29,470 nt of DNA from the IMG/VR virus record IMGVR_UViG_3300007818_000003, positions 1-29,470 of that record; one strand, written 5' to 3'. The notes below the pieces were generated by a model, which ran no database searches, was not told where the DNA came from, and worked only from the letters and a program-made list of their open reading frames with translations. This stretch comes from a virus. Positions 1 through 29,470 of this stretch are shown here, piece after piece (within the stretch, counting starts at the first letter, position 1; each line of letters opens with the position of its first letter). Made by a program: the position numbers and the translations under genes.

Positions 1-73
1 CCCTATAATTAAGATTTAGCAAGATTTAGCAAGATTTAGCAAGATTTAGCAAGATTTAGCAAGATTTAGCAAG
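1..73. repeat. Window-end redundancy: nt 1-73 are identical to nt 29398-29470 (closure overlap of a circular assembly)
   Basis: Direct comparison: ccctataatt plus 6.3 copies of aagatttagc at both ends. The overlap ends inside a tandem repeat. Confidence 0.95.
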
Positions 74-83
74 ATTTAGCAAG
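11..83. repeat. Perfect tandem array of the 10-bp unit AAGATTTAGC (7.3 copies) between cos and terS
   Basis: Seven identical consecutive 10-mers at 11-80 plus aag. The period matches one helical turn. The array lies about 45 nt from the cos core. Confidence 0.95.
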
Positions 84-126
84 CCAAAACTTTTCTTTTT
101 GATTTTTTGGGGGGTTCGCAGCCGGG

Positions 127-137
127 AGTCCTTTGTG
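127..137 (-). other. cos: cos core (936-group cohesive-end sequence CACAAAGGACT read on the minus strand)
   Basis: Plus strand reads agtcctttgtg, the reverse complement of the 11-nt overhang I recall as published for 936-type phages. It is flanked by the short inverted repeat cagc/gctg and by G6/G7 runs (111-116, 169-175). Confidence 0.6.
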
Positions 138-210
138 CTGAAAACTTCCCTTAACATAGCGATTAATGGGGGGGTGTATATAGAAAAATATTTTTATTTT
201 CTTTTCACAA

Positions 211-297
211 TCACTTTAACTTAATAGCCAACAACAATAACAGCAATGCTATACGTGGACTGATGAACAACATAATAATAAATAATAATATAATCAT
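211..297 (-). CDS. Possible 28-aa hydrophobic peptide (MIILLFIIMLFISPRIALLLLLLAIKLK)
   Basis: ATG at 297 is preceded by aaagggagaag (SD-like, 5-nt spacer). Stop tga at 211-213. Very short and AT-rich, so it may be chance. Confidence 0.25.
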   Translation of the reverse strand: MIILLFIIMLFISPRIALLLLLLAIKLK

Positions 298-316
298 TCG
301 CTTCTCCCTTTATCTT

Positions 317-348
317 ATCGAACCCACGTTTACTATTAGACTATACAC
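317..348 (-). pseudogene. tRNA remnant: D-arm-like and T-arm segments of a tRNA-Trp-like copy with the anticodon arm missing
   Basis: Minus strand tatagtctaatagtaaacgtgggttcgat matches tRNA-Trp catagtataatggtaa...aaacgtgggttcgat, with the anticodon stem-loop absent between two gtaa motifs. No acceptor stem pairing. Confidence 0.45.
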
Positions 349-354
349 CACTCA

Positions 355-426
355 TCAGGATAGCTGGACTCGAACCAACACTACATGTTCCCAAAACACG
401 CATGCTACCATTAACACTATATCCTG
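355..426 (-). tRNA. trnP: tRNA-Pro (anticodon UGG), 72 nt, no encoded CCA
   Basis: Hand-folded cloverleaf: acceptor CAGGATA/TATCCTG, D stem GTGT/GCAT, anticodon stem CGTGT/ACATG with loop TTTGGGA, T arm GTTGG-TTCGAGT-CCAGC, discriminator A. The C1-G72 pair is typical of bacterial tRNA-Pro. Confidence 0.85.
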
Positions 427-480
427 TTACTATATGCCATAAGAACTATAACTTATAACATATAATAAAATAAAGGAGAA

Positions 481-551
481 CACGAACAGCAGGAATCGAA
501 CCCACGTTTACAGATTTGGAATCTGTAGCATTACCATTATACTATGCTCGC
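481..551 (-). tRNA. trnW: tRNA-Trp (anticodon CCA), 71 nt, no encoded CCA
   Basis: Hand-folded cloverleaf: acceptor GCGAGCA/TGTTCGT (two G-U pairs), D stem GTAT/ATGC, anticodon stem ACAGA/TCTGT with loop TTCCAAA, T arm GTGGG-TTCGATT-CCTGC, discriminator G. Confidence 0.8.
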
Positions 552-767
552 AATATGCAAAGGGCTGTTAGTTTATTTACTCATTTAACTAAGGCATTCC
601 CGTCACCTTGCACCCTCTGCTTGGCTGTTAACTCTATAACATTTAAGCACCGTCAATCAGTACACCTACTTTAAGCTCCTTATATCGTCAAGGGTAACGG
701 ATAGTTTTCTTTTGCGGTATACACTAACAACCCATTTCCATATAGGCGAACTACTCAAAGTTCCTTT

Positions 768-935
768 TCAATTTAACGTATTTAATATTCCAGCTACTAC
801 CAATAAGATAGACGTAAATACACTTAGCATAATAGCTAGATAGTCATGGCGATAATACCACTCTTTAAAGTTGGTAACCGAACCTACACCATATAAAATG
901 CCTAGAATAATCAAGGCAATATTAATTACAATCAT
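768..935 (-). CDS. 55-aa small membrane protein with two predicted TM segments (MIVINIALIILGILYGVGSVTNFKEWYYRHDYLAIMLSVFTSILLVVAGILNTLN)
   Basis: Below the ORF-track cutoff. Its ATG overlaps the stop of the upstream resolvase gene (ATGA at 932-935), which implies translational coupling. Two hydrophobic stretches. Confidence 0.6.
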   Translation of the reverse strand: MIVINIALIILGILYGVGSVTNFKEWYYRHDYLAIMLSVFTSILLVVAGILNTLN

Positions 936-1414
936 TTATTCTCCTGACTTTCTACATAGAGTAAGATACAAAACGCGTCTGCCATGTCATCATTGATATC
1001 ATTATCAGGTACTATGTTATAGCTCTTGAGTATCTCAATGCTTTGCTCTTTTCTTGCTTTGCTTTTACCTTTGATTAAGTGATAACCACACCACATTGAA
1101 TTGCTTATATCAACATAGCCAATATTATGACGATTACGCATAATTCCTAAGAATGAACCGTTAGCTCTAATCAATGAGATGTTTCCCTTAGACTTGAACG
1201 TGATGATAGGTTCTTCGATATAAATAAAATAATCAAATAAGTTATAATGCTCAATGACTTCTGTTATACCGTCAGCAATTAGTTTTGCACGTTCCAAAGG
1301 ATCTTTACTTTTGCCACCTGCTATTGAACCAACTACATACTCATTTGTCAAAGGATTGCGAAACGCATAACCAGTATTAGAAGTGCTAAAGTCAATCGCT
1401 AAGGCTTTGCTCAT
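932..1414 (-). CDS. RuvC-like Holliday-junction resolvase / structure-specific endonuclease (936-group middle gene)
   Basis: The N-terminal ALAIDFSTSNTGYAF carries the RuvC-type catalytic Asp motif; a C-terminal DDMADAF acidic motif follows. Size and position before cos match the middle-operon endonuclease of bIL66/bIL170/sk1. Confidence 0.8.
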   Translation of the reverse strand: MSKALAIDFSTSNTGYAFRNPLTNEYVVGSIAGGKSKDPLERAKLIADGITEVIEHYNLFDYFIYIEEPIITFKSKGNISLIRANGSFLGIMRNRHNIGYVDISNSMWCGYHLIKGKSKARKEQSIEILKSYNIVPDNDINDDMADAFCILLYVESQENK

Positions 1415-1542
1415 AAATCAGAACTCAATTCAATATAAAGCTCTTTAGTAATTTCTCCAATATCAAATAAGTGTTTAACATAATGTTCATATTCAATCGG
1501 AGTCAATACTTCTTTTTGTGCTAAAATATGTTCTTTATTCAT
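1411..1542 (-). CDS. 43-aa hypothetical protein (MNKEHILAQKEVLTPIEYEHYVKHLFDIGEITKELYIELSSDL)
   Basis: SD aaaggaga lies 5-6 nt upstream. Its stop overlaps the resolvase ATG (ATGA). Fills the gap between two track ORFs. Confidence 0.6.
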   Translation of the reverse strand: MNKEHILAQKEVLTPIEYEHYVKHLFDIGEITKELYIELSSDL

Positions 1543-1546
1543 TTCT

Positions 1547-1774
1547 TTATTCTCCTTTAAAAATTAAAGCTGTATCAAGATTAATCAAACCACATTCAAC
1601 AGCATTAAGTAAGAACTCGTTAAAGTCAACAATTGACATTGTTTCTTGCTTAAATAATAGCTGTGCTTCTGTCATTTGCTTTCCTCTCTCAACTTGATAT
1701 CTTATTATAGCATACGCACTTTTTGGAGTAGTGTTATCCTCTCTTATGTAAACTATGCTTGATTTTATAGGCAT
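1547..1774 (-). CDS. 75-aa hypothetical protein, first gene of the middle operon
   Basis: Track ORF with non-repetitive composition. Lies just downstream of a TTGCAA-17-TATAAC promoter on the same strand. Weak SD (aaagag). Confidence 0.6.
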   Translation of the reverse strand: MPIKSSIVYIREDNTTPKSAYAIIRYQVERGKQMTEAQLLFKQETMSIVDFNEFLLNAVECGLINLDTALIFKGE

Positions 1775-1787
1775 TTTATGTTATACT
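1759..1787 (+). promoter_or_regulatory. Early promoter TTGATT-17-(TGt)TATACT
   Basis: -35 at 1759-1764, 17-nt spacer, extended -10 at 1779-1787. Fires toward the SD aggagg (1794-1799) and the ATG at 1812. Confidence 0.5.
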
Positions 1788-1802
1788 CTTTATAGGAGGT
1801 AA

Positions 1803-1831
1803 GTTATATATATGAAAGATAAATATTGCAA
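1803..1831 (-). promoter_or_regulatory. Divergent promoter TTGCAA-17-TATAAC for the minus-strand middle operon
   Basis: -35 at 1831-1826, 17-nt spacer, -10 at 1808-1803 (minus-strand reading). Lies inside the 5' end of the plus-strand ORF 1812-1979. Confidence 0.45.
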
Positions 1832-1979
1832 AATATGTTGTTATAAAATTGATTCTAGCTCATTTTTTATAGTTAATGAAAAAGATACAAAACAAACTTA
1901 TCACGTAGCTTGTTATACTGAAAAATACAATATACAATTTATTAAGGATAAACAAATAAAAAGGAGAAAAATTGGCTAG
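1812..1979 (+). CDS. 55-aa Cys-containing small protein (MKDKYCKICCYKIDSS...HVACYTEKY...)
   Basis: Strong SD aggagg 12 nt upstream. CxxC plus a downstream H..C suggests a zinc-ribbon-like fold. Below the track cutoff. Confidence 0.55.
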   Translation: MKDKYCKICCYKIDSSSFFIVNEKDTKQTYHVACYTEKYNIQFIKDKQIKRRKIG

Positions 1980-2160
1980 AGATAAATATCTGATGTACTT
2001 ACGACAGCAAGAATACAAAAAGCGTATTAAAATTAAAGTAGATAACACAAGAGCTAGAATGAACAGAGAGTATATGAATCAGCCAGCAATAGATAAGGAA
2101 ACATTAGAACTATGGAACAATCAGCCAGCAATACATTTTGATTTAGGGAAAAATAAATAA
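1972..2160 (+). CDS. 62-aa basic hypothetical protein (TTG start)
   Basis: SD aaggag 5 nt before TTG 1972. Followed by an intrinsic terminator at 2182-2203. Confidence 0.55.
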   Translation: MARDKYLMYLRQQEYKKRIKIKVDNTRARMNREYMNQPAIDKETLELWNNQPAIHFDLGKNK

Positions 2161-2181
2161 ATTATATTAAAAAAATAAATC

Positions 2182-2203
2182 AGCCCCTTAGGGCTTTTGT
2201 TTC
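2182..2203 (+). terminator. Rho-independent terminator (agccc-ctta-gggct plus T-rich tail)
   Basis: 5-bp GC stem with a 4-nt loop followed by ttttgttt. Confidence 0.55.
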
Positions 2204-2288
2204 ACGCTTGACCGCAATTTGACTAGAAGTGGCAGAAAGTAAGTGCATTGAGTGTCCTGTTTGTAAAGTATGGTATCAGTAAGCACAA

Positions 2289-2435
2289 TTAGCTTATTGT
2301 TTGTAAGATTTCTAAAGGAATTCCGGAGTGTTTGATAATCTCTTTATCTTGTACTGGAATTGTGAAATGTTTAACTAAATATTTTGCTAAAACAAGAATA
2401 AAGACCATTGTATAGCTATTTATGATTTGTAACAT
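2289..2435 (-). CDS. Possible 48-aa ORF with a hydrophobic N-terminus, antisense to early transcription
   Basis: ORF MLQIINSYTMVFILVLAKYLVKHF... found by hand. No convincing SD or promoter. Confidence 0.2.
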   Translation of the reverse strand: MLQIINSYTMVFILVLAKYLVKHFTIPVQDKEIIKHSGIPLEILQTIS

Positions 2436-2578
2436 ACTTTTATTATTTCAGTAAAACAATGTATAAAATGCTTGTAAATAGCGTGGTTATCAATAAAGCA
2501 AGTCTAAAAAACTTTGTGAACCTTGTGAATATTAAAAAATGGTATGATATAATAGAAGTGTAGAGAAAAGGAGAATAA

Positions 2579-2698
2579 ATGGAAGATAAAGAATTTTTGA
2601 TTAAAAAAGTAGAAATATTAGAATCAGCAATTAAACAAATGGCAGTGATTCAATATGAACTGGATAAAAAGCTAGGAGAACTAGAGGGATTAGAATAA
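2579..2698 (+). CDS. 39-aa helical small protein (MEDKEFLIKKVEILESAIKQMAVIQYELDKKLGELEGLE)
   Basis: SD aaaggaga 6 nt upstream. A promoter-like ttgtga ... tggtatgatataat lies just upstream (2523-2560). Confidence 0.55.
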   Translation: MEDKEFLIKKVEILESAIKQMAVIQYELDKKLGELEGLE

Positions 2699-2762
2699 TT
2701 TACATAACACATGATAACGCAAAGTGTAAAATGTAATGTGTTAAAATATAAGTATATAATAC

Positions 2763-2791
2763 TTGACAAGTGAAAATGTCTATGTTATTAT
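2763..2791 (+). promoter_or_regulatory. Near-consensus promoter TTGACA-17-(TGt)TATTAT firing into ORF-free sequence
   Basis: -35 at 2763-2768, exact 17-nt spacer, extended -10 at 2783-2791. No ORF longer than 12 codons for the next ~400 nt on this strand. Confidence 0.6.
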
Positions 2792-2797
2792 TATCTA

Positions 2798-3144
2798 TGT
2801 AATTGAATATATAACCCATAGGCGGTTGAGGTACGAAAGTATAGCGATGTGATAAACATCAAAACGAGCTGAGTAAGCTATGAAGTCGAGAATACCTGAT
2901 TACATAAACCCAATGTAACTCTATAAGAGATAGGTATTTAAGTTTAAGGTGTCTTAGTTTTTATACTATTTGAAAGCCGTTGTTTGACTTACTTACTGAA
3001 ATTGCAGCATTTGCTGACAGGTTGTGCTGATTAGTTTATGCCAATTCACAGCACGTAAAATTAAATGAGCGGAGTAATTACACTAAATTAGAGCTTACGA
3101 CAAAAAACAAATTAACTTTCAAGCAAGAATCTCTAGTAATTACT
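2798..3144 (+). ncRNA. Candidate non-coding transcript and/or replication-origin region
   Basis: Promoter-proximal and ORF-free. Hairpins: gatgt/acatc 2846-2860, ttacat/atgtaa 2900-2918, gtgctg/cagcac 3024-3054. Direct repeats: agtaattac at 3073 and 3135. Ends are undefined. Confidence 0.3.
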
Positions 3145-3168
3145 TGACGGGGGGAAAAAACTTAATGT

Positions 3169-3197
3169 TTGACAAATACAAAAAGAAATGATAAGAT
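3169..3197 (+). promoter_or_regulatory. Early promoter TTGACA-17-(TGa)TAAGAT with upstream box TTAATGTTTGACA
   Basis: -35 at 3169-3174, 17-nt spacer, -10 at 3192-3197. The same 13-nt box recurs at 8465-8477 and 9478-9490. Confidence 0.65.
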
Positions 3198-3224
3198 ATA
3201 AATATAATAAAGGAGAAACAAAAA

Positions 3225-3449
3225 ATGAAAAATAAATGTATTAAGTGTCAGCAAATAAGAAAAGCAAGTGGTGTAAGTTATTTAAAGTGCTGTAAATGCA
3301 AACAAAAAGCTAGTGATGAAAGAAAGAAAAATAAAAAGAATAAAAGCGAAATTGCTAAAACTAATGAGGAACTAAGAAAAATATCTAAACGATTAAATCA
3401 AGATAGTATAAACAAATTCATAAAAGAAAGAAATGGAATTAAGGCTTGA
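3225..3449 (+). CDS. 74-aa very basic CxxC...CxxC small protein
   Basis: SD aaaggaga. CIKC...CCKC motifs followed by a Lys-rich tail. Confidence 0.7.
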   Translation: MKNKCIKCQQIRKASGVSYLKCCKCKQKASDERKKNKKNKSEIAKTNEELRKISKRLNQDSINKFIKERNGIKA

Positions 3450-3467
3450 CTTTTCAAGTCTTTTTTG
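3445..3467 (+). terminator. Hairpin plus T-run (cttga-cttt-tcaag, tctttttt) overlapping the next promoter
   Basis: 5-bp stem followed by T6. Overlaps the stop codon of 3225-3449 and the -35 of the next promoter. Confidence 0.4.
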
Positions 3468-3474
3468 TTATTAT
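3446..3474 (+). promoter_or_regulatory. Early promoter TTGACT-17-(TGt)TATTAT
   Basis: -35 at 3446-3451, 17-nt spacer, -10 at 3469-3474. Confidence 0.55.
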
Positions 3475-3492
3475 ATACTAAAGGAGAAATAA

Positions 3493-4389
3493 ATGACTAA
3501 CATATTTGAAAAAGTACAGACAGCCAAGCACTTAAAAGAGCGTGAAGACTTAATAAATTTAAAAGATGACTGGCTTATTGATACTTTAATGCCAAGTTCG
3601 CAAGCTGGAATATTAGTAGCTCCGTTTAAGTCGTTTAAAAGCTCTCTAGCAATGCACATGGCTTTAATGGTATCGCAAGGACTACCTTTTTTTGGTTATG
3701 ATACAAAGCGGAGCAAGACACTATACATCGACAATGAGGACACGGACAGAGAACTAAACAAAAGGCTTAGAAATAAAGACACTGCACCAGAAGACTTGCA
3801 TTTCTTAACAGGTGGCGAGTTTATGCTTGATGATTCGCACCACATGAATTTATTGTATGAGTACATCAAAGAAAATGATATCAAGTTCGTTATTTTAGAC
3901 AACCTTATGACAATGCTAAGAAATGGAGATATTATCTACGGTAAAGACTTCGAGCCAATGCTTAGAAGAATTACACGCTTGAAGTTGCTCTTTCAAGATG
4001 TAACTTTTCTACTAGTAGCTCATGCAAACAAGTCAGCTTATGCAAACTCAATGGACGATAAAGCCTATATGGTAAAGCCTAGCGATGCCTTAGGTGGTTC
4101 TACTCTTACAGCTTGGGCGGAGTTTATGCTGATGTTAAGCCCTAAACGTGGAAAACATAACGACTTCTCTAAGCTATCAGTAAAAGCGCGTGGTTACCAG
4201 TTTGATGATGATTTAAACTTTTCTTATGTTGATTCAGTATTTACTTGTGTCAATAAATCAAAAAAAGAACCTGATAGTGAACTAGTTGAAAAAGTAAAAA
4301 GGGAAACTCCTAAAGAAGTAACGAAAGAATCGGCACAGGCTTTCTTAGACTTAGCTAAAGAGCAAGGAAAGGTAACAGAAAATGATTAA
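3493..4389 (+). CDS. RecA-fold ATPase (AAA_25/RepA-like), putative replication/recombination protein with an atypical P-loop
   Basis: GILVAPFKSFKSSLAMHMALMV aligns by eye to the G..V.PGGAGKS.LAL..A P-loop region. Walker B-like FVILDNL and LLVAHANK are present. SD aaaggaga. Confidence 0.7.
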   Translation: MTNIFEKVQTAKHLKEREDLINLKDDWLIDTLMPSSQAGILVAPFKSFKSSLAMHMALMVSQGLPFFGYDTKRSKTLYIDNEDTDRELNKRLRNKDTAPEDLHFLTGGEFMLDDSHHMNLLYEYIKENDIKFVILDNLMTMLRNGDIIYGKDFEPMLRRITRLKLLFQDVTFLLVAHANKSAYANSMDDKAYMVKPSDALGGSTLTAWAEFMLMLSPKRGKHNDFSKLSVKARGYQFDDDLNFSYVDSVFTCVNKSKKEPDSELVEKVKRETPKEVTKESAQAFLDLAKEQGKVTEND

Positions 4390-4639
4390 TTACGAAAACA
4401 AAGCTATTAATTTACACGCTGAAGTGTATGGCTGGCTATATCGTGCATTAGAAGAAATGATAAAAGCAGAATGGTACAATGACGAGCTTTTCAAAGTATG
4501 GCTTGGCCGTGCTGAATTTCTAGTCAGACAGTCAAAGAAATTGCATACAGCTTGCGAAAATGATTATTCTAAACGTGCATTGATTAGGGCTTTGCAATTA
4601 AAAGTAGAAATAAATGAAAAAATATCATCTAATAGTTGA
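4382..4639 (+). CDS. 85-aa hypothetical protein
   Basis: Track ORF overlapping the upstream stop by 8 nt. Helical composition. Confidence 0.65.
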   Translation: MINYENKAINLHAEVYGWLYRALEEMIKAEWYNDELFKVWLGRAEFLVRQSKKLHTACENDYSKRALIRALQLKVEINEKISSNS

Positions 4640-4664
4640 CAACGATAATTAATTTTGGTATAAT
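4636..4664 (+). promoter_or_regulatory. Consensus promoter TTGACA-17-(TGg)TATAAT
   Basis: -35 at 4636-4641 (overlaps the stop codon of the preceding gene), 17-nt spacer, -10 at 4659-4664. Confidence 0.7.
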
Positions 4665-4695
4665 AGTATATATAGAAATAAAGGAGAACTAACAA

Positions 4696-5085
4696 ATGGT
4701 AGTTAAATTAACGCAAGAACAAGCTGATTATCTTGGAACTTTTGGAGACTTTGAAGATGAACTAAACAAAAGAAAAGCACTTTATCACATCACTCGTTTT
4801 GGTTGGGGATATAATTTAACAGACGGAGATGATTGTGAAAGTAGAGCTTTTGAAAAATCTGATAAATTGAAAATGGTTGAAGCTGTTATTAACGGTTATG
4901 AAGTTATTTATGAACCTAAATTTAAGTTTTATAACTTTTCTGATAGAACCGGAGGTACTCCATTATATTATGCAGGTTTAACAAATGAATTAAACGGAAA
5001 TAAAAAATTTGCACTTGAAGTTAAAAAAGATAGTGAAGAATATAAAGCCTTGCTAACTGTAGGTTTCATTAGAGAAGAAATATGA
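4696..5085 (+). CDS. 129-aa hypothetical early protein
   Basis: SD aaaggaga. Track ORF with ordinary globular composition. Confidence 0.7.
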   Translation: MVVKLTQEQADYLGTFGDFEDELNKRKALYHITRFGWGYNLTDGDDCESRAFEKSDKLKMVEAVINGYEVIYEPKFKFYNFSDRTGGTPLYYAGLTNELNGNKKFALEVKKDSEEYKALLTVGFIREEI

Positions 5086-5369
5086 TAACATCTTTTGAAG
5101 AACTAGCTGAAAGGCGATTAATTACTCTCAATTATCACAAAAAAGATAGTCAACAGTACATCAACAGCTTAAATTACTTTGAATATGCTAGAATGTACTT
5201 CGAGAAAAATGGCTTTCCAGAAGATAACAGGCGAGTTTACCAAAGTGGCAAGCGAAAAGGTCAAAAGGTTGGCTGGTCTGATAAAGAGGAAAAGCAGCAA
5301 AAAGACGATATTAGAAATTTCATATATGGAAAGCAACTACAAAAGTTTAAAAGCAAGAGAAAAAGCTAG
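5082..5369 (+). CDS. 95-aa hypothetical protein (possibly the N-terminal part of a longer frameshifted gene)
   Basis: ATGA overlap with the upstream stop. Ends just after an A5 run (5360-5364), where the +1 frame stays open to 5592. Confidence 0.6.
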   Translation: MITSFEELAERRLITLNYHKKDSQQYINSLNYFEYARMYFEKNGFPEDNRRVYQSGKRKGQKVGWSDKEEKQQKDDIRNFIYGKQLQKFKSKRKS

Positions 5370-5592
5370 TAAACACTATGCCAGAGGCGTCAGGAAGCTG
5401 TCTAAAGAGCTCGAAGAAATGAACGAGACAAAGTATAGGGCAGGGCCTGACGAGTGCTTATATGGCTTAATAAATGACTTGTGGAACTACTGGGATGACG
5501 GTTGGATCCTACCAATGCTCAAGTATAATATTGAAATTACAAGACAAGGCGATGTATTCACTGTGGAAAGAGGAGGAAATGGAAACAATTAA
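5326..5592 (+). CDS. 88-aa hypothetical protein (or the C-terminal continuation of 5082-5369)
   Basis: Internal Met of track ORF 5179-5592. No SD. A 44-nt overlap with the upstream ORF is atypical for this genome. Confidence 0.45.
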   Translation: MESNYKSLKAREKASKHYARGVRKLSKELEEMNETKYRAGPDECLYGLINDLWNYWDDGWILPMLKYNIEITRQGDVFTVERGGNGNN

Positions 5593-5899
5593 TATTAAGT
5601 TTGATAAAGAACAGCTTGAGGAAGTTGTGAAAAAAGTTACTGAAGAACTGAAAAAAGAAAAAGCTAACTTTTATGAGCTTTCAGATACAGGGCATGAAGA
5701 GCCAAAGAAAAAATGGTCAGTAATGTATTTAGAAGCTAACGTTTCTCATTATACGAGTGAAGAAAAGAAAGTATATTTCGGACATTTGTTTAATACTTTA
5801 TCAAAAGAATGTGCATCATATTTTGACTTCTCTGAATATGGTCGTGATCAAGTAGAAGAACTTAAAAGCCAAGGTTGGAAAGAAGAGATTGTCGAATGA
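5579..5899 (+). CDS. 106-aa acidic hypothetical protein (METINIKFDKEQLEEVVKK...)
   Basis: Start refined to the Met preceded by SD agaggagga. In frame with track ORF 5474-5899. Confidence 0.7.
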   Translation: METINIKFDKEQLEEVVKKVTEELKKEKANFYELSDTGHEEPKKKWSVMYLEANVSHYTSEEKKVYFGHLFNTLSKECASYFDFSEYGRDQVEELKSQGWKEEIVE

Positions 5900-6012
5900 G
5901 TGTATTTGAAACTTTTATTAAAATTGATGGTTTTGAAAAATATGAAGTATCTAATCTAGGTAAAGTTAGAAATATAAAAAGCGCAGGCGGCTATAAATGG
6001 AGAAAAAAATGA
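5896..6012 (+). pseudogene. 38-aa remnant of a NUMOD4-type (HNH family) homing endonuclease N-terminus
   Basis: MSVFETFIKIDGFEKYEVSNLGKVRNIKSAGGYKWRKK contains the I.GFE.YEVSNLG.VRN NUMOD4 signature. Its first 17 nt duplicate the sak3 start. ATGA overlaps at both ends. Confidence 0.55.
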
Positions 6013-6563
6013 GCGTATTTGAAACCTTAAGTGTCATTAATGTTAATGATAAAAAGAGTAAAAAGAATAATCTTGACTATCTATCTTGGGCATTTGCATG
6101 GTCTGAAGTTAAAAAAGTATATCCTGAAGCTAACAGTAAAGTTTATGAAAATGAACAAGGGCTAAATTATCACACAGACGGTCACACAGCTTGGGTTAAG
6201 GTTGGTATGACTATTGAGGGCCTAGAACACATTGAGTATTTGCCTGTAATGGACTTCCGCAATCAATCTATCCCAGTTGAAAAACTGACTTCAATGGACG
6301 TAAATAAAGCCATTCAGCGTGGACTAGTTAAGGCAATCGCTCGTCATGGTTTAGGGCTATACATTTATGCGAACGAAGACCTCCCTGACTTGACAGAAGA
6401 ACAGAAAGAACTGGAAGCTGAAAAGCAACGACTTAGAGAAATTCAACCAGCGCTAAATAGAGCTGAAGAACTTGGATATCCTAACATGGAACTACTTAAA
6501 ACAAAGACAAAAAAAGAAATCTTTGATATCATGACAATTTGGAAAGCAACAGAGGGAAAATAA
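6009..6563 (+). CDS. sak3: Sak3-type single-strand annealing protein (DUF1071 family)
   Basis: The motifs LDYLSWAFAWSEVKKVYP and GLGLYIY, plus its position directly upstream of the phage SSB, match p2 ORF35-type Sak3. Start set at MSVFETL (ATGA overlap). Confidence 0.8.
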   Translation: MSVFETLSVINVNDKKSKKNNLDYLSWAFAWSEVKKVYPEANSKVYENEQGLNYHTDGHTAWVKVGMTIEGLEHIEYLPVMDFRNQSIPVEKLTSMDVNKAIQRGLVKAIARHGLGLYIYANEDLPDLTEEQKELEAEKQRLREIQPALNRAEELGYPNMELLKTKTKKEIFDIMTIWKATEGK

Positions 6564-6566
6564 AAA

Positions 6567-6926
6567 ATGGCAATCATTACAGTTACAGCACAAGCGAACG
6601 AAAAGAATACACGAACAGTAAGCACAGCAAAAGGTGATAAGAAAATTATTTCAGTACCTTTGTTTGAAAAAGAAAAGGGATCTAACGTAAAAGTTGCGTA
6701 CGGTTCGGCTTTCTTGCCTGACTTCATTGAATTAGGAGACACCGTAACGGTCAGCGGTCGTGTACAAGCTAAGGAATCAGGCGAGTACGTAAATTATAAC
6801 TTTGTTTTCCCTACTGTTGAAAAAGTATTTAACTCTAATGATAATAGCAAGCAATCACAAGCTAAGCAAGACTTATTTGGTGGTTCTGAACCGATTGAAG
6901 TTAATACGGAAGATTTACCTTTCTAG
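6567..6926 (+). CDS. ssb: Phage single-stranded DNA-binding protein (936-type, p2 ORF34-like)
   Basis: 119 aa. MAIITVTAQANEKNTRTV start and acidic C-terminal tail EDLPF typical of SSB. Synteny with sak3. Confidence 0.8.
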   Translation: MAIITVTAQANEKNTRTVSTAKGDKKIISVPLFEKEKGSNVKVAYGSAFLPDFIELGDTVTVSGRVQAKESGEYVNYNFVFPTVEKVFNSNDNSKQSQAKQDLFGGSEPIEVNTEDLPF

Positions 6927-6938
6927 AAAGTCGGTTAC

Positions 6939-7154
6939 ATGTACACAGCAGAAGAGAGAGAGCAAATTATCGACATCGTGGATAAGATGAGCTTACTAAG
7001 ACAAGACTTTGACGGAGCTTTCACTTGGATCAAGGAAAATGTATCAATGCCATTTGACTTTGACGGAGAACAGCAATTCATATCAGACTTGAAGCAGTTA
7101 GTTAAAATTAACGCTTTAAAGTTTGGTAAAATATATGAGGGAGTATTAAATTGA
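6939..7154 (+). CDS. 71-aa acidic hypothetical protein
   Basis: Track ORF, same strand, tight spacing. Confidence 0.6.
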   Translation: MYTAEEREQIIDIVDKMSLLRQDFDGAFTWIKENVSMPFDFDGEQQFISDLKQLVKINALKFGKIYEGVLN

Positions 7155-7660
7155 CAACATTAAGAGAGCTACACAAAAAACTTAAAATTAAACAAACGCT
7201 TGATAACTACGTAAGAAACACAAATAAAAAATATAAACATAACTTTGTGGCTGATGAAATTCTTGGCGAGGGAATGGCTAAACTGATCGAGCTTAATACA
7301 CAAGGAAAACTTGGACGACATGCACAGCAAATTGCTTATATTAACCATAATTTGAGCTTACAGCGACAAAAGGAGCAACTTGAACAAGCTAACAAACGAC
7401 TCGCTAAACGTGCTGAGAAAGCCCAAAAATTGCTTGACACGGAACTTTTGAAAGATAGCTACATCGAAACACTTGAAATGTTTAGTAAATTCAATGCTGT
7501 TAAACCTAGCTTGTTTGGCGAACTTAAAACACCTGATAAAGTGATTGAGTTCATGGAAAAGAATGGAGTTAAACAAGGTAAATGGCTACGTCCTGAAGGA
7601 GTTGACGCTTGGTTCAAAGAACGCATTATTTGGTTCAAGAATAAATTGAAAGAACAATAA
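7151..7660 (+). CDS. 169-aa hypothetical protein with a coiled-coil centre (TTG start)
   Basis: TTGA overlap with the upstream stop. Followed by a strong terminator. Confidence 0.65.
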   Translation: MTTLRELHKKLKIKQTLDNYVRNTNKKYKHNFVADEILGEGMAKLIELNTQGKLGRHAQQIAYINHNLSLQRQKEQLEQANKRLAKRAEKAQKLLDTELLKDSYIETLEMFSKFNAVKPSLFGELKTPDKVIEFMEKNGVKQGKWLRPEGVDAWFKERIIWFKNKLKEQ

Positions 7661-7670
7661 TATCATATAA

Positions 7671-7701
7671 GACTTTAGGCTTTACAGCTTAGAGTTTTTT
7701 T
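7671..7701 (+). terminator. Rho-independent terminator (11-bp stem with G-U pairs, loop ttac, T7 tail)
   Basis: gactttaggct-ttac-agcttagagtt followed by ttttt. Confidence 0.6.
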
Positions 7702-7709
7702 GATATAAT
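7681..7709 (+). promoter_or_regulatory. Promoter TTTACA-17-(TGa)TATAAT nested in the terminator hairpin
   Basis: -35 at 7681-7686 lies in the hairpin loop and 3' arm. Extended -10 at 7701-7709. Confidence 0.5.
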
Positions 7710-7742
7710 AATACATATAGTTAAAGAAAAGGAGTTACAACA

Positions 7743-8057
7743 ATGGAATTAAAAGAATGTATCACTTGCGGAAGTCACAGCATTACTAATGGTAAATGTG
7801 ATTATTGTGGCAACCAGTACGAAGTAAATGAAGACAAAATATTTTACGGTAATTCAAAAGAAGATGCTTCATCATTAGATGAGGATATAACCTTTCAAGA
7901 TACTAAAACAGGGAAATTAATACTTAAAATTATGATCTATACTTTAGTATCTATTGTTTGGTTTGCGGTAACTGTATTTATTCCACCGCTGTTTATAATA
8001 ACAATTATTTTATTAGTGGTCTATGGTACTTATCATTTTACAATTAAAAAGAAATAG
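7743..8057 (+). CDS. 104-aa zinc-ribbon protein with a C-terminal double-TM anchor
   Basis: CITCGSH...CDYCGN at the N-terminus. LILKIMIYTLVSIVWFAVTVFIPPLFIITIILLVVYGTY is strongly hydrophobic. SD aaaggag. Confidence 0.7.
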   Translation: MELKECITCGSHSITNGKCDYCGNQYEVNEDKIFYGNSKEDASSLDEDITFQDTKTGKLILKIMIYTLVSIVWFAVTVFIPPLFIITIILLVVYGTYHFTIKKK

Positions 8058-8091
8058 CTTATAATGAGGTATAGAATAAAGGAGCAAATAG

Positions 8092-8214
8092 ATGAATAAA
8101 TCAGATTGCTATACTTGTGGAGAAGAGTTTGAAGATAATAATTGTGAGTTTTGCTCATTTGCTTATCCCTTTTGTTCGCTAGAATGCTATGACAAATATA
8201 TGGAAAGTTTATGA
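8092..8214 (+). CDS. 40-aa Cys-rich mini-protein (MNKSDCYTCGEEFEDNNCEFCSFAYPFCSLECYDKYMESL)
   Basis: SD aaaggag 6 nt upstream. Seven Cys, including two CxxC pairs. ATGA overlap with the next gene. Below the track cutoff. Confidence 0.6.
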   Translation: MNKSDCYTCGEEFEDNNCEFCSFAYPFCSLECYDKYMESL

Positions 8215-8468
8215 AGGAAATGACGAAAATAAGATACTTTAACGACAAAAGATATTGCCATTGCTTCGATATACCAACTAGTGATGGATTAGGAGTTTGC
8301 AAAGGCTGCAGAGGATACACGAATATCTGTTATAGTTGCGGTCGCTGTTTACATTGCTGGTATACATCACAGGTTGAACTGTTTACCGAATATAATGAAC
8401 CTGAATTGCTGGAGCTTATAGAAAAATGGAATAAATTTTACCAAAATAGAAAGACAAGGAACAGTTAA
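8211..8468 (+). CDS. 85-aa Cys-rich protein (CHC...CKGC...CYSCGRCLHC)
   Basis: Track ORF, translationally coupled to 8092-8214. Multiple CxxC motifs. Confidence 0.65.
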   Translation: MKEMTKIRYFNDKRYCHCFDIPTSDGLGVCKGCRGYTNICYSCGRCLHCWYTSQVELFTEYNEPELLELIEKWNKFYQNRKTRNS

Positions 8469-8471
8469 TGT

Positions 8472-8500
8472 TTGACAAAGGAAAAGCAATTTGATAGAAT
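8472..8500 (+). promoter_or_regulatory. Early promoter TTGACA-17-(TGa)TAGAAT with TTAATGTTTGACA box
   Basis: -35 at 8472-8477, 17-nt spacer, -10 at 8495-8500. Confidence 0.65.
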
Positions 8501-8523
8501 GTAATTATGAAAGAGGTGAAGAG

Positions 8524-8847
8524 ATGACAACCGAAGAAATAGTGCAAAACTATCAAGTAAAATTGTTAAAGATTATATTTAAAGAAATTGATAGCCTGAT
8601 GAAGAAAAAAGAAAAGGCTGATATAAACGCACAAAAACTTGCTGAAAATGGGTACTCTGTGAGAACGTCAGCACACTGGAAGTCAGTAGGAAATGCAGAG
8701 TTTTACATTAAAGAGATGTATGAAAAATTGAGTGCTTTAGCTGAAATTGATAGACTATTCCATTGGTCAAGTCGTTTACATCAAGAACAATTGCAATTTG
8801 TCAGCAAGTACCCTAAAGTAATGGAAAAATACAGACAATCAAATTAA
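8524..8847 (+). CDS. 107-aa hypothetical protein (MTTEEIVQNYQ...)
   Basis: Start moved downstream of the promoter -10 to the ATG with SD agaggtga. In frame with track ORF 8491-8847. Confidence 0.65.
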   Translation: MTTEEIVQNYQVKLLKIIFKEIDSLMKKKEKADINAQKLAENGYSVRTSAHWKSVGNAEFYIKEMYEKLSALAEIDRLFHWSSRLHQEQLQFVSKYPKVMEKYRQSN

Positions 8848-8857
8848 GGAGAATAAA

Positions 8858-9043
8858 ATGAAAGTATATGTTTTGAGCGGGGATACATATTGTGGAAGTT
8901 GGGGTTCAGAAATAAGTCTCTTTGGAGTATTCTCAAACAAAGAGGAAGCTGAAAAACTAGCTGATAAAATACAATGTGACATTTCTATTGTGAATATTGA
9001 TGAAGTTGAAGAACCTAAATACTTAGGAGGATATTACGAATGA
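8858..9043 (+). CDS. 61-aa hypothetical protein
   Basis: SD taaggaga. Track ORF. Confidence 0.65.
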   Translation: MKVYVLSGDTYCGSWGSEISLFGVFSNKEEAEKLADKIQCDISIVNIDEVEEPKYLGGYYE

Positions 9044-9159
9044 AAGATACAGTAAAAACTTTAACGATAGTCGCAGGTGTCAGCTTTTCATTTATAGTTA
9101 TTGCATGGCTGGCTATGCTTGCGGTGTTGAGCATTACATGGCTTGGAGGAATCATCTAA
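9040..9159 (+). CDS. 39-aa single-TM peptide (MKDTVKTLTIVAGVSFSFIVIAWLAMLAVLSITWLGGII)
   Basis: ATGA overlap with the upstream stop and TAATG overlap with the downstream start. SD ggagga upstream. Below the track cutoff. Confidence 0.5.
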   Translation: MKDTVKTLTIVAGVSFSFIVIAWLAMLAVLSITWLGGII

Positions 9160-9467
9160 TGAATTTTAAAGAAAATAAGCACTATGCCAACGAATACGGT
9201 GTTGAACTTAATGAATACTTGAAACATAATTTTAACTACGAAGAACTTGTAGGGTGGTATACAATGCAGGTATTGAAGTATCTAGTGAGAGCTGGCAAGA
9301 AAGAGGGTGAGAGCTACGATAAGGACTATAAAAAAGCCTTAGACTATGCAGGAGAACTTGCTAACTTAAGTAACGATAATGAGCTTACAGAGTACACTAC
9401 TGACGATATTATGGGCCTTATACAAGAACTAGCTGATGATTTTGAACGCTGGGAAGGAATAAAATAA
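9159..9467 (+). CDS. 102-aa hypothetical protein (possibly DUF3310-like; MNFKENKHYANEY...)
   Basis: Start refined to the Met coupled to the upstream stop. The VLKYLVRAGKKEG...DL-type segment resembles DUF3310 phage proteins (from memory only). Confidence 0.6.
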   Translation: MNFKENKHYANEYGVELNEYLKHNFNYEELVGWYTMQVLKYLVRAGKKEGESYDKDYKKALDYAGELANLSNDNELTEYTTDDIMGLIQELADDFERWEGIK

Positions 9468-9484
9468 TTAAAAATAGTTAATGT

Positions 9485-9513
9485 TTGACAGCATTGGCTT
9501 TTTTTGATATCAT
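9485..9513 (+). promoter_or_regulatory. Early promoter TTGACA-17-(TGa)TATCAT with TTAATGTTTGACA box
   Basis: -35 at 9485-9490, 17-nt spacer, -10 at 9508-9513. Confidence 0.6.
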
Positions 9514-9545
9514 AGTATTATAGAAAAGGAGGTTAAATAACGGAA

Positions 9546-9794
9546 ATGCAAAAAGCTATAAAGGTCGTAGCTTATAACCCTACAACGGAAGAAGAGCTAC
9601 ACTTTAGTTCTAAGGCTCAATGTGCTAAGTATTTCGGACTTAAAGCTAATACAGTCATCAGGTGGCTTGATAATGGTAGACCTGTAATTGAACTGCTGAT
9701 AGACCTAGATAGAAATCAAGTAGAAATTGAAAAACAAAGCAAACTAAATGGCTTTGAATTATTTACGATTAAGGAGTGGTTAGATTATGTGTAA
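9546..9794 (+). CDS. 82-aa hypothetical protein (possible HTH: AQCAKYFGLKANTVIRWLDNG)
   Basis: SD aaaggagg. Track ORF. Confidence 0.65.
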   Translation: MQKAIKVVAYNPTTEEELHFSSKAQCAKYFGLKANTVIRWLDNGRPVIELLIDLDRNQVEIEKQSKLNGFELFTIKEWLDYV

Positions 9795-9975
9795 AAAACG
9801 CAAATACACAAAAATGGGCGCTTTATATTCAATAGTAAGTGCCCAACATGCTAAAAAGAGCAAGAAAAACAAAAATGATAAAATACCAGTTAGAGCTTAT
9901 CACTGTAAGTGGTGCAATTTATATCACCTATCAAGTCAGCAAAGACTAAACATAAAAACAGGAGTGATTGGATAA
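9787..9975 (+). CDS. 62-aa basic protein with a zinc-binding-like motif (RAYHCKWCNLYHLSS)
   Basis: SD aaggag. Track ORF. Confidence 0.6.
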   Translation: MCKKRKYTKMGALYSIVSAQHAKKSKKNKNDKIPVRAYHCKWCNLYHLSSQQRLNIKTGVIG

Positions 9976-10142
9976 TGAAAGATGAATTCACATACTACAC
10001 AGTATCTTGGATATTGGAAAAAGAAATTAAAACACGTAAGTTTTATGATAAAAAAGAGGCTTTAAAATGGAACGAATTACTTCCAGAAGAACAAAGATAT
10101 GAAGTTAAAAAGCATACAGAAATAACGGAGATTATAGCATAA
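9975..10142 (+). CDS. 55-aa hypothetical protein (MKDEFTYYTVSWILEKE...)
   Basis: Start refined to the ATG overlapping the upstream stop (TAATG). SD ggagtga. Confidence 0.6.
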   Translation: MKDEFTYYTVSWILEKEIKTRKFYDKKEALKWNELLPEEQRYEVKKHTEITEIIA

Positions 10143-10324
10143 TGACAAATGAAGAATTATATGAAAGAATTACTGACGTACTAAAAGAACAAGGCATTGG
10201 AATGGCACAACTTGAATTAAAAATTAAAAGTGAAACAGGTAAATATCCTAACCTAAGAGTAACTAAATCACGTTTGAGCTTACCGAATACCGTAGCATTT
10301 CCTTATCTTAATGTTTTTCAATGA
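10142..10324 (+). CDS. 60-aa ORF, possibly the N-terminal part of a longer frame-broken gene
   Basis: Ends 4 nt after a T5 run (10314-10318). Removing one T reads straight into the next ORF (..PYLNVFNDDEMHEI..). Confidence 0.55.
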   Translation: MTNEELYERITDVLKEQGIGMAQLELKIKSETGKYPNLRVTKSRLSLPNTVAFPYLNVFQ

Positions 10325-10487
10325 TGATGAAATGCACGAGATTACGCTTAAAAAGATGAATAATTCAGGAACAGGCGGAGAAGCTATGGACTTACTAGAT
10401 GAGTTGTTATATAGCTTAAAACCAAGTAAAGAGTATCTATATAAGCAACGATTGAAACGTAAAATGCAAAGGGAGGCAATGAGATAA
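10311..10487 (+). CDS. 58-aa ORF (MFFNDDEMHEITLKKMNNSGTGGEAMDLLDELLYSLKPSKEYLYKQRLKRKMQREAMR) without an SD
   Basis: Found by hand, in the +1 frame relative to its two neighbours. No ribosome-binding site before its ATG. Confidence 0.4.
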   Translation: MFFNDDEMHEITLKKMNNSGTGGEAMDLLDELLYSLKPSKEYLYKQRLKRKMQREAMR

Positions 10488-10660
10488 TATTACAAAAGTA
10501 TACGAGTGAGATTAATAGTTCAAAATATCCACGGTCAACAGCTGGAAATATTGCGAACGACTTGAACAAGAAAGACCCTTTCAATAATTATATAGTAAGC
10601 CTTGAGTTAGGTTCTAAAAGGTATATTATTGAAAAATTTGAAATTAGAGGTATGAAATAA
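10463..10660 (+). CDS. 65-codon open frame lacking any ATG/GTG/TTG start near its 5' end
   Basis: Same frame as 10142-10324. Reads ..GGNEIILQKYTSEINSSKYPRSTAGNIANDLNKKDPFNNYIVSLELGSKRYIIEKFEIRGMK. Confidence 0.35.
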   Translation, partial: NAKGGNEIILQKYTSEINSSKYPRSTAGNIANDLNKKDPFNNYIVSLELGSKRYIIEKFEIRGMK

Positions 10661-10810
10661 ATGGAATGCAAACATAATTGGATAACATTAGATTGTTGTT
10701 GTGGTAGTTTAAGTGCAGTTTGCACAATATGCGAAGAAACTACACATGACTACTTAAGTTATTTGGAAACAGAAAAACTTGAATTAGATGAAGACGAGGA
10801 CGAGGAATAA
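10661..10810 (+). CDS. 49-aa Cys-rich acidic-tail mini-protein (MECKHNWITLDCCCGSLSAVCTICEE...)
   Basis: Begins immediately after the upstream stop (10658-10660), and its own stop abuts the next ATG. Six Cys. Below the track cutoff. Confidence 0.5.
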   Translation: MECKHNWITLDCCCGSLSAVCTICEETTHDYLSYLETEKLELDEDEDEE

Positions 10811-11080
10811 ATGAAGCGTTACTACGTAGAAGAAGATGACAATGGCAAAGAGATTAAGCGAAAACTAACAACTTTTGCTAATGATGATTTAACACAGCTT
10901 TCAGATGATGAGCTAGAAACATTATATTATGAGTCATCTGCTCAATTTTTAGCTAAAGCAATGCACTTTATGAAGATTGAGAACGAACTATTTTCAAGAA
11001 AGAATGTAACTGTAAGTGATGAAATTCTAATAAATGCTGGCAATAATATTATTGAAGCTATTAATCAGGTAAGCAACTGA
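10811..11080 (+). CDS. 89-aa acidic hypothetical protein
   Basis: Track ORF, contiguous with neighbours. Confidence 0.65.
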   Translation: MKRYYVEEDDNGKEIKRKLTTFANDDLTQLSDDELETLYYESSAQFLAKAMHFMKIENELFSRKNVTVSDEILINAGNNIIEAINQVSN

Positions 11081-11140
11081 ATCATAAAAAGGAGATTAAT
11101 TATCTTTATTTTAACAGACGACACAACTAGAAGTGTCGCA

Positions 11141-11725
11141 TTGATTCAACAAGCTCATAAAAAGGCAGATAAGGGCTTTAATGATATTGTGGCACAATTA
11201 TATCAACAAGAGTTTAAAACGCAAGAGAAAGCAAAATATGAGCATATAAAGCAAGCTAAGGAGAAAGCAATTGAAGAACAACGAGTTAGTGAAGAAAATC
11301 AACGAAGAGTTGAAGCTGAAAAACAAGCCGAATCTGACAGAATCGCAAGAGAACATGATAAGACAAGTGAACAACCTGACACCAAAAGAGCGCAAGAAAT
11401 TAGCGGAGAAGATGAAAATGATGGAGGTATACCGAACACAGCAACTAGTGGCACTATTGGGAGTGATTGGTCACAAGTAAGTCCTGAAACGGCTAGTGAA
11501 TACCTAGCAAGTAAGACAGGAGTAAGTGCTAGTAAATGGATTGATGTTATTTACAAGGAATCTAGCGGTAACCCTTATGTTGAAAACCCTATTGGGTGCT
11601 GGGGACTATTACAGATTAATCAAAGCGTTCATGGTCAAGTATCTAATTTAAGTCCACAGGCTTATCTAGATAAAGCTGTAAGTATATATCAAGGTTCAGG
11701 TGGAACTGCATGGGCCACTTGGTAA
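11141..11725 (+). CDS. Lytic-transglycosylase-like (SLT domain) protein with a charged coiled-coil N-terminal half; start codon uncertain
   Basis: The C-terminal KESSGNPYVENPIGCWGLLQIN fits the SLT motif ES..NP....G..GL.Q. TTG 11141 lacks an SD. The frame is open from 11081, and SD aaaaggag (11087-11094) sits before in-frame ATT/ATC codons at 11099-11108. Confidence 0.7.
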   Translation: MIQQAHKKADKGFNDIVAQLYQQEFKTQEKAKYEHIKQAKEKAIEEQRVSEENQRRVEAEKQAESDRIAREHDKTSEQPDTKRAQEISGEDENDGGIPNTATSGTIGSDWSQVSPETASEYLASKTGVSASKWIDVIYKESSGNPYVENPIGCWGLLQINQSVHGQVSNLSPQAYLDKAVSIYQGSGGTAWATW

Positions 11726-11769
11726 AATAGTAAATTAAAAAATAGAAAGTAGGATATCTTCAATTACAA

Positions 11770-11801
11770 AAGAAAACCACCAATTAAGGTGGCCTTTTTT
11801 T
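11770..11801. terminator. Bidirectional terminator between the convergent early and late modules
   Basis: accacc-aattaa-ggtgg(cc) stem-loop flanked by an A-run upstream and a T-run downstream. Confidence 0.7.
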
Positions 11802-11802
11802 A

Positions 11803-12507
11803 TTAGTCTACTTTTCCATACTCTGCTTCAAATTCATCTTGATACATAACTGTTTCTGGTAACTTGATTACTCCAAATTTACCTTGGAAACCGCCAAGCA
11901 TACGAGTCGTTTTAATATGTCGCGCTGAAACTCCGTTACATACATACCAATTTTTAGTGTCTTTACAATTAATTAGGAACATTTCGATTTCTTCACTTTC
12001 TTTTGTATTGTTTACTGTGACATTAGTTTGCCCTGTAAGGCGCTTGTTTAGTTCTGCGATAAAGTATGAGCGACAACTCTCTACCGTGCCACCATGAGCT
12101 TCCACTGAACGTCTAGGACATGAAGTAGATGATAACTCTTGATGTAGTTTAACAGTATCATGATTAGGAGTTAGCCCCCATTGTTTCATGTACTTAGCCA
12201 CATCATCTAGTACCGATTGCTCATTTCTTAAGAACTGGTTTAAATCGCCCTCTGATTGGCACACTTCCCAACTGGCATAATTTGCATTACCGTATGAGTT
12301 AGCACAATGCCATGCCATGTTAGAGAAGTCCGAAGCCTGCAATCTTCCGTCATTTCCAATATAAACATGAGCAAAGCCATTTTCAGGGTTATGATTAGGT
12401 AACCAGTTGTTGTAGAAGCCAGCGTTAGCACCATTTGAACCAGCGTCATTGTGAATTACAACCCCAGTAGGGTTATAACCACGTACACCAGCATTAGTTA
12501 TATTCAT
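11803..12507 (-). CDS. Endolysin, N-acetylmuramoyl-L-alanine amidase (Amidase_2/PGRP fold) with a C-terminal binding domain
   Basis: The motifs VVIHNDAGS...AWHCANS...SWEVCQS...HQELSSTSCP are typical of zinc amidases. Last gene of the late module, after the holin. Confidence 0.9.
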   Translation of the reverse strand: MNITNAGVRGYNPTGVVIHNDAGSNGANAGFYNNWLPNHNPENGFAHVYIGNDGRLQASDFSNMAWHCANSYGNANYASWEVCQSEGDLNQFLRNEQSVLDDVAKYMKQWGLTPNHDTVKLHQELSSTSCPRRSVEAHGGTVESCRSYFIAELNKRLTGQTNVTVNNTKESEEIEMFLINCKDTKNWYVCNGVSARHIKTTRMLGGFQGKFGVIKLPETVMYQDEFEAEYGKVD

Positions 12508-12857
12508 TCTTTTTTATCCTCCATTTGTTCTTCTTCCGCTTCAGGAATATTCACGCCACTCTTTTTAATAAGTTTAACCAAACCGTCAAACATAGGACTG
12601 ATTTTTGCGATTAAATAAACAAACTGTCCTACAAAGTATAGTAAACCTACATTAATTACAGTTTCAGCGATGTCTGATGTAGAGGGAGTTTGAGTAAAAA
12701 AGAATACTGCATATAAAACCCATAGAGAGAACACAACCGTTAAGTCAATTACAAGTCTACGCTTGAAAGGTGGATTCATTGCTTCTCTATCTTTAACCCA
12801 TGTAGCGAAAAGAATCGCTAAAATTAAGATAGTCATTAAAATCATTTTCGTTACCAT
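12504..12857 (-). CDS. Holin (three hydrophobic segments, charged C-terminus)
   Basis: 117 aa with TM-like stretches and an EAEEEQMEDKKE tail. Overlaps the endolysin start (ATGA). The N-terminus MVTKMILM offers two or three alternative starts. Confidence 0.85.
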   Translation of the reverse strand: MVTKMILMTILILAILFATWVKDREAMNPPFKRRLVIDLTVVFSLWVLYAVFFFTQTPSTSDIAETVINVGLLYFVGQFVYLIAKISPMFDGLVKLIKKSGVNIPEAEEEQMEDKKE

Positions 12858-12884
12858 TTTATTTTGCTTTCTAAATTATATTTA

Positions 12885-13727
12885 TCAATATTCCAATACG
12901 TGTTGTAGTGCGAATTGTTTTGAAGATGTGTTATTGTTTACCCCATGACCTGTGATTCGATTACCTTGCAAATATGCAAATTTAGTTACAACACCGCCGG
13001 TAGAATTAGCAAGAGCGAAAGAATGTCCTACATCAGCTAACTGTACTGATTCTTTAGGAATAAAGAACCACTGATTAAGTGAGTTTTTTGTATTTCCGTT
13101 CATACGTGATTTAAACTCTGTGAAGTGAAGAATCCAACCATTAGCGCAGTCTGAAATATTTTTAGAAACATTGACAACATCTCCGTCAAGTAACAACGAA
13201 GCACCAGAAAAAAGAATTCTTTTCGCTGGAGTTTTTAAGTTTCCAGTAAATTCTAAATCGCCTGTTCTAAGACTGTTAGAAGTTAAATCTCCCACAGTTG
13301 TTTTTTGAATAGGTGTTACACGGCTCGTCACTCCTAAACCATTAGTTGTAATGATGTCTACAACACGCTTATAAACCCCAGAATCATTGTTCAAGTCAAT
13401 TGTATTACTGTTATCTGCTGTTTCGCAAGATACGCTAACCGGTTCTGTCGTTTTCGTCAAATCAATATTAATGTGAATATAGTTTAATGAGTCAGCCTTA
13501 AGGGCTACGGTCTCATTAATCAATTCAAAGTAACGACCAGCCACAATGAAAGAAGTATTAACATATTGAACGTTTAAGGCTGTATTAACAGGAGAACTCC
13601 AGTCGGTACGCCTGAACGTTGTGTAGTCCATTCCTGATAACATCATGTAGAGTTTAGCGTCATTATTTGAACCTACTGGAAACTCTGTGCCATTTGGACT
13701 AAAGAATGTAAAGTTTTTAATTGTCAT
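12885..13727 (-). CDS. rbp: Receptor-binding protein (936-type)
   Basis: The N-terminal MTIKNFTFFSPNGTEFPVGSNNDAKLYMML..RYFEL closely matches what I recall of the shoulder domain of phage p2 ORF18. Last baseplate gene before the lysis cassette. Confidence 0.9.
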   Translation of the reverse strand: MTIKNFTFFSPNGTEFPVGSNNDAKLYMMLSGMDYTTFRRTDWSSPVNTALNVQYVNTSFIVAGRYFELINETVALKADSLNYIHINIDLTKTTEPVSVSCETADNSNTIDLNNDSGVYKRVVDIITTNGLGVTSRVTPIQKTTVGDLTSNSLRTGDLEFTGNLKTPAKRILFSGASLLLDGDVVNVSKNISDCANGWILHFTEFKSRMNGNTKNSLNQWFFIPKESVQLADVGHSFALANSTGGVVTKFAYLQGNRITGHGVNNNTSSKQFALQHVLEY

Positions 13728-14025
13728 TTTTGACCTTTCTTGAAATTATCTTTGCTTTATCCAAAACTGGGTTATCAGTAATTGATAGCTCTAATAATCT
13801 AAATTTTCTACCGCCATACGGATAACCACCAATTGATACAAATTGACCAACTTCATACAAGAGTGTAGTTTCGATTCTAAGCGTTTTTTTGCTATTATAG
13901 TATACTTTACCTGACAAAGTTTCTAAGTGGTCTTTACGAAGCTCTCTGTACCCTGTGAAGCTATCTATTCTATATTTGTCGCCATAAGTGGCTACATACT
14001 CATATAACATTCGGTTTGTCTCCAC
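13717..14025 (-). CDS. 102-aa conserved baseplate-region protein of unknown role (p2 ORF17 position)
   Basis: Track ORF between Tal and RBP. Overlaps both neighbours. Confidence 0.7.
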   Translation of the reverse strand: METNRMLYEYVATYGDKYRIDSFTGYRELRKDHLETLSGKVYYNSKKTLRIETTLLYEVGQFVSIGGYPYGGRKFRLLELSITDNPVLDKAKIISRKVKNDN

Positions 14026-15133
14026 TTTCTACAAAAATAAGCCTATCATTGAATTCTGTTTTAACTCTGTCTGCTATATATCCTGAATATAGTTTACCCT
14101 CATACCATATATCTACTAAGTCATTAACATACAAAGGCAAAAGTTCGTTTTGATTAAAGAATAACCTTGTGACGATCGTGGAGGGTGAAATTTCAGCTTT
14201 AATAGTAGATATATCTGGCGGGTTTCCGTGGTCATCTCTATCATAAAATAATGTTTTAGGTGTCCTTACTTCTGGCAAATCTGTTCCGTCTCCATGATAA
14301 GTAATATAATCTACAACATCTCCGTTATTTTTTGCTGTATACATTTTAGGATCGTCTGTGTAATCGCCAGTTGCTTTGTTTTTAATGAATACGACAGCAA
14401 AATTATGAGCTGAACGTTCTACTATTGTTTCCGTGTCCATTGCCACATTTTGCTTAACATCCACCCTTGTTGTGATTCTTTTTCTATTCCAGTTCCTTGA
14501 AGCAAAATTAATAAATAACAAGTTCCTGGGGTCTGTTTCAGATGAAGCATGCTGAATGGTTGTAGTTGGTTGGAATTGAACCTTGGAAAATATCCTTTTT
14601 GCTACGTCAGTAGCTGATGAAGTTTCTGCTTTACGGTTGATTGTAGCCTTTCCAGCAAAAATACTTGAATTGAAAAAGTAGCCATAACTCATTAAATCAT
14701 TCTTATTAGGGTCAATCAAATAGTCAATGATAGCGGAGTTTGTCGTTTTAGTTTTAGTTATTGTGTTCGGAACATCTAGGCTTTCAATCATTGCCCAAAA
14801 ATAGTTCTTTAACGTAGCTTTATTACTTTCATCTACATCTGTCACAAGGTAAACCATATCTAAATTCAGCTTTTTCTTTTTACCTAGAGCTTCCTCAATT
14901 GGAACAACTTCAGGAAAGAGAATTTGAACAATATCGCCAACTTCTACTGAAACGGTCAATGTAGCCGATGAAGTGTAAAGATAACCAGTCTCCCACAATT
15001 CATAGTCAATAACTTGACATCTTGCCTTTGGTATTGGTAGACCTCTTTTGACTTTTTTGCCGTTAGGAAGAGTAAAATCAGATATATTATAATAGTTAGG
15101 GTTAAAGTTATCATAAACGTTAGCTTCCAACAT
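14000..15133 (-). CDS. tal: Tail-associated lysin-position protein / baseplate Tal (p2 ORF16-like, 377 aa)
   Basis: Size and position immediately after Dit. ATG overlaps the Dit stop. Confidence 0.8.
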   Translation of the reverse strand: MLEANVYDNFNPNYYNISDFTLPNGKKVKRGLPIPKARCQVIDYELWETGYLYTSSATLTVSVEVGDIVQILFPEVVPIEEALGKKKKLNLDMVYLVTDVDESNKATLKNYFWAMIESLDVPNTITKTKTTNSAIIDYLIDPNKNDLMSYGYFFNSSIFAGKATINRKAETSSATDVAKRIFSKVQFQPTTTIQHASSETDPRNLLFINFASRNWNRKRITTRVDVKQNVAMDTETIVERSAHNFAVVFIKNKATGDYTDDPKMYTAKNNGDVVDYITYHGDGTDLPEVRTPKTLFYDRDDHGNPPDISTIKAEISPSTIVTRLFFNQNELLPLYVNDLVDIWYEGKLYSGYIADRVKTEFNDRLIFVESGDKPNVI

Positions 15134-15723
15134 TAAACGAAGTCCGCCTTTCTCTTGATTTTAAATTCTGCCTTAGTTAAATTGATTAGCTCCATTTGGC
15201 CTTTTTTAATTATACGAGTTCTGTATCTCTCGAAGTCCATTACAGGGAATAGATTTAATGGAGTTGTACCGTTCCACCCTTGATAAATTTCATCATTTAC
15301 ATCTGTATTAATTAAAATATAATTCTGTACCTGTTCCGTCTTAAATACAATAGCAGTATATTCGTTTCCAATATCATCTAAAAACCTAACTCCAGTAGGT
15401 GTTTTAGGAAGTTGCGGATATAATATCCCCATAAAACTAAATATTTCATCTTTTATGTCCCAGCGACTTAATCGTTCTATATTTGATTCTCCATAATAAG
15501 TGTAAGAAATTCCTTCGACATACTTATAGTGTCCTGGTGCTGTTCCACCATAAATTTTAGATTTACCAGCGATGACTTTACCGTTTTGAATTTTTTCCAA
15601 AGTTAAGGTTTCGTAAGTGTACCACTTTGTAATTATATCAAAAGTTATTTTTTCGCTAAAAGTTCCGTTTTTGCCATATCCTTCTGTCTTTGTGACATCT
15701 GCTAAAGCTAAATCGGCATACAC
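15133..15723 (-). CDS. dit: Distal tail protein (Dit), C-terminal fragment (196 aa as tracked, GTG start artefact)
   Basis: Together with 15708-16028 it sums to about 300 aa, the size of an intact 936 Dit. No SD. Its frame is open upstream to 15765. Confidence 0.75.
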   Translation of the reverse strand: MYADLALADVTKTEGYGKNGTFSEKITFDIITKWYTYETLTLEKIQNGKVIAGKSKIYGGTAPGHYKYVEGISYTYYGESNIERLSRWDIKDEIFSFMGILYPQLPKTPTGVRFLDDIGNEYTAIVFKTEQVQNYILINTDVNDEIYQGWNGTTPLNLFPVMDFERYRTRIIKKGQMELINLTKAEFKIKRKADFV

Positions 15724-16028
15724 CTGAAAAATCTCTGTTTGATATTCAGTGTAACAAATCTTTGGTTAAGAATATCGTTTATGAAGTCTTTCATTAGTTG
15801 ATAGTTTTCTTCTAAACTTTCTCCAAACGTTTCTAGCTTAAACTCTATTTGAGGTTGAGTAATTGAGCGTGTTCCCATTACTCCGACACCGTTACTTTGC
15901 CAAATATTATTAGTTGATTGTAACCCTAAATTAGAGGGCTGATAAAATCTAACTTTTCCATTTGTAACGTCCCAAACTTTATCACCTGCTCCATCTAAGT
16001 TGGTGTGTATTTTGTACTGTCTTACCAT
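15708..16028 (-). CDS. dit: Distal tail protein (Dit), N-terminal fragment (106 aa)
   Basis: Starts at the TMP stop (MVRQYKIHTNLDG...). Terminates prematurely after ..FVTLNIKQRFFRCMPI, overlapping the next frame. Confidence 0.75.
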   Translation of the reverse strand: MVRQYKIHTNLDGAGDKVWDVTNGKVRFYQPSNLGLQSTNNIWQSNGVGVMGTRSITQPQIEFKLETFGESLEENYQLMKDFINDILNQRFVTLNIKQRFFRCMPI

Positions 16029-18778
16029 TAAGCTCTCCCTAGTTCAAATTCTCGTCTGATTGCACGCGCTAAGTTAGAAACATCTTGACCAGCACCGCCT
16101 TGCACGTTGAATGTGTTATATATTCTATTGTCGCTTGATACGCTGTTCGTACTCAAACCGTAACCGCTAGAAGATAAATTAACATCTGTTAAGCCCACTA
16201 CCATAGAGCCTTTGAATAGTCCGCCAAGTTTACCAGCGATACCATTAATAGCTCCTGATATATTGTTAATTGTATTTGTTACACCACCTAGAACGCTGTT
16301 TATCGTGCTACTGATCCCGCCGAATAGTCCGCTAAAGAAACTACCAAGCCCACTGAATACTCCTATTATTGCATTATAAGCATTAGAAGCGAACCCAGCA
16401 AAGGCGCTGAATGCTCCACTAACTGCATTTCTAGCACCATTGAACACTCCACTAAAGAAGCTAGCGACTCCGCTAAATACACCTGAAATCCTTGACCATG
16501 CGTTAGAAGCAAAGCCACCAAGAGAACTGAATACTCCACTTACTACACCACGAACAGCGTTGAATATGCCACTAAAGAAACCAGCTGCTGCACTCCATAT
16601 TGAGCGAACTACTCCCCAAGCACTAGAAGCAAAACTTCCGATCGCGCTAAATACTGACGAAACTACTGAACTAACAGCGTTAAATATTCCACCAAAGAAA
16701 CCTGATAGGCCTTTCCATGCACCGATAACTAACTGGTAAGCACCGCGAATAATAGCCAAGATAAGTTGAAAAGCTACATTAATAATTGATCCTATTAGGT
16801 TAAATATAGATTGATAAAAACTAATTAATGGTTGGAAAGTTGTGACGAACCAGTTATAAGCGTCTGTTACTGCACTAGCTATTGTAGCGAAAACATTAGT
16901 TATAATCGTCACTATTCCATTCCATAAGCCACTAAAAAATTCTGTTATTCCGTTCCATATGGTTTTTGTACCCTCGACTGTGGAAGTCCATAACTCACTA
17001 AACCAAGTACCTAAACCAGTAAAGAACTGTTTAATAGCTTCAATTGACTGCGATAAGAAGTCCACAAAACTAGCCCAAACCTTTTTACCTGTTTCGGTTT
17101 GAGTGAAGAAATAAACTAAACCAGCAACAATAGCTGCGATAGCTATACCAAGAGCTACGAATGGATTTATAGCCATTATAGCATTGAACCCTTTTTGTAT
17201 AGCTGTTCCAATTCTAACTATGTTATTATATATCTCGAAAGCCTTAATGATTCCATTAATAACTTTCAAAGCAACGAATGCACTAGCCAAAGCAACTAAA
17301 GCTACCTTTATATTATCCATTGCGCTTTTACTTTCACTAATTTTTTTAAGAAAATCAGCTATTTTTTTCGTAACTTCTGAAAATTTACCAGCAAATACAG
17401 CTATGCTCTTTGCTACGTTATCTATACTTGTTGCGTTTTTCGTTGTTTCTTTATTTATTCCGAGAAATGAATTGATAACATTCGCTATAATAGAAACTAT
17501 GGAATCAAATGCACTTTTTATGTTATCCCAAGCCTCTAAAAAGGCTAAAGTAGCTGCATTTTCTTGAAGTTTTTGAAACAAGTCTTGGAAATACTTAACT
17601 ACATTTGATACAGATTTACCAGCACTTTCGCCCCAACCTGCCATTTTATCAATCAAAGCACTAATGATAGGAGTTAAAGCGTCAAGCGTAGGAAGTAATG
17701 CAAGCGACAATGTTTCGTTAAAACTATCCCAAGCGTCGCTAATTGTCGTTACTCCGTCACCACCTGCTTTACCGAGCTTTTGCATAGCTTTGTCTAGCAT
17801 TTCAACAGATACTGCGCCATTTTCACTAGCTTCAGCAAATGAGGCATATTGTTTCAAAGCTGGGTTCATTTCCATAACGGTTGATTTAAGAGCTGAACCA
17901 AGAGCTGTGTTATTATCTGTTAGCTGATTGATATTTTCAGCGGTAACTTTACCACTTGCTGACATCTGACCGTAAGCCTGAACTACACCTTTTAATTGTT
18001 CGCCAGTACCACCAAATGCTTGGTTAGCTTTTACTAATGCTTCTGTTTTATCGACCGCTTTTTCAGCAGTATCGCCTAAACCAATAAAGGTTGTTGAAAG
18101 TTTTAAAGTATCTTCGGTATTTGCATTTGTAGCTTTAGCGAGCTTCTGCATAGATTTGCTTACATAGTCAAAGTCTTGTCCATTGCCTTTGAACTTCATT
18201 GTGTTTTGCAATGAAATCATGGCTTTTTGAGTATCCATTGCGTCAGATACCCAACCTTTTAAGCCATTGCCAACAGCACTAACAGCACTAGCACCAATTT
18301 GCCTAAATGCACCAACAGCAATCTCTCTAAGACCGCTAAAACGTGACTTCATGCCGTCAATTCCGCTATTAACGCCCTTAGTATCCATTTTAGCTTCAAT
18401 GTTCCAAGAGCCTGAACTAATAGCACTCTCGACTTGCCTAATTTCGCTCTCTAGCCTGTTAGCTTGTGTTTCTGCTGTGCCTAAATCTCTAGTAAGCTGT
18501 AACCATTTCTTTTGACCTGCTGGCGTGCTTTTATCAACCGTAGAAAGTTCTTCTTTTAATTTTGTTGCTTTGTCACGTGATAAGCCCAACTGCGTTTGTA
18601 AGTTCTTTTGCAATTGCGCCATTTTCCCGGTATTTGTGGGGTCAAGTTTTAGAGCTTCACGTAAGTTTTTAGCTTCTCCTCTAAGCCCTGACATTGCGGT
18701 ATTAACGCCTTTAAGTGAGTTCTCGAATTTCGTGGTATTACCGTATATCTCGACCTCAAATGTTGCATTACTTGCCAT
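16028..18778 (-). CDS. tmp: Tape measure protein (916 aa)
   Basis: Largest ORF. Coiled-coil N-terminus, central hydrophobic segments, Gly/Ser/Phe-rich repeats. Position between the chaperone-position ORFs and Dit. Confidence 0.92.
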   Translation of the reverse strand: MASNATFEVEIYGNTTKFENSLKGVNTAMSGLRGEAKNLREALKLDPTNTGKMAQLQKNLQTQLGLSRDKATKLKEELSTVDKSTPAGQKKWLQLTRDLGTAETQANRLESEIRQVESAISSGSWNIEAKMDTKGVNSGIDGMKSRFSGLREIAVGAFRQIGASAVSAVGNGLKGWVSDAMDTQKAMISLQNTMKFKGNGQDFDYVSKSMQKLAKATNANTEDTLKLSTTFIGLGDTAEKAVDKTEALVKANQAFGGTGEQLKGVVQAYGQMSASGKVTAENINQLTDNNTALGSALKSTVMEMNPALKQYASFAEASENGAVSVEMLDKAMQKLGKAGGDGVTTISDAWDSFNETLSLALLPTLDALTPIISALIDKMAGWGESAGKSVSNVVKYFQDLFQKLQENAATLAFLEAWDNIKSAFDSIVSIIANVINSFLGINKETTKNATSIDNVAKSIAVFAGKFSEVTKKIADFLKKISESKSAMDNIKVALVALASAFVALKVINGIIKAFEIYNNIVRIGTAIQKGFNAIMAINPFVALGIAIAAIVAGLVYFFTQTETGKKVWASFVDFLSQSIEAIKQFFTGLGTWFSELWTSTVEGTKTIWNGITEFFSGLWNGIVTIITNVFATIASAVTDAYNWFVTTFQPLISFYQSIFNLIGSIINVAFQLILAIIRGAYQLVIGAWKGLSGFFGGIFNAVSSVVSSVFSAIGSFASSAWGVVRSIWSAAAGFFSGIFNAVRGVVSGVFSSLGGFASNAWSRISGVFSGVASFFSGVFNGARNAVSGAFSAFAGFASNAYNAIIGVFSGLGSFFSGLFGGISSTINSVLGGVTNTINNISGAINGIAGKLGGLFKGSMVVGLTDVNLSSSGYGLSTNSVSSDNRIYNTFNVQGGAGQDVSNLARAIRREFELGRA
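16289..16711 (-). repeat. About 3.3 tandem ~40-aa repeats inside the TMP (FF(S/G)GIFNAV..VVSGVFS..G.FAS.AW...)
   Basis: Read from the translation, aa ~690-830. Confidence 0.8.
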
Positions 18779-19290
18779 TACATACCCTTTCTTTTACGCC
18801 TTTTCTCTTTTTCTTTTTCCTCTTTCTTCTTCTCTGCAATAAGTTCAATTAATTTATAAACAAGTTCTAGTTCCATTTCCATGAACTGTGTTATATCAAT
18901 TTCGTTATTGCCTAAAACAGTCAAAAGTTCCAAAGTTTTATTTTCCTTTACAGTATCTTTCTTTTTCTTAATCAATGAACTAGAAGAAAAGAAGACCATT
19001 TCGTCTTCCGTTTCCTCTTTTTCTTGAATAAAAATAGTTTTACAGAAGATGTTAATTAACTCGTTAGTCGTAGGAAGCTCTGTTTTATCGTCTAAGGCGT
19101 TTTGCAGTCCTCCGTTACAATCTACCCAAAGTATCAACAACTTGTCTGTAAAGCTCTCCATTCGCTCTGTAAAGTCATCAGGAATATATCCAGCGACAAA
19201 AGAATTTTGTAGGTCTGCAAAGTCTTTCAAATCTGTAATAAAGTCCGAACCAGTTAGCTCTAAGTATCTAATTGCATGTTTTAAAATCAT
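18778..19290 (-). CDS. 170-aa acidic protein in the tail-assembly-chaperone position
   Basis: Immediately upstream of the TMP (TAATG overlap). Own SD gaaagga. Confidence 0.6.
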   Translation of the reverse strand: MILKHAIRYLELTGSDFITDLKDFADLQNSFVAGYIPDDFTERMESFTDKLLILWVDCNGGLQNALDDKTELPTTNELINIFCKTIFIQEKEETEDEMVFFSSSSLIKKKKDTVKENKTLELLTVLGNNEIDITQFMEMELELVYKLIELIAEKKKEEKEKEKRRKRKGM

Positions 19291-19309
19291 TTACAGTCCT
19301 TTCAGCTCA

Positions 19310-19585
19310 TTAAATTTCTTTCTGCCACAGTTCGACCAGTTCTTTAAGCCCTTTACCGTCAGTATCGAACTCAAAGCTAGAGCGAAAGTCTGAAAAGTCA
19401 CTTTTAGCTTTTACAATGTTATCTTGAAAAAGAGCCAAGTATAGACCATATTGAACGAACTCCATTACATCAGTAATTTCTCCGTCTTCTTTTTTAAGCT
19501 CTGTATCCATTGCTTTTTGTTGCTGGAAAAGGTCTTTACCTGTAATCATTTTAAATTTACGTGCTGTGCTTAATTGTTTTGCCAT
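19310..19585 (-). CDS. 91-aa protein in the tail-assembly-chaperone position
   Basis: Lies between the MTP and the 170-aa ORF. Confidence 0.6.
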   Translation of the reverse strand: MAKQLSTARKFKMITGKDLFQQQKAMDTELKKEDGEITDVMEFVQYGLYLALFQDNIVKAKSDFSDFRSSFEFDTDGKGLKELVELWQKEI

Positions 19586-19623
19586 TTTATTTTATATTCC
19601 TTTACTTAGTTATTTTTTTAGTC

Positions 19624-20529
19624 TTATGAATGGTCAGTTACTGAAACTCCTGTGGTAACATCTTCATAACCGTCAGCGGAGAACGTTACGAGATGTACAC
19701 CGGGCGCAAGGTGTCCATTTGTTTCTACTTTTCCTTGTGCGTCTTTAATCACTGATGTTACTTTTATAGTTCCACCCTTAGAATCTTTCAAAGTGTCAGG
19801 CACTACGATTGTTCCGTCATTATTACCCTTTGTAGCAGTAGTTACATTAGGAATAACAGGAGCTACAAGTGTAATTGCACCAGCTAGAACTGTATCAGGT
19901 TGCATAATGAACAGTCCGCTTTCCATTTTCTTAGCAAAGTCTTTAGCTTGTTCTCCCCAAATTTCGTACTCAATAGCAGGGACTTTTTTATTTCCATTCA
20001 AATAAATATCTGAATCAGTTGCTTGTACTGCCAAAGTCCATTGAATAGGGTCTACACCGTCTACTGAATCTGTTTCTGATTCTTTTGTAGCTTCTGCTGT
20101 TGGTCTCAAATTTGGATAAACGACTACACGGTAACCGTCAATAAACTCTCCTGTAACTTTATCACGTTTGCGCCCTTTAATAAGATACTGAACGCATTTC
20201 GTTTTCCAATTACCAGTAGGAGACCAACCCAAGCCATTTGCTGTTCTTTGTTGACCTAAAATGTCTTCTTTAAGCGCTTGGTCTGTTTGAATGAATACCA
20301 TTTCGCCTTGAAGTAAGGTAGCGCCTTTTTTAACTCCATGGTCTGGCACGTCATCAGCTGGATAGCTATTGGTTTCCGCTTGGTCTTCCATTTCGCCAAC
20401 TGATACTAAACCAGTTACAATTTTATGGTTAGTGAACTCTGGTTTTCCGTTACTCCCCTTTGACATATCAGCTACGATTAGAGCTTCATTACCAAAGAAA
20501 ATCTCGCGTGAGTTATAATCTAATTTCAT
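19624..20529 (-). CDS. mtp: Major tail protein (301 aa) with a C-terminal Ig-like decoration domain
   Basis: Size identical to the 936-type MTP. The C-terminal ..KVTSVIKDAQGKVETNGHLAPGVHLVTFSADGYEDVTTGVSV is Big_2-like. Confidence 0.88.
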   Translation of the reverse strand: MKLDYNSREIFFGNEALIVADMSKGSNGKPEFTNHKIVTGLVSVGEMEDQAETNSYPADDVPDHGVKKGATLLQGEMVFIQTDQALKEDILGQQRTANGLGWSPTGNWKTKCVQYLIKGRKRDKVTGEFIDGYRVVVYPNLRPTAEATKESETDSVDGVDPIQWTLAVQATDSDIYLNGNKKVPAIEYEIWGEQAKDFAKKMESGLFIMQPDTVLAGAITLVAPVIPNVTTATKGNNDGTIVVPDTLKDSKGGTIKVTSVIKDAQGKVETNGHLAPGVHLVTFSADGYEDVTTGVSVTDHS

Positions 20530-20551
20530 TTTTTATTTTCCTTTTTATTTT

Positions 20552-22663
20552 TTATGCAGTGCGTTTCCAATAATATATTGTTGTTGAACCAATTACTGCT
20601 GAACCGATGTTTTCCCATTTGCCTGTAGAATATCCTGATGATAAACTTGAAGTATTTGAGACTACCGAGCCAACTGGGTGAGCTTGAGCATAGTCAATGC
20701 CTATAACCGCAGGCTTGAGTAAGCCAGTCGCCCTATCAATTGATACTAATCCCATTGGTAGCCAAGTGTAATCAGAACTTTTCTTATTAGGTTTAATGCT
20801 ATTACTAAAACCTACATACTTCGGATAATCTGCAACCGTGACTTCGTTAGCTGCTGGCATGTATGGAGTTGCAATACTACCTCGCTCAAGCTTGGGCGCT
20901 GCAAACTCATAGTACGCACCCTTTACTCTTGGCGGTGCTGTCGCTTCTACACGTAGAGCGGTGTACCATGGTTTATCTTGGTCGTGTTTAGCGCCATTAA
21001 ACTTAAAAGTAACTACTATTCGTGTCCACTGACCCTCTTTTAAGCTGGTTAGTTGCGCAACTGTATCCCCGTTTTTTGTAGTGGCTTCTGATATAAATTT
21101 GATAAAGGAATATGACATACCTGCGGGGTCTTCTCCAACTACTCTAAAGTAAACAGAATAGGTAAAATCGTCTGTGGTGTTAATGACACCGCGGTCTAAT
21201 AGGTCTTTATAGCTATATCTGACATTATCCCATTCGTGTGAAGTACGATATATTCTTGACCCCAGATAAGTTCCCCATTCCGGCGTCCAGGCTGTGTTTG
21301 CCGTATACCACGCCCCGCTTTTTACTTGGTTCTGAGAATCAAGAAATAAATTCAAATTAGGATAAACAGTCGTGAAACCGTCCGTACCGTCTGCGCTGTT
21401 GGCATAGGCAGTTGTGTTTATAACTCCGTCACTTGTTGACGTACCTCCATTTTCAATAGGAAGCACACCTGAAACTCCAATATTAGTTGCATCAGCAGTC
21501 CCGTCAAAGTATTGAAATGATGAGGATTGAAGATTTACTCTGAGTTTTCTAGGTGTTTCCAGTTTACTTGCACTAACAGCTTTTCCATTAAGTGGTAAAC
21601 TGTTCGCTTGTGCTTCGGTAGCCTTTGCCATTGCATTTTTGGCTTCACTTTCAGCTTTATTTGCTGTTTCTTGAGCAGTTGCGACATTTTTATTTGTGAT
21701 TGATAAATCTGATTGTTCAGCTTTTGTTGAAATTGCAATCCCTTGCCTGCTGACATCAGCTTGTAAGTTGTTCAAGTCTGTTTGATTGGCTTTTGTTGAA
21801 ATCGCAATACCTTGTTTATCAACGGTAGCTTGTAAGTTGTCTAAATCCGTTTGATTGGCTTTTGCTGAAATAGTCGCCGAATGGTCATTAACAGTATGCT
21901 GTAAACTTTCTAAATCAGTTTGATTAGCCTTAGGGGAGTAATCTCCGTTACTCATAAGAGAAATATTACTTGTTAAAACCTTTACCGAATTTATTAGTTC
22001 AACTACTTCTGATTCACTGGCGTTACTTGCGATTGCGTCTAATAGCGATTTTATAGTAACTAAATTTTCAGGACTAATACCAAATGCTTCTACTTCATTT
22101 TTAAGCTCTGTCATTGCACTTTGTAAGCTCGTCATATCAGCTAAATTTGCTTTAAGTTCAATATTGCTCTTGTTTGATTCAGTTTGAGCATGTAAGTCAT
22201 TCAACTCACTACGCATAACCTGTGGCATATTTTCCAATAATAATTTAGTAAAAGCATCAATCTTATTATTTACTTCTTGAGCTAAATCTGTAACTGTAGA
22301 ATTATCTGATATAAATGTTAAATTCTTACTGACGATAACTTGCTCTAAACTTTCGTTGAGAAGTATTAAGTTCGCTTCAATAACTCCAGTCGTTGTCATT
22401 TCGGTAGGAATTACCAAAATAAATTCTCCCTTAGCTAAGTCCTTAGGAGGAATCATAACAAAACCTGAATTACTGCTATTAGTATATTGATATGTAAGTT
22501 TTAACGAATGACCAGTTAAGTCAATTTCAGTTCCGTTATCAACTATTTTAATTAATACTGTTCTAGCATTGACATCGCCTTGCATCGCTTGTATTGGTTG
22601 GGGGAAATCTTTATTAACTGTATCCCATATAATCGTTCTATTTCTAAAATTATCTAAACTCAT
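20552..22663 (-). CDS. Neck passage structure / collar-whisker protein (703 aa) with coiled-coil repeats and a C-terminal beta-sandwich (CBM-like) region
   Basis: Optional 936-group gene located between the connector genes and mtp. Heptad-rich centre with three 23-aa KANQTDL repeats. Trp/Tyr-rich C-terminal half. Confidence 0.75.
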   Translation of the reverse strand: MSLDNFRNRTIIWDTVNKDFPQPIQAMQGDVNARTVLIKIVDNGTEIDLTGHSLKLTYQYTNSSNSGFVMIPPKDLAKGEFILVIPTEMTTTGVIEANLILLNESLEQVIVSKNLTFISDNSTVTDLAQEVNNKIDAFTKLLLENMPQVMRSELNDLHAQTESNKSNIELKANLADMTSLQSAMTELKNEVEAFGISPENLVTIKSLLDAIASNASESEVVELINSVKVLTSNISLMSNGDYSPKANQTDLESLQHTVNDHSATISAKANQTDLDNLQATVDKQGIAISTKANQTDLNNLQADVSRQGIAISTKAEQSDLSITNKNVATAQETANKAESEAKNAMAKATEAQANSLPLNGKAVSASKLETPRKLRVNLQSSSFQYFDGTADATNIGVSGVLPIENGGTSTSDGVINTTAYANSADGTDGFTTVYPNLNLFLDSQNQVKSGAWYTANTAWTPEWGTYLGSRIYRTSHEWDNVRYSYKDLLDRGVINTTDDFTYSVYFRVVGEDPAGMSYSFIKFISEATTKNGDTVAQLTSLKEGQWTRIVVTFKFNGAKHDQDKPWYTALRVEATAPPRVKGAYYEFAAPKLERGSIATPYMPAANEVTVADYPKYVGFSNSIKPNKKSSDYTWLPMGLVSIDRATGLLKPAVIGIDYAQAHPVGSVVSNTSSLSSGYSTGKWENIGSAVIGSTTIYYWKRTA
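21704..21931 (-). repeat. 3.3 tandem 69-bp (23-aa) repeats KANQTDL.(S/N)LQ..V......I(S/A)(A/T)
   Basis: aa 245-320 of the NPS protein. The repetition is also visible at the DNA level (gattggcttttg(t/c)tgaaat...). Confidence 0.9.
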
Positions 22664-22719
22664 TAAAAAATACCATTATTGTTAATTTCAATCAAATGCA
22701 ATTAAGCTACTTTCTACTT

Positions 22720-23079
22720 TTATAATTTCATTGAATTAGCATAATTAGCGCCTTTTTTCAATGTTGTTTTAACGTCTTCCATACCTTTTTTTTCAACCAA
22801 GAAATACATACCATGATAACCACTAGTATAATTAGCTCTAGTCCCTGCATCAACTACTACTTTATCGCCTTTTTTAACTTGCTTTAAGTTTCTTGACAAT
22901 TCCCCAGTATTTTGATATCTGGCATAAGTATAGGTATGACCGTGACTTCTGATTAATCTAGTTCTTCGGCTTGCAGCATTTGCCTTAGCCTTAAACTCTG
23001 CTTCAAACCAATCGCCCATGCGTTCTGTTACTTTAGTTTGCATTTCTTTAGCTATGCTTGATGTATTAAGTAAATTCAT
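22720..23079 (-). CDS. 119-aa head-tail joining / tail-terminator-position protein
   Basis: Start refined to the ATG overlapping the upstream stop (ATGA). In frame with track ORF 22720-23106. Confidence 0.7.
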   Translation of the reverse strand: MNLLNTSSIAKEMQTKVTERMGDWFEAEFKAKANAASRRTRLIRSHGHTYTYARYQNTGELSRNLKQVKKGDKVVVDAGTRANYTSGYHGMYFLVEKKGMEDVKTTLKKGANYANSMKL

Positions 23080-23414
23080 TGCCATGCTTGACCGCCTGCA
23101 CCACAAGGCAAATAAACAGTACCAGTATAATTGTACAAATGGCTATTCTCTGACCAGTTCGTCATATTCCAACCGTTTCGCAAAACATCTCCGACTAGTC
23201 CTACAAGTTCATCGTCAACATCTTTAACAGATAAAACAACTTGATAATAGTAACCCATGACAAAGCTCGTATTATCCATTTTAAGTACCTTTGAGTCACT
23301 AAGTGACAAATATACCGTCTTGTCTTCTATCGTGTCCTTGACGCCTAAAATAACGTCATTTAGAGGCATTGTAAGTAAATTGTTGTACCAATCTATATAA
23401 GAATCAAATTCCAT
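23076..23414 (-). CDS. 112-aa head-tail connector-region protein
   Basis: Synteny: third of four small genes between the capsid and tail genes. Confidence 0.7.
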   Translation of the reverse strand: MEFDSYIDWYNNLLTMPLNDVILGVKDTIEDKTVYLSLSDSKVLKMDNTSFVMGYYYQVVLSVKDVDDELVGLVGDVLRNGWNMTNWSENSHLYNYTGTVYLPCGAGGQAWQ

Positions 23415-23718
23415 TGCTTACTACCCCCTCTAAAATCATCTTGTTATTCTTAGGGTTTCTTTCCCATGTTGTCCGCTTGAAAGTATCGCCTTTTTCGTCC
23501 AAGAAATAGTTGAAAATCAAGTCTTCCATTTCTCCGATTCCGTTAAGCTCGTATCTTACATTTTTACCTAGTCCAATCATAGAAAACTCGTCAAGCCTTA
23601 ACTGACTAATTCTCTGTTTAACTGCTGGTAAAACGATAGGCTTTATAACATTAGCTTCTGCACCGTTCTTCTTCTTAACAGTCGTTTCAACTTGCAATGT
23701 AACTTGTGAGAATATCAT
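23404..23718 (-). CDS. 104-aa head-closure-position protein
   Basis: Synteny. ATG abuts the upstream stop. Confidence 0.7.
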   Translation of the reverse strand: MIFSQVTLQVETTVKKKNGAEANVIKPIVLPAVKQRISQLRLDEFSMIGLGKNVRYELNGIGEMEDLIFNYFLDEKGDTFKRTTWERNPKNNKMILEGVVSNGI

Positions 23719-23981
23719 TAAATACCTCCATAATACATTAACTCTTGTAAAGAAGCCAAACGTTTCATTTCAGCATTTCGCCATTGTTCTGCTGGTTCAT
23801 CAACAATATTAAGCCGACAATAACAAGAGATAAATTCTTTCACTAATACACTTGTTTCGTCAGCTTTAATACCATTTTTTTCTAGCAATTTAATAGCTAT
23901 TGAACGGAATAAGATAAGTTTACTATCATAAGCTGTTACTAAAATCGGAATACCACAATAGACTTTAATATAATCTATCAT
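23718..23981 (-). CDS. 87-aa head-tail adaptor-position protein
   Basis: First small gene after the capsid gene. Confidence 0.7.
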   Translation of the reverse strand: MIDYIKVYCGIPILVTAYDSKLILFRSIAIKLLEKNGIKADETSVLVKEFISCYCRLNIVDEPAEQWRNAEMKRLASLQELMYYGGI

Positions 23982-24001
23982 TTACTTCCTCCGTTTTATT
24001 C

Positions 24002-25183
24002 TTATGATACTGTAATTACTGCACCAGCATTATAAGTTTCAACATGTCCGCTTGTTAGTGTTTCAACCAAAATCATGTTGCTATTAGTTTTCCATTCAAA
24101 GGCATCAACTTTAGTAAGGTCTTGCATGTCAATGTGATATTTTTGGTCTACCAATACAGTAGGTTTGAGTGCTTTTGAACCTGTATAGACAATAATTTCA
24201 TCTACTCCAACTTCAGAAGCAATTTCAGCGTCATCATTTTTAATACGAACGTTAGCATTTGCAGTTGCTTGACGTAACTCATCTAACAAGGCTTTACGGT
24301 CTTCTGTTTTAACAATCAAATAACGACGTCCAGCAGTAGGGCGAACAAAGTCAACCGCTTCTTCAATAGCGTCAGCAAATGGAGTTTTGCCAGCTGATTT
24401 GGCTTTTGTAGTAATTTTTTTGATTTTTTTAGCGTCTGCTTCTTTGTCAATTGATTTAAAGCCGTTTGTTCCGTCTCCCTCAACAAGTGCAAGGTCAACA
24501 ATTTTGTTTACAATAGCTTGTGTAAGTTCTGCTACAATCAAGTTGTAAAGTTCAGAATATGACATTTGAAGTCGTTTAACGCGTTCAGCAAGTGATTGCA
24601 ATTTGTAAACCATTACAGGTTCAAGAGTATCAATAGTGAGTGTGGCTGCCTGCTCTGTTTTTGTTTGTCCGTCTTTGTGGACTTGTGCTTCATTTGATGA
24701 ATCAAAAGAGCGTGATACGAGCAAAGCACCGACATTTGTAACATGGAAGACTTTGAATACTGGGTTAGTATTTAGCAAAGCTGTGTTGATTGATTCAACC
24801 AATTTACGTGGAAGTTGGAAAGTTGTATCTGTGATAGTTACACCATTTTCAGCAAGTTTTGCGTTCCAAGCGTTTTTAATTTCTGACTTTCCAGAGTTCT
24901 TTTTCAATACATCAAAAAATTCTGTTACAGCGTTTTGTGATTCAATAAAGTTTGTCATTTTAGCTTTTCCTTTTGGTTTTTCTTCCTGTGCGTTAAGTTC
25001 GTTCTCAATTTTGATAATTTCAATTGAATTTTCTGAAAGTGTTTTTTCCAATTCTTGTACTTTAGGCAAGTCTTCAATTGCATTTTTTACTTCAAAGCCA
25101 CTAATTTTAGATTTTAAAGATACGTTATTTTCTTTAAGTTCTGCCAAGCGGTTCTGTTTTTCGATTAAATCAGGTTTATTCAT
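24002..25183 (-). CDS. Major capsid protein (HK97 fold) with an N-terminal coiled-coil scaffold-like (delta) domain
   Basis: No separate scaffold gene between protease and capsid. The first ~90 aa are coiled coil. Start refined to MNKPDLIEKQ, overlapping the protease stop. Confidence 0.88.
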   Translation of the reverse strand: MNKPDLIEKQNRLAELKENNVSLKSKISGFEVKNAIEDLPKVQELEKTLSENSIEIIKIENELNAQEEKPKGKAKMTNFIESQNAVTEFFDVLKKNSGKSEIKNAWNAKLAENGVTITDTTFQLPRKLVESINTALLNTNPVFKVFHVTNVGALLVSRSFDSSNEAQVHKDGQTKTEQAATLTIDTLEPVMVYKLQSLAERVKRLQMSYSELYNLIVAELTQAIVNKIVDLALVEGDGTNGFKSIDKEADAKKIKKITTKAKSAGKTPFADAIEEAVDFVRPTAGRRYLIVKTEDRKALLDELRQATANANVRIKNDDAEIASEVGVDEIIVYTGSKALKPTVLVDQKYHIDMQDLTKVDAFEWKTNSNMILVETLTSGHVETYNAGAVITVS

Positions 25184-25712
25184 ATTTCTTTTTAATATCC
25201 TCAATTTCTTTCAAAGCGTTACGGCTTTCAATAATTTTGTTGCGTTCTTCTGTGAGTTCTTCGCCTAAGGCATTTTGAATAAATTTTGCGTTAGGGTCTG
25301 CTGGTACTGAAACAAGAGAAATCTCTTTAAATTGTGCTTTGTTTACAACTAGAGCGTCATTATCATCAAAAGTATAATCTGTGATGTAATAGGCAATTGA
25401 TAGTGAATCAAACGCTCCGTTTTCAACAGCCTTGTTAATGTTTGGTGCATTGTCATAAAGCGTAAAGTCAGTCAGGTATTTATTAGAAGCCAAATCATAG
25501 TAAACTTTTGCGTCCCCGATGACTTCGCTAGATCCAGTACCATGTTCATATAGCAATGGATATCGTTCTCTAGCAAACTCAATACAGTTAGGAGTCAAGA
25601 TAATACCATTAAGGTTCTCTACACCAACTTCTGACCCAATACCTTGGAACGACTTAGAACCGTCCTCGTTTTCAGTCACTTTAATTTCAGCACTATTGGT
25701 TATTAGTTTCAT
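25176..25712 (-). CDS. Prohead maturation protease (HK97/S78 family)
   Basis: 178 aa between the portal and capsid genes. PLLYEHG and ISLVSVPADPNA segments are typical of the family. Confidence 0.85.
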   Translation of the reverse strand: MKLITNSAEIKVTENEDGSKSFQGIGSEVGVENLNGIILTPNCIEFARERYPLLYEHGTGSSEVIGDAKVYYDLASNKYLTDFTLYDNAPNINKAVENGAFDSLSIAYYITDYTFDDNDALVVNKAQFKEISLVSVPADPNAKFIQNALGEELTEERNKIIESRNALKEIEDIKKKYE

Positions 25713-26829
25713 CTGTGCTTGTTACGTCCTTTCTACTGCCTTGTAGGTCACTTAGATTTTTAACAGCAACTGCATTAAGGTTAGTTAGGTAAATATCTCC
25801 ACCCTCGATTGGTTGCTCGCCCATTTTAACAAGAAGTTGATTCTGTGTAAAAATAGGAGCGTTAATATTTTCATGATACAAGTCAATTAATTCTTTCAAA
25901 GTTGCAAACTTGAATAGCTGGTTATCTACGATTATGCGTTCATAATATAAATTATCCTTATTTATTCGTCTGCGGCTTGTTGAAATCAGTTTATAAGTCA
26001 GTTCCTTTTCAAGTTGAATCAGTAAAGGAATGATAGTAGAGTTGTAAAAATAAATTTGTTGTTCTTGCGTAGCAGTACCAAGCAAAATATTTTCATTCAT
26101 AAAGTAACCTGTCAAAAGTTCCGATTTAATAAGGTCAATTTCATCTTTATTTAAAACAGAATAATCTTTTTTAAGTTCTACAATTTCCGTCTTGTTATCA
26201 ACTGGCGTCAAACCGTTGTAACTCGAACCCTCTTGCATATTCTTTATTGTTGTTAAGGCTTTTTCTCGATACTCCTGTGTATTATCAATGTCAAGAAAGG
26301 CATTAATTTTCAACAAGCCACGCAATTTACCTTGTTCCAGCTTAGTTTGAATACTAGCTAGAGCATTGTCTAAAATACTTGTATCCTCATTGATATAAAA
26401 AGGACTGATAAGCCTTACTAATTCTTCAGGTTTATATTCTTTTTCATCATTAGCAAGCAGTAAGTCTGCTAGATCGCCCGTTTCACTGTCAAATATAGGG
26501 TACAGGTCAACATAGCGTGTGCATAGCAACTTTTTAATTACTTTCTGCCAAAACTCCATGCTATTGTGTTCGCCCTTAGGGCTCCAATTGAGGACCTCAT
26601 CTAAATCAGAACCTGCCTTACTAATCAAAGTATCAGAACCAACATCAGACTTTTTATATTTAACATGATTAAATTCTACTTTTGTTATTTCATTAGCGAT
26701 TTTATTATGAATGTTAGTCACAAAGGCACTTGTATATTCTACCGCTTCGTTTTGCCACGCTGTGACTCTTTGAGTATCATTGTTTAGTTTTCCACGTGAA
26801 AATGATACCACTTTTCCGAATAAGTTCAA
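25693..26829 (-). CDS. Portal protein (378 aa)
   Basis: Position after TerL/HNH and before the protease. Size is typical of HK97-type portals. Confidence 0.88.
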   Translation of the reverse strand: MNLFGKVVSFSRGKLNNDTQRVTAWQNEAVEYTSAFVTNIHNKIANEITKVEFNHVKYKKSDVGSDTLISKAGSDLDEVLNWSPKGEHNSMEFWQKVIKKLLCTRYVDLYPIFDSETGDLADLLLANDEKEYKPEELVRLISPFYINEDTSILDNALASIQTKLEQGKLRGLLKINAFLDIDNTQEYREKALTTIKNMQEGSSYNGLTPVDNKTEIVELKKDYSVLNKDEIDLIKSELLTGYFMNENILLGTATQEQQIYFYNSTIIPLLIQLEKELTYKLISTSRRRINKDNLYYERIIVDNQLFKFATLKELIDLYHENINAPIFTQNQLLVKMGEQPIEGGDIYLTNLNAVAVKNLSDLQGSRKDVTSTDETNNQ

Positions 26830-26841
26830 TTTTTCCCCTTT

Positions 26842-27126
26842 CTACCATAAACTAACGCCTTTCCCTCGTTTATACTCGCCTGTTTTCTTGTTATGGCAAG
26901 ACTTACAAAGGAGTTGTAGGTTATCAGGGTTCAGCGCTATTTTCCAATCATCAAGATTTTCCCACGTTAGTTCAATAATATGGTCTACTTCGTATTTTTT
27001 AGCACCGAATGCGCCACATCTTACGCAAGTCATTTTGTCACGTTGTCTTACATAATCACGGACTGCCAACCATTCTTTTTTATTGTACCAGCCACTTTCT
27101 CGGACTGTGTCAACGTTATACTTCAT
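26842..27126 (-). CDS. HNH endonuclease (94 aa) adjacent to the terminase
   Basis: CVRCG...EVDHIIEL...[14 protein letters not shown] is an HNH motif flanked by two zinc-coordinating Cys pairs. Confidence 0.9.
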
Positions 27127-28738
27127 CTGACACCGCCATTTCTAAAGCCATTGTCAAAGCAACAGTAGGGTCAATTTTATCTTTTTCAAGTTTTTTAGTA
27201 TACATATAGTCCCCGCTTTGTCCGATTTTAACAGCAGTATTATTTAAAGCCCATTGCATAACTTTTTGGTTATGGATAAGTTTGTTTTCGACTAGCTTAG
27301 ATTTTAATAGTTTAATATAGTCATTCATTGAGAAACCTTGTCTAATTGCTCTTTGGTTATCTCCGTCTTTATCAAAGAAATAACGCTCAATCAAACCTTT
27401 TAAAATCTCATATCGTGCTGGGTCATAACCGATTTTTCTAAGTCTGCACCCTGTCTTAGTTCTAAAGTCATTAATATATGGTATTAAGTCATTTACATTA
27501 ATGTATTCCGTATCAAGTAAGATTAGTTCGCCTCTGTCAACAAATTCAGTCCATAGTTCTTGCTGTTCTGTGTCTAGTTGCTCATATTGCGAGCGTACAG
27601 AGAAAGTAAGTGTATGGCTGTAAGTTTTACCCTCTAACTCACAAACGAACGATACAGCGGTTAAATCGCCAATTAAGGATAGGTCAATTCCTACATAAGT
27701 TCTATTTTTATTAAATACAGATAAATTGAAGTCTGTTAGTTTAGTATCCTGTGGAGTAAAGTAGTAAGCTGTATCCTGCATAGGCAAGCCCATATTAAAC
27801 GCTAAGAACTTATTCTGTAACGCTGGATCTCCTTGCGCAAGCTCATACTCTTCAATAACTCCTGACCACTTAGGAACGTTACCAATAAGCGGTAAAGCCA
27901 TAGTCCAATTCTTCTTATCTTTGACCTGCTCATGATTTTCTAGCATGTAAAGCAAGCCGAACGACCTATCATTGTAAAATTCTTCTTCTGATTTGAAGCG
28001 TTCAACAAGTTTATCATATAAACCGTCTCGTTTAAGTCCGCCAGAAGTGATATAAATACTTTGCCAGTTATCTTGTTTTTGACGTGAACCTTTATTGACT
28101 GATTCTGTTATATCTTCGCCATAGGTATGAACTTCATCAAATATATTAAGTGAACTGTTACCACCTTGCGCCCTCAAAGTGTCATTTGTTTGCTTTTTGA
28201 AAGTGGTTTTAAAGGAAGTAAACTCTAGCCCTTGTTTTGTACTCTTGAAAATCTTGTTTTCATTGTACACTCTTAATGTATCACTTGCTTCCGTTTGATT
28301 CCTAACTTGGTCAAATACGTGTCTAGCCTGTGTATTATCATATGCAATAACTAAGCTCTCTCCACCATATTGTCCGCCTAAAATCATCCAGTTAAGCACG
28401 CGCGTAGCCATTAAACTAGACTTACCTGAACCACGGCCTAGATTAAGAAAAATTTCATTAACTAGGTTGACCTGAATTCCTTTTTCATCAATCATATCAT
28501 AGCCTAACATTAACTCATACCACCATTTTTGTGGCGGTAGTAGCTCGATTTTCATCAGGTTACCAGTAGTCAAATAGAAGTTGTCTTGTATCCATTCAAT
28601 AGCCTGTGTAACACGGTCATAGCGATAAATATACTTGTTGTGAATGCGTATTTGCTTCTGAATAGTCTTACGAATGTATTTATTAATAATAATGCCGTTT
28701 TCTTTGTTGTATTCCAACATTTTATTTAAATAATACAT
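27116..28738 (-). CDS. terL: Terminase large subunit (540 aa)
   Basis: Walker A-like NLGRGSGKS, Walker B-like LNIFDEVH, and a C-terminal nuclease half with IGIDLSL. Confidence 0.93.
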
Positions 28739-29263
28739 TTATTCAAACCCTTTCGGAACTTCAATTTTTGGCGTTTCGTACTTACTTAGTTTATAGTCAT
28801 CAAGTTCTTCGATTTTAGCTTTAAGGTCATGAGCGCTTGATTCTTCTTGTTGCAATCTACGCCATTCAGTAGGGTTATAAAGTTCAGGGTTTCCAGCCTT
28901 AGCAACCATCATTGCTACTAAGCTATCTTTATCCAACTCTTTTTCTTTAACCTTTACTTTTTCGACGTTTCCGTCAGCGTCATATATTGTTTCTGTTTCT
29001 TTTAGCGTTCTGACCGTCAGTTTGCTCGCTAAGGCACTTTCAGCTAGTTCTAATAGATTTCCCCTAGCAATGCTTTTAGCTTCGTCATACGCCTTTATAT
29101 TGTCGTCTCGCCACTTTCTAAAAGTTTTAGCTGAACAATGCAAACTTGTGTAGATTTCTCTATCGTTACAGCCTGATTCAATTTTATCAATGATTTGACT
29201 AAAAAGCGGTTCTTCATACATCTTAGGTAAAATTGTGGGTCTGCCACCGTTTTGTGTTTGCAT
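28739..29263 (-). CDS. terS: Terminase small subunit (174 aa)
   Basis: First late gene, directly upstream of terL (the stop abuts the terL ATG). HTH-like N-terminus. Lies next to the cos region once the window is circularised. Confidence 0.85.
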   Translation of the reverse strand: MQTQNGGRPTILPKMYEEPLFSQIIDKIESGCNDREIYTSLHCSAKTFRKWRDDNIKAYDEAKSIARGNLLELAESALASKLTVRTLKETETIYDADGNVEKVKVKEKELDKDSLVAMMVAKAGNPELYNPTEWRRLQQEESSAHDLKAKIEELDDYKLSKYETPKIEVPKGFE

Positions 29264-29407
29264 ATTGTCCTTTCTTTTAAATGTGTTTATATCGTTTAAA
29301 GCCTATATTCTCGTTTCTAAGAACAGCAACAACTTTTGCTTATAAGTTTACCCGCTTGGGTAACTCTGCTCTCACAAGCCAAAATATGAGCATATAGCCC
29401 TATAATT

Positions 29408-29470
29408 AAGATTTAGCAAGATTTAGCAAGATTTAGCAAGATTTAGCAAGATTTAGCAAGATTTAGCAAG
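29408..29470. repeat. Second rendering of the AAGATTTAGC tandem array (6.3 copies, truncated by the window end)
   Basis: Identical to nt 11-73. Confidence 0.95.

Follow-up and report, generated by a model that had tools for sequence, protein, structure and literature searches.

The window, that is, the whole stretch of 29,470 nucleotides analyzed here, is a complete Skunavirus (936-group) genome from IMG/VR, in an orientation that is the reverse of the GenBank convention. Close to its left end, two tRNA genes are found between the resolvase gene and cos, and read along the minus strand the region is laid out as follows:

932..1414, minus strand: gene for a RuvC-like Holliday junction endonuclease (resolvase, middle gene m3), named from the annotation of homologues
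768..935, minus strand: gene for an m4-type membrane peptide of 55 aa, from the ORF list; the equivalent sk1 gene is annotated 'm4 protein'
552..767, minus strand: ORF-poor spacer of 216 nt 5' of tRNA-Trp, composed of an optional insert and a core
481..551, minus strand: tRNA-Trp (CCA), by ARAGORN and Rfam
427..480, minus strand: spacer of 54 nt between tRNA-Trp and tRNA-Pro
355..426, minus strand: tRNA-Pro (UGG), by ARAGORN and Rfam
317..335, minus strand: remnant of a tRNA-Trp variable loop and T arm, GTAAACGTGGGTTCGAT, recognized from its sequence and not a tRNA
211..297, minus strand: gene for a hydrophobic peptide of 28 aa with a Shine-Dalgarno site, the last ORF before cos
127..137, minus strand: core of cos, CACAAAGGACT, located by its sequence and by GenBank genome ends

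The GenBank genome ends align to window positions 127/138, at cos, and the cos sequence CACAAAGGACT is the one given in Table 1 of PMC4759559. An earlier note on this DNA had placed the two tRNA genes on the minus strand after the resolvase and a membrane peptide gene and before cos, and the placement, strand and neighbors were correct. Two details escaped it: the 28-aa ORF (297-211) and the T-arm remnant (317-335) sit between tRNA-Pro and cos, and the tRNAs are therefore followed by two further features before cos is reached. The 73-nt direct terminal repeat of the record (window 1-83 / 29398-29470) falls inside a AAGATTTAGC tandem array adjoining cos, and for this reason the number of array copies, like the genome length of ~29.4 kb, is assembly-dependent.

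Over the 29,470 nt, ARAGORN called exactly two tRNA genes, tRNA-Pro(tgg) at 355-426 and tRNA-Trp(cca) at 480-552, both on the minus strand. The Rfam model RF00005, whose gathering score is 29 bits, matched both at full length (model 1-71), with 58.8 bits (E = 1.8e-10) for tRNA-Trp at 481-551 and 54.5 bits (E = 2.7e-09) for tRNA-Pro at 355-426. The earlier note, which had proposed two tRNA genes with complete cloverleaves and a tRNA predictor as the way to check them, was thus right in coordinates, strand and anticodons, on which ARAGORN and Rfam agree, with both genes called on the minus strand; the ViennaRNA minimum-energy folds are near-cloverleaf for both molecules, in keeping with the folds it had drawn. 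A permissive Rfam rescan of window 1-1000 gave no further credible tRNA. A third candidate at 300-352 was also considered and set aside as a remnant, since ARAGORN did not call it and Rfam did not match it even at E<=5.

Both genes carry the nucleotides by which a bacterial host would recognize them. The identity elements of bacterial TrpRS are the anticodon CCA and the discriminator G73, and those of bacterial ProRS and TrmD are G35, G36, A73 and C1-G72, with G37 for m1G37 formation. The phage tRNA-Trp has C34 C35 A36 and G73, in agreement with the tRNA-Trp of Lactococcus lactis, together with a G1.U72 pair and the anticodon loop UUCCAAA. The phage tRNA-Pro, with C1-G72, A73, G35, G36, G37 and the anticodon loop UUUGGGA, has all the ProRS/TrmD elements, as has the host tRNA-Pro. 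Neither gene encodes a CCA end, and the same is true of the host genes for tRNA-Pro and tRNA-Trp. All conserved tertiary nucleotides are present in tRNA-Trp (U8, A14, G18 G19, and the T-loop GTTCGA/R). The tRNA-Pro, which is 100% identical to the copies of phages P008 and AM11, has U8, G18 G19 and the T-loop; U14 replaces A14, a nucleotide that is almost universal in tRNAs, and C14 occurs in some relatives.

The tRNA pair had been regarded as unusual for a 936-type phage, an expectation that did not survive comparison, for the pair is common in relatives and has already been published. Among 80 IMG/VR loci collected via the resolvase, with tRNA content called by ARAGORN, 26 had none, 21 had Trp and Pro, 18 had Trp only and four had Pro only, the rest being variants with a third tRNA or a pseudo-tRNA. 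Among the third genes of these variants are a tRNA-Ser(UGA) that is convincing, an sk1-type pseudo-tRNA and a paralogue resembling tRNA-Pro whose anticodon arm is broken. In some Skunavirus phages the tRNA-Ser(UGA) is well-formed and lies between tRNA-Trp and tRNA-Pro (L030:3369-3455, L038:933-1019), which means that the tRNA island can hold three tRNAs. When restricted to 71 informative loci (the window and the 70 IMG/VR loci whose downstream sequence was long enough), the frequencies were 65% for Trp, 44% for Pro, 70% for either and 30% for neither. In GenBank, ~240 records have a full-length match to tRNA-Trp and ~190 to tRNA-Pro, of a total of 376 resolvase-bearing records.

The pair is annotated at the same site in the ASCC phages, CHPC781, 4R15L, 4R16L2, the FB/GL/RH phages and the OP4519xx series; in a set of Canadian Skunavirus genomes, tRNA-Pro and tRNA-Trp were reported in 6/10, Pro only in 2/10 and none in 2/10 (PMC8050962), and the 936 phages R31 and R3.4 are entered as '2 (Trp, Pro)' in Table 2 of PMC5371800. 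In the Skunavirus phages compared (ASCC series, CHPC781, FB3/FB14/RH6, R31, R3.4, OP4519xx), position, order, strand, anticodons and spacer are the same as in the window and identity is 92-100%, whereas the window has the longer, 216-nt form of the upstream spacer. The Trp/Pro pair is, therefore, a published, common and optional tRNA island of the most frequent dairy phage genus. Annotation of these genes is inconsistent across records: unannotated copies are found in the model phages sk1 (Trp), p2 (Trp) and P008 (Pro), as well as in dozens of LP and MF448xxx records, and tRNAs go unmentioned in a comparative paper on 90 genomes of the 936 group.

Variation among relatives was used to ask what has been kept in these genes, with alignments of the distinct sequence variants, 25 for tRNA-Trp and 15 for tRNA-Pro. 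Seven stem pairs of tRNA-Trp are variable; the changes are confined to G.U, A-U and G-C, and 95.6% of stem cells are paired, with exceptions solely at pair 31-39. This pair is mismatched (A31.C39) in 23 of the 25 variants and has been repaired in two ways, as A-U in the window, whose tRNA-Trp differs from those of the other Skunavirus phages in having U39, and independently as G-C in one relative (L076). tRNA-Pro has four variable stem pairs, and pairing is kept in 100% of its stem cells. When the pairing partner was slid by 1-3 columns, pairing fell to 24-54%. A double-sided compensatory change was seen only once, so the support consists of one-sided changes that preserve pairing; since these are transitions that pair with either partner, the shuffle control is uninformative, and the structural argument is carried by the slid-partner control and by the absence of pair-breaking changes.

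Nucleotide diversity points in the same direction, with values of 0.035 for tRNA-Trp and 0.045 for tRNA-Pro, close to the 0.036 of resolvase codon positions 1+2 and ~4-5x below the synonymous sites and outer flanks (0.197 for resolvase third codon positions; 0.16-0.18 for the outer flanks). The inter-tRNA spacer, which in relatives falls into length classes of 54, 68-69 or 169-195 nt, has a diversity of 0.034, as low as that of the tRNAs. This equality suggests that the Trp-spacer-Pro unit travels together and, the spacer being equally conserved, that the low diversity of the tRNAs may be due in part to a recent spread of the cassette and not to selection. Taken with the kept stem pairing and the presence of the identity elements, the low diversity nonetheless indicates that tRNA-Trp and tRNA-Pro are probably functional genes.

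The same genes are frequently lost or damaged. On a tree built from the adjacent resolvase and m4 DNA, the presence and absence of Trp requires at least 12 changes (mean with shuffled labels, 20.7) and that of Pro at least 20 (shuffled mean, 23.2), the latter being near random. Two relatives (L089, L096) have internal deletions of the anticodon region, one tRNA-Pro copy (L046) has an AGG anticodon, and pseudo-tRNAs and T-arm remnants occur among relatives. In 7 of 31 tRNA-Pro copies (L026, L036, L051, L056, L061, L079 and others), U37 is found instead of G37. The m1G37 modification guards against +1 frameshifting, and with G37 replaced these copies could not receive it. A24, forming a U11-A24 pair, was observed in four of the 25 distinct tRNA-Trp variants (L030, L068, L079, L094), the window having G24; the G24A change is that of the Hirsh UGA suppressor of E. 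coli. Because ~30% of relatives have neither gene, the tRNAs are not essential, and the comparison of loci indicates that Skunavirus tRNA genes are dispensable and subject to fast turnover. The combination of clear structural constraint with frequent loss makes this island a convenient natural system for studying the role of one or two tRNAs in a small virulent phage, and CRISPR-based editing of p2 and sk1 exists.

The island is also shared beyond the genus. The 949-group phages (AM11, 949, PhiL47) belong to another genus and have genomes of ~126 kb, in which the tRNAs lie in a larger tRNA region in the order Pro, ORF, Trp, Trp. The tRNA-Pro of AM11 is identical, and the match runs on for 12 and 16 nt into the flanks to give 101 nt at 99%; the tRNA-Trp of AM11 matches in the anticodon and T arms at 91% and has the same A31.C39 mismatch. 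The regions of AM11 (L100, KY554775) listed as shared are 2488-2588 and 4265-4451; they cover the tRNA-Pro cassette and a stretch of 188 nt shared at 78% with window 621-773. The near-identity of the Pro cassette in a 126-kb phage implies gene flow between lactococcal phage groups, and tRNAs for Trp and/or Pro have likewise been described in the unrelated lactococcal groups 949 and P087 (PMC5371800).

Such patchiness and exchange raise the question of whether the island does anything for the phage. It could be a nearly neutral mobile cassette, easily recombined between co-infecting phages (e.g., through the shared GGTTCGA of the T arm), of little or no benefit, constantly lost and decaying. 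The 12 and 20 changes on the neighbor-gene tree, with Pro near random, the 26 tRNA-less loci out of 80, the decay products (deletions, G37U, the AGG anticodon, pseudo-tRNAs and T-arm remnants), the 101-nt cassette in an unrelated genus and a spacer conserved as strongly as the tRNAs are all compatible with that account. However, all 11 variable stem pairs stay paired and the mismatch has been repaired twice, which would be unexpected without structural selection; diversity is 4-5x under that of synonymous sites, and tRNAs of these two specificities are found in three groups of lactococcal phages. We regard near-neutrality as rather unlikely.

A recent capture from the host was rejected because the identity to the L. 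lactis genes is just 61% for Pro and 72% for Trp. The host genes used for this comparison were read from contaminating contigs in actinomycete assemblies, found with a 16S primer, that carry rRNA operons of L. lactis; the protein encoded beside one of these operons is an exact match to one of L. lactis, and any two of the contigs agree at 99.8% or more. Short L. lactis rRNA-operon contigs with tRNA arrays were present in 17 actinomycete or other assemblies (L003-L019, mostly of the 'NPDC' series), where they evidently represent contamination. The tRNA-Pro(UGG) of L. lactis has the same C1-G72, A73 and anticodon loop as the phage one and differs at position 14, which is U in the phage and A in the host; the tRNA-Trp(CCA) of L. 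lactis has the same anticodon and G73. The anticodon stems of the phage and host tRNAs are entirely different, and A-U and G.U pairs are more frequent in the stems of the phage tRNAs. Given these identities, the phage tRNAs appear to be old phage lineages.

This distance from the host bears on the proposal of the earlier note that the phage tRNAs replace host tRNAs depleted during infection. In that reading, they would replace or outlast host tRNA-Trp and tRNA-Pro attacked by a host nuclease or a modifying toxin, and the divergence from the host (72% identity for Trp, 61% for Pro, with wholly different anticodon stems) would be in keeping with this. Lactococci do carry tRNA-directed systems, namely PARIS, the colicin-D-like Hesat and AbiEii, and the same two tRNAs recur in unrelated lactococcal phage groups. 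There is also a precedent in phage T5, whose tRNA-Lys neutralizes PARIS (Burman et al. 2024, as cited in PMC13064643) and is likewise a phage-encoded tRNA duplicating a host specificity. For T5, however, the host nuclease of matching specificity has been identified and is withstood by the phage tRNA, whereas for the window no Trp- or Pro-directed nuclease has been reported and the Pro loop is unchanged. The comparison of anticodon loops with those of L. lactis, which the earlier note had suggested, gave UUUGGGA in both phage and host for Pro and a sole difference for Trp, at position 32 (UUCCAAA in the phage, CUCCAAA in the host), so that the Pro loop speaks against the proposal and the U32 of the Trp loop counts in its favor.

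According to a 2026 review (PMC13064643), the targets of the lactococcal systems are Lys (PARIS), Arg (Hesat, predicted) and 3'-end modification (AbiEii), none of the known or proposed systems acting on Trp or Pro. Moreover, escape mutants to 13 lactococcal systems, many of them in sk1, which has tRNA-Trp, never fell in the tRNA region, and many successful dairy phages lack both tRNAs. With an unchanged Pro loop, a Trp loop that differs at position 32 and no reported Trp- or Pro-directed system, the proposal found no support; because such a system has yet to be reported in lactococci, it is speculative, and we judge it quite improbable. A broader version, in which the Trp/Pro cassette moves among Skunavirus, 949 and P087-like phages in answer to a Lactococcus-specific tRNA-depleting defense or stress, or for T-box control, is a long shot. 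If it were true, U32, the 31-39 pair, the weak A-U and G.U stems and the Hirsh-like G24A and G37U variants would be adaptive and not drift.

The explanation towards which we lean, and which we hold to have somewhat better than even chances, is that these are accessory tRNAs giving a modest and conditional benefit in translation. They would form part of a longer transcript, which could begin at the middle promoter and read through or could start at a conserved element 3' of m4; the host RNase P and RNase Z would excise them, the host enzyme would add CCA, as is required for the host's own Trp and Pro genes, and the host TrpRS and ProRS would charge them. The pools of tRNA-Trp and tRNA-Pro(UGG) would thus be topped up during the synthesis of relatively Trp-rich phage proteins. 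No terminator-like site was found between m4 and the tRNAs, which makes transcription from the middle promoter by read-through plausible.

Codon demand gives this explanation uneven backing. Trp makes up 1.40% of phage residues (TGG, 14.1 per 1000 codons) and Pro 2.29% (23.0 Pro codons per 1000; CCT 101, CCA 66, CCG 21, CCC 10), whereas the L. lactis proteome has ~1.0% Trp and >3% Pro. Since the phage is above the host in Trp and below it in Pro, demand might favor keeping tRNA-Trp but not tRNA-Pro. The earlier note had reasoned that, Trp having a single codon, a phage tRNA-Trp cannot be explained by synonymous codon bias; the logic is sound, yet an explanation by supply remains, with Trp at 1.40% of phage residues. 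For phage 949 on IL1403, codon usage was reported not to explain the tRNAs, in the statement quoted in PMC3888941. That Trp and/or Pro tRNAs recur in groups 949 and P087, and that the AM11 cassette is 99% identical, suggests that tRNA-Pro too is worth keeping in a lactococcal host. The supply explanation must nevertheless accommodate the ~30% of relatives without a tRNA, the common decayed copies and the U14 of tRNA-Pro.

Upstream of the tRNAs, the 552..767 spacer can be divided into an optional insert of ~95 nt (669-767) and a core (552-668) that is present in 77 of the 80 loci, with or without tRNAs. Within the core, a block of ~55 nt directly after m4 (612-668, minus strand) contains TTGACG and TGTTATAGA and shows at least 95% conservation across 78 sequences (77 loci and the window). 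The block may be a promoter or regulatory site, possibly a late transcription start; were it a promoter, the tRNAs could head a late transcript and not end a middle one.

The setting of the tRNAs also allows a role in RNA processing or regulation, in which they would mainly provide sites where RNase P and RNase Z cut, thereby separating or stabilizing the neighboring mRNAs (those of the middle genes upstream and of the 28-aa ORF downstream) or a late leader, or in which uncharged tRNA would act on host T-box leaders. A small conserved ORF does stand on either side of the tRNAs, no terminator intervenes, and the block conserved at 95% or more is just upstream; by established T-box rules G73 and the anticodon would fit what a Trp T-box reads. 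Phages without tRNAs, however, retain both flanking ORFs and the block, so processing at the tRNAs is not needed, and pure punctuation would not require the conservation that is seen in the anticodons and the synthetase identity elements. We consider this role very unlikely.

The insert at 669-767 contains an ORF of 30 aa (minus strand, 758-666), whose product starts MSSSPIWKWVV and which has two Trp codons and one Pro codon. A leader-peptide attenuator based on this ORF was considered as a general control and rejected, because the insert is rare, occurs partly in tRNA-less loci and is followed by no terminator: it was found in only ~13 of 77 loci, three of them without tRNAs, and most Trp-bearing phages lack it.

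On the cos side, copies of 17-21 nt of the tRNA-Trp variable loop and T arm recur near cos in many relatives (among L020-L099, ~250-500 nt downstream of the tRNAs), and the 17-nt T-arm remnant of the window resembles what a lost tRNA or a recombination event would leave behind. The 28-aa ORF (297-211, minus strand), which the ORF list lacks, is conserved at 84-100% in most related loci, including tRNA-less ones; its homologues have ~43 aa in most relatives, and the copy in the window looks internally shortened.

Follow-up and report, generated by a model that had tools for sequence, protein, structure and literature searches.

What does a dairy Lactococcus phage keep in a kilobase of almost gene-free DNA at the head of its early region? 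The stretch analyzed here (the window, 29,470 nt in length) is the genome of a Skunavirus (936 group), the genus chiefly responsible for phage failure of dairy fermentations. Among its members, sk1 alone has a mapped replication origin. The first-pass annotation had singled out positions 2161-3224 as a coding-poor island in which a promoter fires into structured, ORF-free sequence, and had offered a transcribed origin like that of phage c2, a regulatory small RNA, or an anti-defence RNA as possible readings.

The coding poverty is borne out: between a terminator (2182-2203) and the ATG at 3225, only the 39-codon ORF at 2579-2698 combines a good ribosome-binding site with conservation, and it is the sole credible gene of the island. 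Two early promoters, at 2763-2791 and 3169-3197, have no ORF of 100 bp or more between them; the ORF-free stretch behind the first runs for about 360 nt and ends at a G6 tract before the second. The claim that no ORF longer than 12 codons follows the first promoter agrees with the ATG starts among the five + strand ORFs listed in 2798-3224, the longest of which has 12 codons, and fails for any start, the longest ATG/GTG/TTG ORFs in 2798-3224 reaching 16 codons on the + strand and 19 on the - strand. Inspection by eye revealed no Shine-Dalgarno-like sequence ahead of the small ATG ORF at 2880.

The promoter that had drawn attention to the island is indeed the best sigma-70 match in 1500-3700, a region where promoter-like matches total 13 against 12.8 expected by chance. 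It consists of TTGACA, a 17-nt spacer and TG-n-TATTAT on the + strand (2763-2791; 11/12, with the upstream TG), and its predicted transcription start lies at about 2798-2800. Its -10 region and AATTGAATA leader resemble those of PE1 of phages c2 and p6/4, and we term it a PE1-like early promoter. The second, PE2-like early promoter on the same strand (3169-3197; TTGACA, 17 nt, TAAGAT, with TG; 10/12) precedes the first downstream gene. The terminator scan recovered no terminator-like site from 2798 to this promoter, or from there on to the gene at 3225; hence, a discrete 355-nt RNA is not predicted from sequence alone, and read-through into the early genes is likely.

The identity of the element emerges from its homology to an origin in the other lactococcal phage genus, Ceduovirus. 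Ceduoviruses have three origin types, of which the 923 type is a non-coding stretch between the early promoters PE1 and PE2, and the non-coding transcript driven by PE1 is thought to initiate replication in these origins (PMC7150918). In L. lactis the origin fragment of p6/4 is enough to replicate a plasmid, no phage proteins being needed, and plasmid replication has likewise been shown for fragments of 27, 94p4 and c2 (PMC7150918). We found that the window is 65.7% identical to the 923-type origin of p6/4 over 335 nt (E = 7e-26), with an aligned core at 2840-3154. The local alignment score is 71, compared with 11.8 +/- 1.6 in dinucleotide shuffles (z = 37), and the results are similar for 37203, STA206 and metagenomic variants. 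This link was detected by blastn at word size 7 with +1/-1 scoring, and blastn at word size 11 in both directions did not return it. The homology to the PE1-T template of the 923 type defines a 'type A' origin cassette on the + strand (2798-3154), from which an untranslated RNA some 355 nt long would be made, and which shares with the 923-type origin the invariant blocks GACAGGTTGTG, GTTTATGCCA and CAGAATCTCTA.

The resemblance to the 923-type origin of vB_Llc_bIBBp6/4 extends to the order of parts, namely promoter, untranslated template, G run and second promoter, and to an AAACCC hairpin loop. The G6A6 tract that had been noted at 3149-3160 marks the end of the homology on the + strand, and Ceduovirus origins keep a G run at the corresponding position, as G8-9 in the 923 type and G7 in the c2 type, with GGGGCTAGGGGCT in the bIL67 type and in the related Skunavirus type B described below. 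The stretch past the G run and the second promoter itself are unrelated to their Ceduovirus counterparts, and the window, unlike the 923-type origin, appears to carry about 50 additional nt on the 5' side that hold two hairpins; this segment (about 2812-2866), which MAFFT leaves unaligned or misaligned to the Ceduovirus homolog, looks by its sequence like a Skunavirus-specific insertion. Upstream, a comparison of 2161-2800 with Ceduovirus genomes returned nothing convincing. The two also differ in position: the 923-type origin is placed between divergent early and late promoters, whereas the window carries its divergent promoters at about 1775-1811, and its cassette, in another genus, lies outside the interval between them, about 1 kb further into the early region, downstream of the small PE7 operon and past ORFs 1812-2160, the terminator and the 39-aa gene. 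This location about 1 kb inside the early region, together with a folding energy no better than that of shuffles, is counted against an origin. Cumulative GC skew was discarded as origin evidence, as its turn at about 2 kb coincides with the switch in gene orientation.

That the transcribed stretch is structured, as had been proposed, is upheld by covariation and not by energy, because folding gives the 368-nt RNA no gain in stability over shuffles (z = +0.2 for either strand). Eleven helices are common to Skunavirus type A and the Ceduovirus 923 type, in the same order. In the wider alignment (A4), 99.9% of the cells of 57 base pairs are paired, and 22/57 pairs are changed on both sides, as against 0-2 in slid controls; since the source of covariation is essentially two clades, each pair counts as about one event. 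RNAalifold on the MAFFT alignment gave both sides changed in 25/74 pairs, and the structure predicted from the window alone showed 18 double-sided changes versus 7.6 +/- 2.0 in shuffles and 0-3 in slid controls. The + strand folds at -46.8 kcal/mol versus -38.1 kcal/mol for the - strand, and several changes yield G-U pairs on the + strand only. Folding the window segment by segment gave results that depended on where the borders fell, and was set aside.

The conserved fold begins, on the + strand, with two adjacent hairpins (2900-2929) that covary between the genera. The first (2900-2905/2913-2918) bears a C-rich loop, AAACCC(A/C), and has 5/6 pairs changed on both sides, the second (2919-2921/2927-2929) has 2/3, and 99-100% of cells are paired in each. 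A long irregular helix follows on the same strand (2933-2944/2986-2997; 7/10 pairs changed on both sides, 100% paired), enclosing small helices at 2948-2949/2977-2978 and 2955-2959/2965-2968, with the same architecture when each genus is folded separately. Separate folding likewise yields two further + strand hairpins in 3002-3055 (3002-3007/3014-3020 and 3023-3029/3049-3055), alike in architecture in both genera and different in stem sequence; the invariant GUUUAUGCCA sits in the loop of the latter. Pair 3008/3013 switches from C-G to U-A within type A, a C-G to U-A switch in this region is also seen within the Ceduovirus clade, and the changes of phage 712 here are G-U wobbles on the + strand only. 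The 3' domain (3072-3145, + strand) is a 10-bp helix, 3072-3081/3136-3145, enclosing 3090-3096/3125-3134 (3/10 pairs changed on both sides, 100% paired), and the Ceduovirus clade shows a further switch in it, from U-A to G-C. Finally, the first G residues of the G6A6 tract can pair with CCU at 2895-2897 and so close the whole fold; the pairs 2895-2898/3148-3151 are invariant and hence give no covariation signal. Among the hairpins named earlier, those at 2900-2918 and 3024-3054 gain support from compensatory changes, while those at 2846-2860 and, with a GAAA loop, 2830-2842 exist in a part where only near-identical sequences were compared. Of the supposed imperfect direct repeats, AGTAATTAC is present at 3073 and 3135 as the arms of a single helix (3072-3081/3136-3145) rather than as a repeat, and 2996-3008 versus 3083-3094 was not returned by the repeat search, its second copy not being conserved in the homolog.

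Known RNA families and other replicons gave no further leads. The suggested search for a known RNA family ended without a match in the island: against Rfam 15 the whole window at the gathering threshold contained only two tRNAs, located elsewhere, and a permissive scan of 2150-3480 gave a best E of at least 1.6, far under gathering scores. Because a search of plasmids with 2700-3224 produced no match, nothing connects the stretch with the origins or antitoxin RNAs of plasmids. A search of genome contigs with an 18-mer from the cassette gave no match in a Lactococcus chromosome; its five matches, which lie in unrelated bacteria, can be put down to chance.

Within Skunavirus the type A cassette is all-or-none: it occurs at full length in 54 phage records with 95-99.7% identity and is annotated in none. 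Metagenomic copies are 95-98.6% identical, and an IMG/VR contig (L019) carries the cassette at 93% with a 20-nt deletion. Scans of metagenomes and IMG/VR added variants of both clades, with no intermediates and no new hosts; one scan match (L067) has no similarity outside the search pattern and looks like chance. Mean identity among type A phages is 97.6% in the cassette, 92-93% in neighboring genes and 85% further downstream. As the most conserved segment of the region, the cassette appears to be under purifying selection, which we count as support.

The same locus holds two alternatives in other phages: a bIL67-type 'type B' cassette in 233 records and the ORF47 module of sk1 in 86, which together with the 54 sum to about all 374 Skunavirus records. 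Judged by their sequences, type A, type B and the ORF47 module are three mutually exclusive modules at one Skunavirus locus. Type B is 70% identical to the bIL67 origin (E = 1e-51) and, but for a few of the sampled rows, unannotated. It resembles type A in locus, flanking promoter, leader, ORF-free character and length (about 370 nt, the same as type A), and differs in being four times commoner (233 vs 54) and in its interior, which is unlike that of type A, similarity being confined to the flanks. The leader down to ..GTAATTGAATA (about 2809) is common to phages with the other cassette, promoter and leader being near-identical up to 2809 in type B; TTAATGTTTGACAAAT, at the second promoter, is common to type A and type B phages. 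The origin of c2 (PE1-T) likewise combines a promoter-driven untranslated RNA within the origin with a similar -10 box, the same kind of leader and G7 before PE2, and differs in an interior that has no detectable similarity to the cassette; the c2-type interior was found in Ceduovirus only. Rakonjac (2003) reportedly described an abundant untranslated transcript of 300-400 nt from the first promoter. Since the type A interior is unrelated to those of type B/bIL67 and c2, the cassette shows the pattern by which origin types are delimited, namely more than 90% identity within a type and no similarity between types. A linkage between cassette type and helicase allele was considered and rejected, as in bIBB29 the 316-aa allele occurs together with type A.

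The origin of sk1 (rep_origin 24861-25861) is syntenic with the cassette, lying directly behind the E7 terminator and ahead of the helicase gene; it has the sequence of 2138-2303 in common with the window (84.6% identity) and an E1 promoter with a similar -35 context. It differs in having the protein-coding ORF47 (231 aa) behind this promoter rather than a non-coding cassette. Window 2303-3431 has no match in sk1, a homolog of ORF47 was found in the window at neither the DNA nor the translated level, and the sk1 origin shows no similarity to Ceduovirus origin interiors. We take part of ORF47 to belong to the minimal sk1 origin, which Chandry (1997) is said to have described as having 'contained a number of direct repeats'. 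The statement that 936 phages have their origin near this place was right as to position, where sk1 has its putative rep_origin; similarity in sequence is confined to 2138-2303, the rest of the sk1 origin (ORF47 module) being a different, alternative cassette.

Taken together, we consider it likely that the segment from about 2763 to 3197 is this phage's version of the Ceduovirus transcribed origin, a diverged homolog of the 923 type, because the homologous p6/4 fragment is a functionally tested origin, the architecture of a non-coding stretch with two early promoters is the same, the structure is conserved on the transcribed strand, the cassette is syntenic with the annotated putative origin of sk1, and it is replaceable at its locus by bIL67-origin-like and sk1 modules. 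The earlier suggestion of a transcribed origin as in c2 is thus supported, through homology to the 923-type origin.

Upstream of the cassette, the island opens with an intrinsic terminator on the + strand (2182-2203, AGCCC-CTTA-GGGCT and a T run, from the terminator scan), which ends the short PE7 transcript with ORFs 1812-1979 and 1972-2160; its homolog in sk1 bears the annotation 'putative terminator for transcript E7'. Next comes a core, about 104 nt long (2200-2303), found in essentially all Skunavirus records (374 records, 87-100% identity, including sk1, p2 and jj50). In and around this core is a direct repeat of 29 nt, with imperfect copies at 2238-2266 and 2278-2306 (repeat family D1). 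The core falls within the putative rep_origin annotated in sk1 and may serve the origin as an auxiliary element. The mosaic non-coding spacer at 2304-2578 is variable, with several recombination breakpoints visible as the ends of alignments to various relatives (about 2303, 2337, 2375, 2449 and 2575). A minus-strand ORF, 2289-2435, is annotated in P008, P1532 and bIL170; in many relatives, including 712, svUCCL624 and many metagenomic sequences, stops, frameshifts or deletions disrupt it, and it is probably not a gene. The 39-aa early protein (2579-2698, + strand; P008 orf50, bIL170 e2) starts after AAAGGAGAATAA, matches PHROG 2413 (E = 3e-28) and is 87-95% identical across phages of either cassette type; its gene is not part of the origin cassette. 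In P335 phages such as Tuc2009 and TP901-1, the origin is of the iteron or replisome-organiser kind, an array of at least three direct repeats, usually within the initiator gene. The window has neither an array of three or more direct repeats nor an initiator gene, and the island contains no iteron arrays, only two-copy repeat families and a trivial 9-nt, 2.2-copy array at 2510-2529.

It has to be set against an origin in the cassette that sk1, the one Skunavirus with a mapped origin, has only 2138-2303 of its fragment in common with the window; for this reason a genus-wide origin determinant could be the upstream core. An unlikely alternative, accordingly, would place the real origin at 2200-2303, perhaps with the spacer, as in sk1, and make the cassette a separate non-coding RNA gene or leader, under selection of its own and picked up from or shared with Ceduovirus, for instance an RNA that acts in trans on targets of the host or the phage. 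This would agree with 2200-2303, alone within the island, occurring in all 374 Skunavirus records and lying inside the sk1 rep_origin, with its 29-nt repeat, and with the conserved RNA structure, equally expected of a trans-acting RNA. Against it, the homologous Ceduovirus cassette suffices on its own as a plasmid origin (PMC7150918), we found neither a target or partner for a trans-acting RNA nor an Rfam family, and the sk1 fragment includes a promoter and a transcribed part, because of which it provides no argument for a transcription-independent core.

Were the cassette instead a long structured 5' leader controlling the early genes from 3225 onward, including the helicase, and without a role in replication, both its conserved structure and the lack of a terminator-like site between 2798 and 3225 would be accounted for. 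This is quite improbable given that the gene downstream is served by a conserved promoter (3169-3197) of its own, that the following gene varies among phages with the same cassette, that cassette type does not go with a particular helicase allele, and that the homolog is a proven origin (PMC7150918).

For the small-RNA and anti-defence alternatives we find no positive support. Structured phage RNAs activate some CBASS systems. Escape mutants of sk1 from a lactococcal type II CBASS map to the intergenic promoter region PE7/PM (PMC12184496), the nearness of which is circumstantial evidence for an RNA acting as anti-defence decoy or as trigger recognized by host defence systems, and three alternative cassettes could reflect diversifying selection. 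Such a role is nevertheless very improbable: the escape mutations correspond to about 1775-1811 in the window, outside the cassette, which sk1 does not possess; no similarity to plasmid-borne antitoxin RNAs was found; and within each cassette type there is extreme conservation, not diversification. Least probable is that the stretch is a neutral spacer or the remnant of a gene, with hairpins due to chance; this would suit the AT-richness and the folding z-score near 0, and is contradicted by conservation exceeding that of the flanking genes, by the lack of any protein-level trace (tblastx against sk1 and p2) and by the 22 compensatory pairs between genera.

Returning to a transcribed origin of the 923 type, we propose that host RNA polymerase would start at the strong early promoter predicted at 2763-2791 and make an untranslated RNA of about 355 nt, the presumed equivalent of PE1-T, from sequence devoid of coding potential. 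This RNA would fold into the helices at 2900-2918, 2919-2929, 2933-2997, 3002-3020, 3023-3055 and 3072-3145, for which conservation and covariation were observed, and would end at, or stay hybridized to its template near, the G6 tract (3149-3154), where it might open the DNA or prime DNA synthesis by host enzymes in a ColE1-like manner. The second promoter (3169-3197) would then express the downstream early genes. We infer that the G6A6 tract (3149-3160) is the site of RNA-DNA hybrid formation or the 3' end of the RNA. The comparison with RNA II, the preprimer of ColE1, is by analogy only, and covers a promoter-driven, highly folded, untranslated RNA a few hundred nt long, with a G-rich segment that could stabilize an RNA-DNA hybrid, the use of host enzymes and no replicon-encoded initiator. 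The two are unrelated in sequence, and we saw no sign in the phage of RNase H processing, of an antisense RNA I or of a protein like Rom.

The element is of a known kind in a new host genome, its homolog having been proven in the other lactococcal genus. By the present comparisons, the unannotated gap of P008-like phages may now be assigned to a tested origin family, and the genus would use three alternative origin modules at one locus. The work also provides a covariation-supported structure for a presumed origin RNA, and makes Per (origin-titration) resistance constructs, origin typing of dairy phages and a replication start by a non-coding transcript testable. A bolder and rather unlikely extension is that the two genera of virulent lactococcal phages draw on a small pool of interchangeable, host-dependent, RNA-primed origin cassettes, with 923-like and bIL67-like members in both, the c2 type in Ceduovirus only and the ORF47 module in Skunavirus only, and with the C-rich hairpin loop and the terminal G run acting as the hybrid switch of a ColE1-like preprimer. 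If true, cassette type might determine replicon incompatibility or competition in co-infection, or be a target or trigger of host defence. We found no earlier description of cross-genus exchange for the 923/type A pair, the older origin literature (1997-2006) lying outside the scope of the search.

The first gene after the cassette (3225-3449, + strand, from the ORF list) codes for a 74-aa lysine-rich protein (P008 orf49; PHROG 7549), and type B phages have other small genes in its place. In the promoter and terminator scans, the terminator that follows this gene (3441-3462) overlaps the next promoter (3446-3474).

All 374 phage records matched by the island region are Lactococcus Skunaviruses (936 group), the closest being svUCCL624 (96.9%) and P008 (95.1%), with the window presenting the reverse complement of the usual orientation. 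Upstream, the minus strand carries middle genes, including that for a Holliday-junction resolvase (932-1774), followed on the plus strand by a short unit of two ORFs (1812-1979 and 1972-2160) with a terminator at its end (2182-2203). The early genes restart at 3225 with the gene for a 74-aa lysine-rich protein, and a helicase-type ATPase gene follows from 3493. Between these, the first-pass annotation had recognized a gene-poor island, and we indeed recovered just one convincing gene in 2203-3225, namely the 39-aa ORF 2579-2698 (PHROG 2413), whose protein displays 87-95% identity among relatives. The minus-strand ORF 2289-2435 carries a hypothetical-protein label in P008 (orf51), P1532 and bIL170 (orfO). 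Stops, frameshifts or deletions break it in relatives that include 712, svUCCL624 and many metagenomic ones; the annotation is probably an artefact on conserved non-coding DNA. The promoter at 2763-2791 is the top sigma-70 match of the area (11/12, with TG), and the stretch beyond it holds no ORF above 16 codons on the plus strand or 19 on the minus. The hairpins and the G6A6 tract noted earlier are likewise present. The island yielded no iterons and no Rfam family match, and its 368-nt stretch displays no excess folding stability (z = +0.2 on either strand).

The earlier suggestion of a replication origin gains backing from homology to Ceduovirus. The origins of these phages are of three types, c2, bIL67 and 923, with >90% identity inside a type and no significant identity across types (PMC7150918). 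Their promoter PE1 drives PE1-T, a non-coding transcript believed to initiate replication, and chimeric origins are non-functional (PMC7150918). Compared locally under sensitive settings (word size 7, +1/-1 scoring), window 2840-3154 matched the 923-type origin of phage p6/4 across 335 nt at 65.7% identity (E = 7e-26; score 71 versus 11.8 +/- 1.6 for shuffles, z = 37), a link that ordinary blastn missed in either direction. Sequence comparison thus establishes the stretch following the promoter (the type A cassette) as a homologue of a functionally validated origin type, with which it also shares the layout of promoter, non-coding template, G run and second promoter. The c2 origin resembles it in the promoter -10 region, the AATTGAATA leader and the G run directly before the second promoter, but its interior is unrelated to type A and is found only in Ceduovirus. 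Three metagenomic and IMG/VR Ceduovirus contigs (L059, L090, L095) possess a 923-type origin just 88.7% identical to that of p6/4, a divergence exceeding the reported within-type range of >90% (PMC7150918).

A second cassette, type B, occupies the same locus in phages such as P1532 (2525-2875 of its record, L035), ASCC465 and 16W23. These have the promoter and leader in common with the window up to 2809 (..GTAATTGAATA), followed by an unrelated, ORF-free interior of equal length and the same second-promoter motif TTAATGTTTGACAAAT. Type B is the majority form of the genus (233 Skunavirus records; of those sampled, all but a few leave it unannotated), and it also matched 34 Ceduovirus records of ~22 kb each at ~75% identity, in the intergenic region housing the replication origin; the sensitive comparison aligned it with the bIL67-type origin at ~70% (E = 1e-51 to 5e-56). 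The sk1-type module accounts for 86 records and type A for 54; as these sum to nearly all 374, they represent three alternative modules at one locus. In P1532, type B is followed by an unannotated 53-aa hydrophobic ORF with a good ribosome-binding site (2931-3092), in the position of the window's lysine-rich gene.

Each of the 54 records with the type A stretch (2795-3165) has it at full length, with 95-99.7% identity and without annotation; it was not found in plasmids or in bacterial genomes (one per species). It is the best-conserved segment of its neighbourhood among type A phages (mean identity 97.6%, versus 92-93% for the adjoining ORFs and 85% further on), and the cassette is evidently under strong purifying selection. 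Readings of it as a leader, an anti-defence element or junk find little or no support. The two genera diverge by 34%, which permits a covariation test: RNAalifold, applied to a structure-blind MAFFT alignment, gave 74 pairs, of which 25 have changed on both sides. Of the structure predicted from the window only, 18 pairs are kept through double changes, versus 7.6 +/- 2.0 in shuffles (0/500) and 0-3 when slid; the hairpins 2900-2918 and 2919-2929 and the helix pairing 3072-3081 with 3136-3145 are conserved, while its long-range helices are not in this cross-genus test. The AGTAATTAC pair, earlier read as a direct repeat, is present, but its copies are the opposing strands of the 3' helix. A consensus widened with metagenomic variants comprises 57 pairs in 11 helices, with 99.9% of cells paired and both sides changed in 22 of the 57 versus 0-2 when slid. 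Each genus folded separately gives a matching architecture, domain by domain. Pairs have also switched independently inside each clade: type A shows C-G to U-A at 3008/3013, and Ceduovirus shows U-A to G-C as well as C-G to U-A. Hence, an RNA-type structure is conserved. Folding favours the plus strand over the minus, and several substitutions yield G-U pairs on the plus strand only, which fits an RNA from the 2763 promoter. One type A copy (IMG/VR contig L019, 404-765) has lost, through a 20-nt deletion, the 5' side of the long helix 2933-2944; this copy is either defective or misassembled.

We posit that an RNA is made from the cassette, that it might end or hybridise close to the G6 tract, and that it could open or prime replication with host enzymes, analogous to ColE1. 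Helicase allele and cassette type are unlinked, which fits an origin needing no cognate phage initiator. The window's 298-aa allele (3493-4389), common to P008 and 712, shares only 43-44% identity with the 316-aa allele that most Skunaviruses carry and is as close (46%) to Ceduovirus helicases. The main rival is that the upstream core 2200-2303 could be the genus-wide origin determinant, the cassette having another RNA function. This core spans 104 nt and contains a 29-nt imperfect direct repeat; 374/374 Skunavirus records conserve it, sk1 and p2 included, whatever follows, and it falls within the sk1 fragment annotated as a putative rep_origin (24861-25861). Downstream of 2303 the similarity of relatives stops at several points, and the island is a mosaic; sk1 has no similarity to window 2303-3431, with ORF47 and ORF46 there instead. 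For the cassette as origin speaks its homology to 923, and its locus is syntenic with the sk1 origin. This kind of element is already known. The 923-type homologue in Skunavirus is unannotated in 54/54 records, and we found no description of it in the searchable literature; older papers may already describe it, and more so the type B/bIL67 pair, which is easily detected.

At about window position 2160, several relatives have an HNH endonuclease gene inserted directly upstream of the terminator and core (svUCCL624, L003 2097-2513; ASCC465, L036 1930-2346; p2, L038 1987-2478), which the window is without. The 55-aa ORF 1812-1979, bearing CxxC motifs, lies upstream of the 62-aa ORF and runs across its TTG start; as only about half of 1812-2160 finds a match in most type A relatives, the small 55-aa gene seems to be a rare variable insert. 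At 3441-3474, the next early promoter has its -35 box in sequence shared with a terminator hairpin (AAGGCTTGAC TTTT CAAGTCTT, then a T run), so that one sequence ends a transcript and starts the next; this segment is 94-100% identical in sk1 and the compared type B phages. Finally, ARAGORN and Rfam both identify minus-strand genes for tRNA-Pro UGG (355-426) and tRNA-Trp CCA (480-552), a pair near the end of the genome's middle/late side.
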